The translations under genes were made by a program, and so were the position numbers. The notes under the pieces are model-generated. The model searched no databases. It worked only from the letters and a program-made list of their open reading frames with translations, and was not told the DNA's origin. This document shows positions 1 to 64,000 of a stretch of DNA of 64,000 nt, piece by piece (within the stretch, counting starts at the first letter, position 1; each line of letters begins with the position of its first letter). This stretch comes from Nanobdellati archaeon (GTDB lineage: Archaea; EX4484-52; GLR71). The stretch is from positions 1 to 64,000 of the forward strand of contig JAHYJR010000005.1 of NCBI GenBank assembly GCA_019429005.1, in the 5' to 3' direction.

Positions 1-753
1 AAAAATATTCATATTCTAACCAATCCTTATTTGCATCTAAGTATTCTTTAGCATCGTTAGATGTATGAAAACTTGCTTTATCAATTATTAAAAATACTTT
101 GTGGTTTATATCTTTTTTGAATTTTTTTAACGAGTCTATAAATGAAATCGTGTTTTGTTTTTCTCCTAAATCATAATGATAAAACGTATTATTTTCAGTA
201 TAAAAACCTCCTATATTAATCTTTGTTTGAGTCCGTGATATGTATTTTATTGGTTTTGAACCTATTTGTGCCCAAACTCTGGATTTATCTATTTCTAATT
301 TTATTGAACATTCATCATGACAAACTAGTTTGTATTCTTCACCCAATAAATTTCTTTTTTTTTAACAGTTGTTAGAAATTCTTGAGTTAACGCCTCATTT
401 CTACGCTTACTTCGTGGCCTGCATACGATTTTTTTAAATCCCATTATATTAAGAAGTTCTTGTATTCGTCTTAAAGAATATTTTATTCCATATTTTGTTA
501 AGATGTGTTTGTACACATCTTTGGTTTGCCAACCACGATTATAACCATCATCAGTTTTTATTGGAATTTCTATATCTGATTTTAATTCAATCAACTGATC
601 TTTAGTTAATAATGATTTTAGACCTCTACCTTTCTTGATTTTTAAATTTTTAAGACCTTCAGAATTAATTTGACTAATCCAATTATAAACAGTAGCTAAA
701 CTTACTGAAAGTTTATTTGCAACCGTTATTGGTGCATTATTTTCTTTAATCAA
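1..753 (-). CDS. IS630-family transposase (HTH + DDE joined by a -1 frameshift; 3' truncated by window)
   Basis: OrfA has HTH/wHTH motifs (VSLATVYNWI, GW..KDV, YSLRRIQELL..MGF). After the A9 run at 355-363 the -1 frame reads ...LVCHDECSI...RVWAQIGSKP...VFLIIDKASFH..., typical of IS630 DDE domains, and stays open to position 1. Confidence 0.88.
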
Positions 754-903
754 TAAACCTGCTTGAAGCTTCTTTTTTGCAAATTTATCAGTTTCATTAT
801 TGATTGCATCAATAATATTTTCAGAGGTAAAAGGTATAATTTCATACTATCTATTTAGTTTTTGATGTAAATATGTTTTCTAAGTATTTATCGCACAGAC
901 TAC
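1..903 (-). mobile_element. IS630-family insertion sequence (partial, runs off window start)
   Basis: HTH ORF 325..753 plus a DDE domain in the -1 frame. The right boundary is a guess at TAGTCTGTGCGATAAATA near 886-903; the other end is outside the window, so TIRs cannot be confirmed. Confidence 0.8.
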
Positions 904-943
904 ACAACGATATTTATATATACTGATATAGCAATATATAGTT

Positions 944-1828
944 ATGGTTAATAAATTTGATATTGGCATTTTAACAATTTTGATTTTTGTTATGTTTCTG
1001 AATCCTTCAGTTTTTGCGGCAACAATAACGAGTAATGTTACCGTTGATATTAATATTAGTGCAATAGGGGTTCTAGTGGTTACTCCAACCACACTTTCTT
1101 GGTCCGATATGAGTCCTGGTAGTGATGGTTCTGTGGAAAATATTAGGATTAAGAATACTGGTTCTATTAATGTGAGTAATATATATCTTGATACAAGCAC
1201 TATTGTTGATGAAGACAAAAATCCACTTTTAACCGCATCTGCAATTAATTATTCTGCGGCTGGTTTTATCCTTGTGCAAAACTCAACAGATACTGAGTAT
1301 TATCATGCAGGTCGTCTTGAATGGAATCTTTCAACTGTTTTAACTGATGAGGTATTAGATTTGGGAGGATCAACTGAAGTTTTCGGCCACGGTTGGTATC
1401 GTAATGCAACTGGCAATGAATATCTTTGGAAAGTTGAGAATGGAACAAATGGTTTATGTAATAATACAGGTACAACATTTAATATCAAAAACGCACCTGA
1501 AAACATAACAGATGTTAATCGTGATCTTTCAACAGGGTTATCTACTTGTGGTTCTGTTACAGCTGGTACAAATTGGGGTACTTTTGCTTGTACTGATGGC
1601 CCTCTTAGCGGACAGTGTGTTGCTACATCAACAGCTTGTGATAAAATACATATATACAAATATAATATGGCATCTAGCTTTCCTGCTTGTGCAAACGCGG
1701 TGTATCTGATGGAAGATAATCTTATACCTGGAGCAGAAACTTTTATTGATGTGTTTGCATCAATACCAATGGGTATGCCTTCTGGTGATACTGCTCAAGG
1801 TACGCTTACAATTACTGCAACATATTAA
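944..1828 (+). CDS. secreted beta-rich surface protein, copy A
   Basis: Sec signal peptide (..NPSVFA|A), 6 Cys, many N-x-S/T sequons, C-terminal GTLTITATY, no membrane anchor; TATA-like TTTATATA upstream. Confidence 0.85.
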   Translation: MVNKFDIGILTILIFVMFLNPSVFAATITSNVTVDINISAIGVLVVTPTTLSWSDMSPGSDGSVENIRIKNTGSINVSNIYLDTSTIVDEDKNPLLTASAINYSAAGFILVQNSTDTEYYHAGRLEWNLSTVLTDEVLDLGGSTEVFGHGWYRNATGNEYLWKVENGTNGLCNNTGTTFNIKNAPENITDVNRDLSTGLSTCGSVTAGTNWGTFACTDGPLSGQCVATSTACDKIHIYKYNMASSFPACANAVYLMEDNLIPGAETFIDVFASIPMGMPSGDTAQGTLTITATY

Positions 1829-1843
1829 TTGTTATTTTAATTT

Positions 1844-1873
1844 GAACAGGGTAAAACTTGTTCTTCTTTATTT
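1844..1873 (+). terminator. hairpin + T-rich tract after copy A
   Basis: GAACAGG/CTTGTTC stem followed by TTCTTTTATT. Confidence 0.4.
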
Positions 1874-2044
1874 TAAGATTAATCTGTTTTAGTGAAAGTA
1901 TATAAACTGGATTATCTATTATTATAGTATTGTTGTTATTGTTTAATCTAAATTATTTTTGTTGTGTATAACCGAAATGTATATAAAGACGGATTAACAA
2001 TTACATTATTATAACCTAAATTTATAATTATTAGGCGTCTATTT

Positions 2045-2929
2045 ATGGATATTAAATATACTATTGGTTTATTTACTATTCTTATTTTTATTCTTTTTAA
2101 TAATACATTTGCGTTAGCAGCAGAGACTTCAGATACAATTACAGTAAATGTTAACATTAGTTCAGTTGGACTTATTGTAGTTACACCAACTGCACTTTCA
2201 TGGCTTGCTTTAAATCCTGGTAGTGATGGTTCTGTGGAAAATATTCGGATTAAGAATATTGGTTCTATTAATGTGAGTAATATATATCTTGATACGAGCA
2301 CTATTGTTGATGAAGACACAAATCCACTTTTAACTGCATCTGCAATTTATTATTCTGCAGCGGGTTTTATTTTTGTACAAAATACAACAGATACTGAGTA
2401 TTATCATGCAGGTCGTCTTGAATGGAATCTTTCAACTGTTTTAACTGATGAGGTATTAGATTTAGGAGGATCAACTGAAGTTTTCGGCCACGGTTGGTAT
2501 CGTAATGCAACTGGCAATGAATATCTTTGGAAAGTTGAGAATGGAACAAATGGTTTATGTAATAATACAGGTACAACATTTAATATCAAAAACGCACCTG
2601 AAAACATAACAGATGTTAATCGTGATCTTTCAACAGGGTTATCTACTTGTGGTTCTGTTACAGCTGGTACAAATTGGGGTACTTTTGCTTGTACTGATGG
2701 CCCTCTTAGCGGACAGTGTGTTGCTACATCAACAGCTTGTGATAAAATACATATATACAAATATAATATAGCATCTAGCTTTCCTGCTTGTGCAAACGCG
2801 GTGTATCTGATGGAAGATAATCTTATACCTGGAGCAGAAACTTTTATTTATGTATTCGCTTCAATACCTCTTGGTATGCCTTCCGGTGATGCGATTCAAG
2901 GTACTCTTACAATTACAGCGACATATTGA
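2045..2929 (+). CDS. secreted beta-rich surface protein, copy B (tandem paralog)
   Basis: Same length (294 aa) as 944..1828, near-identical core, divergent signal peptide and N-terminus. Confidence 0.85.
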   Translation: MDIKYTIGLFTILIFILFNNTFALAAETSDTITVNVNISSVGLIVVTPTALSWLALNPGSDGSVENIRIKNIGSINVSNIYLDTSTIVDEDTNPLLTASAIYYSAAGFIFVQNTTDTEYYHAGRLEWNLSTVLTDEVLDLGGSTEVFGHGWYRNATGNEYLWKVENGTNGLCNNTGTTFNIKNAPENITDVNRDLSTGLSTCGSVTAGTNWGTFACTDGPLSGQCVATSTACDKIHIYKYNIASSFPACANAVYLMEDNLIPGAETFIYVFASIPLGMPSGDAIQGTLTITATY

Positions 2930-3487
2930 TATTATATATTGATATCCTAATTAATTGAATCATAAGGCTGATTTATTTTAATCTTTTTTTTGGTTTTTTA
3001 TGTATGTCTTTAGCTATGTTGTGCGTTATGTTTTACAAACAATTTAACTGTGATATTCAAGTTAATGTTACGTTCTTAGATTCTACTCTAATTGCGTATG
3101 TGTTACCTAATAAAATATATTTTAGATATATAGATATATAGACTTTTACAAACAACCTAGAAAGTAACCAAAAACAAGCATTTATCTAATTAGCCCTTTT
3201 TCTTATTATTGAATTAAATGTATTCTATTTAGTCAATAGTGTGTTTTATTGCTTTGTGTATTGTATCTAAACAAAGGAGATAATTACGTTTGCAGTAAAT
3301 CTATATCTTCTTGCGTGTATGTGCAAAGTATTTAATGCAATAATCTTAGTTTTGAATTGAAATGGGTTTAAATCTTAGAAAGGATGTTATTTAGAACTAA
3401 GTTATATTGAGTCTTTGTTTAAAAACTTCATAGATTGAAGTATCTTGAAGCGTTAATTTTTAAGAATTATGAGGTTTTATCTAGTCT

Positions 3488-4408
3488 TTATTCTATATAC
3501 TTCGTTTGTTTTAATGTGGTTTCAATTTGTTCAATTGCAGTAAATGTGTCTGCTGGTGAATAGATTAAATCTGTTGCAGTTCCATTTACAACGCAAGTTT
3601 TAAGGTAATTTATTCTTCTATTTATGTCAGATGTGTCACTAATACGTTCTGCAAGATAGTTTATATCAAGTTCATCCGCATATAATGCAATCATATTTGC
3701 GACGTCAGAGATATCATTATCTCGTGGAAGGTAATTCAAATCTTTAACTCTTAGTTTTGTTGCAATTATATCTTCTTTTGCAACGACTGGACAGGAAATA
3801 CCACTAACATCTATATATTCTATTCTATCTTGTTGATCTTCTGTCATTATAAGTCCAGAAGTTCCAATATAATTATCTTTTTTGAATGCATCTATGTGTG
3901 TACCATTGTATTTTATAGTATATTTATTGCCCCTATCTTGTTTATTGTAACCATCAAGTGTTTTTTTAAGTGTGGCTTCATTAAAATATACAAAATCCAT
4001 GTCATGTGTATCTCTTATACGTTTTCTAGCATCTTCAAAAGTGAGATTGTGTTTTTCCATTATACCTGAAAGAAGATAAAGTCTTGATGCACTACCGCCA
4101 ATTAACGCTAAATCTGCATTACTTGTATCTGTTTTATTATATGTATATACAAGCTTGAGTGTATCTAGCTCTTCTTGCTGTAAGTATGGTATGATATCAT
4201 ACGCAGGGGTAGTAGCAAGTGACGTATTTGTATTGTAAGAGTTTGTATTGTTATAATCGCTCACTGGTGTATAGAATCCATTGCTTGTATCTGTGTATTG
4301 TGCTGTAATAGGGTTTTGAAATATCGGATTATCTAGTTCTGTTGTCCAAAACTGAACGTGTCCTATGTCTGAAATTTGATCTAATATATCAAAATCTATA
4401 TTTTGCAT
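3488..4408 (-). CDS. putative nucleotidyltransferase (pol-beta fold, AbiEii/DUF6036-like) with low-complexity N-terminus
   Basis: LIGGSA, RDTHDMDFV (R.T.D.D) and VVAKEDIIATKLR...RDNDISD motifs. Confidence 0.65.
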   Translation of the reverse strand: MQNIDFDILDQISDIGHVQFWTTELDNPIFQNPITAQYTDTSNGFYTPVSDYNNTNSYNTNTSLATTPAYDIIPYLQQEELDTLKLVYTYNKTDTSNADLALIGGSASRLYLLSGIMEKHNLTFEDARKRIRDTHDMDFVYFNEATLKKTLDGYNKQDRGNKYTIKYNGTHIDAFKKDNYIGTSGLIMTEDQQDRIEYIDVSGISCPVVAKEDIIATKLRVKDLNYLPRDNDISDVANMIALYADELDINYLAERISDTSDINRRINYLKTCVVNGTATDLIYSPADTFTAIEQIETTLKQTKYIE

Positions 4409-4517
4409 ATTTACACCAATTTATTTATGTAAATTTAACTTTTTAAATCTATTTTATGAGTATTTTTATAGAAAAGAACTAGTTTAAACGTTTTAAATGT
4501 ATTATTAAATTAAATAA

Positions 4518-4642
4518 TGCAGGGGAAGGGATTCGAACCCTCGAAGAACCTACGTTCACAGGATCTTAAGTCCTGCGCCTTTTGTCGAAAACAATCTAAA
4601 AAAGCTCAGAATGTCTCTTTAACCAGGCTAGGCGACCCCTGC
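4518..4642 (-). tRNA. tRNA-Leu(TAA) with a ~38-40 nt intron in the D-loop (about 4581..4620)
   Basis: Acceptor GCAGGGG/CCCCTGC+A, anticodon arm CAGGA-CTTAAGA-TCCTG, long variable arm, GGTTCGAATCC; insertion between CCTGGTT and AGGCG. Confidence 0.93.
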
Positions 4643-4674
4643 AAGTATTATAATTAATACTTTGTACGGATTAT

Positions 4675-5439
4675 TTATTTAATTTGCGCCTTTAATTCAG
4701 AAAGATTCTTTTTTGTGATATCGATTGCAGATAGTACTAGTTCTTCTGTATTAAGGCCAGATATAGACTCTATTATAAAGATTATGTGTGTTTGATCACT
4801 TTCTAAACTTAATGCATTATTTGGACATGCGTTTACACAAGTCTTGTCGAGATCACATTTATAAGGATTTAGTTTAAAATCTTCACCTATTGCACCTTTA
4901 GGACATGCTTTTACACAAGCACCACATTTTTTGCAGTCTTTGTTTCGCGTTAATGTAGGGAAATATTTATATCCGACAATTCCACCAGTCCATTTGCTGT
5001 GTTCATTTCCAGAACCAAGGATTGCTCTCATTTCAATATAGATTTCTTGATTTTCAAGAAGTTTAACAATAATTATATCTCCATCTGTTGAAAAAACATT
5101 AGGGTCTGTTGATTTTAGGTCTTTAGCATAAACATTGCAAGGTCCTGTCTTTTTCAAAATAAAAGTTACTTGACATTTTTCACAACCATTTTCACATTTA
5201 CAATCCTTTTTATTAACATAATCGTTAGTGTTAAAGTTAAGTGGTATAAGACCTAATTTGTGTGCAAGTATCTCATCATATAGTGCAGATGTATTGTATA
5301 CGACATCTACATCTTCAATGGTTAATGTTTGTACTTTACTAATAATATTTCTTCTAATCATATTCGCAAAAGCAGGACTTATGTCCGTTACTTCAAATTT
5401 CAGAATATTGTCTTGTTTTTCAATGATTTTTATATCCAT
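4675..5439 (-). CDS. rpoD: DNA-directed RNA polymerase subunit D (Rpo3) with 4Fe-4S ferredoxin-like domain
   Basis: FANMIRR, LYDEILAHKLGLIPL, HSKW, CKKCGACVKACP; last gene of the alpha operon. Confidence 0.96.
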   Translation of the reverse strand: MDIKIIEKQDNILKFEVTDISPAFANMIRRNIISKVQTLTIEDVDVVYNTSALYDEILAHKLGLIPLNFNTNDYVNKKDCKCENGCEKCQVTFILKKTGPCNVYAKDLKSTDPNVFSTDGDIIIVKLLENQEIYIEMRAILGSGNEHSKWTGGIVGYKYFPTLTRNKDCKKCGACVKACPKGAIGEDFKLNPYKCDLDKTCVNACPNNALSLESDQTHIIFIIESISGLNTEELVLSAIDITKKNLSELKAQIK

Positions 5440-5457
5440 TGTAGAACTACCTTATTT

Positions 5458-5931
5458 TTATACTCTTCTACCACGTCTTCCACCTTTTTTACGGGTTTTA
5501 TCGTGTGGTATTGGTGTGACGTCGTCAATTTTTCCAATTTTTAAACCTGCTCTGATTAATGCTCTTATTGCAGGTTGTGCACCTTGACCTGGTGTTTTTG
5601 ATTTATTGCCTCCTGGTGCTCTAACTCTTATATGGACATTTGTTATGCCTTTTTCAATTGCATCTTCACCAGCACGGCTTGCAGCTTGCATTGCAGGATA
5701 AGGTTTGCCTTGTTGGCTTCCTTTATCTGTAATAGTACCACTACTACATTTTGCGATTGTTTCTGCACCTGTTATATCTGTTATATTGATAATTGTATTA
5801 TTTGAACTACTGTAAATGTGTGTAACACCCCATCTAACAGGGATTACTTTTTTTTGAGGAGCTTGTGGGATTACAGTTTCAGTCTTTTCAATTTCCGGTT
5901 TTATCTCAGAACTTATATCTTTATCACTCAT
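5458..5931 (-). CDS. rps11: 30S ribosomal protein S11
   Basis: [31 protein letters not shown]. Confidence 0.97.
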
Positions 5932-6523
5932 TTATCTCACTCTCAATACTCAATATTTCTTTTTTATCTTCAGGTTTAGCAACAACATAATCTTTTTTAA
6001 CTGGTTTTTCTGTTACTGTCTTTTTTTCAATTTTAACAAAAGATTTATTTAATTTTGATTTTATTTTAAATTTAATTTTACTTTCTTCTCCTTTTTTGAT
6101 TATGTAACTTGGGGATGTTACTTTAATATCATCAACATATATATGACCATGTACTATGAATTGTCGTGCTTGTTTAACTGTATTTGCAAAACCCATTTTA
6201 ACGACTTGTGTCTGTATACGTCTTTCAAGAATTGCATTTGTAGGTAAAACTAATACGGCATTTAATGTTATTTTTTCCCCATTTAACAAATCTATTTTAG
6301 CAACTTTATCTAATATTGATTGTTCCATATCTTTATTTTTAGATGCTATAACATCTCTTGAAAGTCTTTTTAATTTACTGATTTTTGCTTCAGATTTCCA
6401 TAATTCTTTTTTATTCTTAAGTCCGTATTTGCTTACAATCTTTTTTTCAGCCATAATTCTATCTTTATCATAAGGTTTTTGTGGTCTTTTGTATGTTTTT
6501 GTTGGTTTCTTTGGATCTCCCAT
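5924..6523 (-). CDS. rps4: 30S ribosomal protein S4
   Basis: [34 protein letters not shown]. Confidence 0.97.
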
Positions 6524-6540
6524 AAATATCACTCATTTAA

Positions 6541-6993
6541 TTATTTTTTCTTTCTAGATGCTGTTGCACCTTTAGATCTAAAGGACGATTTAGTTCTTTG
6601 TCCTCTCATTGTAAGACCAAGTTCGTGTCTGATACCTCTATATGAACGGATTTTTTTAAGTGTATTGACATCTTCTCTTAAGAATAATTTTATGTCTGTT
6701 TCAGTTATGTGTATATTATCTCCTGTAAGTGGATCATTCCGTCTATTATATAACCATGATGGTATTTTATATTTCTCAGGATCATCAATTATATTTTCTA
6801 ATAATTGAATTTGTTTTTCATCAATGTCTTTAAGCTTATTGCTTTCATCAATTTTAGATACACTAACAACAGCTTTTGCAAAATTGTAACCTACACCTTT
6901 AATTTTTGTTAATGCTATTGCTATGCTTTTATTACCTTTAAGATCAGCACCTTTAACTCTTACAATATCTGCATAATTTTTTGTTACTGCCAT
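6541..6993 (-). CDS. rps13: 30S ribosomal protein S13
   Basis: LTKIKGVG, PSWLYNRRND, SYRGIRHELGLTMRGQRTKS. Confidence 0.97.
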   Translation of the reverse strand: MAVTKNYADIVRVKGADLKGNKSIAIALTKIKGVGYNFAKAVVSVSKIDESNKLKDIDEKQIQLLENIIDDPEKYKIPSWLYNRRNDPLTGDNIHITETDIKLFLREDVNTLKKIRSYRGIRHELGLTMRGQRTKSSFRSKGATASRKKK

Positions 6994-7093
6994 TTGTTTC
7001 AACCTTTAGTGTTTTTATGTTATTTTTTTAAGTTTACTCAGTAATCTTTTTAAATATATTGATATTTGCTTTTTTATTGTTTTATCGCGATTT

Positions 7094-7204
7094 TGGCGCT
7101 GGGAGAGTGATTCGAACACTCGCGGGCCAAAGGCCCACAGGATTTCATGAAATATACTAAATATCTCTCAAGTCCTGCGCTCTACCAGGCTAAGCCACCC
7201 CAGC
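7094..7204 (-). tRNA. tRNA-Ser(TGA) with 23-nt intron at 37/38 (7144..7166), CCA encoded
   Basis: GCTGGGG acceptor, CAGGA-CTTGAG[intron]A-TCCTG, variable arm GGGCCTTTGGCCC, GTTCGAATC, ends G-CCA. Confidence 0.94.
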
Positions 7205-7214
7205 ATTTATCTAA

Positions 7215-7421
7215 TTAAATTTTAATTTCATGTTTAAATTTAGTTTTTTCAGCATCTTTTAATATCCATGCATCATCTATTAGCATATTTGGTATATCAT
7301 TATCAAGTATTGGATATGCAAGTTTACATTTTTTGCATATTATAAACATATCCTTTTCTTCTATATCACTTTTACATTTTGGACAAGCCATTATTTTTAT
7401 AAGATCTTTAGGTACTGGCAT
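7215..7421 (-). CDS. Trm112-family methyltransferase activator
   Basis: IMACPKCK...CKKCKLAYPILDNDIPNML. Confidence 0.85.
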   Translation of the reverse strand: MPVPKDLIKIMACPKCKSDIEEKDMFIICKKCKLAYPILDNDIPNMLIDDAWILKDAEKTKFKHEIKI

Positions 7422-7439
7422 ATTATAACCCTTTAATTA

Positions 7440-8414
7440 TTACGCTGTTTTCCACATTTTTGGATATGTGTCTTGTTTGATTATGATTCTAGTTGTTTTT
7501 GAAACAACACCTTTTCGTTTAAATTCCATATCTTTTGAAGTCATTTGCGCACTTCCAAGTGCAACAAGTTCTCCTTTAAGGCTCATTATTGCGATGATTT
7601 CATCTGTTGATATGTTTTTATTGAATTTTACAAGTCCTACAATATGTAATGGTGCACCATGTGCAATTGCTGACACCGCACTATCTTTTATTATAACTTT
7701 TTTTAGGTGTTGAACACCAAATTCAATAGGTTTTATGATTTCTCTTAAATATTTTTCTTCGCCCGATTCTTTCCAAAACATGTATGCATCTTTTAAATCA
7801 TGAAGTATAATTGTTTTATCTTCTTTAAATGGTCCTGCTCGTGTACGCCTTAATTCATGCATGTGTGCATTAACACCTAGTTTTTTCCCAATATCAACAC
7901 AAAGTGTTCGAATATACGTGCCTGCTTCAACAGATGTTCTAAAAAGAACATCTTGACCGTCTATTTCTAAAATATTAAGACTGTATATGTGCCTATCACG
8001 AAGTTCGCGTTTTACTGCACTTTTTACAGGTGGCATTTGTGTTATTATTCCAACAAAATCGTTCATTACAGTTCTTATTTGATTTTCATCAACTTCTTTA
8101 TGTAAACGCATTATTGCAACATACTCTTTGCCTGAGTTTAATAATACGGGGATTATCTTAGTTGCATTATCAATTGTTGTTGGAAGTACCCCTGTAACAT
8201 GTGGATCTAATGTGCCTGAATGACCTACCTTTTTCGCACCAAGGATTTCTTTTACCCATGCTGCAACCTGATGTGAAGTTGGACCAGATGGTTTATCTAA
8301 TATAATTATACCATTTTTGATATGTTCTTCAATAGGTCGCTCATGTGGGTAATGACCATATTTCTCATTTGTTTCCTCGTCCTTTTTGACTACCCAAAGT
8401 GTTCTGTCTTCCAT
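7440..8414 (-). CDS. cbf5: H/ACA RNP / tRNA pseudouridine synthase Cbf5
   Basis: LDKPSGPTSHQV, GHSGTLDP, GTYIRTLC, C-terminal PUA domain. Confidence 0.96.
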   Translation of the reverse strand: MEDRTLWVVKKDEETNEKYGHYPHERPIEEHIKNGIIILDKPSGPTSHQVAAWVKEILGAKKVGHSGTLDPHVTGVLPTTIDNATKIIPVLLNSGKEYVAIMRLHKEVDENQIRTVMNDFVGIITQMPPVKSAVKRELRDRHIYSLNILEIDGQDVLFRTSVEAGTYIRTLCVDIGKKLGVNAHMHELRRTRAGPFKEDKTIILHDLKDAYMFWKESGEEKYLREIIKPIEFGVQHLKKVIIKDSAVSAIAHGAPLHIVGLVKFNKNISTDEIIAIMSLKGELVALGSAQMTSKDMEFKRKGVVSKTTRIIIKQDTYPKMWKTA

Positions 8415-8419
8415 TATTA

Positions 8420-8698
8420 TCAGTTAAATTTTATTCTTTCTTTCATTATTTCTGATAACTTTGAATCTTCAATAGTCTTAATAACTATGTCATCATCAGA
8501 TTTTTCTTTAATATCTAGGATTTTATTTGTTGGTTCCAAGTGTGCAATATTACATTTTTTTCGTTTTATTTTATTTAATGATTTTGGACCTGTTATTTCA
8601 ACAAAATTATCGTCAATCATTTCTGTGATCACACAGTATTTTCCTGCGTCTTTTCCTGCAGTTTTTATACAGATTCTTCCTACTGTGATTGCTGTCAT
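8420..8698 (-). CDS. rpl14e: 50S ribosomal protein L14e
   Basis: VGRICIKTAGKDAGKYCVI, CNIAHLEPT. Confidence 0.95.
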   Translation of the reverse strand: MTAITVGRICIKTAGKDAGKYCVITEMIDDNFVEITGPKSLNKIKRKKCNIAHLEPTNKILDIKEKSDDDIVIKTIEDSKLSEIMKERIKFN

Positions 8699-8722
8699 AT
8701 ATATCATCTCTATTTTTTTAAT

Positions 8723-8995
8723 CTATAATGTTATTGATCTTACCCTTTCTTTAATTTCCTGTTTTGTACAACTTGCACAAAGTTTACCACCGAAAACTCT
8801 TTCAGGACGTTTTTCAGTTTTTGCCATATTTTTAATTTTATTTGGCAAGTCTCTTGGTACACCATGAAGTTTATCTTTACATTTTGAACAATGTGCTATT
8901 TTTGGTTTTCGTGCAACAAAATGCATTTTATTTTCTCCACTAGGTGTTTTCAATTTAACTCTTCTTAATGAATGTGATCTATGTCGTGGTTTCAT
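8723..8995 (-). CDS. rpl34e: 50S ribosomal protein L34e
   Basis: RSHSLRR..KTPSG, CSKC, RPERVFGGKLCASC. Confidence 0.95.
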   Translation of the reverse strand: MKPRHRSHSLRRVKLKTPSGENKMHFVARKPKIAHCSKCKDKLHGVPRDLPNKIKNMAKTEKRPERVFGGKLCASCTKQEIKERVRSITL

Positions 8996-9029
8996 TTAAA
9001 TCCCTCTTTTTTTTAAATTATTATATTTA

Positions 9030-9458
9030 TTATTCAACGCCTAATACTTTTCTTAATACAATTGTTGTTGGAATTGAAATCATTATGTAAAATCCAAGCC
9101 ATCCTACAGTACCGCTTGAAGCAAGTAATGGTATGCTAAATGGTAATGTTACAATGAGACTTGAAAATGTTTTTGCAATCCATGGGAATGCGAGTAATAC
9201 AACAACCATTGATACCGCCATTGGTTTCATACTCATAGACATTTGCTTTTGACTCATACTTAAGCTTTTTTGTACAAGGGCATCTATCTCTTTTTGATTC
9301 TTTTCTTCTTGTGCTTTTTTAAGTTTTCCTCTTATTTTTAATGTTTCGCTTTTAAGATGTTTCATTTTTGTCTGATCGACAAGTTTTTTTTGTGCAATTG
9401 TAAATATTGATGCTATAATAATTGTTATTATTGTAAGTTGAATTATTGGTGTAACCAT
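9030..9458 (-). CDS. DUF106 / EMC3-TMCO1-like (Oxa1 superfamily) membrane insertase
   Basis: TM, coiled coil, SMKPM, further TM, W..FY motif; usual position after secY. Confidence 0.85.
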   Translation of the reverse strand: MVTPIIQLTIITIIIASIFTIAQKKLVDQTKMKHLKSETLKIRGKLKKAQEEKNQKEIDALVQKSLSMSQKQMSMSMKPMAVSMVVVLLAFPWIAKTFSSLIVTLPFSIPLLASSGTVGWLGFYIMISIPTTIVLRKVLGVE

Positions 9459-9489
9459 ATTATCACATTTAAGCTTTTAATTTATTTGC

Positions 9490-10869
9490 TTATGACTTTA
9501 TAAACTTTTTCAATGATGGATGTAAATCTTCTATATGTTGTGTTGCAATCTGTTCATATAATTGATAAATAATCATAACTGTAAGCAAAAGACCAGTTCC
9601 GCTTGTTAGAGCTCCTGCAAAATCAGAGAATGCTGCAAGGAATCCTACAAAAGCACCACCCATTATAGCTAAATTAGGTATGTATCTTTCAAGTATTGTT
9701 TCCATTACACGGATATCTCGTCTAAATCCAGGTATTTGCATACCACTTTGCTGTATTTGTTGTGCAACTTTATTTGAACCCATACCTGCACTTTCAACCC
9801 AGAATATTGAAAACACAACAGAGCCCAAGACCATAAAAATTGTATAAGTTATAACTCTTAATACCTCGTCACCGATTATATTGAAATTAAGTAAATTCCA
9901 TATAAAATTTGTTGGAGGTGAAAGGTAATGTACAAAACCGCTTATAGGTTGTCCTGTTTGACTGAATGTACCAAATATGGTTATACCTCTGTCATAAAGC
10001 AATTTTGACCATACTTTAATGTTAATAAGTAGTGCTGCTGTAAGTATAACAGGAAGTACATTTGTATAAATGAATTTTAATGGCCATTTTCTTCCAAAAC
10101 CACGAACAGATCCATATGCAAGAGGTATTTCAACTCTCATAGCTTGTGCATATACTACAATAACAAAAATAACTATAGTCATAAAAACAGGAAGTAATAG
10201 ACCAATATCGGGTGCTCCCGAACTGATACTTTTTATAAAATTTGGTAATAATCCAACAGCACTTTCTCCAGCAAGAGGCATAGTTCCAGATGATGTCATT
10301 GGACTGATTAATTTTAATATTATGTCTTTACTGATTCCAGCTGCAATAAATAGGCTGATACCACTACCGAAACCCCATTTACTAACGATTTCATCCAAGA
10401 ATAATATAATCCAACCACCTAATGCGATTTGAAAAATAATTAAAACTAAGGTCGTTGTTGCAAAATTGATAGGTTGCACTGCACCCATAAGTGTATACAC
10501 TACAGCTTCAACAACACAAAGAATAATAGATAATATCTTTTGAGTACCCTGAAACATGATTTTTCCATGATGTGTAGATGTATCCCATCCTAGAAGTCCT
10601 GTACCCATTAACATTTGTAATATAATACTAGATGTAACTATTGGTCCAATACCTAATGTGATTATAGTTCCTATACTTGCACCAAACAATGTTGACATTT
10701 CTTGAAGATAATGTATATTTGATGGACTTATACCCCAAATATAAATTTGAGACATGATAAAATATAGAAGTAGAGCTAATAATGTCCATTTAATTTTTTC
10801 TTTAAAAGAAAGTCTTTTTGTAGGAGGCATTACACCTGGTAGACTTTGTATTAATGTTTCATAATTCAC
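9490..10869 (-). CDS. secY: preprotein translocase subunit SecY
   Basis: LGIGPIVTSSII, KWGFGSGISLFIAA, QIPGFRRD, SGTGLLL. Confidence 0.98.
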   Translation of the reverse strand: MNYETLIQSLPGVMPPTKRLSFKEKIKWTLLALLLYFIMSQIYIWGISPSNIHYLQEMSTLFGASIGTIITLGIGPIVTSSIILQMLMGTGLLGWDTSTHHGKIMFQGTQKILSIILCVVEAVVYTLMGAVQPINFATTTLVLIIFQIALGGWIILFLDEIVSKWGFGSGISLFIAAGISKDIILKLISPMTSSGTMPLAGESAVGLLPNFIKSISSGAPDIGLLLPVFMTIVIFVIVVYAQAMRVEIPLAYGSVRGFGRKWPLKFIYTNVLPVILTAALLINIKVWSKLLYDRGITIFGTFSQTGQPISGFVHYLSPPTNFIWNLLNFNIIGDEVLRVITYTIFMVLGSVVFSIFWVESAGMGSNKVAQQIQQSGMQIPGFRRDIRVMETILERYIPNLAIMGGAFVGFLAAFSDFAGALTSGTGLLLTVMIIYQLYEQIATQHIEDLHPSLKKFIKS

Positions 10870-10907
10870 TTAAACACCATTCTTCTGGCTATTTATATTA
10901 TATTGTT

Positions 10908-11393
10908 TTATATTGCAGAAGATTCAGTTGCATCTTCTGTAATATTAAGATTTACTGCTTTTCCACCAGCAGCTTCTATCTTTTCAATAGCTTTTGCAGA
11001 AAAACCGTTTGCGATTATGTTCATTTTTGTTGTTATTTGTCCATATCCCAATACTTTTGTATAGCCTAGTGCAGATACATCTATTTCAAATGTATCTTTC
11101 ACTTTTTTTGCTAAATTATAATGTATATATGTCTCAAGTCTTAATTCAATATCATTTAGGTTGATTATACTATATTGTTGAACGACATTTGTAACTCTTT
11201 TAAATCCTTTTTCAGGACCTAATGTTATACCTTTAGAGCGAAGTTGAGCAACATTCTGCTGACCTTTCTTTCCAGCACCTGCATTACCACGACCACCTCG
11301 GCTTCCAGCACCTCGATGTTTTTTAGGACTACCCCAACCGTGAGTTCTACTTCTTCTTTGTCTTCGTACTTTTGTAATTTTGTTGACAACCAT
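10908..11393 (-). CDS. rpl15: 50S ribosomal protein L15
   Basis: THGWG..KKHRGAGSRGGRGNAG, KVLG.G, AIEKIEAAGG. Confidence 0.96.
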   Translation of the reverse strand: MVVNKITKVRRQRRSRTHGWGSPKKHRGAGSRGGRGNAGAGKKGQQNVAQLRSKGITLGPEKGFKRVTNVVQQYSIINLNDIELRLETYIHYNLAKKVKDTFEIDVSALGYTKVLGYGQITTKMNIIANGFSAKAIEKIEAAGGKAVNLNITEDATESSAI

Positions 11394-11413
11394 TATAATT
11401 CACTTATTATTAA

Positions 11414-11845
11414 TTATATCATTCTCTCGATAAGATCATTTATATCTTCGTTTCTATTACCGAGACCGCCTCTTAGATTGTATGTCTTTTTAACACCATT
11501 TGGACCAAAACCTTTTCTTGGTGGAGTTAACATAAAGACTGGTTTTATTTCAGCGTCGTTTATTTTCCCTTCAAGTATCATTTTTGTAATCTGATCAACG
11601 TTCTTTGCATCAACTTTTTTAGTTTTGCTTAATTTACCTCTTTTTTCTACAAGAGATTTTAATGTTTTTTCTGAAATATTACCCCACGTGAGAACATCTT
11701 TTGCATGTTTAATCATACCTTTAAATACATCATTATCAGATACTATAACACAATGATTAGGTTTAGTAAGCCTAAGCAATTGTAATGTTTTCTTAACATT
11801 ATAGTTTACGTTCACCGTACCCCGTACTCTAATTATCGCTATCAT
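11414..11845 (-). CDS. rpl30: 50S ribosomal protein L30
   Basis: IIRVRG, TLQLLRL, PPRKGF, INDLIERMI. Confidence 0.95.
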   Translation of the reverse strand: MIAIIRVRGTVNVNYNVKKTLQLLRLTKPNHCVIVSDNDVFKGMIKHAKDVLTWGNISEKTLKSLVEKRGKLSKTKKVDAKNVDQITKMILEGKINDAEIKPVFMLTPPRKGFGPNGVKKTYNLRGGLGNRNEDINDLIERMI

Positions 11846-12545
11846 GTATAATACCTTCCTTTATTCCATTGTTTTTGATAATATTTTCACTTAATTTCAT
11901 TTTATTTGCGTTTTTAAGCGCATTGAAAACAGCACGTATAAAATTGATTCTTGTTTGTGTAATTCCTCGTGATATTATCCATACATCTTTGACTCCAGCA
12001 AGTCTCAATATTTTTTTAATTTCATCAGATACAACAAGATTGATACCTTTTGGAGCAGGTAGTAAATTTACTTCTACAGAACCTACTTTTGCACTTGTTT
12101 TAAATGGTATTGAATGAGTGCCTTGACAATTACATTCCCATGAACCACATCCTCTTTTTATAGATATCAAATTAATTTTTGCTTTTCTTGTTGCTTTTTC
12201 AATAGCAGATCGTGTATTTTCACCAGTTGAATATCCAAGACCTATAAGTCCGTCTTTATTTCCTACAACAACCATTGTATGGATAGATCTTTTACGTCCA
12301 GATTTATGCATTCGAGTTGTTGCTTTTACAACAGACCTTTTGATACCACCACCTTTACCAGAGTGACCACCAATAAGCATGACTTCTTCACTTATATCAG
12401 GAACAAGATAATCGACTATTTCAGGTTCTCTTATTATATATCCATTTCTAAGTATAGTTTGTATGTCTGAGAGTTCTCCATTCATTACCTTCCGTCCTAA
12501 TTCGGTCTGAGGTATCCATTCTTCTTTAGCTTTTTCGTGTCTCAT
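11829..12545 (-). CDS. rps5: 30S ribosomal protein S5
   Basis: WIPQTELG, VVVGNKDGLIGLG, RGCGSWEC, HSIPFK. Confidence 0.97.
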   Translation of the reverse strand: MRHEKAKEEWIPQTELGRKVMNGELSDIQTILRNGYIIREPEIVDYLVPDISEEVMLIGGHSGKGGGIKRSVVKATTRMHKSGRKRSIHTMVVVGNKDGLIGLGYSTGENTRSAIEKATRKAKINLISIKRGCGSWECNCQGTHSIPFKTSAKVGSVEVNLLPAPKGINLVVSDEIKKILRLAGVKDVWIISRGITQTRINFIRAVFNALKNANKMKLSENIIKNNGIKEGIIHDSDN

Positions 12546-12567
12546 AATATCAACATTAACTATTATT

Positions 12568-13083
12568 TTATTTAAAAGACATTTTTAATATTTTGTCTTT
12601 TGTTGTTTCAAACTCTTTTGAAATGTTTGTTTTTTTATAGGTATCTATATGTTTTCCTGAGATTCTATCCTCTGTTGGAAGGTTGTTTTCAGAGTGAGGT
12701 ATATCCATACCACCATCAACAAGACCCTTTAATGCTGCGAAAACTCTTGAACCTTTAGTTGGTGTGTGAAGTCCAATATCAAGAACAACTTTTTTAATAT
12801 TTTTATCCTTAGCTTTTTTTGCAAGTATAAGTCCTGTAAGGTATGCACTTGGTATGTTTTTGATATTAGCACCAAATCCAATCGTTTTTAATTCTTTTGA
12901 ATTTGCACTTGTAATTACAATATCACCAATTTCATTATAATCAATAATTTGTGCAATGATAGCAGTGTTTGTAACTCTGATTACAGCTCTTTTTTCTCTT
13001 GAAAGCAGTAAATTAAGACGTTTCTTATAGTTAGTTTGACCTGTTCTTCGTCTTTTGAAACGTAATAGATAATTAGTTTTCAT
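12568..13083 (-). CDS. rpl18: 50S ribosomal protein L18
   Basis: RRRTGQTNYKKRL, NIPSAYLTG, FAALKGLVDGG. Confidence 0.96.
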   Translation of the reverse strand: MKTNYLLRFKRRRTGQTNYKKRLNLLLSREKRAVIRVTNTAIIAQIIDYNEIGDIVITSANSKELKTIGFGANIKNIPSAYLTGLILAKKAKDKNIKKVVLDIGLHTPTKGSRVFAALKGLVDGGMDIPHSENNLPTEDRISGKHIDTYKKTNISKEFETTKDKILKMSFK

Positions 13084-13087
13084 GTTT

Positions 13088-13648
13088 TCACCTTATACTT
13101 GTTTGTTTTTCAGTTTCAACTTTTCCATCTTGCGGTATAGTTGTATCTGCTGATTTAATTGTTTCTGTTTTGTTAATAGGTGTAGTTTTTTTAATAACTA
13201 CATCTTCAGGAATTTGCATTTTTTTTGCATATAATCTTAAGTGATTTTTATTTCTTAAGACATTACCTTTTGCAAGTCTGTATAATTTTGTATATTGTTT
13301 ACCTGTAATTATGTTTTTTTCCTTAAGTATTGATAATTCAGATCTTAATGATCTTATTTTAATCATCCATTTCTGTTTATCTCCAAGTCTTGATTTGCTT
13401 GTACCTTTCCTTTTACCCTGACCTTTTTGACGACCTTTTTTCTTTTGTTCGTTTCGGATTCTTATTTTAAATCGGCTTACACATTTTTTAGGTTTTATTT
13501 TTATAGCACCATCTTTAACAAGATTTGCAATATCTAGTCTAGTTATCGCTTTATTTATGTCTTCAATTTGTTCTGGATTAAACCAAACTCTATCTTTACC
13601 GACATTCAAATATCTTGCTGTTAATTCATGTTGCTGTCTTAGATTCAT
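13088..13648 (-). CDS. rpl19e: 50S ribosomal protein L19e
   Basis: GKDRVWFNP, AITRLDI, GQGKRKG, WMIKIRSLR. Confidence 0.96.
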   Translation of the reverse strand: MNLRQQHELTARYLNVGKDRVWFNPEQIEDINKAITRLDIANLVKDGAIKIKPKKCVSRFKIRIRNEQKKKGRQKGQGKRKGTSKSRLGDKQKWMIKIRSLRSELSILKEKNIITGKQYTKLYRLAKGNVLRNKNHLRLYAKKMQIPEDVVIKKTTPINKTETIKSADTTIPQDGKVETEKQTSIR

Positions 13649-13663
13649 CTTAATCACTAATAT

Positions 13664-13849
13664 TTAATTATTTAAAAGGTCCATCTCGTCGCCATCACTG
13701 AGTATCATCTCATTTGTGAATTCGGTATTACACCTTGGACATTCAAAAAAGGATAATGTTCCTTCTTTCTTTTTGTTTCCAATAACACCACATTTTGGAC
13801 ATTTTTTCTTACCAATATGTAAAAATGTTATGTAACTAGTCATTTTCAT
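13664..13849 (-). CDS. small zinc-ribbon protein inserted in spc operon
   Basis: CPKCG...ECPRCNTEF; ATG overlaps the rpl32e stop (TGATG). Confidence 0.75.
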   Translation of the reverse strand: MKMTSYITFLHIGKKKCPKCGVIGNKKKEGTLSFFECPRCNTEFTNEMILSDGDEMDLLNN

Positions 13850-14397
13850 CACTTTTTAGTATCTTTTGTTTTTGTCTCTTTTTTAACAGGTTCTTTTGCT
13901 TTTTCAGTTTTAATTTCTTTTTTAACAGTATCTGTTTTTTTAACAGTTTCTTTTGCTTTTTCAACTGTTGTATCTTTTTTAGTTTCTTTTTCTTTAAGTT
14001 CTTTTAGTTTTTGTAATGTTTTGATACCCGGATTAAGTATTCGAATTTCCATTTTTTTTGCTTCATTCATAATATCGATTCTTTTTTTAGTTCCAACCGT
14101 TCCTGCTATTCTTGCAACTTCTGTTTTAATATCAATATTCAGTAATTCTTTAACATTGTTTATAAGGATATCTTTATATCCAGATGCATGAAGACCTCTA
14201 ACCATTCTTGGTGAACTGTAAGATGGATGTGGCATTGAACCTCTTATTCGTTTTCTAATCTTATTATGTCTACCTGTTGGTTTTCTCCATGAACTACCAA
14301 TTTTTTTTCTTTGAATATCACTTCTTCTAAAAACAGGCTTTCTTTTATTAATTTCTTTTCTTTTTTCTAAAAAAGATTTGATTATTTCGCTTATCAT
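13849..14397 (-). CDS. rpl32e: 50S ribosomal protein L32e with K/E/T-rich tail
   Basis: KPVFRR, WRKPTGRHNK, SSPRMVRGLHASG. Confidence 0.95.
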   Translation of the reverse strand: MISEIIKSFLEKRKEINKRKPVFRRSDIQRKKIGSSWRKPTGRHNKIRKRIRGSMPHPSYSSPRMVRGLHASGYKDILINNVKELLNIDIKTEVARIAGTVGTKKRIDIMNEAKKMEIRILNPGIKTLQKLKELKEKETKKDTTVEKAKETVKKTDTVKKEIKTEKAKEPVKKETKTKDTKK

Positions 14398-14410
14398 AAA
14401 TATCACAGAC

Positions 14411-14938
14411 TCATGCTTTTTTTGTTATATATATACCATCTTTGAATACACGTCGATCTTTATTTCGTATTTTACAGCCTTGTTCTATATTTGCAGCAGT
14501 CTGTCCAACAGCGTATTTATCTGTTCCTGTTAATACTATATCTTCTTTTTTCACAACAATTTTTGTATTTCCTACAATTTTTGCATATCTGTTACCTTTT
14601 TCACCAAAAAGATTTTTTATTTCAAAAATATCATCTTTTAGGTTAGTTGTGATTGGAAAGTGTGAATAAACAACTTTCATTTCATATGTAAACTCGTCTT
14701 TAACACCAGTCATCATATTTTTGATTATTGTAGATAATGTACTAATTATACTATTTTGTTTCTTTCTATCAAGATCCGTACTTATTTTTATTTTATTATT
14801 TTTAAGATCTATATTGATATGAGGATTTGTAAAATTATAACTTGCATTACCTTTAGGACCTGTGGCTGTTAACATAGTACCTTCTTTTTTGAAAGTTACG
14901 CCTTCCTGTATTTCTATTTCGTTTTCAATACCAGCCAT
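14411..14938 (-). CDS. rpl6: 50S ribosomal protein L6
   Basis: VYSHFPI, KNLFGEK, VGQTAANIEQ, DRRVFKDGIYI. Confidence 0.97.
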   Translation of the reverse strand: MAGIENEIEIQEGVTFKKEGTMLTATGPKGNASYNFTNPHINIDLKNNKIKISTDLDRKKQNSIISTLSTIIKNMMTGVKDEFTYEMKVVYSHFPITTNLKDDIFEIKNLFGEKGNRYAKIVGNTKIVVKKEDIVLTGTDKYAVGQTAANIEQGCKIRNKDRRVFKDGIYITKKA

Positions 14939-14965
14939 TTAAATCACGTTTATTTATATTTATTA

Positions 14966-15355
14966 TTAATAGATGTACCCTAAAAGTACACCACCAATTT
15001 TATTTTTAACATCGTTATGTTTTTGTATACCATTAGATGTTGATATTATTAGTATACCAAAATCCATAGATGGTAGATATCGTTTCTCAAATTTTACAAA
15101 ATCATTTTTTTGTACCGAATGTCTTGGTTTGATTGCTCTACAATCATTTATATTTCCAAGTAAGTTTACTTTGAAATAACCACCTTTACCATCATCAATA
15201 CTTTCAAATTCACCGATATAACCAGATTTCTGTATAATTTTCAGTATTTCTGTTATTACTTTTGAGTTTGCTGGTTTGACTATACATTCGGATTTACCAA
15301 CCGCTTCTGCATTTTTTATTGTTGAAAATACATTTGAAAGATTATCAAAGTTCAT
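14966..15355 (-). CDS. rps8: 30S ribosomal protein S8
   Basis: GYIGEFE, AIKPR, EKRYLP..FGILIISTSNG. Confidence 0.97.
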   Translation of the reverse strand: MNFDNLSNVFSTIKNAEAVGKSECIVKPANSKVITEILKIIQKSGYIGEFESIDDGKGGYFKVNLLGNINDCRAIKPRHSVQKNDFVKFEKRYLPSMDFGILIISTSNGIQKHNDVKNKIGGVLLGYIY

Positions 15356-15366
15356 GTTTTCACCAT

Positions 15367-15594
15367 TTAATTATATTTTGAAAAGCCTAGAGTTTTTGCA
15401 ATTTCTTTGAAACATTGTCTACAATATTTTAAACCATATTTGTTTATAATACCACGACCTTTTCTATCACATTGTCTACATACTGATTGTGCTTTTCCGT
15501 AATCTCTTTTTATTGGTTTGTTATGTTTTTTGAATTTATTTATTTTATTTTTTTTCCCTTTCAATTGTTTCATAACACTTTTGTAATTTCCCAT
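15367..15594 (-). CDS. rps14: 30S ribosomal protein S14 (Zn type, N-terminally extended)
   Basis: CRQC...KYGLKYCRQCFKEIA..LGFSKYN. Confidence 0.93.
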   Translation of the reverse strand: MGNYKSVMKQLKGKKNKINKFKKHNKPIKRDYGKAQSVCRQCDRKGRGIINKYGLKYCRQCFKEIAKTLGFSKYN

Positions 15595-15613
15595 AACTAT
15601 CACATAATTTATT

Positions 15614-16147
15614 TTATAATATTTGGATACCAAGAGTATCTTTTATGAAGTTTTTTGCTTCCTCTTTACCGATCCTATGTTTTTTTGGTATTCTCTGTTT
15701 TTGAATTTTACGTCTTTTTATTCTATATCCAGCTCTTTCAAGTTTAACATTTATATTAAAACCTAATATACCTATAGCAGAATCATATTTTTCACCTGGT
15801 ATGTCTAAATATTCTTTCATACCGAAACTGAAATTACCCTCATCATCAAAATTAGATTGTTTTATTCTATTTTCTTTTGCAATAAGTACTTTTTTCAAGA
15901 ATTCAATCTTGTCAGCACCTCTTAATGTTACTTTTACACCAAGAATTCTGCCTTTACTAACTTTGAATGTTTTTGCTTTTCTTGTAGCTACTGTTTTTAT
16001 GGGTTTTTTACCTGTGAGTCTTTCTGCAAGTGTATATGCTTTATCTATATCTTGAATATTATTACCCATACCTATATTTAATACTACTTTACTTATCTTT
16101 ATATCCCTCATAGGATTTTCTTGAGTAGTTTTATTTTTTTCTGCCAT
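15614..16147 (-). CDS. rpl5: 50S ribosomal protein L5
   Basis: NPMRDIKISKVVLNIG, KVTLRG, FDDEGNFSFG. Confidence 0.97.
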   Translation of the reverse strand: MAEKNKTTQENPMRDIKISKVVLNIGMGNNIQDIDKAYTLAERLTGKKPIKTVATRKAKTFKVSKGRILGVKVTLRGADKIEFLKKVLIAKENRIKQSNFDDEGNFSFGMKEYLDIPGEKYDSAIGILGFNINVKLERAGYRIKRRKIQKQRIPKKHRIGKEEAKNFIKDTLGIQIL

Positions 16148-16168
16148 AATTATCACTTAATTCTTGAC

Positions 16169-16882
16169 TCAGAGTTGTTCAGGTATTTTTATTATTGCTT
16201 TGTCTTTACCTATAACAAATAAATAGTTTAACCTTGTTACAATCTTCTCCTTATTATTCAATTCAATTGTTGCTGTATTTGGGTTTGTACTGTTTGTTGT
16301 TTTAATTTCAATAACTTTACCAATTATACCTGTATGTTTTCCTTGTGTAATCACAACAGAGACATTTTGTTCAAGTATTAAGGTTTCGATAATTTTTTGT
16401 TCTGGGACTTTTATTACAACAGTATCTCCAGTTTTATATTTTTTAACATCATCTTTATTAACATTTAGATTTCGACCATCATGCAGATTTAATTGTAATA
16501 AATCTCCTTTTATGTATTTTTTATCATTTATTTTACATAATTTCAAATCTGATTCTTTTTCAGTAATATCTAAAAGATCTAGTTTACCATTAATTGGGAA
16601 TACTCTATATTGTTTTTTTGCATTTGGTATTGAAATTACATCCATAAGACCGCAAGGATATGCATAATCTTTTCGTATTTTTCCATCTACAAGAACTTTT
16701 CCATCATTTAAAATAGTTTTACTTTCTTTTGCAGTTTTTGCAAAATTTAATTTATCTCTAAGTATAATTTGTAAAGGTATACATTCATTTTTTTGATGAG
16801 GTCCACTTCTAGGTTGAACAGTATATTTGTATTCCTTTCGTTTAATAGGGTAATTTTTTGATGCGGATAGTCTTTTCAACAT
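16169..16882 (-). CDS. rps4e: 30S ribosomal protein S4e
   Basis: LKRLSA, PRSGPH, VDGKIRKD..YPCGLMDVI, QLNLHDGRN. Confidence 0.97.
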   Translation of the reverse strand: MLKRLSASKNYPIKRKEYKYTVQPRSGPHQKNECIPLQIILRDKLNFAKTAKESKTILNDGKVLVDGKIRKDYAYPCGLMDVISIPNAKKQYRVFPINGKLDLLDITEKESDLKLCKINDKKYIKGDLLQLNLHDGRNLNVNKDDVKKYKTGDTVVIKVPEQKIIETLILEQNVSVVITQGKHTGIIGKVIEIKTTNSTNPNTATIELNNKEKIVTRLNYLFVIGKDKAIIKIPEQL

Positions 16883-16899
16883 TTGGATCACTCATATTT

Positions 16900-17394
16900 T
16901 TATTTTGTTATTTCTACCTTTTTTTCAGATTTTGGTTTTGTTTCAGACACATTTTCTTCTCTAAACTTACTTGTTTTTTTAATATCTTTTGTATCCTTTG
17001 TTGTTTCTTTAGTCTTTTTATTTTTTTTGTTTAAGGATGCAACACGGAGCTTATCATTTAAGTTTAATTTTGTTATTACTAAATTGGATGCTTTTGTTGG
17101 AACATGATATTCTGTACCATTTACTTTATTTTTAACAATTCCTTTGATTGTAACTGTAGATTTTTTTACGTTTGTTGTTAGTACTTCACCCATTTGACCT
17201 TTAAAGTCGCCTCTTTTGATTATGACATCATCGCCACATTTTATACCGAAAGTTCTTCTTGTTGTGTCTTTTTGGATTTCTTTACTAAGATTAGCCTTAA
17301 GCATATTTCTTTTTATATGTAATGGAGCATTTGCTACATAATTTCTTTGTTTTGTCGGATTTTTGGAGGATTTCCATTTATTTGACCATTTCAT
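16900..17394 (-). CDS. rpl24: 50S ribosomal protein L24 with charged tail
   Basis: SKNPTKQR...NAPLH, GDDVIIKRGDFKG, ASNLVITKL. Confidence 0.95.
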   Translation of the reverse strand: MKWSNKWKSSKNPTKQRNYVANAPLHIKRNMLKANLSKEIQKDTTRRTFGIKCGDDVIIKRGDFKGQMGEVLTTNVKKSTVTIKGIVKNKVNGTEYHVPTKASNLVITKLNLNDKLRVASLNKKNKKTKETTKDTKDIKKTSKFREENVSETKPKSEKKVEITK

Positions 17395-17412
17395 AAAATT
17401 CATCTTCTATAA

Positions 17413-17811
17413 TTATATTATGATTCTTGCAATTTTACCAACAGCAGGGAATCTTTCAACAACTTCTTTAGCAACAATACCTTTGATTTCTTTACCCCTT
17501 GGTTCAAGTGTATCTTGTAATAATATAGCTGTATTTTCTGCAAATTTTATCCTGATTCCATTAGATCTTCGATATTCTGCTCTTTGAGTAACTATAACAG
17601 CTTTAACAACTTCATGTGCAATTTTTTGGTTTCCTTTTTTTACAGCACAGACTACAACATCACCAACACCTGCTTTAGGTTGTCTTCCACGTACGCCTCT
17701 ATAACCTCTAACAGATATGATTTCAAGCATTTTTGCACCTGTATTATCTATACATTTAAGTGCAGAACCTACTTTCAAACCTTTTACAGTTTTTGTGCTT
17801 ATTCCTTTCAT
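17413..17811 (-). CDS. rpl14: 50S ribosomal protein L14
   Basis: DNTGAK, AGVGD, FAENTAI, PRGKEIKGIVAKEV. Confidence 0.97.
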   Translation of the reverse strand: MKGISTKTVKGLKVGSALKCIDNTGAKMLEIISVRGYRGVRGRQPKAGVGDVVVCAVKKGNQKIAHEVVKAVIVTQRAEYRRSNGIRIKFAENTAILLQDTLEPRGKEIKGIVAKEVVERFPAVGKIARIII

Positions 17812-17842
17812 TAATATCAACTTATAATTATTTAATTTTTAT

Positions 17843-18184
17843 TTATAATTTGTCTATAATAACAAATGATTTTGTTTTACTTAATCGTCTACATTCGCCA
17901 AGTACAACCTTATCGCCTTCAACAACATTCATACAAGGTGGATTGTGTGCAACAACAAGAGTTTTATGTTTTTCATATCGTTCATATTTTGTTAAATATA
18001 TTACATAATTCCATTCAACAGTTACAGTATTTTGTGCTTTTGATGATTTTACAACACCTTCGTGTATTCGACCTCTAATCTTTACAGATCCATGAAATGG
18101 ACAGTTTGGATCATTACATGTCGTTTTTGGTGGATTTTTGATAGGTATTCCTATGTTTTTTACGGTATTATCATCTTTTTTCAT
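17843..18184 (-). CDS. rps17: 30S ribosomal protein S17
   Basis: CNDPNCPFHG, KYERYEK, AHNPPC, ECRRLSKTKSFV. Confidence 0.97.
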   Translation of the reverse strand: MKKDDNTVKNIGIPIKNPPKTTCNDPNCPFHGSVKIRGRIHEGVVKSSKAQNTVTVEWNYVIYLTKYERYEKHKTLVVAHNPPCMNVVEGDKVVLGECRRLSKTKSFVIIDKL

Positions 18185-18189
18185 ATCTG

Positions 18190-18480
18190 TCACCATGCAT
18201 TATCCCATTTTTTTGGCATTTTTTTTTTAATTCTTTCTTCAGGTCTTCCATAAAGGAGTTTCCCATTAATTTCAATTTTGTTATTATCTCTTGTTATTAT
18301 TTCAAAAACACAATTTTCTTTAATTATTATTATTCTTTGGGTATCTGTTTGTATTGTTATTGTTTTTTTTGTTTCATCAATAATTTTTCCTTTTATATTT
18401 AAAATCATGTTATTTGTTGATTTTATTATTTTTATTTCAAGACCTATTAACTCTGAACGTGGAAAATCTATGATTTTCAT
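18190..18480 (-). CDS. rnp1: ribonuclease P protein component 1 (Rpp29/Pop4)
   Basis: ELIGL, GKIIDETK, G..LYGRPEERIKK; conserved position. Confidence 0.93.
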   Translation of the reverse strand: MKIIDFPRSELIGLEIKIIKSTNNMILNIKGKIIDETKKTITIQTDTQRIIIIKENCVFEIITRDNNKIEINGKLLYGRPEERIKKKMPKKWDNAW

Positions 18481-18499
18481 ATGATATTCCTTTTATTTT

Positions 18500-18805
18500 T
18501 TATGAGATGATACTTTCCTCACGGAAACCCAATTCAATAAGTACTTTTTTAACTTCTTCAATATGTTCTCCTTGAAGACCAATTATACCTTTTTTTGATG
18601 TTCCGCCACACGCAAGTTTACTTTTAAGTTTTTTAGTAAGTTCTTTTAAATTAATATCTTTTTCATCAATCCCTTGGATTATTGTCATATGTTTACGGAA
18701 TCTTTTTTTCTCTAAATATATTTTTATTTTTTGGCTTTCTTTTGTAATTACCTCACATACACAAAGGTCTGAAGGTAAACCACATTTATTGCATATATCT
18801 TGCAT
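18500..18805 (-). CDS. translation initiation factor SUI1 (aIF1)
   Basis: CNKCGLPSDLCVCE, LKSKLACGGT, LQGEH. Confidence 0.95.
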   Translation of the reverse strand: MQDICNKCGLPSDLCVCEVITKESQKIKIYLEKKRFRKHMTIIQGIDEKDINLKELTKKLKSKLACGGTSKKGIIGLQGEHIEEVKKVLIELGFREESIIS

Positions 18806-18807
18806 TA

Positions 18808-19020
18808 TTATTTTGCCCCATTTGTTTGTTTTTCATTGTTGATTGTTAATATTCTTGCGATAGTTCTTTTAAGTTCTTTGATTCTTCCAGGATTATCAGC
18901 AACACCACCAACATCAATTTTACCCTTTTCTTTGAATAATTCAAGTTCAAATTCTTTGATTTTTGCATCAAGATCTTTATCGGACATGGATCTTATTTCT
19001 TTTGGTCGTAGTATTGCCAT
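18808..19020 (-). CDS. rpl29: 50S ribosomal protein L29
   Basis: EIRSMS, NPGRIKELKRTIARILT. Confidence 0.95.
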   Translation of the reverse strand: MAILRPKEIRSMSDKDLDAKIKEFELELFKEKGKIDVGGVADNPGRIKELKRTIARILTINNEKQTNGAK

Positions 19021-19035
19021 TTTAATAACCTATAT

Positions 19036-19977
19036 TTATTTTTTTATTTTCTCTGTTTCAGTTATTTTAGTAATATCATCTTTATTAGTAGTTGTTTTCT
19101 TTATTTCTTCAACAACTTCTTTTTTATCTTTAACAGCTTCAGTTTTTGTAACTACTTCTTCTTTTACAGTATCTTTTTTATCGACTTTAGTATCTTTAAC
19201 AGTTTCAGTTTTTGTAACTACTTCTTCTTTTGTAGTATCCTTTTTATCTTCAACTGTTTCTTTTTTAGTAGATACTTTTTCTTCTTTTGTTATATCTTCT
19301 TTATCTGCTTTTTTATCATCAACAATTTCTTTTTTCATTGTTTTTTTATCAGCATCTTTATCTTCAACATTAATTTTAAATTTACCTTGCTTTATGTTTT
19401 TTTCAAGCATAATTGATGCAGGTAAGGTTTTCATAATTTTAACTTTTACACCAAGAACACCTGGTTTAAGTTTTGCAATACAAAAACTTTTATCAACATA
19501 ATTTATAGCGATATCACCACATTTCTTGATATAGCCTCTTAAAAATTTATTTGATCTAGATCGTGCACCTGAGATTTTACCACTTATTGTTATTTCTGCA
19601 CCAACTGCACCACTTGCAATAATCTTATCAAGGTACATATTTACAACACCCATTGATTTTGGTTTTCTTTCAAATGCTGCGGCAAGTCTTTTTGCAATTA
19701 CTGCTGCATCTATATTTGGATCAACAATGTTCTTAATATCTATTTGAGGATTTTTAAGTCTGAATCTATTTTTAAGTTCATTTGTAAGTATTTGTATGTT
19801 TTTCCCAGCACGACCTATTGCGATACCAGGTCTTCCAACATATATAGACAATCTTGTACTAACAGGTGTTATTTTCAAATCAGTATGACTATATTCAGCA
19901 GCACTAAGTAAGTCATTTAGGTATTTTTCAACTTCCTGAGTCTTGATTCCATCTTCAATAAATTTTCTCTCAATCAT
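19036..19977 (-). CDS. rps3: 30S ribosomal protein S3 with ~100-aa repetitive K/E/D/T tail
   Basis: RPGIAIGRAG, GAVGAEITISGK, KPGVLGVKVKIM. Confidence 0.96.
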   Translation of the reverse strand: MIERKFIEDGIKTQEVEKYLNDLLSAAEYSHTDLKITPVSTRLSIYVGRPGIAIGRAGKNIQILTNELKNRFRLKNPQIDIKNIVDPNIDAAVIAKRLAAAFERKPKSMGVVNMYLDKIIASGAVGAEITISGKISGARSRSNKFLRGYIKKCGDIAINYVDKSFCIAKLKPGVLGVKVKIMKTLPASIMLEKNIKQGKFKINVEDKDADKKTMKKEIVDDKKADKEDITKEEKVSTKKETVEDKKDTTKEEVVTKTETVKDTKVDKKDTVKEEVVTKTEAVKDKKEVVEEIKKTTTNKDDITKITETEKIKK

Positions 19978-19988
19978 AATAAATAACC

Positions 19989-20435
19989 CTATTTTAACGA
20001 TTCTTCTACGACTATATGTACAGTAGCACTTTTTGACTGTCGTCTTCCAAAAGATCTTCGACCTCGACTAAAATGTCGACCACTATTTGCCTGTGCATTT
20101 TTAATTCTTAATTTATCTTTATTTAATCCTTTATTTTCTGCATTATTTTTTGCATTTTTAAGTAATTTAACAATTTCAATTGATGCATTAACAGGATATC
20201 GACCAGTTCGCATATTACCTTTTCTATGAGCTTGATGTGTTACAAATTTTACAAAAGGTAATGCTTTATTTATTTGGATGACATCTTCAAGATATTTAAT
20301 TGCAAAATCTATTTTTTTACCAGTTATGAAATTACATATCTCAATTGAACTTTTATGTGATATTCGTATATTTTCTCCTGCAGCATTTGCTGTTTTTTTT
20401 GGATCTGCTTTTAAAGGATAGTTGATTTTTGTCAT
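19989..20435 (-). CDS. rpl22: 50S ribosomal protein L22
   Basis: RISHKSSIEIC, GRYPVNAS, LKNAKNNAE. Confidence 0.96.
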   Translation of the reverse strand: MTKINYPLKADPKKTANAAGENIRISHKSSIEICNFITGKKIDFAIKYLEDVIQINKALPFVKFVTHQAHRKGNMRTGRYPVNASIEIVKLLKNAKNNAENKGLNKDKLRIKNAQANSGRHFSRGRRSFGRRQSKSATVHIVVEESLK

Positions 20436-20453
20436 TTATATCACATATATTAA

Positions 20454-20873
20454 TTATTTTAGCGGAACGAATTTACTGGATTTTGTTGCACCTTGACCTA
20501 CACCACTGTGTTTTGTTGATTTTCGTGTCATTGCAAATTCACCAAGTCTGTGTCCTAACATATCTTCTACAATGTCTACAGACACAAATTCTTTTCCATT
20601 ATATATACCCATTTTTTTACCTACCATAGCTGGTATGACTATCATATCTCTTGCATGTGTCTTTATAAAACTTTTTGTTTCATCTTTTACAGTTTTAATA
20701 AGTTTCTTTTCAATTTCAGTAAAACCTCTAGTACTTTTTCTTCTCTCTCTACTAGGTACTAATTTAGCGAACTCTTCAAGACTTAATTCTTTAAGAGTTT
20801 CTATTGTTTTACCTCTATAAGTGAATATTCTTTTTCCAAATTCATTTTTCAATTCAGTCCTTTTTGAAACCAT
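20454..20873 (-). CDS. rps19: 30S ribosomal protein S19
   Basis: [30 protein letters not shown]. Confidence 0.97.
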
Positions 20874-20887
20874 AAGTAATCACATTT

Positions 20888-21595
20888 TTATCTTTTCTTA
20901 CCTGTTCTTCTTGCAGCAATAGAACCGATCTTTGCACCAGGAGGTGCATGTCTACTTGATGTTTTAGGAACACCCATGTTACATCCACCGAATTTATGGT
21001 CTACAGCATTCATTGCTTTTGCACTTGTTCTTGGCCAGAGTTTACCTCTTGCCTTCATAGCATAAAATTTTGTTCCAGCCTGTCCAAATGGTTTTGTTTT
21101 TCTTTCACCACCAGCTACAACACCAATTGTTGCTTTACATTTAGGATTGACTGTTTTTAGTTTTTTTGATGACATTTTTATTATTGTTTTATCTTCATCA
21201 TGTGAAATTATTAAAGCGTAACCACCAGAACTTCTTATGATACGACCACCATCTCCTGGTTTATTTTCAATATTAAATATTGGTGTACCTTCTGGAATAT
21301 TTCCAATTGGTAAGATATTACCAACATCCAATTCAGCTTCAGTCCCAATTTCAATTTTCTTACCAGTATAACATCCTTCTGATAATAATATATAATCTTT
21401 TGTATTATCTGAATATAATATTGTTCCAAGTGGTGCATTTCTACTTGAATCATGTACTATGTCTGTTATGATTCCGCTCATAATAATACCTGGTGTAACT
21501 TTCTTATAACTTAATTCTGTTACATAATTATGACTAGGGCATCTATATGTTGGAGATCCCCTACCCCTTCTTTGTGCTATAATCCTTTTACCCAT
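20888..21595 (-). CDS. rpl2: 50S ribosomal protein L2
   Basis: MGKRIIAQRRGRG, PGDGG, AMNAVDHKFGG, IAARRTG. Confidence 0.98.
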   Translation of the reverse strand: MGKRIIAQRRGRGSPTYRCPSHNYVTELSYKKVTPGIIMSGIITDIVHDSSRNAPLGTILYSDNTKDYILLSEGCYTGKKIEIGTEAELDVGNILPIGNIPEGTPIFNIENKPGDGGRIIRSSGGYALIISHDEDKTIIKMSSKKLKTVNPKCKATIGVVAGGERKTKPFGQAGTKFYAMKARGKLWPRTSAKAMNAVDHKFGGCNMGVPKTSSRHAPPGAKIGSIAARRTGKKR

Positions 21596-21616
21596 TTTTA
21601 TTAACCTTTATTTTAT

Positions 21617-21868
21617 TTAGATTATACCTAATTTTGTTGCAATATCCATTGCACGAAATTCTGGTTTAAGTTTTATAAATGCTTTTTTTCGACCTTTTTG
21701 ATCTATATTTACATTAATTTTTGCAACTTTTATTTTAAACATTTCTTCAACAGCATTTTTTATATCTTCTTTTGTTGCTTTTAAATCTGCAATGAATACA
21801 AGTTCATTTTTTAATTCTATATTACCGATTGCTTTTTCAGTCATATGTGTATGTTTTATTATTTTCAT
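21617..21868 (-). CDS. rpl23: 50S ribosomal protein L23
   Basis: TEKA, ATKEDIKNAVE, KKAFIKL, IATKLGI. Confidence 0.96.
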   Translation of the reverse strand: MKIIKHTHMTEKAIGNIELKNELVFIADLKATKEDIKNAVEEMFKIKVAKINVNIDQKGRKKAFIKLKPEFRAMDIATKLGII

Positions 21869-21885
21869 ATTTATTACCCATTTTT

Positions 21886-22692
21886 TTAATAGAATAGGTT
21901 TTCTTTATCAAGTAAATCTATTGCGGATTTTGACCATAAAGTTAATCTACCTGGTGTTTTACCCGGAGCCAATAACTTTGTATTAATATCTTTAACTTTA
22001 CAAATGTCAATACCTAATATATTTTCTGCTGCATTTTTAACATTTTTATCATCAGCAACAACTATTAGTACGCCTTTTTTTGTTTTATATTTCCTACCAC
22101 GCATAGTACCTTTACCAGCACGTACACTTCTTTCAGATGTTCTTTTAAGGTCTTCTGTAAATCCAAGTTTGTTTAATATTTCAATAATTTCAGTTGTTTT
22201 TTTAATGTCTTCTAAATCATTTTCAACAATTATTGGAAATTCTGTGATTGCTCCAATGTTATGTCCTCGTTTAATTATTAAATCTTTATTTGCTGTAGCT
22301 GCAATAGCACTTCTTATAGCGATTCTGTTCTCTTTTTTATTTATCTCTTTGACCCAAATCTTTTCAGCCATAGGAGGGTGTGCACGTCTACCTTTAACAG
22401 CTTCAGGTGATGTTCTAGCACGGCCAGTCAGATGTCCACTACCTACACGAATTCTACGTATACTTGCATAACCTTTGTTTGCCCAACTACCATATATACT
22501 TCGTCTACTAACATCCTTTGCAGATGTTTTTTGTCCTGCTTCAGGCGATGTTCCATAAGGTTGTCTTAATTTACTTTCAATAGACATTACAGATCGTTTA
22601 ACAAGATCATTTCTGATTGGTTCTGAAAATATAGGTGGTATAGTTATAGTACCTTTTTTTTCACCTTTTATTGAATATAATGTAGTTTTCAT
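21886..22692 (-). CDS. rpl4: 50S ribosomal protein L4
   Basis: RQPYG, GRRAHPP, AIRSAIAAT, RAGKGTMRGR, LAPG..PGRLTLW. Confidence 0.97.
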   Translation of the reverse strand: MKTTLYSIKGEKKGTITIPPIFSEPIRNDLVKRSVMSIESKLRQPYGTSPEAGQKTSAKDVSRRSIYGSWANKGYASIRRIRVGSGHLTGRARTSPEAVKGRRAHPPMAEKIWVKEINKKENRIAIRSAIAATANKDLIIKRGHNIGAITEFPIIVENDLEDIKKTTEIIEILNKLGFTEDLKRTSERSVRAGKGTMRGRKYKTKKGVLIVVADDKNVKNAAENILGIDICKVKDINTKLLAPGKTPGRLTLWSKSAIDLLDKENLFY

Positions 22693-22712
22693 AAAAATTC
22701 ACTTATTTATGC

Positions 22713-23684
22713 TTATTGTTTACTTTCAAGAGATACATCCAAGAACGTATATTCATCTTTATCTTTTTTATCTCGAACAGCTGTTCTAATTATAATGAGT
22801 CTTTTTGATGGTCCTTGTACACTTCCTTTAACCAAAATATAATCATTTTTAACATTTCCATAATGTAACCAGCCACCATCTACATTGATGTTTTCTGGTT
22901 CAGAGCCTATTTTAACAATTTTTTTGTTGAGTTCAACTCTATTGAAGTATCCTAATTGACCTGGTTGTGCAATAGTCCAACTTGTTTTATGTGGGTGGAA
23001 TGGTCCTAAATTTCCAGGTTTTCTTCTATGTTTTTGTGATTTTGCTGCAAGTCTTTTCACACCAAATCGTTTTACAGCACCTTGTAGACCTTTTCCTTTA
23101 GTCACACCAAGCGAATCAACATAATCACCATCTTTGAAGATTTCACTGATTTTCATTTCATTGCCAAGTTTTTCTTCTGCAAATTTAAGTTTTTCTTCAT
23201 TATTATTTCCTGAAACTTCAATTTCTAAGATTTCTGATTTCTTTTTACCAATACCTGTTTTATTAGGCATTGTTTGTATTATAAGTCTGATATTAGTGAT
23301 TTTATCAAGATTTTTTTGTATGTCTTTTATATTTGTTTTTTTCTTGATTTTGATTTTACAATTTTTATCTAGTTTATCAGTCCATAAATCAGCAGAAACT
23401 TCAATACCACCAGTTTTTTTGGAATAACTTCGAATACCTATTACTTTAATAGGTGGACATTCGATTACTGTAACTGGTATTGATATATCTTGACCGTGTG
23501 TAGTTGAGCCTTTTCGTAAATTTGTAACATTAGCATGAGTCATACCGACCTTATATCCTGCGAATTCGGTTAGTTTAATTTCATCAGATTCAGCTCTTGA
23601 ATGAATTCTAGGATATATTCTTTTAGCTCTGCATTTCGGTAAATATCCTAATGAACCTCTTCTTGGATGGTGTGCTTTTCCCAT
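22713..23684 (-). CDS. rpl3: 50S ribosomal protein L3
   Basis: PRRGSLGY, FAGYKVGMTH, TKGKGLQGAVKRFG. Confidence 0.98.
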   Translation of the reverse strand: MGKAHHPRRGSLGYLPKCRAKRIYPRIHSRAESDEIKLTEFAGYKVGMTHANVTNLRKGSTTHGQDISIPVTVIECPPIKVIGIRSYSKKTGGIEVSADLWTDKLDKNCKIKIKKKTNIKDIQKNLDKITNIRLIIQTMPNKTGIGKKKSEILEIEVSGNNNEEKLKFAEEKLGNEMKISEIFKDGDYVDSLGVTKGKGLQGAVKRFGVKRLAAKSQKHRRKPGNLGPFHPHKTSWTIAQPGQLGYFNRVELNKKIVKIGSEPENINVDGGWLHYGNVKNDYILVKGSVQGPSKRLIIIRTAVRDKKDKDEYTFLDVSLESKQ

Positions 23685-23863
23685 GTTATCACGTATTTAT
23701 TATATAATATAATTTATTTTGTTATAATTATTATTTTTTGTATTGTTTATGGTCCTTTTATCAAGAACATCGTTTGTTATTCAAAAAATTTTACATACAT
23801 CTTTTTAAATCTTGGCATAAGGTTCTTATACCAACAATAGAATATTATTTTTGTATCTTATAC

Positions 23864-23878
23864 TTTTATAAAGGTTTT
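23864..23878 (-). promoter_or_regulatory. putative BRE/TATA promoter of the ribosomal superoperon
   Basis: Minus strand reads CAAAACC-TTTATAAAAG about 180 nt upstream of rpl3. Confidence 0.5.
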
Positions 23879-23943
23879 GATTTTAGTAATCTTTTGAAGT
23901 ATTTTTATTGTTTACTTTTGTTTTTTTTAAAATATGATTTTAT

Positions 23944-24468
23944 TTAAATCTTATCGGTACCAATGTTTCCGCCAAGATAGTTGCCTTTGTATAGTTTAGC
24001 ATCTCCATCTATATTATAGAACATAATATTTACAATTCTTGTTCCAAGTTCTATTGTGAATAATTTAGGACCTAAGTTTATAAGTCCATATGTACATTGT
24101 CCTGAATATCCAGGATCTCCAACACCACATAGTATTTGGATACCACTTCTATAAAGTGTGGAACGGGGTATCATAACAAATGCAAGGTCCTTAGGACAAT
24201 TTATTGTTTCTATAGTTTTTATAACATAATATTTTCCAGGTTCTAAGATAATTTGTGTTATTTTATTTTCATCAAATTTCCCAATCAGTTTTGTATCGGG
24301 TGTTTTTCTTTCATTTAAACCCATGTGGCCTGAACCTATAAGCTCATAAATCTCACCAATTCTAAGGTCAAAAGCAATACCACCCTCTTTTTCAAATTCG
24401 CTTTCTGGAAGATTTTCAACTATATTTTTTTCTTTTACAAGTTCTTTTAATTTATTGAAACCAAGCAT
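23944..24468 (-). CDS. dCTP deaminase / trimeric dUTPase family protein
   Basis: FDLRIG, PRSTLYRSG, GDPGYSG, YKGNY motifs. Confidence 0.88.
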   Translation of the reverse strand: MLGFNKLKELVKEKNIVENLPESEFEKEGGIAFDLRIGEIYELIGSGHMGLNERKTPDTKLIGKFDENKITQIILEPGKYYVIKTIETINCPKDLAFVMIPRSTLYRSGIQILCGVGDPGYSGQCTYGLINLGPKLFTIELGTRIVNIMFYNIDGDAKLYKGNYLGGNIGTDKI

Positions 24469-24527
24469 AATAGAAAATAGTTATAAACTTTTTTATGACT
24501 TTTGTTTAAGTTGATTTTTTGGTTATT

Positions 24528-24572
24528 TTATTAGTGTATCTTATTAGTGTATCTTATTAGTGTATCTTATTA
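24528..24572. repeat. 13-bp tandem repeat (TTATTAGTGTATC) x3 plus partial
   Basis: Directly visible. Confidence 0.9.
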
Positions 24573-24622
24573 TACTAAAAGACAATATACTATAATATAT
24601 TAATTAAATTTATTATACAAAA

Positions 24623-25543
24623 TTATACATAATCCATACAACAAGTTCCATCAATATCAACATCTTTGTAACTACACTTTTCGCAGATATATGTTTTTTG
24701 ACGTGTGAGAGAAGAAATATCTGATTCTTTAATTATTTCAAGGCACCTTTTTCCTACAATTTCAGCTTTTAACATAGCACTTTCGATATTGATCTCTTTT
24801 TTACGTCCATTGTAATTTAACATATGTGGATGTTTATCATCAAAATAAGTATTTATGCCTGCGATTTTATTGAAATATTTAAGATTTGACCAATCATTGA
24901 CAAGTATTGCCTCTGCTCCAAGTTGCACAATATCTGAATTATGCGCATAATAAGGTATTTTCGTTGAATCTAGCTTGAATTTAATCTCTTCTGTAATTAC
25001 ATTATTCATCTGTATGTGCACAAGGTCTGGAATACCTCTCAATAGGACCTTTGTGGAATCAAGTTCAATTATCTTTTGAAATGGTTCAATTCTCATTATT
25101 GTATAATGAGGTATACGTTCGTTTGCACAGTCTTCTATGGTTTGTTTTATGATATAATCAGAATAATCTTCTATTGAATCCAGTAAATCCGATTTTATAT
25201 CATTTATATTGAGTGTGTTGTCTGATACATCTTTAATCGCTTTTAATGCAGTTTCATTTAATTTGAATTTATCTTCAAAAAGGGTATCTATCATATTTTT
25301 AAGATATGTTTCACTATCAAGATTATTATCTATAAAAAATTCAACCATTTGTTTGCTTTGTTCAATTTTTGAGACAATGTCATGTCCGATAGTTCCTAAG
25401 ATTATTTTGACTTGATTTATATCTGAAAAGGCACTTTCTTTTTTTAAGATGTTCCATAAATAACTTCTTTCACAAAAATAACATTGTCGAATGGCTGTAG
25501 GTGTAAGATGCTCTATTTTATTAGTATCATAAGGAGGTGTCAT
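24623..25543 (-). CDS. Cas4-like / PD-(D/E)XK nuclease with Fe-S cysteines (no CRISPR context)
   Basis: N-terminal YFCER, LRGIPDLV...EEIKFK, QLGAEA (variant of QxxxY), C-terminal CEKC..C. Confidence 0.78.
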   Translation of the reverse strand: MTPPYDTNKIEHLTPTAIRQCYFCERSYLWNILKKESAFSDINQVKIILGTIGHDIVSKIEQSKQMVEFFIDNNLDSETYLKNMIDTLFEDKFKLNETALKAIKDVSDNTLNINDIKSDLLDSIEDYSDYIIKQTIEDCANERIPHYTIMRIEPFQKIIELDSTKVLLRGIPDLVHIQMNNVITEEIKFKLDSTKIPYYAHNSDIVQLGAEAILVNDWSNLKYFNKIAGINTYFDDKHPHMLNYNGRKKEINIESAMLKAEIVGKRCLEIIKESDISSLTRQKTYICEKCSYKDVDIDGTCCMDYV

Positions 25544-26435
25544 ATGCTAGGACCCCCACATAATCTAAAAATTGTTCCATTTCAATCTTATCTTGTGTAC
25601 CCTCTTTTGCAGTTGGGTTAAGTTTAAGTGTTGATTTTATCTTGTCATAGAATACAGTATGTATTTCGGTCTTTTGTAATTTTTCAATAATGTCATTATA
25701 ACATTCAGGAATATTTTTTCTTTTAAGGTATGACACACACACATTTGCGACTTGATATGTGTCTAGATTCTCATCATCTAATTCATTTTTAAATTTTAAT
25801 GCGATATCTTTAATTACTCCAGAAAGTAAGATTGCTATATCTTTTTTGAGTTCAAGACCTGTTTTTATATCTGTTTTGATTTTCTCAGCATAATTTTTAT
25901 TGTCTGTTGTTGTTAGTGTTTCGATTTTTATTGTTGTATATTTATCACAAATATCATAACTTTTTCGTGTCATGTTACCAGAATTATGATGGACCCATTC
26001 AAAACAATGTTTCTCTCTTTCAAACATCTGTTCTATCATAATATGTGGTAGGTTTTCTTCAGAATATGTTAATTCCACTTGATTGTATGATTTATCATAT
26101 ATGGAAAATCCAAACTCTTCAATTACAGAAAATGGTATTTTTAAAGATGTTTCAATAAGGTCTTCAACGTTTTTTGATCTTTCTATAAGTTCCGTAAGAT
26201 CTTTTGATTCATTTAGGTATCTTGCGACATAATTACCAATTCTTGATTTTTCATCTGATTTGATATCTTCAAAGCATTCTTGATATACTATAGAATTTAA
26301 GGTTCTTATTTGGTTTATGAATTCATCTATATCAAAAACATCTGTTTGTTCTATTATAGGAGCTATAGATTCATTTAACTGTGTTCTTATTTCTCTGTCA
26401 TATAGAGTTTTAAGTTGAGTTTCTAAGTTTGTCAT
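25527..26435 (-). CDS. hypothetical protein, overlaps the Cas4-like gene
   Basis: About 300-aa ORF, predicted helical, 17-nt overlap with the next gene. Confidence 0.75.
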   Translation of the reverse strand: MTNLETQLKTLYDREIRTQLNESIAPIIEQTDVFDIDEFINQIRTLNSIVYQECFEDIKSDEKSRIGNYVARYLNESKDLTELIERSKNVEDLIETSLKIPFSVIEEFGFSIYDKSYNQVELTYSEENLPHIMIEQMFEREKHCFEWVHHNSGNMTRKSYDICDKYTTIKIETLTTTDNKNYAEKIKTDIKTGLELKKDIAILLSGVIKDIALKFKNELDDENLDTYQVANVCVSYLKRKNIPECYNDIIEKLQKTEIHTVFYDKIKSTLKLNPTAKEGTQDKIEMEQFLDYVGVLAYDTSL

Positions 26436-26621
26436 ACAAATCAATAGTATCTTTATAGTACCATTATGTTACAACATAAGTTTAAATATGTTGATTTTTT
26501 AATTAGATAATTTTAAATTTTAATTAAATAATTTTTAATTAGATTATACTATAATATACAGTGTGATTTTACATAAAGTATAATCTTAAAAGTCTTTTAA
26601 GAATTAATTTTTGTATGTGTT

Positions 26622-27452
26622 TTAGATAGAATCTTTAATTTGATTTAAAAATCCTTTTTCAAATAAATCATTTGCAATCTCTGCAAGTTTTTCTGTATCA
26701 AGATCACGAACTCGCATATCAGCCCATTTTAAATTTTTACTAATCTCTTTTAGTCTTTTTTTATCAATTGCAAATTCACGTTTAGAATGTTCAAATGCTT
26801 TTGACACTTTTTGATTTTTGTGTGTAAAAAGGCCACGCACAAGATTAAAAAATAATTTCACATCATTAATAGTCGGTTTATCTTTTCTAGGTTCAAGAAC
26901 AACAATCGCAGAATTAACTTTTGGTATAGGGTAGAAACATTTTTTACTAACACTAGAACTGATTTTTGGTTTAAAGTGATATTGTGCTAGTATTGATATT
27001 CTAGAATAATTTTTACTTCCAACTTTTGCAACCAATCGTTCAGCAAATTCTTTTTGATATATTAAAATTGATAGTTTTTGTTGTTTTCCAAGAAGTTCTG
27101 TTATTTTGGATGAAATCTGGTAGGGTATATTTGATATGCATTTATCGAATGCAGGTATTTCTGTTTTAAGGATATCACCCTCAATAATTTCAACATTATC
27201 TATATTTTCATATTTTATTTTTGTCTTAAGTATCTTAACAAGATCTTTATCCTTTTCAATCGCAATAACCTTTTTAGCTTTTTTTGCAATTTCAAATGTG
27301 AGTGCACCAAGACCGGGTCCTATCTCAAGTATGGTTTCATTTTCGTTTATGTTTGCAATAGCAATTTCTTTATCTATGATATTTTTGTCTTTCAAGAAAT
27401 TTTGGCTTAATGCTTTTTTAGGAAATACATTATTTGTGATATTATAATCCAT
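26622..27452 (-). CDS. rsmA: 16S rRNA adenine dimethyltransferase KsgA/Dim1
   Basis: LSQNFL, LEIGPGLGALT, SNIPYQISS, QKEFAERL. Confidence 0.96.
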   Translation of the reverse strand: MDYNITNNVFPKKALSQNFLKDKNIIDKEIAIANINENETILEIGPGLGALTFEIAKKAKKVIAIEKDKDLVKILKTKIKYENIDNVEIIEGDILKTEIPAFDKCISNIPYQISSKITELLGKQQKLSILIYQKEFAERLVAKVGSKNYSRISILAQYHFKPKISSSVSKKCFYPIPKVNSAIVVLEPRKDKPTINDVKLFFNLVRGLFTHKNQKVSKAFEHSKREFAIDKKRLKEISKNLKWADMRVRDLDTEKLAEIANDLFEKGFLNQIKDSI

Positions 27453-27496
27453 AGGAGAATTAATTTTGTTTTTAATATTATTAATCTTCCTTATTT

Positions 27497-30028
27497 TTAA
27501 GAAGTATCTGTTTCTTCAATTTTAGTCTTTGTATTTTCAAGCTCAACTCCAAGAATTTGTGATGCACCTCTTTGCATTGACACGCCATATATCCTTTCAG
27601 ATCGTTTTACGAGTGTGTCGTTATGCGAAATTACAATGAATTGGTTATTATGTGAATATTCTTTTATAATTTCACCAACAAGTTCGGCATTTTTATCATC
27701 AAGTGCAGCATCAACCTCATCTAATATATAAAATGGTGCTGGTTTATATCTCTGTAATGCGAACATAAATGCGATAGAAGCCATTGTTTTTTCTCCACCA
27801 GATAATGAATCTATAGATAATATTTTTTTACCTGGTGGTTGTGCTTTGATTATAAGACCACTTTCAATATCATTAAGATCATAAAGTTCTAGTTCACCAA
27901 TACCATCTACAAGATCAGCATATATCTGATTGAATGCTTTTGATACTGTATCAAGTGTTTTTTTGAATACACGTTTTCTATTTTCTTCAATTTTTTCAAG
28001 CATCTCCATTATTGATATTTTCTCATCTTCAAGTTTTTCAACTTTTTTAATGGAATTTTCAAAATCCTCACTCATAATTTTATATTCTTCAATAGCTCGT
28101 TGATTTACAGGTCCAAGCTGTCGTATATCCCTTTGTATAGTTCTAAGTTCTTTCTCAAACTCTTCAGGTTCGCCCTTTTTCAAATCATCTCTATTTTTAT
28201 ATTTTTCATAAGGGATACTAAGATTTTCAATTTCAGCTTCAAGTCGTGCTTTACGTATTTTCTGATTTTGGATTTCTTGATTTAATACAAGCATTTTTTC
28301 ATAGACACCTTTTCTACCTTTTTTGATATTGTCTAATTTATTTTGAAGTTCTTCTAGTTTTTTTTCAAGTTTTTCAACATCTTTATTTTCATTTTTAGTT
28401 CCTTTATTTTTTTCTTCAAGGAATCTATTCAAGTCACCAATTTCATCTTTAATAACATTTATCTCCGCACTATATTTCTTTCGTTCACGTTCATATTTTT
28501 GTATATCTGTTACATCGGATATCTGTCTTTGCGATGTTCCAGTTTTTCTGAAAGCACCACCAACAATGGCACCACCCGCATCAAAAAGTTCACCATCAAG
28601 AGTTACAATCCGTAATCCTCTTACTTTTTTTGCTGCTTCAAGAGTCTCAGAAATTAATGTATCTTTAACGATATCACGGAATGCAGGTTCTACGTCTCGG
28701 TTAAATTCAATAAGATTTAAAGCATAATCAATTATGCCTGGCATTTTTACAGCAATTTCAGATTTTGCTGACATAGAATATCTGCGTAATCTATCAAGTG
28801 GGAGAAATCTAACACGTCCTAAATTATTGCTTTTCAGATATCTTACACATTCTAGAGCAACGTTTTCAGATTCAACAATAATATCATTAACGTGCCCACC
28901 GATTGCAACATCAATTGCCGTTTCATATAATCCATTACATGCGAATTGTGTTGATACTGCACCGATAACACCATGTATGTTTGCTGAAAGTATGGATTTT
29001 ACAGAATGATTTTTTATATCTTCACCACCCCTTTGTTTTATTATTGAGAATTTTTCAATAATGTCATCAAGTCTACCTATATCACGTCTATGTGATTCGA
29101 TTTGACCTTGTCGTTTAATTATTTTTTTTGTGATTTCTTCAATATCTTTTCTTGTTTGCGTATTTATTGATTTTTTATATATATCATCTCTTATATCTTG
29201 AATTTCTTGTTCTAGATCATCTATTCCTGTATCTGATAATCCTACATTATTAGAGATGCTTTTATATTCCTGACTTTTTATATCAAGATCTCTTGATACA
29301 TTTTCAAGTGTGCTTTCAACAGCTTTCAATTTTGAATGAGCTACGCATGCTAGAAGATATTCTTGTTTATTTTCAAATTCTATAAGTTTCTCAGCAGATT
29401 CTTTTTCTTTTTTTAGTTTATCGTGATATTCTTTTTTTTGTTCTAGAATTAGTTTTGATTCTTCAAGTTTAATTTCAGCTTTTGCAAGCTCATCAATAGC
29501 TTTGTCTTTTTTATAATTATATTGTTGTATTCCTGAAATTTCATCAATAATTTCACGTCTTTGTTTTGGAGTTTTTTGTATAGTCGCTACAATATCGCCC
29601 TGTTGTATTATATTATAACCGTCAGGATTGATATTTATTTTTCTTAAAAGTTCATCTACTTCTGTTTTTCCAACTAGTTTTCCGTTTATCCTATATGTTG
29701 ATATTCCTTTTCGATTTACTTTTCTTGTAAGATCAAAAGAATCAGAATCAATATCAATTTCACGCGCTTTATTTTCAAAAATTAATGATACATAACCCAT
29801 ATCAGAAGGCGTTCTACCTTGACCTCCATTAAATATTAGGTGATCCATTCGGCCAGCTCTTAATGCTTTGGATCTGCGTCCAAGAACAAAACTAATTGCA
29901 TCAGTGATATTGCTTTTCCCTGAACCATTAGGACCTATAATTGCGTTGAATCCTTTATAGAATGGTAAAACTGTTTTTTTCTGAAATGATTTGAAACCAT
30001 ATATTATCAGTTTTTCAACATTTGTCAA
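27497..30028 (-). CDS. smc: chromosome partition protein SMC (short-armed, 843 aa)
   Basis: GFKSF, Walker A GPNGSGKSN, Q-loop QQGD, hinge (GRVRFLPL, VTLDGE..GGAIVGG), LSGGEK, LDEVDAALD, ISH; TTG start with GGTGA RBS. Confidence 0.95.
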   Translation of the reverse strand: MTNVEKLIIYGFKSFQKKTVLPFYKGFNAIIGPNGSGKSNITDAISFVLGRRSKALRAGRMDHLIFNGGQGRTPSDMGYVSLIFENKAREIDIDSDSFDLTRKVNRKGISTYRINGKLVGKTEVDELLRKININPDGYNIIQQGDIVATIQKTPKQRREIIDEISGIQQYNYKKDKAIDELAKAEIKLEESKLILEQKKEYHDKLKKEKESAEKLIEFENKQEYLLACVAHSKLKAVESTLENVSRDLDIKSQEYKSISNNVGLSDTGIDDLEQEIQDIRDDIYKKSINTQTRKDIEEITKKIIKRQGQIESHRRDIGRLDDIIEKFSIIKQRGGEDIKNHSVKSILSANIHGVIGAVSTQFACNGLYETAIDVAIGGHVNDIIVESENVALECVRYLKSNNLGRVRFLPLDRLRRYSMSAKSEIAVKMPGIIDYALNLIEFNRDVEPAFRDIVKDTLISETLEAAKKVRGLRIVTLDGELFDAGGAIVGGAFRKTGTSQRQISDVTDIQKYERERKKYSAEINVIKDEIGDLNRFLEEKNKGTKNENKDVEKLEKKLEELQNKLDNIKKGRKGVYEKMLVLNQEIQNQKIRKARLEAEIENLSIPYEKYKNRDDLKKGEPEEFEKELRTIQRDIRQLGPVNQRAIEEYKIMSEDFENSIKKVEKLEDEKISIMEMLEKIEENRKRVFKKTLDTVSKAFNQIYADLVDGIGELELYDLNDIESGLIIKAQPPGKKILSIDSLSGGEKTMASIAFMFALQRYKPAPFYILDEVDAALDDKNAELVGEIIKEYSHNNQFIVISHNDTLVKRSERIYGVSMQRGASQILGVELENTKTKIEETDTS

Positions 30029-30152
30029 AACATCACCGCATGAATAAAATCTTATAATAATTATAATATCCCTATCATTATTAATTATAATTTATTCGTA
30101 TTCATTATAGTATTATATACTACTAAATATTTTAGATTCTATTTGATATAAT

Positions 30153-31565
30153 TTAATTAAGAAGTTTATTTATGTGTTGGTATTCCTTATCAATCTTGTT
30201 TTTCCATTTAGGAAACTCTTTTGGTGTTTTTGGATAGTTTTTGTATAATTTGGATATTTTTTTAATTTTTATTGCCATATTAAACAGTTTTAGAAATATT
30301 TTTGGTTTTTTTATAATTGCTATAATTATTTTTATTTTTAATTTAGAACTTATTGAAAATTGTCCTTTTATACTTAGATTTTTGAATATGTCATCATTCA
30401 GATAATTGTTTGATATGTATTCTAATTCTTCTTCGCTAGATGATTGATAAAATTGTTTTACAACATCAAGATTCGCTTGAAGTGTTCCATTATAATATTT
30501 TGTATCATCGCCTTTTTTTTGTGAATATTCATTGAATTTTATAAATTTGAGATTATATTCCCATAATCCTTCTTGTGAAAAATCATTTTTCTTAATTGCT
30601 TTATATGCAACATCTGCTGCAATATAACCTGCAAGTATTGATTGTCCAATACCGCCTCCTGTAATGGGATTTACTTGTGATGCTGTATCTCCAACAACCA
30701 TAAACCCATTTGATACCATTGAATCCAGTGGTCTTCTTAATGGTATGATACCACCACCTGAATCAATAATTTTTGAATTATCAAATATTTTGTTGTCTTT
30801 AATAAATGCTTCAAGAGCGTTATTTAAATTTGGTACTTTACCTTTTATTGGTACACCGATTCCAACATTAACTTTTGTTTTGCTATAGGGGAATATCCAA
30901 ATATAACCACTTTTTGCATATTTTTCAGAAAGTATCAGTTTTGCGTGTGTAAAATCAAGACCTTTTTTTAATGTTCTTATTTGTCTTAAAGATACTGCAA
31001 AATCACTTTTTTTAATCTTGTTTTCAAGGTATGTTCCTTTTATCTTTACTTTTTCTCTTAATGCCGATATAGCACCACTTGAATCTATCACAATTTTGCT
31101 ATATATTTTTGTTTCATTTCCCGAATCATTATCTTTTAGTATAACACCAATCAAAAAATCATTTTTAATTATGGGTGCTATTACTTTTTGATTATCTATA
31201 ATTGTTACACCAAGTTTTTTTGTATGTGCAAGAAAAAATTGTCCAAATGTGTGTCTATTAAGCATATAACCTTTTTCATAAGATAAATATGACTTTTTAT
31301 TTTTGGTATTTATCGTTTCAGTTTGATTAATAATACATTCAATTTTATCTTTTGGATATTTTAATCTCATTTTATTTTCTAGAAATTTTATATGTGCTTG
31401 ACCTATAAGATCTCCACACACTTTTTTACCAATTAATTCTTTTGGTTTTCGATCTATTAGACAGACTGTTAAACCTTTTTTACATGCCTCTATTGCGGCA
31501 GAACATCCACCACTTCCAGCACCTACAATTATAAGGTCATATGATGATTGTTTTATTTTATTCAT
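30153..31565 (-). CDS. geranylgeranyl reductase family FAD oxidoreductase
   Basis: VGAGSGG, KVCGD, GYIWIFP, NVGIG, VGDTASQVNPITGGGI. Confidence 0.88.
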   Translation of the reverse strand: MNKIKQSSYDLIIVGAGSGGCSAAIEACKKGLTVCLIDRKPKELIGKKVCGDLIGQAHIKFLENKMRLKYPKDKIECIINQTETINTKNKKSYLSYEKGYMLNRHTFGQFFLAHTKKLGVTIIDNQKVIAPIIKNDFLIGVILKDNDSGNETKIYSKIVIDSSGAISALREKVKIKGTYLENKIKKSDFAVSLRQIRTLKKGLDFTHAKLILSEKYAKSGYIWIFPYSKTKVNVGIGVPIKGKVPNLNNALEAFIKDNKIFDNSKIIDSGGGIIPLRRPLDSMVSNGFMVVGDTASQVNPITGGGIGQSILAGYIAADVAYKAIKKNDFSQEGLWEYNLKFIKFNEYSQKKGDDTKYYNGTLQANLDVVKQFYQSSSEEELEYISNNYLNDDIFKNLSIKGQFSISSKLKIKIIIAIIKKPKIFLKLFNMAIKIKKISKLYKNYPKTPKEFPKWKNKIDKEYQHINKLLN

Positions 31566-31642
31566 ACAATTAACCTTAAATAGCCTTTTTTTTGATAATA
31601 CTATATTTGTATCTTTTCAAATTTAAAGGTGTTGTGTACTTT

Positions 31643-32941
31643 TTATGGTGTAATTCTTTTTGTATCTCTTGGGAATAAACATGCTTCTCTTACATTTGAA
31701 ACTCCTGTAAGCATCATAGTTAAACGTTCAAGACCAATTGACCATCCTGCGTGATATGGTGCTCCATATCGAAATGTTTTAATATAATCTTTAAAATTTT
31801 CAGGATTCAGTCCTTTTTTATTTAAAGCATCTATTAGTACTTCAGGTTTATGTATTCTTTGTGCACCTGACAATAATTCAACTCCTTTGTATATTAAATC
31901 AAAAGATTTTGAGATTTTAGGATTTTTAGTATCAGGCATAGTATAGAATGCTCTGACTGCTGTAGGCCATCCTGTTATTATAAATGGTTGTTCCCATCCA
32001 ACAATTTCACAGATTTTTTTCTCACCTGCAGAGGATATATCGTCACCCCATGTCATTTTTTCACAATTTTTATTAAGAAGTTCTACTGTTTCATCATATG
32101 TTATTCTTTTCATTTTTTTCTTTGGCAATTCAAAATCATGTCCAAGTGTTTTAAGTTCTTCTTTACAGTTTTCTTTTATATCTGAGAATATGTTAAGTAT
32201 AACCTCATCTAGAATCTCAAGCACATCATTATCATCTGCAAATGCCATTTCAATATCCATCTGTCTTGATTCCGAAAGATGTTTTGTGGTGTGAGATACT
32301 TCAGCTCTCCATACAGGTGTGATCATGCAGACCTTTTCAAGTCCACCAACTACAGCCATCTGCTTGTATAATTGAGGGCTCTGTGCAAGGAACGCTTCTT
32401 TATCATAATAGGGTATCGGGAATAGTTCAGCACCGCCTTCAGATGTTGATGCGATTATGGATGGTGGCACAATCTCAGTAAATTCTTTATTATAAAGAGT
32501 GTCTCTGAACACTTTCATTATTCTGCTTTGTATCTTGAATATTGCTTGAACTTCAGCTCTTCTAAGGTCTATAAATCTGTTATCAAGTCTTGTATCTATA
32601 TCAGATTGTACTTTATTTGTAATCTCAAGTGGGAGTGGCGTTTCAGTTTCAGACACAATCTCAAGTTTTGTTGGTTTAAGTTCAAAACCTTTTGGTGCTC
32701 GGTTATTTTCAACAGCAACTCCATCAACTAAAATAACAGTCTCCTTAACAAGTTTTTTAATCGTTTTGATTAATTCCTCATCAGTCTCTCCTGTTTTAGC
32801 TGTTATTTGGATAATTCCATCTTTATCTCTTAAAAGAAGAAATATTAAATTTCCAAGATCTCTTTTATCGTGTACCCAACCACCAACTTTGACAGTGTCT
32901 CCTGCTTTCACTTCGCTGGAATATTTTTTGATGAATGTCAT
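31643..32941 (-). CDS. aspS: aspartate--tRNA ligase (archaeal type, possibly non-discriminating)
   Basis: GWVH..RDLG OB fold, LAQSPQLYKQ, WRAE, ELLSGAQRIH, GLERL, FPRD. Confidence 0.95.
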   Translation of the reverse strand: MTFIKKYSSEVKAGDTVKVGGWVHDKRDLGNLIFLLLRDKDGIIQITAKTGETDEELIKTIKKLVKETVILVDGVAVENNRAPKGFELKPTKLEIVSETETPLPLEITNKVQSDIDTRLDNRFIDLRRAEVQAIFKIQSRIMKVFRDTLYNKEFTEIVPPSIIASTSEGGAELFPIPYYDKEAFLAQSPQLYKQMAVVGGLEKVCMITPVWRAEVSHTTKHLSESRQMDIEMAFADDNDVLEILDEVILNIFSDIKENCKEELKTLGHDFELPKKKMKRITYDETVELLNKNCEKMTWGDDISSAGEKKICEIVGWEQPFIITGWPTAVRAFYTMPDTKNPKISKSFDLIYKGVELLSGAQRIHKPEVLIDALNKKGLNPENFKDYIKTFRYGAPYHAGWSIGLERLTMMLTGVSNVREACLFPRDTKRITP

Positions 32942-32980
32942 TTGAAATCACAATTTATTTTTTAATAAGTTCATTTTAAT

Positions 32981-33039
32981 TAATATTATTTTAATATTAT
33001 TATAATATTATTATAATATTATTATAATATTATTATAAT
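32981..33039. repeat. 11-bp AT-only tandem repeat (TAATATTATTA), about 4-5 copies, upstream of aspS
   Basis: Directly visible. Confidence 0.8.
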
Positions 33040-33106
33040 TATAAACAATTTGTTTATTTTTCAATTGTTTTGTTTTTAAACAAAAAATCTTAGTCGATTT
33101 TTCTTT

Positions 33107-33367
33107 TTAAATGTTTATGAGAATCGTCCACAAAGCAAACACAATTAGTATGTATGGTAAATATGCATTTGCAAACCACCACGATTTATTCTTTTTCTGA
33201 TATTTTTCATCCTTTTTGATATTTATTTGTTCAATTTTTTGTTTTGATATTATAAGAATTATAAAAACGAGTCCAATAACTTCAAGATTATTCAATTTAC
33301 TTGTCATAAGTCCTGTTAATATGCCAAGTGTACTATATATGTATGAAACAAGTGTCTCTTCATTCAT
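33107..33367 (-). CDS. small 3-TM membrane protein, EMC6-like
   Basis: 86 aa, three hydrophobic segments, C-terminal WWFANAYLPYI..LWTILIN resembles archaeal EMC6-like proteins. Confidence 0.6.
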   Translation of the reverse strand: MNEETLVSYIYSTLGILTGLMTSKLNNLEVIGLVFIILIISKQKIEQINIKKDEKYQKKNKSWWFANAYLPYILIVFALWTILINI

Positions 33368-33413
33368 AGATAAGATAAGATGTTTTAATCTTTATATCTT
33401 ATTTTATAAAATC

Positions 33414-34289
33414 TTAATTTTTAATTATTTTTATTTTATTTATTTTATCGGTGCTCATTTTAATATTTTGTATCCATCGTAAATCATCCATATGTGAATT
33501 ATGTACTATCGAGATTATTGGTTTTTTTGTTTTCTTGTTTACAACCGCATTTTTTATTACATGCACCATATCAGTTTCAGAGTCTATTGTTTCAATATGA
33601 TGTGTTCTTGCACATTCTGTTTGGAATATTTCCTCTGCGTGATATTTGTCTAAACCAAATTCTTTAAGTGTGGCACCTGTTTGATTGACAGCATGATATA
33701 TTCTGTCTGTTCCAATCTGATTTAAATCTTTTGTCCAAAAATCGACATATTCTTTAAATTCTAGTTTCAAGTACTCTTCTTCTATTTGTTCTGTTAATTC
33801 TTTCAATTCATTGATTACAAGGAAATTTAATTGATATATAGGTGTTTCTAAAAGTTATTTAGTTTTTTTTGGAATTATTCCCATTTTTATATCTCCTATA
33901 GCAAGATAATGTGCTTTTTTTTGATCTGAGAATGTACTGTATGTTTCTGCAGCTTCTTTAACATACTGTACAATTTTGTTATTTAGATTCTTTATTATAT
34001 TTTGATTAATTCCTAAATCGTTGGGATATATGTACATTCTTTCAAGAAAATCACCTATTGTTGTATGTTTATAATCGTTAACAAGTTCTTGAATATCTGA
34101 ATCTTTAGTTTCGATATTTTCAAGTAATTCATTTATAATAGTCAAATCGTTGTTATGTATTCTTATTATGTTTCTAACTTTAAGCTCTTATGCTTGCGAG
34201 TTTTCTATTAATACAACTTAAGGATTGTATTTTTGTATAATTTTTGCTTGTTTTATTCTGTTTTCTTCATCTTTATAATTTATTCCCAT
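33414..34289 (-). pseudogene. single ~290-codon frame interrupted by three in-frame TAA stops (possibly TraB/ChaN/EreA-like fold)
   Basis: ATG 34289 is in frame with ORFs 33855..34145 and 33414..33806; stops at NP*VVLIE, SQA*ELK and KTK*LLE. Confidence 0.7.
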
Positions 34290-34522
34290 TTATAACATCT
34301 GTTTTACCTAACAAAAACATATTTATCACAGGTAGATAGTATCAATAAATCGTTATAAATATTTATATCTCTTTTTTAATATACAAATCATACATAAACA
34401 GACATAAATTTAGAATATTTTATTTTATATTAAATATATATATATAGATAATAACCGAAAACATTTTAAATCACAAACAGCAATTGTTTATATCTAGATT
34501 TATGTTTCTTGAGATGTTAAAT

Positions 34523-35377
34523 ATGGAAAATATAACTCTTCCTTTATTGGATTTACCTAAAGATGATCTCTCTAAAGTTAGTGTTGATAATTTTAATAAT
34601 AATGAAAATCTAATAGAAAATGAGTTTGATGTATCTGAAAATAAAGAAATAACAAAAAATAAAGATATATTAGAATTGATAATGGTTGGTAGTTGGGAAA
34701 GTGTTCTTCTTGAGCTTTCAGACGACATGAATCCGTGGGATATAGATATAGTTGTTTTAAGCAAAAGATTTATGGAATTCATAAAAAAAACAAATAAATA
34801 TGAACTTGATGTGCCTGTTAAAATATTTCTTGCAGCTGCAGTGCTTTATAGGATGAAAGTTGATGCTCTAAAGATTGTTGAAGACGAAGACGTTTTTGAT
34901 TCTTTTGATGATAGTATGATTGAAGAAATTTATTTACCTGAAGATGAAACTGTGTCGTCTACAATGATTAATCTTCCCGGGAATATTATGATACCACCTT
35001 TAATAGTACCAATTAAACGTTATCCTAAACGTAATATAAGTATTGATGAATTGATAAATGCTCTTGATAAAGCTATGACTATAAAAAATAGGAGAGAAGT
35101 TAAGACTATTTTTAATGTTGATTTGAATTCAGAAGATATGTCTGAAACTATTGAAAATATTTTTAATTTAATACTCGAACGAATTGATATTGATAATACA
35201 ACAACATTCTCTTCATTTCTGGATGGTGGCAATGTTGATCATTTAATAAAAACGTTTTCATCAATATTACATCTTTCAAATGAAGAGAGAATTTCATGTT
35301 TACAAAAAGATTTTTTTGGCGAGATATATATCTCTGTTGAAGATTCTAAATTATTGGATGGTAAGCAAAATGCCTAA
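34523..35377 (+). CDS. scpA: segregation and condensation protein A (kleisin)
   Basis: MNPWDIDI, AAVLYRMKVD, ELINAL, FSSILHL..Q..FFGEIYI. Confidence 0.92.
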   Translation: MENITLPLLDLPKDDLSKVSVDNFNNNENLIENEFDVSENKEITKNKDILELIMVGSWESVLLELSDDMNPWDIDIVVLSKRFMEFIKKTNKYELDVPVKIFLAAAVLYRMKVDALKIVEDEDVFDSFDDSMIEEIYLPEDETVSSTMINLPGNIMIPPLIVPIKRYPKRNISIDELINALDKAMTIKNRREVKTIFNVDLNSEDMSETIENIFNLILERIDIDNTTTFSSFLDGGNVDHLIKTFSSILHLSNEERISCLQKDFFGEIYISVEDSKLLDGKQNA

Positions 35378-36041
35378 TGTTGAAAATATGATTGAAGCTG
35401 TACTTTTTATCTCAGCAAGACCTATGACTTTATCTGAGATTGCTAAAGTTACAGGTATAATGCCTAAATCTAAAATTAAAACAATACTTGATAATATGAA
35501 GGTTGGATATGGCAATCATGGTATTTATATTGCTGAGCAGGACGGTCTTTTCGAATTAAAAGTCAAAAAAGAACATATGAATGTGGTTTCATCACTTGCT
35601 CCTGATCAGGATTTTTCTAGAGCAATATTACAAACATTATCTATTATAGCATATAAGAATCCTATAAAACAAAGTGAAATAATTGATATTAGGGGTAATA
35701 GAGCATATGATCATCTTTTAGAGTTGGAATCACGTGGTTTTGTTGTTCGTGTACCTTCAGGCCATACAAATCTTGTTAAGATAACAGGTAAATTTTTGGA
35801 TTATTTTGGTCTTACTGATAAAGATGAACTTGCAAAACATTTCAAGTCGTCTGAAGTACTAAATAATACTGAAATTCCAATTGAAAATGTTCTTAAGACA
35901 AATAAAAACATAAAGGTCGAATATGATTCTGATGTTGAGAAAAAGAATTTTCATGATAAATTGAAAGAAGATGTTGAAAAAAGGAAAAAAGAACTGTATA
36001 ATAAAAAGGACAAAACGCATGACTCTGAGGCAAATATTTAA
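35370..36041 (+). CDS. scpB: segregation and condensation protein B
   Basis: IEAVLFIS, TLSIIAYKNPI..SEI..IRG, T.KFLDYFGL. Confidence 0.94.
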   Translation: MPNVENMIEAVLFISARPMTLSEIAKVTGIMPKSKIKTILDNMKVGYGNHGIYIAEQDGLFELKVKKEHMNVVSSLAPDQDFSRAILQTLSIIAYKNPIKQSEIIDIRGNRAYDHLLELESRGFVVRVPSGHTNLVKITGKFLDYFGLTDKDELAKHFKSSEVLNNTEIPIENVLKTNKNIKVEYDSDVEKKNFHDKLKEDVEKRKKELYNKKDKTHDSEANI

Positions 36042-36244
36042 TATAATGCATTTAAACGTTCTTTAGTGGTTGTATTAAACAACTTTTGGTTCTAAGCTAT
36101 ATTCTAATGTCCTTTTAGCGGTCAATAGGTAAAATCGTGTACTGTTAAGTACTTTTTATTGAAACCGGCCTGTTTCTATCAAAAACTTTATATAGATTTT
36201 GAACGTTAATTTTATAATCCTTTTTTTTGGATAGGTGAGAAAAT

Positions 36245-36862
36245 ATGAGTGATAATGAAATCGAGGAAATTGAAGAATTAGAAATAGAAGAATTAGAAGG
36301 TTCTACAGATTTAGAAACTAACAATGATGATTGTTGTGATGATGATTGTTGTGATTCTGATGACAAAGAGTGCGATTCTGAAGATTGTGATTGTTGTGGT
36401 AACTCAGATGATGCTGACGATTCCGAAGATATAGATGATGTTGACGACGACGATTCCGACGATGATGCTGATGGCGATTCTGACGACGACGATGATGTTG
36501 ACGACGACGATTCTGACGATGATGCTGATGGCGATTCTGACGAAGACGATGATGTTGACGACGACGATTCTGACGATGATGCTGATGGCGATTCTGACGA
36601 CGACGATGATGTTGACGACGACGATTCCGACGATGATGCTGATGGCGATTCTGACGACGATGATGTTGACGACGATGATGTTGACGACGACGATTCCGAC
36701 GATGATGCTGATGGCGACTCTGACGAAGACGATGATGTTGACGACGACGATTCCGACGATGATGCTGATGGCGACTCTGACGACGACGATGATGTTGACG
36801 ACGACGACGATTCTGACGACGACGATTCTGACGACGACGATTCTGACGACGACGAAAATTAA
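36245..36862 (+). CDS. extremely Asp-rich repeat protein with N-proximal Cys cluster
   Basis: TTTATATA box at ~36187, GGTGA RBS, hairpin terminator; variation is mostly synonymous GAT/GAC in this frame. Confidence 0.85.
   Translation: MSDNEIEEIEELEIEELEGSTDLETNNDDCCDDDCCDSDDKECDSEDCDCCGNSDDADDSEDIDDVDDDDSDDDADGDSDDDDDVDDDDSDDDADGDSDEDDDVDDDDSDDDADGDSDDDDDVDDDDSDDDADGDSDDDDVDDDDVDDDDSDDDADGDSDEDDDVDDDDSDDDADGDSDDDDDVDDDDDSDDDDSDDDDSDDDEN
36434..36855 (+). repeat. 57-bp (19-aa) tandem repeat, about 6 copies, plus 15-bp subrepeats
   Basis: Unit VDDDDSDDDADGDSD(D/E)DDD. Confidence 0.92.
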
Positions 36863-36877
36863 TTTAATATTATGAAA

Positions 36878-36914
36878 ACCTCTCATTTAACATGAGGGGT
36901 CCTTTTTTATTTTT
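36878..36914 (+). terminator. hairpin + T tract
   Basis: ACCTCTCAT-TTAAC-ATGAGGGGT then CCTTTTTTATTTTT. Confidence 0.65.
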
Positions 36915-36967
36915 GAAAAACTTTATAAAATTAGAGATATATAAAAAAGATACTTGTTGTGTTCTAT

Positions 36968-37147
36968 ATGCAGACTGTATTTACTCATTTAAGTCAAAAG
37001 GAAACTGTCAGTGTGAAAAAAAGTAATAGTGCTCGAAATGATTTTGTAATATCATTTGGTCCGCATTCTAAAGTTTTTGTGACTGCTGAACATATAATTT
37101 TACTTAAAAAAGAAATTGCAAAATATGATTCTGAAAAAGAAATTTAG
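36968..37147 (+). CDS. small hypothetical protein
   Basis: 59-aa ORF downstream of AAAAACTTTATAAA TATA-like box. Confidence 0.5.
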   Translation: MQTVFTHLSQKETVSVKKSNSARNDFVISFGPHSKVFVTAEHIILLKKEIAKYDSEKEI

Positions 37148-37198
37148 TTTTAATCCGTTTAAATATAAATATTTAATATTACTCTTTCAAATTAATTT

Positions 37199-39127
37199 AT
37201 GGAACTTTCTAGTCCAGATATAAGAATACTTATTGATGAGCTTCAGTATCTTGTAGGTGGTAAGATTCAGAAGATTTATCACGAGAGAAAAGATATACAT
37301 ATGAATATTTACGTATCTGGTATGGGTACAAAAACGATTGTTTTGGGTCAAGGCAAATTCTTTGTAACTTCATATAGTTTAAAACATCGTGATAGTCCAA
37401 CATCTTTTTGTATGTTTCTTAGAAAACGTTTAAAATCCGTTAGAATTAGTTCTATTGAACAGGTTGGTTTTGAAAGGATTATAATCTTGAAAACTGATAT
37501 ATATAATATTATTTTTGAATTATTTTCAAAAGGAAATGTTATTGTTACTGATAAAGACAACAAAATAATTTCACTTATTGAATCTCGTGATTGGAATTAC
37601 CGTGTGCTTAAACGAAATGAGATTTATGTGGCACCACCTGAAGTGATTGATGTCCTAAATCTTGATAAGGGTGGTTTAGAAGCCCTATTCAAAAAGACTG
37701 ATAAGAAACTAGTACCCTTTATTGCACGGGAGATGGGTTTTGGTGGTAAATATGCTGAAGAACTTGCATTTTTAAGCAATATAAAAAAAGATGAACTGTG
37801 TAAAACTCTTGACAAGAAACAGATAACATCTCTATATAATTCTATAGAATCCCTTTTGGATACAACTAAAAAAACACCTTTTATTGTCCTTGAAGACAAA
37901 AAAAAGATTGATGTGTCTTATGTCAATATCCATAAATATGCTGATTATGATAAGATCAATACAAAAACATTTAATGACGCTGTTGATGATGCATTTGTTT
38001 CTGTTATGGCAATTGAACTTGCAAGTGTTGATACTAAGGTCATAGATAAAAAGATATCTTCTTTACAAAAACGTCTAGATATACAGGAAAAATCTTTTCA
38101 GCATCTTGAAGAACTTATAATTCAGAATCTGAAAAAAGGTGATATGATTTATGAATATTTTCAAGGTATTGATCGTCTCATTAATCTTGTAATGGCTGAA
38201 GTGAATATCTCCGGATGGAATGATATAGAAAAACGAATTAAATTTGAAGATAAAGATATTGTTTTGGGGTCTATAGATACTAAAGATAAAATTGCAAAAA
38301 TTATAATAGCTAAATATAAAATAAATATTTTATTAGAAGAAGCCATATCTAAAAGTGCTGAAGCTTATTATGCTAAATCCAAATCACAAAAATCAAAACT
38401 TCAAGGACTTAGGCTCGCAATAGCGAATACTATGAGGTTGATGCAACAAAAAGATGATGTCGTTATTGTTAAAAAACAGATAATCAAGAAAAAGGATACA
38501 TCATCTCAAAAATGGTTTGAAAAGTTCCGTAATTTTGAAAGCTCTGAAGGCTTCTTATGTGTAGGTGGGCGTGATGCTACATCTAACGAAATAGTTGTTA
38601 AAAAACATGCTGAAAAAGATGATATGATTTTCCATGCAGATATAGCAGGTTCACCTTTTATTGTTGTAAAAACTGAAGGTAAAACGGTTGGTGATGCGAC
38701 AATAGAAGAAGCTGCTCAATTTACTGCTATGTATTCTAAAGCGTGGAAAGCTAATGCAGGTGTAATTGATGTTTATTGGGTTAAACCCGAACAGGTAACA
38801 AAACAAGCACCATCTGGAGAATATATTTCTAAAGGTGGATTTATGATACATGGAAAAAAAAATAATCTTACCTCTGAGCTTAAGGTGGCTGTTTGTATGG
38901 TTGATGGCGAGATAATTTCAGGCCCAATAAATGCTATCAAGAAAAAGACAAATAAGTATATTGTCATAATACCTGGTTATACAAAATCAAAAGATCTTTC
39001 AAAAATCATGAAAACTAAATTGTTTGAAAAATCAAATAAAGGTGAACAAGATTTATTGCGTAAGATACCAATCGATAAGTTTCAAAGATGCATTCCTTCA
39101 GATCGAGGTGAACTTGAACTCAATTAA
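37199..39127 (+). CDS. rqcH: ribosome rescue factor RqcH / Rqc2 (NFACT family)
   Basis: FCMFLRK, QVGFERII, ELFSKGNVI, WFEKFR, GGRDATSNE, FHADIAGSP, APSGEYISKGGFMI. Confidence 0.93.
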   Translation: MELSSPDIRILIDELQYLVGGKIQKIYHERKDIHMNIYVSGMGTKTIVLGQGKFFVTSYSLKHRDSPTSFCMFLRKRLKSVRISSIEQVGFERIIILKTDIYNIIFELFSKGNVIVTDKDNKIISLIESRDWNYRVLKRNEIYVAPPEVIDVLNLDKGGLEALFKKTDKKLVPFIAREMGFGGKYAEELAFLSNIKKDELCKTLDKKQITSLYNSIESLLDTTKKTPFIVLEDKKKIDVSYVNIHKYADYDKINTKTFNDAVDDAFVSVMAIELASVDTKVIDKKISSLQKRLDIQEKSFQHLEELIIQNLKKGDMIYEYFQGIDRLINLVMAEVNISGWNDIEKRIKFEDKDIVLGSIDTKDKIAKIIIAKYKINILLEEAISKSAEAYYAKSKSQKSKLQGLRLAIANTMRLMQQKDDVVIVKKQIIKKKDTSSQKWFEKFRNFESSEGFLCVGGRDATSNEIVVKKHAEKDDMIFHADIAGSPFIVVKTEGKTVGDATIEEAAQFTAMYSKAWKANAGVIDVYWVKPEQVTKQAPSGEYISKGGFMIHGKKNNLTSELKVAVCMVDGEIISGPINAIKKKTNKYIVIIPGYTKSKDLSKIMKTKLFEKSNKGEQDLLRKIPIDKFQRCIPSDRGELELN

Positions 39128-39128
39128 T

Positions 39129-40079
39129 TTATTCTAATCTTTCTTTCAAGGCAGCACTGATTAAGGGTAATGCGATTGTTGCATCGCAAGTAATATTTGA
39201 ATACTTAGCTTTGCTTGCAAGTTTTCCCCATGAGATACCTTCATTAAGCTGTGCACCTGAAGAACCTCCTGCATCTGGTCTATCTGTTGTTATCTGTACA
39301 CCATATTCTGCAGAATGTGGTGAGAATTGGATTGATTGTTGTATATAATTCTTAGGTACACCGCCACCGATATAAAAGACTCCAATCTTTTTTGCAGTCC
39401 ATGCTATATCTATGATTTCTTTCATATCTTCAAAGGCTAGAATCTTCAGTTTATTTTCTAATATATATGACCATACTTGTAATCCAATTCCAGAATCACT
39501 TAAAGCTGGACAGAATATAGGTATTCTTTTTTTAGCACATACCTTAAGTATTGAATTTTCGCAATCTACATTATCTCCAAGAAGCCATAAGAATTCTGTG
39601 ATGTTTAGTTCTTTTTTAGGAAATGTATCAAATGTCTTTTTGCAAAATGCTTCAAGACCTGTATAGACATCATTATGCATAAATGTGTCATATATTCTAT
39701 TGATTTTCTTCTTATTTAGTTCTTTGTCATCTACATTTGCATGTCCTTTATAATGATTGTATCCAAGAGCCTCTATTAAGTCATGGGTTAAGTTTGCACC
39801 TGTAGTCACAAAGACATCAATCTGCCCCGCATTGAGCATATCTATGATAATCTGTTTCATACCTCCAGGTACCATGGCACCTGCAAGACCCATAAACAAT
39901 TTACAATCTTTATTTGTTATCATTTCTTCGAGGATATCAACACTTTCAGCGATTTTTCCACCACCCATAACACCCGATTTTGACATTTGTGTTATAAGTT
40001 CATTAACAGTCATGTCTTTTTTTGTTTTTACATGGTTAATTTTTGAAAATCCATGCATACTTTTATTACATTCTTTCAT
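39129..40079 (-). CDS. dys: deoxyhypusine synthase
   Basis: LAGAMVPGG, VTTGANLTHD, PALSDSGIG, GGGVPKN, GGSSGA..EGISWGK, DATIALP. Confidence 0.94.
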   Translation of the reverse strand: MKECNKSMHGFSKINHVKTKKDMTVNELITQMSKSGVMGGGKIAESVDILEEMITNKDCKLFMGLAGAMVPGGMKQIIIDMLNAGQIDVFVTTGANLTHDLIEALGYNHYKGHANVDDKELNKKKINRIYDTFMHNDVYTGLEAFCKKTFDTFPKKELNITEFLWLLGDNVDCENSILKVCAKKRIPIFCPALSDSGIGLQVWSYILENKLKILAFEDMKEIIDIAWTAKKIGVFYIGGGVPKNYIQQSIQFSPHSAEYGVQITTDRPDAGGSSGAQLNEGISWGKLASKAKYSNITCDATIALPLISAALKERLE

Positions 40080-40152
40080 ATCTTATATTGTGTATCTAAA
40101 TTATTTAAGATTTATTAACTATCTTAACTAATATTTTTGTGGATGGTATTTT

Positions 40153-40788
40153 ATGGTATTTAATCTTAAACGCATTCAAAAATTATATAAAAGCAAAAAA
40201 CAGATTGTTGCCGAAAAGAAAAAGAAAGATACAAATTATATGCTCTCTATGGGTGATATGAAAGCCAAAGATGCATATGATAATGAAAACCTCAATATAA
40301 AATATTCAATTATATCTACACATGATGCTATTGCTTTTTATAATAAGGCTTTTGAGATGTTTAGATTAAAATCTGATTTGACACAGATTGAAGTTGTTAA
40401 GAAAAAAATTAAAGAACTTGAACTGTTTTTAAAACGTTTTACACAAGATGAATTAGATTCGGCATTAATTTTTTCAGATGCTGATATTTTACGAAATATA
40501 TCTAAAACAAAATATTTAGAAGCAAGATATATTCGAAACATCGATAGGATTGGTTCTATAATGTTATGTTTTGACGCGATTGAAGATTTCAAGAATGCTC
40601 TTGAATTATATTCTAGTTATGAGTCTGATAAGAATAATTTAGGCAACATAAAACATGTTAAATCTCATATTAAAGAAGTTGAGACATTTCTAGAACGTTT
40701 TAGTGCTGAAGAACTTAAAACTGTTAAAGAAAAAATTGACGCTTTAAAACCAGTTATAGAAGATGATACATCAAAGTCTTCTTTGTAA
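40153..40788 (+). CDS. hypothetical helical-repeat protein (two internal repeats)
   Basis: AI..(Y/F).KA.E...(V)K..IKE.E.FL.RF...EL occurs twice. Confidence 0.7.
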   Translation: MVFNLKRIQKLYKSKKQIVAEKKKKDTNYMLSMGDMKAKDAYDNENLNIKYSIISTHDAIAFYNKAFEMFRLKSDLTQIEVVKKKIKELELFLKRFTQDELDSALIFSDADILRNISKTKYLEARYIRNIDRIGSIMLCFDAIEDFKNALELYSSYESDKNNLGNIKHVKSHIKEVETFLERFSAEELKTVKEKIDALKPVIEDDTSKSSL

Positions 40789-41370
40789 TATTTTTTTAAG
40801 GCCTCTTTTATAATGATGTGGTTTTATTATGTTTTTTTCATATAGGTCTTCTATCTGTATTTTATTGTTGATTTCTTGAACGTGTTCTCTTGATTGTTTT
40901 TGGTGTATATGTTCTTCATGTGGCATGATAATCTTGAAATACGCATCTATCATAACAACCCAGTTTTCAGTGTTGATTAGGTTGTGATTTATAAGGTTCG
41001 TATTTGGATTGTTATTAATTATATTGCTGTTGTTTGTATTGTTGATATTGGTATTTAAGTTATTAATATTATGCGTATTAATCGGGTTCATATTATTATA
41101 ATGATCTTTAGTTTGTTGTTGAAGTGTTTGTATGTAGTATGAAAACATGATATTTATTTTATTTTTGTTAAAGAACTGTTTAAGGAATGCTTCTATAGAT
41201 TTGGCTTGAGTCATGCAATTTTGCTTGGTTTCAGCCGGTGTTTTTCCTTCTGATTGTAGATTGACAATGTACTCTGGTGGCTGAAAAGTATCTGGTATTA
41301 TCTTAAAAGCTGTAAGGTTTGTTCCCTCGATTTGTATCGATTCGGGTAGTTCTGCAAAAGAATGAGCCAT
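40771..41370 (-). CDS. hypothetical protein with Asn-rich insert
   Basis: 199-aa ORF, N/I/T-rich central segment, SHOCT-like C-terminus. Confidence 0.6.
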   Translation of the reverse strand: MAHSFAELPESIQIEGTNLTAFKIIPDTFQPPEYIVNLQSEGKTPAETKQNCMTQAKSIEAFLKQFFNKNKINIMFSYYIQTLQQQTKDHYNNMNPINTHNINNLNTNINNTNNSNIINNNPNTNLINHNLINTENWVVMIDAYFKIIMPHEEHIHQKQSREHVQEINNKIQIEDLYEKNIIKPHHYKRGLKKILQRRL

Positions 41371-41563
41371 AGATTCTTTTTATTATTTATTGCATAAAAA
41401 GGTTGTGTTTTTTTGTTGGGCGAATAAAGTTTGTTTGTTGATGATTGGTTATTTTATGTTTTTTTAATTCTTAAGTATTTCTTATCACACACAACAACTT
41501 TACCGGACTTCTCGGAAAAACTATGTATCTATCTTTTTTATCTTTAACACCCGAATTAATCCT

Positions 41564-43909
41564 ATGGACCTTGATGATGTTGCAGAGTTATATCCAGTTC
41601 TTAAACCTGTAATTGCTGCAATAAAGACTAAAGATAAAGTTAAGACTCTTTTTCCGCCACAAGAACTTGCGATTAATAGTGGGTATCTTGACGGTAAAAA
41701 TATGCTTCTAGCAATACCAACATCAACCGGGAAAACGTTGATATCCGAACTTGCCATGCTGAAGGTAATCCTAGAACAAAAGAAAAAAGCCTTGTATCTT
41801 GTACCACTTAAAGCTCTTGCTATGGAAAAATACAACAATTTCAAAGATAAATATGAATCATTAGGTCTGAAGGTTGTAGTCAGTGTAGGTAATTTTGATA
41901 ATCAGGATCAGTGGATAAAAGATTATGATATAATAATAACGTCTGTCGAGAAAGCAGATAGTCTGATGCGACATAAAGCCCCCTGGTTTGATGATATCGG
42001 AATCGTTGTAGCAGATGAGATTCATCTTCTTGATGATTCTTCACGAGGTCCGACTCTTGAGGTTGTCCTGACAAAAATAAAATCAACTATTAATGCACAG
42101 ATTATTGGTCTTTCTGCAACTATCGGAAATAAGGAAGAGCTTGCAGGTTGGCTTGATGCAGTCTTAGTAGAATCCGATTTCAGGCCAGTTGTTCTTTTTG
42201 AAGGTGTGCAGTTTGATAATTCCCTAATATACAAATCCCGTACAGATGGAAATAAAATCGGATTGAATGATGAAATCCCTTTAAATAAAGTTCTAGATGG
42301 CGTTCTAAAATCTGCAAAATATGTGCTTGATAATAAGAGTCAAGCAATTGTTTTTGTTTCAAGTAAACGCGGTGCTGAATCCGAATCAGAGAAAATCGCA
42401 TCAATCACAAGAAATACTTTATCCTTTAACGAAAAAACGCTTCTTGAAAAATTAAGTGATAGTATAGAACATGCTTTGCCCAGTCCCACAAAACAATGTA
42501 AGCGTCTTTCGAAAGTTGTGAAAAATGGTGTGGCATTCCATCATAGCGGACTTATGCATAAGCAAAGGCAACTTATCGAAGATGCATTTAAGGATGGTGT
42601 AATAAAGATAATCTCAGCCACAACAACTCTTGCCTATGGTATGAATTTACCTTGCGATTTCTGTATCTTGCGTGACGTTAAACGTTTCTATCCTAGTAAG
42701 GGTTATGCTCCTATACCAATCTTAGAATATAAGCAATGTGCAGGTCGTAGTGGAAGGATTAAATATTCAAAGGAGGGTAAATCTATAATACTTGCTAAAA
42801 ATGAAAATGATGCAAACGAAATCTCCGATTATTTTATACATGGTGAATCTGAAAACATCTATTCAAAACTAGCAATAGAACCTGTATTGCGTATGCATCT
42901 TTTGAGTCTGATTTCTACAGAACATATCAATTCAAAAGAGGCTCTTGAAACGTTTATACAAAATACCTTTTATGCATATCAATTTCAAAATCTTGAAGAA
43001 TTGACATCTAAAATTGATTCCGTTCTTCACAAATTAACAGATTATGGGTTTATAGAATCTGATAATTCAAAGATTTTTGCGACAGAAATTGGTAAACGTG
43101 TATCTCAATTATATATTGATCCTGACACTGCAAATATGTTTATCACGGCAATTAAAAGACCTTTTAGATCTAAAGATTCAGTTGAATCTGTGATATCTAA
43201 TAAATCTGATTTAGATGAATTCAAAACTGGTGCTGAAATACTTGAGGAAACATCTAAAATATTGAATCATGTAAGTCTTATCCATCTCGCATCTTATACG
43301 ATTGAGATGCGTCCACAACTTAGGATTAATAAGGATGAGCAAGAATCTTTTGAGACCTATCTTGAATCTATAACCCGAAATATCCTTGTTGAAGTTCCTT
43401 CAATGTGGGATTTGAAACGAACTGAATTTTTGCAATCTTTAAAGACTGAAATGTTTTTTGAAAGCTGGATAAACGAAGCTACTGATGACACCCTTTTTGA
43501 CAGATATAAAGTATCACCAGGTGAACTTCGTGCACGTCTTGATAAGATAGATTGGCTTTTGTATACTTTGGAAGAATTTTCAAAAATGCTTAAACTAAGC
43601 GAGGTTTATTTTCTAGCTAAAAATGTGCGTTTTAGGATAAAGCATGGAATAAAAGCTGAATTGATACCTCTTGTGAAACTTAAAGGTGTCGGTCGTGTGA
43701 GAGCACGAAAGCTTTTCTCAAAAGGCATAAGAACTAATTTAGATATACAGAAAACAGATATACTCGTATTATCACAGCTTATTGGAAACAGTCTTGCTGC
43801 AAAATTGAAAGGTGTCGAGTTTGATTCTTCAAAGGCCTCTCTGGAACTTCAAATAAATAGCAATGCACAGAAAAGTCTTGAACATTTTGGCAAAAAAAAG
43901 AGTATTTGA
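41564..43909 (+). CDS. hel308: ATP-dependent DNA helicase Hel308/Hjm (Ski2-like)
   Basis: PTSTGKT, DEIH, GLSAT, AFHHSGL, TTTLAYGMNLP, Q..GRSGR, LKGVGRVRARKL. Confidence 0.94.
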   Translation: MDLDDVAELYPVLKPVIAAIKTKDKVKTLFPPQELAINSGYLDGKNMLLAIPTSTGKTLISELAMLKVILEQKKKALYLVPLKALAMEKYNNFKDKYESLGLKVVVSVGNFDNQDQWIKDYDIIITSVEKADSLMRHKAPWFDDIGIVVADEIHLLDDSSRGPTLEVVLTKIKSTINAQIIGLSATIGNKEELAGWLDAVLVESDFRPVVLFEGVQFDNSLIYKSRTDGNKIGLNDEIPLNKVLDGVLKSAKYVLDNKSQAIVFVSSKRGAESESEKIASITRNTLSFNEKTLLEKLSDSIEHALPSPTKQCKRLSKVVKNGVAFHHSGLMHKQRQLIEDAFKDGVIKIISATTTLAYGMNLPCDFCILRDVKRFYPSKGYAPIPILEYKQCAGRSGRIKYSKEGKSIILAKNENDANEISDYFIHGESENIYSKLAIEPVLRMHLLSLISTEHINSKEALETFIQNTFYAYQFQNLEELTSKIDSVLHKLTDYGFIESDNSKIFATEIGKRVSQLYIDPDTANMFITAIKRPFRSKDSVESVISNKSDLDEFKTGAEILEETSKILNHVSLIHLASYTIEMRPQLRINKDEQESFETYLESITRNILVEVPSMWDLKRTEFLQSLKTEMFFESWINEATDDTLFDRYKVSPGELRARLDKIDWLLYTLEEFSKMLKLSEVYFLAKNVRFRIKHGIKAELIPLVKLKGVGRVRARKLFSKGIRTNLDIQKTDILVLSQLIGNSLAAKLKGVEFDSSKASLELQINSNAQKSLEHFGKKKSI

Positions 43910-43946
43910 CTGTAAATATTTATATTCGGCAAGTATAAGTGATATT

Positions 43947-44489
43947 ATGAAGAAACGTCCTATATTCATATTATCTATAGTTTTTTTGATATTGACTTTT
44001 TTACAGGCATCAGCATATGCTTTACCTCCTAGTGTTGAATTGATTTCTACTGATTATTTTACATTAACATCAGGAGAAACAAAACAAGTTGTATTGACTG
44101 TAAGAAATTACGAGGATGTTGTGGATGTTGTAGATATACATCTTTCAAGTAATTCCGAGCTCAATAATTGGATATGGTTCTCAAACCATAGATATGATTC
44201 TAAACGACACGATCTTTCGGTTGTGATGCAACCCTATGACCTGAAACGGATTGTTATCAATATTTTTGGTGGTAATAGTGGTACGTATATAACTGATGGT
44301 GTACAAGCAAATGGTCTTAATATAAATGCTGTTGGTATGTCTGGATTTGGAGCGACAAATATTAGTGTTAGTGTGAAACCTGTACCACAAGGATTATTTA
44401 AAAGACAAGCTCCTGGTATAACTTTTATACATATATTATTTATAGGTTTTATTGGTTCTTTAGTATTCTTAAAACCTATAAAAATATAA
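43947..44489 (+). CDS. secreted Ig-like surface protein with C-terminal TM anchor (PGF-CTERM-like)
   Basis: Signal peptide; C-terminal APG + hydrophobic helix + basic residues. Confidence 0.7.
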   Translation: MKKRPIFILSIVFLILTFLQASAYALPPSVELISTDYFTLTSGETKQVVLTVRNYEDVVDVVDIHLSSNSELNNWIWFSNHRYDSKRHDLSVVMQPYDLKRIVINIFGGNSGTYITDGVQANGLNINAVGMSGFGATNISVSVKPVPQGLFKRQAPGITFIHILFIGFIGSLVFLKPIKI

Positions 44490-44507
44490 TCTTTTTTTTA
44501 AAAATAG

Positions 44508-44629
44508 TGGACTCGATGGGATTTGAACCCACGACTTCTGGCTATCTAAGACCTGCAGGATATTTCTATCCTTATACGAAACGTGATCATATAAGACCAG
44601 CGCTCCAAACCAGCCTGAGCTACGAGTCC
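44508..44629 (-). tRNA. tRNA-Ile(TAT) with 46-nt intron at 37/38 (44544..44589)
   Basis: GGACTCG/CGAGTCC+A acceptor, CTGGT-CTTATA[intron]A-GCCAG, GGTTCAAATCC; BHB-like junction. Confidence 0.9.
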
Positions 44630-44719
44630 ATATATATTAAAATATAGGACAACTATTATTTCTCAGTACTATAAGGATTAATACTAATATTTAAAAAGAT
44701 TGTGTTGTGTTGTGTATTT

Positions 44720-45682
44720 ATGGATTCGTTTTTTAACTCAAAAGATCTTCTTATTGATTTATTAGTTGATAGACTTAAATCTGTAGGGTATGAAACTGAA
44801 GTTTTTGGTCGCTATTGTTTAGATATTATCGCAAAAAAGGGTACTGATAAACCAATTTTAATAAAAGTTTTACTTAATGTTGATAGTTTTGATAAACGTC
44901 ATGCTTTTGATCTTAACAAATTATCATATATAATGAATGCATCTCCTATAATTATTAGTTTACGTGGCAGGAATTTTGAGATTTATGAAAATGTAGTACA
45001 TATGCGTTTTGAAATACCTGTAATTCTTCCAGAAACCCTTTTTAATACCTTAGAAGGTGATTGTGTGTTTACTTTATCACGTAAAGGCAAAACGTGTGTT
45101 TTTATAAATACAACAATGCTTAAAGATGCACGATTAGAACAGAATCAATCATTTGAGATGTTATCAAAGGCGTTAAATATATCTAAAAAGACATTATTTC
45201 TTGCAGAAAAACATGGTTATCTTACCGATATTCTTGTAGATAAGCTTGAATCTTTTTTTAATAAAGATTTGAAGGAAACTCAAAATCTTTTTGATATTTT
45301 AGAAAAAACATATAGTCGTAATAATATGACTTATGCTTTATCTGAAGTAAATGCTCATGATGTGTCTTCTGTAATAGATAATACTATTAAGGATTTAATA
45401 GAGCGAATCGGTTTTATAAATTATTTTTTTAGTTTTACACCATCAAATTTGGTAGGTACGCGTAATGGTGATATTATTTTTTGTGAGGTCATAAAAAATA
45501 AGCTTGCTGAAAAACAGATTGATGATCTTAAACGTTTTGGCGATTTTTTTAATTCAAAAATAATGATAATTTCTGAAAATGTAAAATATGATATTCCGGG
45601 TGTAGCTGTATTTAATTTGTCTGAGATACAGCATATTAAATCCCGTAAAGAATTGTTTGATTTGATTTTAAATCGCGAATAA
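44720..45682 (+). CDS. putative archaeal HTH-type transcriptional regulator (restriction-endonuclease-like + XRE HTH)
   Basis: CLDIIAKK..ILIKVLLNVD and central HTH LKDARLE..LSKALNISKKTL..AE. Confidence 0.75.
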   Translation: MDSFFNSKDLLIDLLVDRLKSVGYETEVFGRYCLDIIAKKGTDKPILIKVLLNVDSFDKRHAFDLNKLSYIMNASPIIISLRGRNFEIYENVVHMRFEIPVILPETLFNTLEGDCVFTLSRKGKTCVFINTTMLKDARLEQNQSFEMLSKALNISKKTLFLAEKHGYLTDILVDKLESFFNKDLKETQNLFDILEKTYSRNNMTYALSEVNAHDVSSVIDNTIKDLIERIGFINYFFSFTPSNLVGTRNGDIIFCEVIKNKLAEKQIDDLKRFGDFFNSKIMIISENVKYDIPGVAVFNLSEIQHIKSRKELFDLILNRE

Positions 45683-46627
45683 TTATTCAAGTATTTTTAT
45701 ATTATCTATTTTACCATCACCATCCATGTCAAGACCTGATACTACACATGTCCAATTATCTTCACCATTATATTTATCAAGTACCTGTTCTGTGTGTCTT
45801 GTGAGTGCAAGAACTGCAGCTTTTGTGCCATTGAAACGATTTCCTGCAATGAGGAGTATGCTTTTATCTTTATCCATTGGGTTTATTATCTTTGCAATAA
45901 TTCCTATTGAATCTTCATCATAATTCTTTTTAGTTTTTTCAGATATAAGTCCTCTATATGGAAATAAGTCTAGTTTGAATTTGACTGGTAAATAATTATT
46001 TATTTCCGAAACAATTATGTTTGTAAGTGGTCCACCTATAAGTATAAGGTTTGATGAATATCCATTTTCAGCTTTTATGTCTATATCAAGTTTTGTTGTG
46101 AATTCTTTTGGCATATTTACAAATTGTCCAAGAAAAATACCTATGTCTATCCCATAATGACCATCTCTTGCACGAACCTGATTCTGACCATGTGGATCTG
46201 GCGAACCTACAACAATATTTCCATTAAGATTTCCAGCATTCACAAAGGGGTATAAGAACATTTTTAGTTTATCAGATTGTGTTTTTAATGAGAAATCTGC
46301 AACTTTAACATCGCCATATGGTAATTCTAATGCAAAGGCACTGTTTGTTATAGTATAATATTTAGCGAGTACACCACCACGTTCTTGTTTAGATTTAATC
46401 TCAATAAGACCATTCAATTCAAGTTGTTTTATGTGGTAATAGACTTTTTGTTCATGAAGCCCTAGCATTTTTGCAATTTCTGCGGGGTATCTTGGTTTTT
46501 CAGCCAGAAGTTTTAGTATATTCCAACGTGATTCATTAAGTAGACCTTTAAGTTTTTCAGGTTCTGATTCTAACTTAACTTTTTTTGTAAAAAATTTACC
46601 ATTTATTTCTTTTATGAGGTGTGCCAT
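45683..46627 (-). CDS. ArsR-like wHTH regulator fused to a C-terminal LILIGGP-type domain
   Basis: RWNILKLL..P.YPAEIAK.LG..EQKVYYHIKQL; IVVGSPDPHG, NLILIGGP..N, DMDGDGKID. Confidence 0.8.
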   Translation of the reverse strand: MAHLIKEINGKFFTKKVKLESEPEKLKGLLNESRWNILKLLAEKPRYPAEIAKMLGLHEQKVYYHIKQLELNGLIEIKSKQERGGVLAKYYTITNSAFALELPYGDVKVADFSLKTQSDKLKMFLYPFVNAGNLNGNIVVGSPDPHGQNQVRARDGHYGIDIGIFLGQFVNMPKEFTTKLDIDIKAENGYSSNLILIGGPLTNIIVSEINNYLPVKFKLDLFPYRGLISEKTKKNYDEDSIGIIAKIINPMDKDKSILLIAGNRFNGTKAAVLALTRHTEQVLDKYNGEDNWTCVVSGLDMDGDGKIDNIKILE

Positions 46628-46867
46628 ATTATCACTTATTAATTTAATCTATATTAATTTTAATCAATTAGTTATGAATTATTTTATAATGGTATTATAA
46701 ATCTGTTAAACATTCTAGTTCTTAACTATTAGTAATGACATAACAATCTTTATATACTCTTATTAATTTTCAATCAAAATATCAAAAAATACTATAATTT
46801 CAGTTATAATATAGACATTCATTTTTGCAAAACCTATATAAGCAGGGAGATGTTTAATATATTTAGT

Positions 46868-46955
46868 GATTAGAGGGTTAAGATGCTTTGGTGCAGAAAC
46901 CTACAAGCTTATTTATAAGTTCTTGTTGATGCTTAAACCCTACCTAATCCAGGGT
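46868..46955 (+). ncRNA. candidate structured RNA upstream of glmS
   Basis: GATTAG/CTAATC, AGGGT/ACCCT and TAAG/CTTA outer stems plus inner ACAAG-CTTAT/ATAAG-CTTGT hairpin; starts ~26 nt after CCTATATAAG. Confidence 0.45.
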
Positions 46956-47051
46956 ATTAAAATAGTGATTATGTGCGTTTAGCTTTAGCTTTAAGGTTAT
47001 GATCTTTGTTTTCAAAATCCTTTATAAAAAATATATTAGATTGGTTATTTT

Positions 47052-48824
47052 ATGTGTGGTATTGTAGCGTACAAAGGCGATAAAGATGCATCTAAGGTTA
47101 TAAGGGATGGACTCAAGACTCTGGAATATAGAGGGTATGATTCGTGGGGTATTGCCACAACTGATGATTCTGTTATAGATGTTATAAAAAATATAGGAAA
47201 AGTCAGTGAGACTTATGATTCTAATTTAAAAATCTCAAATAATGGCTCAAATAAGGGTATAGGTCATACTCGGTGGGCAACTCATGGTGGTGTTACTAAA
47301 GAAAATGCTCATCCACATTTATCTCAAAATGGTAAGATTGCTGTTGTACATAACGGTATAATCGAAAATTTTCAAGAACAGAGAACCTTTTTAAAAAAAC
47401 AAAATTTTTCATTTTTATCTGATACAGATACAGAAACAATACCAAATACCATCGAATATCATATGGGTCGTGGTTATGATTTTGTTGAAGCTGCAAAACG
47501 TTCATTTGAGCATATGGATGGACAATATGCTGTAGTTGCTTTAAATCATGACGGTAAAATTGTTGCAATAAGACGTGAAGCACCACTTGTGCTTGGCATC
47601 GGGTTGAATAATGAGATTTTTATCGCGTCGGATGTGACTGCATTTCTTGAACATACTAAAAATGTGATATTTCTTGAAGAGAATGATATGGTAATTGTTG
47701 ATGGTTCTTTTGAGATTTTTAATCTCTATGAAAATTGTGTTGTAGAACGTCCAATCTCAAGAATTGATTGGGATAATGAAGCAGCAAAAAAAGGCGATTT
47801 TGATCATTTTTTTATGAAAGAAATTCTAGAACAAGCAGATGTTATAAATCGTATTGCAAATATTGAACAAAGTATAATAACAGACACTGTTTTTGATATT
47901 AAAGCTGCAAAAGGTGTATATATTGTCGCTTGTGGTACTGCAGCATATGCATGTATGTCGGGTTTATATTTGTTTTCAAAATTAGCAAAGATGCACATTA
48001 ATTTCTGTGTTGCATCTGAGTTTGAGCATTTCAAACATTTTCTAACTGAAGATAGTCTTATTATTGCAATATCGCAAAGTGGGGAGACTGCAGATACACT
48101 TTCAGCAATTCGTGCTGCAAAATCAAAAGGGTCAAAAGTCATATCTATAACAAATATGGTTGGTTCGTCTATTATGAGAGAATCTGATAAATCTATATTG
48201 CAGAAGGCGGGACCTGAGATCTGTGTGCTTTCAACAAAATCGTATACATCGCAGCTTGCAATAATTGCTCTTATAGTGTATGAGATGGATGGTCATTTTG
48301 ATGAAGGTATTGCTAGTTTAAGAGAACTCTCTAGATATATTTATTATCTTACATCAAAAAATTCAAGAGATTTTATTAAATCCTTATCAGAAAAGCTTAA
48401 AGATGTAGAGCATATTTACCTTCTTGGTCGAAATCTTCAGTATCCTACAGCTCTTGAAGCTGCTTTAAAGATTAAAGAAGTGTCATACATACATGCTGAA
48501 GCTTATGCTGGTGGCGAATTAAAGCATGGTAATATTGCACTTATTAGTGAAGGAACGCCTTGTATCATATTTACATCGGATCAGACCGAAAAAGCGATTT
48601 TAAGCAATGCTATGGAAGTCAAAGCTAGAGGCGCTTTTGTGATTGGTTTAGGTCCAAAAGATAATGAAATTTTTGATTTTTTCATAAAAGTACGTGATGC
48701 CGGCGATCTTAATCCCATTGTGCAGATAATTCCTATGCAAATACTTGCGTATCAGCTTGCACTTCTTAGGAATTGTGATCCTGATAAGCCACGAAATCTT
48801 GCAAAGAGCGTTACAGTTAAATAA
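47052..48824 (+). CDS. glmS: glutamine--fructose-6-phosphate aminotransferase
   Basis: MCGIV, LEYRGYDS, GHTRWATHG, SQSGETADT, ELKHG, PRNLAKSVTV. Confidence 0.98.
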   Translation: MCGIVAYKGDKDASKVIRDGLKTLEYRGYDSWGIATTDDSVIDVIKNIGKVSETYDSNLKISNNGSNKGIGHTRWATHGGVTKENAHPHLSQNGKIAVVHNGIIENFQEQRTFLKKQNFSFLSDTDTETIPNTIEYHMGRGYDFVEAAKRSFEHMDGQYAVVALNHDGKIVAIRREAPLVLGIGLNNEIFIASDVTAFLEHTKNVIFLEENDMVIVDGSFEIFNLYENCVVERPISRIDWDNEAAKKGDFDHFFMKEILEQADVINRIANIEQSIITDTVFDIKAAKGVYIVACGTAAYACMSGLYLFSKLAKMHINFCVASEFEHFKHFLTEDSLIIAISQSGETADTLSAIRAAKSKGSKVISITNMVGSSIMRESDKSILQKAGPEICVLSTKSYTSQLAIIALIVYEMDGHFDEGIASLRELSRYIYYLTSKNSRDFIKSLSEKLKDVEHIYLLGRNLQYPTALEAALKIKEVSYIHAEAYAGGELKHGNIALISEGTPCIIFTSDQTEKAILSNAMEVKARGAFVIGLGPKDNEIFDFFIKVRDAGDLNPIVQIIPMQILAYQLALLRNCDPDKPRNLAKSVTVK

Positions 48825-48900
48825 AATTTAAGATACTATTATAATTATTAGATTAATTTGATGAACTTTAAAATCTAAATATGTAAAATTTAAATCATAT

Positions 48901-49026
48901 GTTAAATCGTATGTTAAATCGTATGTTAAATCGTATGTTAAATCGTATGTTAAATCGTATGTTAAATCGTATGTTAAATCGTATGTTAAATCGTATGTTA
49001 AATCGTATGTTAAATCGTATGTTAAA
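48901..49026. repeat. 12-bp perfect tandem repeat (GTTAAATCGTAT) x10 plus partial
   Basis: 48901..49020 is ten exact copies; degenerate copy at 48889..48900. Confidence 0.97.
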
Positions 49027-49037
49027 ATGGTGTTAAA

Positions 49038-50396
49038 ATGTCAATATTTAAAGCTTATGATATTAGGGGTATTTATAGTAAAGATCTAGACGATCCTATT
49101 ATGGAACGTATCGGTAAATCTTTAGGCGCTTTTATGGCACACAAAACGCTTGGAAATACTATTTGTCTTGGTTATGATATTCGTGAATCTAGTAAGACTC
49201 TTACAGATGCGTTTCTTAAAGGTGTAACGTCTGTAGGTATTGATGTACTTTTTGTAGGTAGAACTGCTTTAGGTTCTTCACTTTATACTGGTTATACAAA
49301 AAAGACCGCTGTTTCTGCATTTATTACAGCATCTCATTTACCTGCAGAATGGAATGGTATTAAATTTTTTTATAGCGATGGTGTTGGTTTTAAAATTGAT
49401 GAAAATGCCTTGATTGAAAAAATCTTTAATGAAAATATTTTTGAAAAATCTAATAAGATTGGAACTATAACAAAATTAGATCCCTATCCAGATTATTTTG
49501 ATTATATGTCAACGACTTTTGATATAAAGCGAAAGCTTAAAGTTGTTGTTGATTGCGGTGGCGGTAGTATGTGTTTTACAGCACCCAACATATTGAAATC
49601 AAATAATCTTGATGTTATAAAACTTTTTTGTGATGTTGATCCGCATTTTTCAAAAAGACCCAGTGAACCAAAGGAAGAAAATCTTAGTATGTTAACTAAT
49701 AAAGTGTTGAGTGAAAAAGCAGATTTTGGTGTGGCTTTTGATTGTGATGGTGATCGTGCTGTAATTGTTGATAATAAAGGTCATGTTATTGGAGCTGATA
49801 TTATTGCATCAATACTTGCAAAAGCTATGTTAGACCAAGGTCATAAAGGTACTGTAATTCTTAATGTTGAATGTTCTATGCTTATGGAAACTATTCTTAA
49901 GCCTCTTGGTGTCAAAATTTTAAGAATTCCTGTTGGTCATACTTATATGTCTATTGAAGCGAAAAAGATTCCAGATGCCTTAATTTGTGTTGAGTCTTCA
50001 GGTCATTTTGTGTATCCTCGGTACTTTTTATTGGAAGATGGTTTAATGACACCTCTTAAAGTTGCTGAATTATTATCAAACGGAAATCAGAGCCTTTCAG
50101 AACGTATTTCTGAACTGCCAGTGTATCCCAAAAAACGAATTAATTTTGTTTGTGCTGATAATATAAAATTCAAGGTTATAGAAAATCTTAAAACTAAACT
50201 AAAGGCTAAATATGAAAATATTAATACCTTAGATGGCGTTCGTATCGATTTTGATAATGGTTGGATTCTGTTACGTGCATCAAATACAGAACCTCAAATA
50301 AGGATTACATCTGAAGCAAAAGAACTGAAAATACTTAAAAACAATATTGATGTGTTCTCAAAAATTCTTGAAGAAACAATTAAAAGTTGTGATTGA
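49038..50396 (+). CDS. glmM: phosphohexomutase (phosphoglucosamine mutase / PMM-PGM)
   Basis: FKAYDIRG, ITASH, FDCDGDR, ESSGH, RASNTEP; located between glmS and glmU. Confidence 0.85.
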   Translation: MSIFKAYDIRGIYSKDLDDPIMERIGKSLGAFMAHKTLGNTICLGYDIRESSKTLTDAFLKGVTSVGIDVLFVGRTALGSSLYTGYTKKTAVSAFITASHLPAEWNGIKFFYSDGVGFKIDENALIEKIFNENIFEKSNKIGTITKLDPYPDYFDYMSTTFDIKRKLKVVVDCGGGSMCFTAPNILKSNNLDVIKLFCDVDPHFSKRPSEPKEENLSMLTNKVLSEKADFGVAFDCDGDRAVIVDNKGHVIGADIIASILAKAMLDQGHKGTVILNVECSMLMETILKPLGVKILRIPVGHTYMSIEAKKIPDALICVESSGHFVYPRYFLLEDGLMTPLKVAELLSNGNQSLSERISELPVYPKKRINFVCADNIKFKVIENLKTKLKAKYENINTLDGVRIDFDNGWILLRASNTEPQIRITSEAKELKILKNNIDVFSKILEETIKSCD

Positions 50397-50397
50397 T

Positions 50398-51729
50398 ATG
50401 CAGGCGGTAATACTTGCAGCTGGTGTGGGCAAACGGATGAGGCCTTTTAGTTATATTAGGCCTAAGCCTATGATGCCTATATTAAATAAACCCATTTTGG
50501 AACATACTTTAGAAGAGTTACAAGGGCTTGTTGATGAAGTTATAATTGTTACAAGTTATTTAGAACATAAAATCCAGGATTATTTCGGAGCGTATTTCAA
50601 AGATATTAGGATTATGTATGTGACACAAAAAAAGTCTTTAGGTACAGCACATGCTTTGCTTTCAGCACATTCTTTAATTAAGAATCGTTTTATTGTATTA
50701 AATGGTGATGATTTATACAGCAATGCGGATTTTAAAAATATGTTGAAATATAAATATTGTGTTCTTGCAAAATCTGTTGATAATCCAGAATCTTTTGGTA
50801 TTCTTACACTTTCAGGAAATAAGATCATCCAAATTATTGAGAAACCTAAAAACCCGCAAACAAATATAGCAAATACTGGTGCGTATGTTCTTGATAAATC
50901 TATATTTAAGATTATTAGTTATCTTGATAAATCTGAGCGCGGCGAATATGAACTTACTGACGCCGTATCAAAATTATTAGATTTAGATGATGTTTATTGT
51001 ATTATGGTAGAAGATTTATGGCTTTCTATAAGATACTTACATGATGTCTTATATGCTAACACCTTTAAGTTAAATAAACTTGCAGGGCTGTACAAACAAT
51101 CTATTATTAGTCCCCTAGCAATCGTTGAAAATCAATCATCTTTAAACGGTTTTGTTAAAATCGGAAAAAACACAATTATTAAAAATGGCACATATATAGA
51201 GGGGCCTGTTATAATTGGTGATAATTGTGTTATTGGTCCAACTGCATTTATACGCTCTGGAACAACTATAGGAAATAATTGTCATATTGGAAGTTTTTGT
51301 GAAGTAAAAAATAGTATTGTTATGAATAACACAAAAATTCCTCATCTTTCATATGTTGGAGATTCTGTAATTGGGGAAAACTGCAATCTTGGTGCTGGAA
51401 CAAAAACAGCTAATTTAAGGCATGATTGTCTGCCTGTTAAGATAACTTATAATGGAGAGACTGTTGTTGCTAGTGATCTTATTAAAGTTGGTACTTTTAT
51501 AGCGGATTACACAAAAACAGCAATTGACACAAAATTGAATCCTGGTGTTGTTATTGGTCCGTTTTCATGGACTTTACCAGGTTCTTATGTCTCTGGTGTA
51601 ATACCTCCATTTCATCTTCATATGCGTGATTCAATAAGCACTATAAAAGAAAAACATATTGATAGTATTGTAAAAGAAGATTGCGATAAATTATTGCTTA
51701 AAAAGCTATATTCTGAAATGATTATTTAA
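50398..51729 (+). CDS. glmU: bifunctional sugar-1-phosphate nucleotidyltransferase/acetyltransferase (archaeal GlmU-like)
   Basis: LAAGVGKRMRP, RPKPM, GTAHAL, SERGEYELTD, hexapeptide repeats, HLSYVGDS. Confidence 0.88.
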   Translation: MQAVILAAGVGKRMRPFSYIRPKPMMPILNKPILEHTLEELQGLVDEVIIVTSYLEHKIQDYFGAYFKDIRIMYVTQKKSLGTAHALLSAHSLIKNRFIVLNGDDLYSNADFKNMLKYKYCVLAKSVDNPESFGILTLSGNKIIQIIEKPKNPQTNIANTGAYVLDKSIFKIISYLDKSERGEYELTDAVSKLLDLDDVYCIMVEDLWLSIRYLHDVLYANTFKLNKLAGLYKQSIISPLAIVENQSSLNGFVKIGKNTIIKNGTYIEGPVIIGDNCVIGPTAFIRSGTTIGNNCHIGSFCEVKNSIVMNNTKIPHLSYVGDSVIGENCNLGAGTKTANLRHDCLPVKITYNGETVVASDLIKVGTFIADYTKTAIDTKLNPGVVIGPFSWTLPGSYVSGVIPPFHLHMRDSISTIKEKHIDSIVKEDCDKLLLKKLYSEMII

Positions 51730-51884
51730 ATTGTATACTCACATGAACATATAAACAAGACATATAAAACTTCGTGTTGAAAATAATTTATTAAATTATA
51801 CAAATATCTTGTAATAGTTTATAAGATTTTTTTTGTATATTATTCTATTTAAAATATAAAATACGGTTAAGAGTGTGAATTGAT

Positions 51885-53534
51885 ATGAACAACGGATATT
51901 TTGGTCAACAGCCAATTATAGTAGTACCAGAAGGTACATTACGTGAGCAAGGTAAAAATGCTCAGAAATCAAACATAGCTGCAGCAATAATTGTTGCTGA
52001 TGCGGTACGAACAACACTTGGTCCAAAAGGTATGGATAAGATGCTTGTAGATGCTATGGGTGATATCGTCATAACAAATGATGGTGTAACAATCTTGGAA
52101 GAGATGGAAATACAGCACCCTGCAGCTAAAATGGTCGTTGAGGTTGCAAAGACACAAGATTCAGAAGTTGGAGATGGTACAACAACAGCTGCAATACTTA
52201 CTGGTGAATTACTAAAAAAAGCAGAAATTCTTCTTGAGCAAAAGATACATCCTACAATAATCACACAGGGTTATAGGATGGCAAAAATAAAAGCTCTCGA
52301 ATTACTTAATTCTATTGCTATGGATGTTACAATAAAAGATAAAGATACTTTGATTAGTATTGCAAAAACATCAATGACTGGTAAATACAGCGAGATTGGT
52401 AAAGAGCATTTAGCAGATATCGCAGTTGATGCTATATTACAGGTCGCATCTAAAGAGAATGGGGAAGTTATAATCGATATGGACCAGATAAAAATAGAGA
52501 AAAAAGTTGGTGGCTCTATTGATGATACAAAATTTATAAGTGGTCTAATTTTAGATAAGGATCGTGTACATAACGCAATGCCTACACAAGTTAAAGATGC
52601 AAAAATTTTACTTCTTAATGCTGCAATCGAAGTTAAAGATACTGAAACTGATGCTCAGATAAGAATTACAGACCCATCTCAGCTTCAAGCATATGTAGAT
52701 CAAGAAGAAACTATGCTTAAGAATATGGTACAGAAAGTGATTGATTCTGGTGCAAATGTATTATTCTGTCAGAAAGGTATTGATGACCTTGCACAATATT
52801 ATCTTTCAAAAGCAGGAATTTTTGCTGCAAGAAGACTTAAGAAAAGTGATATGGATTCACTTTCAAAAGCAACAGACGGTAATGTTTTAACAAGTCTTGA
52901 TGACATAAAATCAAGTGATTTTGGTCATGCTGGTCTTGTTGAAGAGAAAAAAGTCGGTGGCGAAGCTATGATTTTTGTTGAGAAATGTAAAGATCCAAAA
53001 GCTGTATCTATTTTGATTCGTGGTGGAACTGCGCATGTCATTGATGAAATTGAAAGAGCTATGAAAGATGCACTAGGTGGTGTTTCTTCTAGTATTTCTG
53101 TTGGTAAAGTTGTAGCTGGTGGCGGTGCTTCTGAATGTGAAGTTGCAAAAGCTCTTAGAGCTTATGCAGATAAAATTGGTGGTCGTGAACAGCTTGCTAT
53201 AAACGCATTTGCTGATGCTATCGAAGTAATACCAAAAACACTTTCTGAAAATGCTGGTATTGATTCAATAGATGTGCTTGTTGAATTACGGCAAAGGCAC
53301 GATAAAGGTGACATATGGGCTGGTATTGATGTATTCAAAAACAAAGTTATTGATATGCATAAAGAAGGTGTTCTTGAACCTTTGAAAATTAAGACTCAAG
53401 CAATATCTAGTGCAAGTGAAGCAACTGAAATGATTTTAAGAATTGATGATGTAATCTCTGCAAGCCGACTTGGTGGTGGTCATGCTCCTGATATGGGTGG
53501 TATGCCTCCAGGTATGGGTGGTATGGGAATGTAA
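51885..53534 (+). CDS. ths: thermosome subunit (group II chaperonin)
   Basis: [34 protein letters not shown] tail. Confidence 0.98.
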
Positions 53535-53565
53535 AGGTTAAAACCTTTACTTTTTTAATTTTTTT
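53531..53565 (+). terminator. hairpin + T tract
   Basis: GTAAAGGT-TAAA-ACCTTTAC then TTTTTT. Confidence 0.65.
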
Positions 53566-53732
53566 AAATTTATATTGTCTTAATTACTCATTCTTTTTCT
53601 TAACTTTGTTATTTTTTTGATTCTTATTTGTCAGATGGAAAACTATATATACTACAAAAAACTAACTAATATTCATAACATGTGACGGTAATTAGTTTTA
53701 TTGCTGTTTTTTAATACTTAAGAGGGATTAAA

Positions 53733-54284
53733 ATGCCAAATGATGATGCAAATATATATGGTTCTGATAATGATGATTATGAAGTAGTTCCTTTGACACC
53801 AATAAGACGTCTTGAGAAAAGATTAACTACCGTTGAATCTACTAGATCTCTTGGAAATCTTGAGCGGCTTATGGATAAAATTATTGATATGGTTGAACTT
53901 AATCAAAGAATTGTAGATGAAATGATAAAAGCAAATACTGGTTTAAGAGATACAGTAGGTATTCTTGTAAATAAGATGGATAGTCTTAATGATAAAATTA
54001 CAAATTTTGTAAATATTGTTGCTGATGCTGGTAAAGAAGAAAGTGAAGAATCTGATTCGATTATAGCTGTGAAAGGAATTATTGAACCACTTATACAAAA
54101 TATTGTTAATACTAATGAAAAGCTTATAAAAAGTAATGAGCTTGTAACAACAAGTTTATCTACAATTGATAAACGTCTTAAGAGGTTACAACCGGGTTCG
54201 GATGTTCAACAATCTATGCCAACAGCACAACCACAAGGTTCATATCCTCAAGGATCACAAGGTAATACAGGATATACTCAATAA
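53733..54284 (+). CDS. hypothetical coiled-coil protein heading the pilus locus
   Basis: GAGGG RBS; heptad pattern; Q/P/G-rich tail. Confidence 0.75.
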   Translation: MPNDDANIYGSDNDDYEVVPLTPIRRLEKRLTTVESTRSLGNLERLMDKIIDMVELNQRIVDEMIKANTGLRDTVGILVNKMDSLNDKITNFVNIVADAGKEESEESDSIIAVKGIIEPLIQNIVNTNEKLIKSNELVTTSLSTIDKRLKRLQPGSDVQQSMPTAQPQGSYPQGSQGNTGYTQ

Positions 54285-54295
54285 AATGTGATATT

Positions 54296-54511
54296 ATGAA
54301 ATTAGGTACAAAAACGCTAGAATATTTTCTTTTAGTATGTCTTGCAATAATTGTTGTTTTAAATTTCATGTTACTTACTGGTGCAATGTTATCTGGTATA
54401 GATAATACTGATTTGTTGAATATGTTTGTATTATTGATATTAGGTACACAGTTTGTGATTACTATCATATTGTTGAGAATTTATGAGCAATTATCAACAA
54501 AAAAACATTAG
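54296..54511 (+). CDS. small 2-TM membrane protein
   Basis: Two hydrophobic helices; GTGA RBS. Confidence 0.65.
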   Translation: MKLGTKTLEYFLLVCLAIIVVLNFMLLTGAMLSGIDNTDLLNMFVLLILGTQFVITIILLRIYEQLSTKKH

Positions 54512-54575
54512 TTAACAAAAAAAGTAATTAATAAAAAAACATAATATTTCAAAAAATTATATTTGAGGGATTTAA

Positions 54576-55109
54576 ATGGAAATGAAATTTTTCGCTAAAA
54601 AACGAAAGGGTGTAACACCCATAATTGCGATTGTACTTCTGCTTATGATGACAGTTGCAGCAGGCGGTATGGCTTGGCAGTTCATACAAAGTACAATGGA
54701 ACAGCAGCAACAATCTGCTGAGAAAGAATTGACTAAAATGAGTCAGTCACAGCTTAGTGTTCTTGAAGGTAACGGTACTGTTGGTACAGGTACAATGATT
54801 TCCTTTTTTATAAAGAATCCTGGTGCTGGTTCTAGTTTGACTCTTTCAGATTCTATTGTAAAAATCAATGGTTATCTTGATAAGAGTTTAACTTCAACAG
54901 AAGGTATATTTTCAGGTAGTTGTACTGCAGGTATAATCGCTTCAGGTTCTACATGTTATTTAAATATGGATTTAACTAATGCTGAAAATACAGTAAAGTT
55001 TCCAAATGTTGGTAATACTTTGAATGTTGAAATTATTTCAAATACTGGACAGACTATAATATATTCCTGTACGCCTTCAAGAGTTGTTGGTGGTATTGGT
55101 TACTGTTAA
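54576..55109 (+). CDS. archaeal type IV pilin (probable major pilin)
   Basis: Class III signal KRKG|VTPIIAIVLLLMMTVAAGG; GAGGG RBS; own terminator. Confidence 0.92.
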   Translation: MEMKFFAKKRKGVTPIIAIVLLLMMTVAAGGMAWQFIQSTMEQQQQSAEKELTKMSQSQLSVLEGNGTVGTGTMISFFIKNPGAGSSLTLSDSIVKINGYLDKSLTSTEGIFSGSCTAGIIASGSTCYLNMDLTNAENTVKFPNVGNTLNVEIISNTGQTIIYSCTPSRVVGGIGYC

Positions 55110-55118
55110 ATTTAATTT

Positions 55119-55165
55119 AAGTTAATGTTTAAACACATTAACTTTTTTATTTTTTATTTTTTTTC
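55119..55165 (+). terminator. hairpin + T tract after pilin
   Basis: AAGTTAATGT-TTAAAC-ACATTAACTT then T runs. Confidence 0.6.
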
Positions 55166-55205
55166 TAACAACTATCTATATATACAATAAAAATCAATTA
55201 TTTTT

Positions 55206-55457
55206 ATGTCAAAAGATAATAGCCCAATTGTTTCTATATCAATACTATTATTGTTATCAATGACGATATTCGCATTAAGTGCATCTTTATTATGGGTTGA
55301 AACTATTGGTACTAATCAATCCGATTCTCTCTCAGATCTTATTATTATACAAAAAGAAAAAATAAGTAGTTTAGATCAATCACAAGATTTATCTAATATT
55401 GGTATCACAGATAATAATTTACAAGATTCATTTATATCTGATTATAGTTATAAATAA
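55206..55457 (+). CDS. small pilin-like membrane protein lacking the basic cleavage motif
   Basis: SPIVSISILLLL...LLWV resembles a pilin H-domain. Confidence 0.5.
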   Translation: MSKDNSPIVSISILLLLSMTIFALSASLLWVETIGTNQSDSLSDLIIIQKEKISSLDQSQDLSNIGITDNNLQDSFISDYSYK

Positions 55458-55506
55458 TCCCCTTTTTTTATCAAAAATATATATGCTAATGTGTATAATA
55501 TAATGT

Positions 55507-56433
55507 ATGAGATCTTGTATTAGTCGTAATTCTAGATATCGAAAAGCACAGACTGAAGTTATCACTATAATGATACTTACAACTATTGCTATAGCGATGG
55601 TTAGTGTAAGTTATATCTGGGGAAAACCTCTTATACAGAAAAGCCAGACAAAGACAGATATTGAGCAAGCAAAAAATTTTATGTTTACTTTAGAGGATGC
55701 TATTCGTGATGTATCTATTTATGGAGGGCAAAAAGTTCTTAATATTGATTTAAAAGGTACTCTTAAAGTGGATGGTGCGACACAAATAGCTGATGGTTCT
55801 TATAATAATCTCAATAAGGATAATTGGATAACCTATACCATTAAAACAAAAACAGTGGGTACTAGTATTTCTGATTGGGTTCCTTTAGATGGATTGAGTC
55901 CAATACGTTCAGAACAGTTTTCTGGTACTGCTACGGATTCCGTGGTAATTAATGATACAACTTGTACTGGTGTATCAATTGATTGTATATCAAAAACCGC
56001 AAGTGTATCTGGTTGTGGTATTTATGGTAGTGCAAATGGTCTTGAGGGAACATCTTTTACTTCAAAACCCGAATATAAACTAAGTTATGTGCATTGTGCA
56101 TCAACACCTTATTTTATAACTATATCTGGACCCGAAATACCAGTTCCAGGTATTATCGGTACAAATAAAGCTGGCGTTGTTATGACTAAAGCAAAAGGTA
56201 TTGGTAGTGAATATGAAGTTAATTATAAACTCGCATATAGAGAACTTGACGATTTAACTAGTGGAAATGGTTATCTTATTCAACTTGTTAAAGGTGGGAA
56301 TACCTTTGTTGGTGAAGGGCAACATAAAATATTTATAAAATCTGATAGGGATAAGGTTTTTGATGATATTAATATAGTTTCACAAGTAGGTGGACCTGTT
56401 ACAATAATGCCCGTTGTTATATATATAGAATAA
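55507..56433 (+). CDS. minor pilin-like protein (class III signal)
   Basis: RKA|QTEVITIMILTTIAIAMV. Confidence 0.8.
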   Translation: MRSCISRNSRYRKAQTEVITIMILTTIAIAMVSVSYIWGKPLIQKSQTKTDIEQAKNFMFTLEDAIRDVSIYGGQKVLNIDLKGTLKVDGATQIADGSYNNLNKDNWITYTIKTKTVGTSISDWVPLDGLSPIRSEQFSGTATDSVVINDTTCTGVSIDCISKTASVSGCGIYGSANGLEGTSFTSKPEYKLSYVHCASTPYFITISGPEIPVPGIIGTNKAGVVMTKAKGIGSEYEVNYKLAYRELDDLTSGNGYLIQLVKGGNTFVGEGQHKIFIKSDRDKVFDDINIVSQVGGPVTIMPVVIYIE

Positions 56434-56469
56434 TTGTTAAAATAGTATTATAGGTGTAAAATAATTAAT

Positions 56470-56907
56470 TTGAGACCGCTATTATCTTATCGAAGAAAAG
56501 GTCAGAATATGACCTTGGAAGAGGTAATGCTTATTGCAGTTGGTGTTATGATCCTTATGGGTACCTATTCATCATTTGTGTTTATGAAAACACAAGTATC
56601 TTATAAAATACAAGAAAGTTATGGTGAAGAAGTATTGAACTATGTGATTTCAAACATATATAAGTTGATAGATCTTAACTTGACTGACGGCTATATCATG
56701 ATTGAACTTCCTGATGTCATAGGTGAAGATTATTATATTATTTCAAAAGGTGTCAAAAAAAATGATATTATGTTAAAATTTAATAATGGTCGTATATTGT
56801 CTAAGAATGCAGGTATTAGTGTCTTTGGACAATCAGCAAGTACGGATAAATGGATTATGCTTAATTATTATAATAATTCAATACAATTAAAAGGGGTTAA
56901 TGAGTAA
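56470..56907 (+). CDS. minor pilin-like protein (class III signal)
   Basis: RRKG|QNMTLEEVMLIAVGVMILM. Confidence 0.8.
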   Translation: MRPLLSYRRKGQNMTLEEVMLIAVGVMILMGTYSSFVFMKTQVSYKIQESYGEEVLNYVISNIYKLIDLNLTDGYIMIELPDVIGEDYYIISKGVKKNDIMLKFNNGRILSKNAGISVFGQSASTDKWIMLNYYNNSIQLKGVNE

Positions 56908-58735
56908 TATGAAAGTTTCAGTTAAAAAATCATTTTCAAAACTTGCAAAGTCTTATAATACGTATAGATTAGCCTCTAATAAAAAAGCACTTTTTATGGA
57001 ACAAAATGATGGTAATTCATCTACAAATAATATTAATAATAATACTAATACTAGTTCTATTACGCACGTAAAAGAAATTGTTAAATATGTTGATTCTAAA
57101 GATAGTTCAAATAGTGATAATAAACAGTATAATGATGGTTCTAGTGAGGATGTTGATTATACTCCGGTAGACATAGGTAATTTGTTTGTCACTAAGAAAA
57201 ATATACTTAAACAACATGAACATGAGTTGGAGGAGGTTGACGTAAAATATCCTGTAACTCCTGTTGCACCAAAAAATGGTGAGAAAATATATGCTTGGGT
57301 AAATATTAAATGGGACAAAACGGATAATTCTTTAGTATATTACATAATTGAACCTTATGTGACTGCAGAAGATCTAAAACGTATAGATCAGATAAAAAAA
57401 GTTATTGAAGAAGAAATAGATATAGATTTTCAATCTTTCAATAAGGAAAGTGCAAAAGATTATCTTACAGATAATTTGAAGGTCATTATTGACCGTTTTG
57501 GTGTTACAATTGGTGCCGAGAAAATGGATGTTTATAAGTATTATGTTTTACGTGATTTTATAGGTTTTGGGGCATTACAACCAATATTAGATGATGAGAA
57601 TATTGAAGATATTAGTTGTGATGGTTCTGATATACCTATATTTGTATACCATAGAGATCCTCGTTTTGGTTCAATTAAAACATCCGTTCTGCTTGATGAT
57701 GCTTATCTTGATGATCTTGTTATGAAAATGGCTCAAAGGTCAGGTAGGAGTATATCTATGGCAGAACCTATTTTACAAGGTGCTCTTCCAGATGGGTCTA
57801 GGGTACAAGCTACTCTTGCAACAGATGTTGCAACACGTGGTTCTAATTTTACAATACGTAAATTTTCAAAAGAACCACATACACCCGTAAATATGCTTAA
57901 ATATAAGACAATGGATTCTAAACTGTTATCATATCTTTGGTTTGCTATAGAAAATAGTAAATCTGTATTTGTTGTTGGTGCAACTGCTGCAGGTAAAACA
58001 TCTCTTCTTAATGCATTATCTCTTTTCATAAAACCAGATTTTAAAATTGTAAGTATTGAAGATACTCCCGAAATACAGTTACCTCATGAGCATTGGGTTG
58101 CAGAAGTTGCTCGAACTGAGACTGAAGAAGGTCCCAAAAAGAAAGGTAGTGTTGATATGTTTGAGCTTCTTAAGGGTTCTTTAAGGCAAAGACCCGATTT
58201 TATCATAGTGGGTGAAATTAGGGGTATTGAAGCTAGTGTACTTTTCCAGCAAATGGCAACAGGGCATCCTGGTATATCAACATTCCATGCAGATTCAATA
58301 GAAAAAGTTATTGATAGGCTTACTACAAGACCAATTAATTTATCTCCAACACTTCTTGAAAATCTTGATATTGTATTATTTGCAAAACGTCTTAGGTATA
58401 AAAATGGTTATATAAGGCGAGTTGTTGAAGTTCGTGAGATCATAAAATATGATACTGAAAAGAAAAAATTGATAACAAATAAAGTATTCTCATGGGATCC
58501 TTTAACAGATACGTTTAAAGTTGCTGCAACTAGTTATCTTCTTGGAAAAATTTCAAAACAAACAGGTATTAGTCAAAATGAAATTAAAGAAGAGATTAAA
58601 AATAGAATGAAAGTTCTTGAATGGATGGGTGATAAGTATATAACTCATTATAAACGGGTTGGTGAAGTGATAAAATCCTATTATAATAATCCCTCGGATA
58701 TATTGGAAATTATAGATGGTGAGAGTAAAAATTGA
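56900..58735 (+). CDS. type IV pilus / type II-IV secretion ATPase (FlaI/VirB11-like)
   Basis: IEDISCDG, LPDGSRV, FTIRKF, GATAAGKTS, SIEDTPE, LRQRPD..VGEIRG, TGH. Confidence 0.95.
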   Translation: MSNMKVSVKKSFSKLAKSYNTYRLASNKKALFMEQNDGNSSTNNINNNTNTSSITHVKEIVKYVDSKDSSNSDNKQYNDGSSEDVDYTPVDIGNLFVTKKNILKQHEHELEEVDVKYPVTPVAPKNGEKIYAWVNIKWDKTDNSLVYYIIEPYVTAEDLKRIDQIKKVIEEEIDIDFQSFNKESAKDYLTDNLKVIIDRFGVTIGAEKMDVYKYYVLRDFIGFGALQPILDDENIEDISCDGSDIPIFVYHRDPRFGSIKTSVLLDDAYLDDLVMKMAQRSGRSISMAEPILQGALPDGSRVQATLATDVATRGSNFTIRKFSKEPHTPVNMLKYKTMDSKLLSYLWFAIENSKSVFVVGATAAGKTSLLNALSLFIKPDFKIVSIEDTPEIQLPHEHWVAEVARTETEEGPKKKGSVDMFELLKGSLRQRPDFIIVGEIRGIEASVLFQQMATGHPGISTFHADSIEKVIDRLTTRPINLSPTLLENLDIVLFAKRLRYKNGYIRRVVEVREIIKYDTEKKKLITNKVFSWDPLTDTFKVAATSYLLGKISKQTGISQNEIKEEIKNRMKVLEWMGDKYITHYKRVGEVIKSYYNNPSDILEIIDGESKN

Positions 58736-58812
58736 TATAGTTTATCCCTATATCTATTTCATATATTAGATTGATACAAGTATATTTTGATATTGTTTAT
58801 TAGGTTGGTTAT

Positions 58813-59721
58813 ATGTCTTCTTCATCTTCAAATAATTCTTTAACAAATGCATTTAAAGCAATATCTGTAAAATTATTTGGAGGTCTTGTACAAAATTATC
58901 TTGCAGACCATTTAGTATTTTTAAGAAAACAAATGAAAAAAGCCGGTTTAAGTACGTCTCTTATTGATTATGTGTCAATGTCAATATTGACAAGTATCAT
59001 AGTTTTTGTTTTAGTGACCTTATCAATAACTGTCGTTGCAACATTAATAGTTTCGAATATTATAATTGGTGCATTTCTTGGATTTTTTTCAGGATTTATA
59101 TCAGGGGTGGGGATTTTATTTTTATTTTATACATATCCAGATATTTACATAGGTGAGCGTAAGAAAAAAATAGAATCTGATATGCCTTTTGTTATGCTTT
59201 ATCTTGCAGCTATGGCAGGTGGCGGTACACCTCCTGTTGCTATGTTTAGAACTTTAGCAAAATTTAAAGAGTATGGTGAAGTTGCAAAAGAAGCTGAGAA
59301 AATTGTTGAAGAAACAGATGTTCTTGGTATTGATGTATTGACTGCATTTAAAAACGCTGCTGAGCGAACACCCTCTGATCAATTAATTGATCTTTTGTGG
59401 GGTATGCGAACTGTTATAAAATCAGGTGGTGACCTTAAAGTATATCTTAGAGAACGAGCAAAAATAACTATGTCTGAATATCGTCGTCGTCTTAAGCAAT
59501 TTACCGAACAGCTCGCTATGATGACTGAGATGTATATTACTTTAGTTATTGTCGGTTCTGTTTTATTTGTAATAATAACTGCAATTATGGGTGCAATGGG
59601 TGGTTCTGGTTTTGGTCCAATTATAGTTGGTTCACAATTAGGTCTTGTATTCCTTTTACTTCCTGTAGCTTGTATAGGATTTATTGTATTTGCAAAGAGT
59701 ATATCACCAAAAGCTGATTAA
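58813..59721 (+). CDS. pilus membrane platform protein (TadC/T2SS-F family)
   Basis: TM helices, YGEVAKE, AERTPS, SGGDL. Confidence 0.9.
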   Translation: MSSSSSNNSLTNAFKAISVKLFGGLVQNYLADHLVFLRKQMKKAGLSTSLIDYVSMSILTSIIVFVLVTLSITVVATLIVSNIIIGAFLGFFSGFISGVGILFLFYTYPDIYIGERKKKIESDMPFVMLYLAAMAGGGTPPVAMFRTLAKFKEYGEVAKEAEKIVEETDVLGIDVLTAFKNAAERTPSDQLIDLLWGMRTVIKSGGDLKVYLRERAKITMSEYRRRLKQFTEQLAMMTEMYITLVIVGSVLFVIITAIMGAMGGSGFGPIIVGSQLGLVFLLLPVACIGFIVFAKSISPKAD

Positions 59722-59730
59722 GTGAAATAT

Positions 59731-60696
59731 ATGGCTAATAATGAGATTAAATCAAAAACAAAGATAAATACAAGTTCTATTTTAAAGTATGGTTCAATAT
59801 TTTTAGGTTTTGTTATAATCTTCGTTGGTGCTACTTTTTTAATGTCTGGTGCATCAAAACAGGTTGGTATGGTACTTTTTATGGTTGGAGCTCTTGTTTC
59901 AATTGTACCTTCATCAATTTTATCTTATCTTCATTTTTCAAAATATCGTAATATGGAACTTGAATTTCCTAGATTTTTAAGAGATTTAGGTGAAGCAAAA
60001 AAGAGTGGTATGACATTTCCACAAGCGTTTGTATCTAGACGAGATACTAAATATGGTCAATTATCAGAGGAAATCAGAAAAGCTAGTAATCAATTATCAT
60101 GGGGTATACCGTTTTCAAAAGTATTGACTATGATAGTAGAACGTTTAAAAGAAAGTGCACTTTTAAGACGAACCTTTACTATAATTATAGAAGCATTTAA
60201 TGCGGGTGGTGATGTTAGTGAAGTTCTTGATGATCTTTCTAATGATGTTCAAACACTTAAGGAAATTGATGCTGAACGTACAAGTGCACTATCTCAACAA
60301 GTTATAATGATGTATTTTATATCTTTTTTATTTTTAGGGATAATATTGATGCTTTTCAATCTTTTGATACCTATGCTTAGTGCAGATGGTCTTGGTAGTA
60401 TTTCAGGTGCTGAGGGTGGTGCTCTTGTATATTGTGAATATGCAGAATTTTTATGTAGTTTATGTGATGGTTTTAATTGGGAAGGTACTGTTGCTGCTAA
60501 ACAAGCTTCATATAATGATCGAGTAACTGCAAGACAACTTTGTTATTTTAAGAGTCTATTTTTTATGATGGCCTTAATTCAAGCGATTGGTAGTGGTCTT
60601 ATCTCTGGTGAAATGAGTGAGGGTTCTGTTAAGGCGGGTGTTAAACATTGTCTTATATTAGGTATTGTGACTGTAAGTATCTTTATGATTGCTTAA
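59731..60696 (+). CDS. pilus membrane platform protein (TadC/T2SS-F family), second copy
   Basis: FPRFLRDL..KSGM, YGQLSEEI, LSWG, AGGDV, SGLISG. Confidence 0.9.
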   Translation: MANNEIKSKTKINTSSILKYGSIFLGFVIIFVGATFLMSGASKQVGMVLFMVGALVSIVPSSILSYLHFSKYRNMELEFPRFLRDLGEAKKSGMTFPQAFVSRRDTKYGQLSEEIRKASNQLSWGIPFSKVLTMIVERLKESALLRRTFTIIIEAFNAGGDVSEVLDDLSNDVQTLKEIDAERTSALSQQVIMMYFISFLFLGIILMLFNLLIPMLSADGLGSISGAEGGALVYCEYAEFLCSLCDGFNWEGTVAAKQASYNDRVTARQLCYFKSLFFMMALIQAIGSGLISGEMSEGSVKAGVKHCLILGIVTVSIFMIA

Positions 60697-60708
60697 TGGT
60701 GTTTTTTA

Positions 60709-61359
60709 ATGAAATTATATAATCGTTGTGTGTATAAAAAACGTCAAGGTCAAGTCAATATTGATTTTATAGGTGGTTTTCTTCTTTTTATGGTTTCAGT
60801 CATTTATATCTCAACATCAGCTATAAAGATAATACCTTTATATCAAGAAAAGGTTGAATCTGATAATAATAGGCTAGAGCTTTGGACACTTTCTGAGCGT
60901 TTTATAAATTATGTTGAAAGTGAACGTTTTGTATTAGATCCTGAAAAAATGGATGACCTAACAACTATGAATTATGATGCAATCAAAAGATTATTGGGTG
61001 TTGATGAAACGAATAATTTTGTTTTAAGAGTGTATCAATACCCCATAATTACTACTGAAAAAGATATTAATGGTGATTATATTGGTATTGGATCATTTAG
61101 TGGTACAGATGTTATGTTCAATGTAACAGATACAGAGGTTTTAATAAATGGCAAATCTTTTGATTTAGGTGATGCTAAAATATTATCAGAGCGTGTATAT
61201 ACTATTGATGAGATTGATCCTTATCAAAAATATGTCATTTTAAAAACAGTACTTATTGAAAAAGATGATATTTACGAGATTAAGAAAAGTACAAGCCAAT
61301 TAGTACGTTATAGTACCTATGATAATTTTATAACAAGTATAATAATAACGTATTTTTAG
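60709..61359 (+). CDS. minor pilin-like protein (class III signal)
   Basis: KKRQG|QVNIDFIGGFLLF. Confidence 0.78.
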   Translation: MKLYNRCVYKKRQGQVNIDFIGGFLLFMVSVIYISTSAIKIIPLYQEKVESDNNRLELWTLSERFINYVESERFVLDPEKMDDLTTMNYDAIKRLLGVDETNNFVLRVYQYPIITTEKDINGDYIGIGSFSGTDVMFNVTDTEVLINGKSFDLGDAKILSERVYTIDEIDPYQKYVILKTVLIEKDDIYEIKKSTSQLVRYSTYDNFITSIIITYF

Positions 61360-61415
61360 TTGTATCTAATATGTTAAATAATACGGTATGTATGTTAAAT
61401 AATAATGGTGACCTG

Positions 61416-63395
61416 ATGTTTCATAAAAAAAAATCACATTTTAAAAGACGAAAAGGTTATTTTCATTCAATTGAAGGTATTCTTGCAGTGCTTCTTTTAA
61501 TTGGGTATATAGGTGGTGTTTTTTATAGACCTTCAACATTAACAGATTGGGATTCCGCAAATTTACGTCAAGAACTTTCAGATTATTTAGGATCTCTTGA
61601 AAAGACTAATTTGATTGATCTTATACTTGAAAACAAACCTGATGATTTTAAGAGGATAACTGCTAGTTTTTTTGATCCAGAAAAAGATTTTTCGCTTTCA
61701 ACAGAGAATCTTTTGAAGCCAAAGCTTATTGTAGGTGTTCTTACAGGAGATACTACTTTGTTTAATATGTATAAACGAAACATTACAGATAATATTTATG
61801 GTACTGATTATAGGGCAACTGTTAATAATAGACGTGTTGAAATTGTTGTGTTACAGACAAATTTTACTGAAGCACCGTGGGGTGGTTATAATGTTCTTGT
61901 AATCCCTGTGTCTGGAACAGAATCACAGATATCAGCAACACTTGGAACTCAAGGGTATAGTTCGGTTATAAATATGACCTATTTTAAGACCTTTAGTAAT
62001 AATGCTGGTGGTATTGTATTGGTCTCAGATATACCTAATTCAAATATTCTAGATTATACATTCATAAAAACGTTTTTAAATCTGGCATGGTCTCAAAATA
62101 TAACAGATCCTACTGGTTCTTTTTCATATCTTAATGATATTAATCCAAAAGAGATAAGTTATGAAGCACTTAAATATTTTTCATATATCCCTCTTGAGAT
62201 AAATACAGAAACTAGTGGTGAAAGGAATACGTCTATAGAATTTTTTGAAACTAATGTTACAGATGGACCTGGTTTTGTTGATGTGCATCTTGCCGAAACA
62301 GATTATCGTCTGGGAAAAGCATTTTGTACTGTAAACCTTGTTGAACCTTGTGGTGGTGATACAAGAGCGACTCTTGATTATACATATACGCTTTGGTCTA
62401 CAAATAGTATTTATCATTATACTACATTAAATCTTAAGCGAGAAAATTATGGGTTTGTAACGACCCAATCTGGTTCAAATACTATATATGATCGTGTTTT
62501 TATAGATTATGATAATAATGATGATTTGACAACATATTATTTTACAAATGATACAGTACAATATTCATTAGATGAGCTCACAGGCCCTTCAAATGCAACA
62601 CTTTCATTTGATTTTCAACCAACAACTGATGGCCTTGCACAGATTTTAATAACTGTTGAGGCTGTAGGTGAAGAACCTAGTGAAACTGCAATCTATTTTA
62701 ATGGTGTCTTTTTTGGAAATACTAGTGTTATCTCTTCAGATTATAATATTACACAATGTGATAATTCCATATCTTTATGTAATTATACAGTATTAATTAA
62801 TGTTACGGATTTATTAGTAACGGGTTTGAATCATATTGAGTTTTTCAATTATTTGGGCGGTATTCCTTTAGATGAAGTATTATATCATAATATCTCAGCA
62901 ACACTTACAACTGTAAGGGGTTTTTCAGATGGAACTACATTTACTGTTGATAATAATAATTACACAATAATAGAAATTGAACCGAAAGGTTTATATGTTA
63001 AATTATCAATTGATACGCCTCATGAATTTATAACACTTAATACAAACAGTTTTGTATATCCTGCTAATAACTTTTCAAATTCAGCTGAAAATGATTCATA
63101 TTTTGTTATTATGTATGATAATGCCTTAAATGTATTGGGTGGAAATATTCCCGTATCTATTGTAAATTATCTTTTAACTGGAAGCCGTAATGCTTGGGTT
63201 GTCAATAATTTAAAATCTCAAGATGAATGGCATATCTTAAGATCTCTAATATTTTTTGTTTCAGATCATCACGATGATTTTATCTTTACACCGCAAGCAT
63301 TAGGTGATGTTGTGACAACAAGAAATACTATGCTTTCAATTGGCAATATTTATCAACCTTATTGGATTGATTTTAGGGGGTGGTATCGTGTTTAA
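61416..63395 (+). CDS. large pilin-like / adhesin protein (class III signal)
   Basis: RRKG|YFHSIEGILAVLLL, long beta-rich T/N/Y body with many sequons; GGTGA RBS. Confidence 0.8.
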   Translation: MFHKKKSHFKRRKGYFHSIEGILAVLLLIGYIGGVFYRPSTLTDWDSANLRQELSDYLGSLEKTNLIDLILENKPDDFKRITASFFDPEKDFSLSTENLLKPKLIVGVLTGDTTLFNMYKRNITDNIYGTDYRATVNNRRVEIVVLQTNFTEAPWGGYNVLVIPVSGTESQISATLGTQGYSSVINMTYFKTFSNNAGGIVLVSDIPNSNILDYTFIKTFLNLAWSQNITDPTGSFSYLNDINPKEISYEALKYFSYIPLEINTETSGERNTSIEFFETNVTDGPGFVDVHLAETDYRLGKAFCTVNLVEPCGGDTRATLDYTYTLWSTNSIYHYTTLNLKRENYGFVTTQSGSNTIYDRVFIDYDNNDDLTTYYFTNDTVQYSLDELTGPSNATLSFDFQPTTDGLAQILITVEAVGEEPSETAIYFNGVFFGNTSVISSDYNITQCDNSISLCNYTVLINVTDLLVTGLNHIEFFNYLGGIPLDEVLYHNISATLTTVRGFSDGTTFTVDNNNYTIIEIEPKGLYVKLSIDTPHEFITLNTNSFVYPANNFSNSAENDSYFVIMYDNALNVLGGNIPVSIVNYLLTGSRNAWVVNNLKSQDEWHILRSLIFFVSDHHDDFIFTPQALGDVVTTRNTMLSIGNIYQPYWIDFRGWYRV

Positions 63396-63930
63396 TTTTA
63401 TTTTAAGTAATTTCAATAAAAAACGAAGAAAAGGTCAGTTTATGATTATCGGTGCGGTAATCGTTGCTGTTATGCTTTATAAGGTTGCAGCTATACTTAA
63501 TGAGAATCAACATTTTGATCCATCCTTTGCTCAAAAAGATATTTCAACAAATATCTTTAAAGATATAGAATTAGGTCTTTATAAGACTGCGACAAATAAT
63601 CATATTTTTGATAATGATGTACTTGAACTTGTAAATTTTTATAAACGGTTATATCTGCGTGAAGGTTATTATATAGATATTTATGTAAATGAATCTTATA
63701 ATTATTCTAAGCCAACTTCTATAACATTTAGTTCAAAAATGTTAAATTATCATAAAGATTTAGTGCTTTACGTTGTTGATTCTAAGGATTGCACTCTTTT
63801 TGAAACTGAAGATCGTTGTGATTTTATAGATCCTGTTTTATGCTCTTCAATACAAGGTCAAGGTCTTAGTTGTCCAGAACCTGGTTATTTTATAGATAAT
63901 TGTTGTAAAAGTTATAAAAAATGCTGTTGA
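63388..63930 (+). CDS. pilin-like protein with Cys-rich C-terminus
   Basis: KRRKG|QFMIIGAVIVAV; 8 Cys in the last ~50 aa; GTG start after GGGGGTGG. Confidence 0.78.
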   Translation: MFNFILSNFNKKRRKGQFMIIGAVIVAVMLYKVAAILNENQHFDPSFAQKDISTNIFKDIELGLYKTATNNHIFDNDVLELVNFYKRLYLREGYYIDIYVNESYNYSKPTSITFSSKMLNYHKDLVLYVVDSKDCTLFETEDRCDFIDPVLCSSIQGQGLSCPEPGYFIDNCCKSYKKCC

Positions 63931-63942
63931 TTATATTCTTAT

Positions 63943-64000
63943 ATGGAAACTGTATATTTGAAATTTGCATATCTTGGGGATAACTTTAGTGGTTTGCAAA
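63943..64000 (+). CDS. truA: tRNA pseudouridine(38-40) synthase TruA, N-terminus (partial)
   Basis: METVYLKFAYLGDNFSGLQ matches the TruA N-terminal Y.G..F.G.Q motif. Confidence 0.65.
   Translation, partial: METVYLKFAYLGDNFSGLQ

Follow-up and report, generated by a model that had tools for sequence, protein, structure and literature searches.

The hairpin element of about 92 nt that lies upstream of glmS in this archaeon is, in the reading that we favour with moderate confidence, a stand-alone small RNA with its own TATA box and a diverged paralogue within a family of hairpins, while glmS itself would be transcribed as a leaderless mRNA from a second TATA box. The initial annotation had seen here an element that resembles a structured RNA, follows its own TATA box at a suitable distance and matches no described family, which our analysis bears out. 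It had further read the element as a riboswitch-like control of glmS, an interpretation which is not supported. Its fallback, in which the RNA stands alone and glmS is started from the second TATA box, is the one now favoured, since this box lies at leaderless distance and the family shows no conserved link to glmS.

Genomic locus and layout of the element

The genome under study (G000) belongs to a DPANN archaeon and comprises 1.08 Mb at 93.6% completeness and 29.7% G+C; the window, i.e. the whole stretch of 64,000 nt of DNA that was analysed, represents its contig C13. The features of the locus are as follows.

45683..46627, minus strand: divergent winged-helix (ArsR/PadR/TrmB-like HTH) regulator with an S-layer-like C-terminal domain (Pfam)
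46628-47051: spacer between regulator and glmS, 424 nt
46684..46700, no strand: palindrome TTATAATGGTATTATAA, candidate operator/promoter of the regulator gene, from the BLAST-conserved stretch
46792..46811, no strand: dyad-like motif CTATAATTTCAGTTATAATA, matching a motif upstream of the genus g3 glmS promoter (nhmmer)
46826..46842, plus strand: BRE/TATA 1 TGCAAAACCTATATAAG, matching the glmS promoter region of kin and now pointing into the element
46833-46842, plus strand: TATA box CCTATATAAG
46864..46873, plus strand: 5' family motif TAGTGATTAG, with a predicted transcription start at about 46865/46866
46866..46957, plus strand: whole element, about 92 nt, diverged paralogue of the putative hairpin small-RNA family
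46868..46882, plus strand: P1 5' strand GATTAG-AGGGTT-AAG (MFE and centroid structures)
46890..46901, plus strand: P2 hairpin GGU-GCAGAA-ACC, counterpart of the GGA...UCC hairpin of the family (MFE and centroid)
46893-46900: GCAGAAAC segment
46904..46925, plus strand: optional P3 hairpin CAAGCTTATTTATAAGTTCTTG inside the variable 3' loop (read from the sequence)
46932..46949, plus strand: P1 3' strand CTT-A-AACCCT-AC-CTAATC, with bulges A and AC
46941..46955, plus strand: 3' family signature TACCTAATCCAGGGT, matching CACCTAATCCAGGGT at 14 of 15 positions
46951-55: second AGGGT
46963..46971, plus strand: second copy of TAGTGATTA, 99 nt after the first
47012..47030, plus strand: BRE/TATA 2 TCAAAATCCTTTATAAAAA, likely promoter of a leaderless glmS mRNA
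47052..48824, plus strand: glmS, glutamine-fructose-6-phosphate aminotransferase (Pfam SIS 2.7e-43, GATase_6, GATase_7)

A phosphoglucosamine-mutase-like gene comes next after glmS. The regulator, with Pfam matches to HTH_20 (9.8e-10), HTH_5 and S_layer_C (4.3e-9), adjoins glmS in 24 of 30 genome loci as judged by tblastn, G000 included, and the pair recurs in numerous metagenome contigs, so that 57 spacers, that of G000 among them, could be measured overall. A metagenome scan with the regulator protein yielded 552 relatives, the closest of which shares only 59% identity. Within the spacer, the only stretches with BLAST matches adjacent to glmS in genomes of other genera (G039, G038, G036, G001) lie at 46653-46710, a region which contains the palindrome. 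The conserved association of glmS with a divergent winged-helix regulator and with palindromes points to a protein-based control of amino-sugar synthesis in these archaea.

Folding of the element

All of the features named in the initial annotation, namely the TATA box, the three stacked helices, the inner hairpins, the second AGGGT and the second TATA box, could be located in the sequence. In P1, GATTAG (46868-73) pairs with CTAATC (46944-49), AGGGT(T) (46874-79) with (A)ACCCT (46936-41) and (T)AAG (46880-82) with CTT (46932-34), with pair probabilities of 0.58–0.99 over the first 12 pairs. Hairpins comparable to P3 are found at the same place in the copy at C7:1621 and in a tandem copy of genus g3. 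As had been noted before, the element is richer in G+C (37%) than the remaining spacer (19.6%), with the genome at 29.7%.

Comparison with shuffled controls came out marginally in favour of the core, and less so once the tail was included: the 83-nt core reaches −19.9 kcal/mol (z −2.19, 6 of 200 shuffles equally good), whereas 46866-46957 with the tail gives a z of only −0.89, with 40 of 200 shuffles equally good. The minus strand of the core folds equally well (z −2.67), and over the copies in G000 the folding energies range from z −0.89 to −2.34, not significantly better than shuffles. Folding beyond chance is thus marginal and sensitive to the chosen ends of the element, which we judge to be real because of its paralogues and relatives and not because of its folding energy.

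A switch between mutually exclusive folds had been proposed on the grounds that ACCCU (46937-41) can pair with the second AGGGU (46951-55) instead. Enforcing this pairing yields −17.3 kcal/mol compared to −20.1 kcal/mol for the best fold (−5.3 kcal/mol for the hairpin alone), so that the alternative fold loses 2.8 kcal/mol in stability, with a pair probability of about 0.005. The proposed switch is therefore not upheld, and AGGGU is the conserved 3' tail of the family.

The comparison with Rfam returned no match of the element to any family, as anticipated. At gathering scores, the whole window gave two intron-bearing tRNAs located elsewhere, and at E up to 10 the region 46600-47100 gave only the box C/D model sR24 (12.9 bits, E 4.4, with a gathering score of 36). 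The bacterial glmS ribozyme, which the initial annotation had held to be missing, was likewise found neither in the window at gathering scores nor in 46600-47100 at E up to 10.

Paralogues within the genome

While a BLAST search of the genome with the 101-nt core returned the self-match only, the 5' motif TAGTG[AG]TTAG, searched on both strands, occurs three times in G000, and each occurrence is followed 60–80 nt downstream by CCTAATCCAGGG, which has four copies in total. The loci holding the motif pair are C7:21391-21463, C11:44044-44124 and, upstream of glmS, C13:46864-46954, with the full copies on C7 and C11 spanning C7:21388-21475 and C11:44041-44137. Since the 5' motif is always paired with CCTAATCCAGGG, the glmS element has paralogues at a minimum of two further loci. 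Searches with covariance models brought up C7:1621-1734 as well, together with a short form at C10:47976-48023. Many dispersed copies, which the initial annotation would have taken as the mark of a MITE and as a refutation of its reading, are thereby found in part, with five copies with conserved ends in this genome.

Sequence similarity in the 3' part of the element extends these relations. Positions 46930-46964 match C7:21439-21476 with 82% identity (BLAST, E 0.0013), and 46938-46957 (CCCTACCTAATCCAGGGTAT) finds, at 95–100% identity over 17–20 nt, one site per genome in all eight genomes of genus g3. Allowing at most one mismatch, CACCTAATCCAGGGT gives 17 matches, which are spread over 10 of 42 genomes and of which G000 has four, compared to a single match for the reversed control pattern.

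Design, covariation and distribution of the family

The family consists of hairpins of 48–110 nt, the shortest of which (48 nt) constitute type A with one copy per genome. Its long basal helix P1 (9–18 bp) has a nearly invariant foot, 5' GGUURGGUG / 3' CACCUAAUC, and the conserved ends of the family read GGUURGGUG...CACCUAAUCCAGG. A short 5' junction, A-rich and pyrimidine-rich and starting with AAA(G/C)UY, leads into P2, a small hairpin of the form GGA-loop-UCC with the variants GGU/ACC and GAGGA/UCCUC, after which a variable 3' junction of 14–35 nt, sometimes with an extra hairpin, ends in ...AUUGUnUGC. The 3' strand of P1 is followed by a single-stranded CC(A/G)GG tail and often by U-rich sequence. 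Helix base, 5' junction and small hairpin are conserved between paralogues, and the 3' loop drifts even between orthologues.

Covariation supports this architecture. In the 21-row alignment A6, 92.5% of the cells are paired and 13 of 23 pairs show changes on both sides, counts which are inflated by the fitting of the alignment to the structure of the model and come from related rows that are not independent. None of 500 shuffles reaches any of the measures, and the covariation score of 0.306 compares with at most 0.10 when partners are slid by 1–3 columns. P2 covaries in the family alignment as well, and RNAalifold on orthologous sets recovered the same P1 and P2 for type C, and the P1 foot together with P2 for type B. 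Opposite the invariant U residues of the 3' strand, the 5' strand carries only G or A, an alternation which indicates that pairing is kept on the plus strand only, since the other strand would acquire C·A mismatches. In several members the tail could form weak pairs with C-rich positions in the 3' strand of P1, a signal not separable from the covariation of P1 itself.

Three covariance models were used, built from six short g3 sequences (R1), from four type-C sequences (R2) and from A6 (R3), where A6 and hence R3 exclude the glmS copy. They identify one to four members per genome. At E ≤ 0.01, R3 detects members in 21 of the 42 genomes examined from the DPANN order, i.e. in 8 of 9 genomes of f1 plus G000, in the single genome of f4 and in 11 of 16 of f6, and no member was found in the genomes of f2, f3, f5, f7 and f8; a search at phylum level covered 42 genomes, the same number as at order level. 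A 14-mer scan of genome contigs produced at least 119 matches, mostly in bacteria, and none of the 80 of these loci searched with R1 fits the model (best 12.6 bits), a result uninformative on the distribution outside the order. Rfam returned nothing at the hairpins of seven loci holding relatives, and search results in the literature, at the level of their listings, contained no description of the family.

The glmS copy retains the 5' motif, the 3' signature, a P2-like hairpin and the UGAUGCUU motif before the 3' strand, it forms a P1 of 15 bp with two bulges, and its promoter stands at the distance seen in the paralogues. The GUG/CAC part of the conserved helix is gone (CACC to UACC), and an AC bulge and a new AGGGUU/AACCCU helix are present instead. 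The models built without this copy score it at noise level (R3 12.9 bits, E 1.4, with the 5' arm misaligned; R2 3.2 bits), which marks it as a diverged member that may be functional, re-purposed or decaying.

Genomic contexts and promoters of the family

Genes flanking the family members vary by type, with proteasome alpha and Band 7 genes in genus g3, a DHH+OB protein and a GNAT gene at C7:21388, and Gins51 and GH15 in G012. Types A, B and C occupy the same loci across several g3 species, and synteny links the copy at C7:1621 to the type-B locus of g3. Of 23 members, 11 have a TATA-like hexamer that starts 31–39 nt ahead of the P1 helix, counted to its first G; the glmS copy is among them and shares a distance of −33 with the C11 and C10 copies. 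Type-B members lie without a TATA box in tandem directly after another member.

The copies are dispersed and do not form cassette arrays, and around the conserved ends no target-site duplication was found. Neither a Phage_integrase-type tyrosine recombinase (PF00589) nor a TROVE protein (PF05731) was detected in the 93.6%-complete genome. The members hold no conserved ORF: the GTG shared by four paralogues opens frames of 38, 9, 14 and 20 codons, so that the 38-aa GTG frame of the element was rejected as a small protein. A tRNA of unusual, split or intron-bearing type was rejected as well, with ARAGORN reporting nothing in the window, the Rfam tRNA model missing the element and no D-arm or T-arm that could be drawn, as were SRP RNA and RNase P RNA, both of which were located elsewhere in the genome. 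We read the family as putative genes of stable small RNAs.

Relation to glmS and its promoters

The link to glmS drawn in the initial annotation does not hold, since the paralogues lie beside unrelated genes, the family occurs in varied contexts over its 21 genomes and it is absent from all 56 other regulator-glmS spacers examined. R3 accordingly matched none of 100 further glmS/regulator loci. Of the 57 spacers, two contain the tail motif ATCC[AG]GG, and in the second of these (L069) it lies in a purine-rich coding-like insert and not in a hairpin member. With 424 nt, the spacer is long compared to a median of 223 nt in the other 56 (quartiles 204–251), only four of which reach 424 nt or more. 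From the absence of the element in the 56 spacers and from this length, it looks like a lineage-specific insertion, placed just after a promoter/operator sequence matching the glmS promoter region of kin.

The latter match emerged from an nhmmer search of G000 with a profile of five glmS-proximal g3 spacers, in which the best match was 46791-46837 (E 0.087, 10.6 bits), followed by a match with E 1.3. The matched stretch combines the dyad-like motif with TTTTGCAAAACCTA and suggests that TATA 1 is part of a promoter/operator sequence resembling the glmS promoter region of kin. In pairwise comparison, none of the kin spacers was significant alone against that of G000 (e.g. 98 of 300 shuffles as good for L017). 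Read from the upstream sequences, TATA box and ATG are about 40–75 nt apart in kin, compared to about 210 nt in G000, where the element lies in between.

The hexamer of TATA 2 (TTTATAAAAA, from 47020) is located at −32/−31 from the ATG, shares 7 of 8 positions with the local consensus TTTTAAAA and is preceded by an A-rich, BRE-like stretch. Throughout the genome, TATA-like hexamers peak at −31 to −27 with counts of 30, 46, 58, 49 and 32, compared to about 8–24 at the other positions between −40 and −19, and in 167 of 573 genes one falls between −33 and −27, as is characteristic of leaderless mRNAs. As TATA 2 lies at the leaderless distance of this genome, glmS probably has its own start, from which an independent leaderless transcript would arise; the likelihood ratio in favour of a leaderless start is modest, roughly 2, given a spacer of 80% A+T. 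A GGT stands at −12 from the glmS ATG, as in kin, and SD-like motifs of G000 peak at −14 to −9. Downstream of the element, GGGTATTAAAATAG follows without an immediate oligo-T run, and without a strong T-run 3' of the element read-through into glmS would be possible.

A weak C-x-G-x3-Y-K resemblance in the 38-codon frame raised the possibility of a tandem duplication of the glmS promoter together with the 5' end of the gene. Alignment of 46786-46990 with 46991-47200 scored 21, compared to 19.4 ± 2.7 for shuffles, 278 of 1000 of which were as good, and this candidate was rejected.

Discussion

We propose a model in which a copy of a small RNA landed just downstream of a promoter/operator sequence that matches the glmS promoter region of kin. 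The element would have its own transcript, driven by the TATA box at 46835-42 and starting at about 46865, and glmS would be started from the second TATA box at 47020-30 as a leaderless mRNA, which would render the element a neighbour of glmS and not its sensor.

The promoter and dyad at 46791-46842, which constitute the best nhmmer match in the genome to the g3 glmS promoter region, would equally suit a co-opted cis-acting leader, in which glmS is still transcribed from the promoter at 46829-42, itself probably under control of the regulator, and the family hairpin resides within a 5' UTR of roughly 187 nt, where it could act as a roadblock, a stabiliser, a processing site or a binding site for the protein partner of the family. 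The stretched distance between TATA box and ATG relative to kin, the lack of a strong T-run after the element and the GGT at −12 within the range of SD-like motifs agree with such a leader. We nevertheless regard it as unlikely, in view of a TATA 2 at the leaderless distance of the genome, of other family members that lead no particular gene and of an arrangement seen in one of 57 spacers, which is not that of a conserved regulatory design. The element could also be a functionless duplicate in decay, i.e. a pseudo-sRNA or insertion scar that lies upstream of glmS by chance. Its noise-level scores with R2 and R3, the loss of the GUG/CAC part of the conserved helix and the restriction of this glmS-upstream copy to G000 are compatible with decay, and a 9-nt direct repeat (TAGTGATTA), spaced 99 nt apart around the element, could be a duplication junction; this 9-mer has 15 occurrences genome-wide. 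Fifteen paired positions of P1 with only two bulges, the P2-like hairpin, the AUGCUU motif and the tail are however all kept, the TATA box stands at exactly the distance of the paralogues and the G+C content lies well above that of the surrounding spacer, which leaves decay a doubtful explanation, somewhat less probable still than the leader.

Conserved inverted ends, a centre that varies in sequence and in length (17–70 nt) and an overall size of 48–110 nt also recall integron attC sites, and the element is an insertion relative to kin, as would be expected if a DNA-level hairpin, a recombination site resembling attC or a MITE and folding in single-stranded DNA, had inserted into the spacer. 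We consider this very improbable: types A, B and C are positionally stable in several g3 species, with one of these loci also syntenic in G000, many members have U-rich tails and TATA boxes next to them, the end motifs come in the order opposite to that in attC, and the lack of arrays, of a target-site duplication and of a detectable Phage_integrase-family protein speaks against it as well. Least credible of all, to the point where we would be surprised to see it confirmed, is a riboswitch or ribozyme responding to GlcN6P or UDP-GlcNAc that controls glmS via two exclusive folds. The position of the element upstream of glmS on the same strand and the ability of ACCCU to pair with either AGGGU had invited this idea, against which stand the missing Rfam glmS match, the paralogues beside unrelated genes, the 56 spacers devoid of the element, the family-wide occurrence of the AGGGU tail, the instability of the alternative fold and a conserved divergent DNA-binding regulator that already offers a protein route of control.

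Coming back to the stand-alone small RNA, conservation of P1, 5' junction and P2 combined with a drifting 3' loop leads us to infer that the family acts as an RNP or a scaffold bound by protein and not as an antisense guide. Going further, the family could provide the RNA part of an undescribed DPANN RNP, with the glmS-linked copy captured as a leader transcribed from the regulator-controlled promoter and thereby tying amino-sugar synthesis to the availability of the protein partner. We offer this as a speculation with a small chance of being correct; if true, it would mean a protein-mediated control of archaeal glmS at the RNA level, gained by exaptation of a housekeeping small RNA.

Our analysis disposes of the archaeal glmS riboswitch as an attractive but false lead and brings forward a covarying small-RNA gene family absent from Rfam 15. 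About every second genome sampled from a DPANN order contains this family, with up to five copies per 1-Mb genome. Since genomes so reduced seldom retain useless RNA, its function is probably a core one. The locus furthermore illustrates how a small-RNA paralogue may land between a promoter and its gene, with the gene then relying on a leaderless promoter.

Comparison with known systems

The glmS ribozyme (RF00234) of Gram-positive bacteria is built on a conserved double-pseudoknotted core. The element described here resembles it in being structured and located upstream of glmS on the sense strand, but does not match its Rfam model even at E up to 10, is not conserved upstream of glmS in relatives and has paralogues at unrelated loci. 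In Enterobacteria, GlmY and GlmZ are reported (PMC7073468, PMC9841335) to be paralogous stand-alone hairpin sRNAs with glmS as the regulated gene. G000 differs in having at least five paralogues and in a link to glmS which consists of position only, in one genome.

As with the box C/D and H/ACA guide RNAs of archaea, the family comprises several small dispersed genes with their own promoters, conserved terminal elements and a variable interior. Box C/D RNAs are defined by their C and D boxes and a K-turn, and H/ACA RNAs by an ACA box about 14–15 nt from the pocket. The family sequences, in contrast, contain no CUGA/RUGAUGA pairs, no K-turn and no ACA after the basal stem. They depart from guide RNAs also in the widely varying distance between internal loop and 3' tail (P1 of 9–18 bp, 3' junction of 14–35 nt) and in a variable loop which is not conserved between orthologues.

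Integron attC sites reside in cassette arrays with a linked integrase and have conserved inverted ends, in the order R''(RYYYAAC)...R'(GTTRRRY), around a variable centre. Like these sites and like hairpin MITE or REP-like repeats, the family has imperfect inverted conserved ends and a centre of variable length, and its glmS copy is an insertion; unlike them, it is not arrayed, keeps its positions between species, carries promoter-like boxes and comes with no integrase found in the genome, and its GTTRRRY-like and RYYYAAC-like ends occur in the order reverse to that of attC.

With the Y RNAs bound by Ro60/Rsr, we know of no sequence similarity, and G000 differs in that no TROVE-domain protein was found in it. 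In overall design, however, the family is like the Y RNAs in consisting of a handful of paralogues of 50–110 nt with a basal stem formed from both ends, U-rich 3' ends and variable pyrimidine-rich internal loops.

Probable protein-based control of glmS

glmS and its divergent partner are accompanied by two inverted repeats:

45683-46627, minus strand, winged-helix regulator whose C-terminal domain is S-layer-like
46684-46700, palindrome TTATAATGGTATTATAA, close to the regulator gene start and conserved between genera
46792-46811, second dyad, preceding the glmS promoter

The divergent pairing of regulator and glmS is kept throughout the order and on many metagenome contigs, and together with the palindrome and dyad the regulator likely exerts protein-based control of amino-sugar synthesis. 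The nearest relatives of the glmS protein, at 70–71% identity, are L010 and L011 from the related genomes G016 and G021 (family f8), whereas glmS proteins from f1, the source genome's own family, reach only 48–54%, a pattern that could reflect gene transfer or uneven rates. Gene starts in the source genome G000 fall into two classes: in about 29% of genes (genome-wide, spacers of at least 70 nt) a TATA-like hexamer lies between -33 and -27, the leaderless type, and among other genes SD-like tetramers are most frequent at -14 to -9.

Repeats and structured RNAs

The candidate small-RNA element at 46866-46957 is bracketed by a direct repeat:

46864-46872 and 46963-46971, 9-nt TAGTGATTA, 99 nt apart

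Since this 9-mer occurs 15 times in the G000 genome, spacing this close is improbable by chance, and the repeat may mark a duplication junction or the beginning of a degenerate second tandem copy. In relatives, G006:C41:783-967 (L321) and G005:C202:2585-2779 (L318) each hold two family members arranged head to tail, with no promoter in between; this arrangement suggests a processed dicistronic small-RNA precursor.

Rfam additionally detected two tRNA genes with long insertions, neither of which was picked up by ARAGORN on the window:

44508-44629, minus strand, tRNA gene (122 nt)
7097-7204, minus strand, tRNA gene (108 nt)

Only about 31 tRNAs, several with introns, exceed the Rfam cut-off in the whole genome; therefore, part of the set may be non-canonical or unassembled. 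With 83.9 bits, the SRP RNA candidate at G000:C8:6859-7127 falls short of the gathering score that Rfam sets for archaeal SRP (96.5); it is a diverged SRP RNA.
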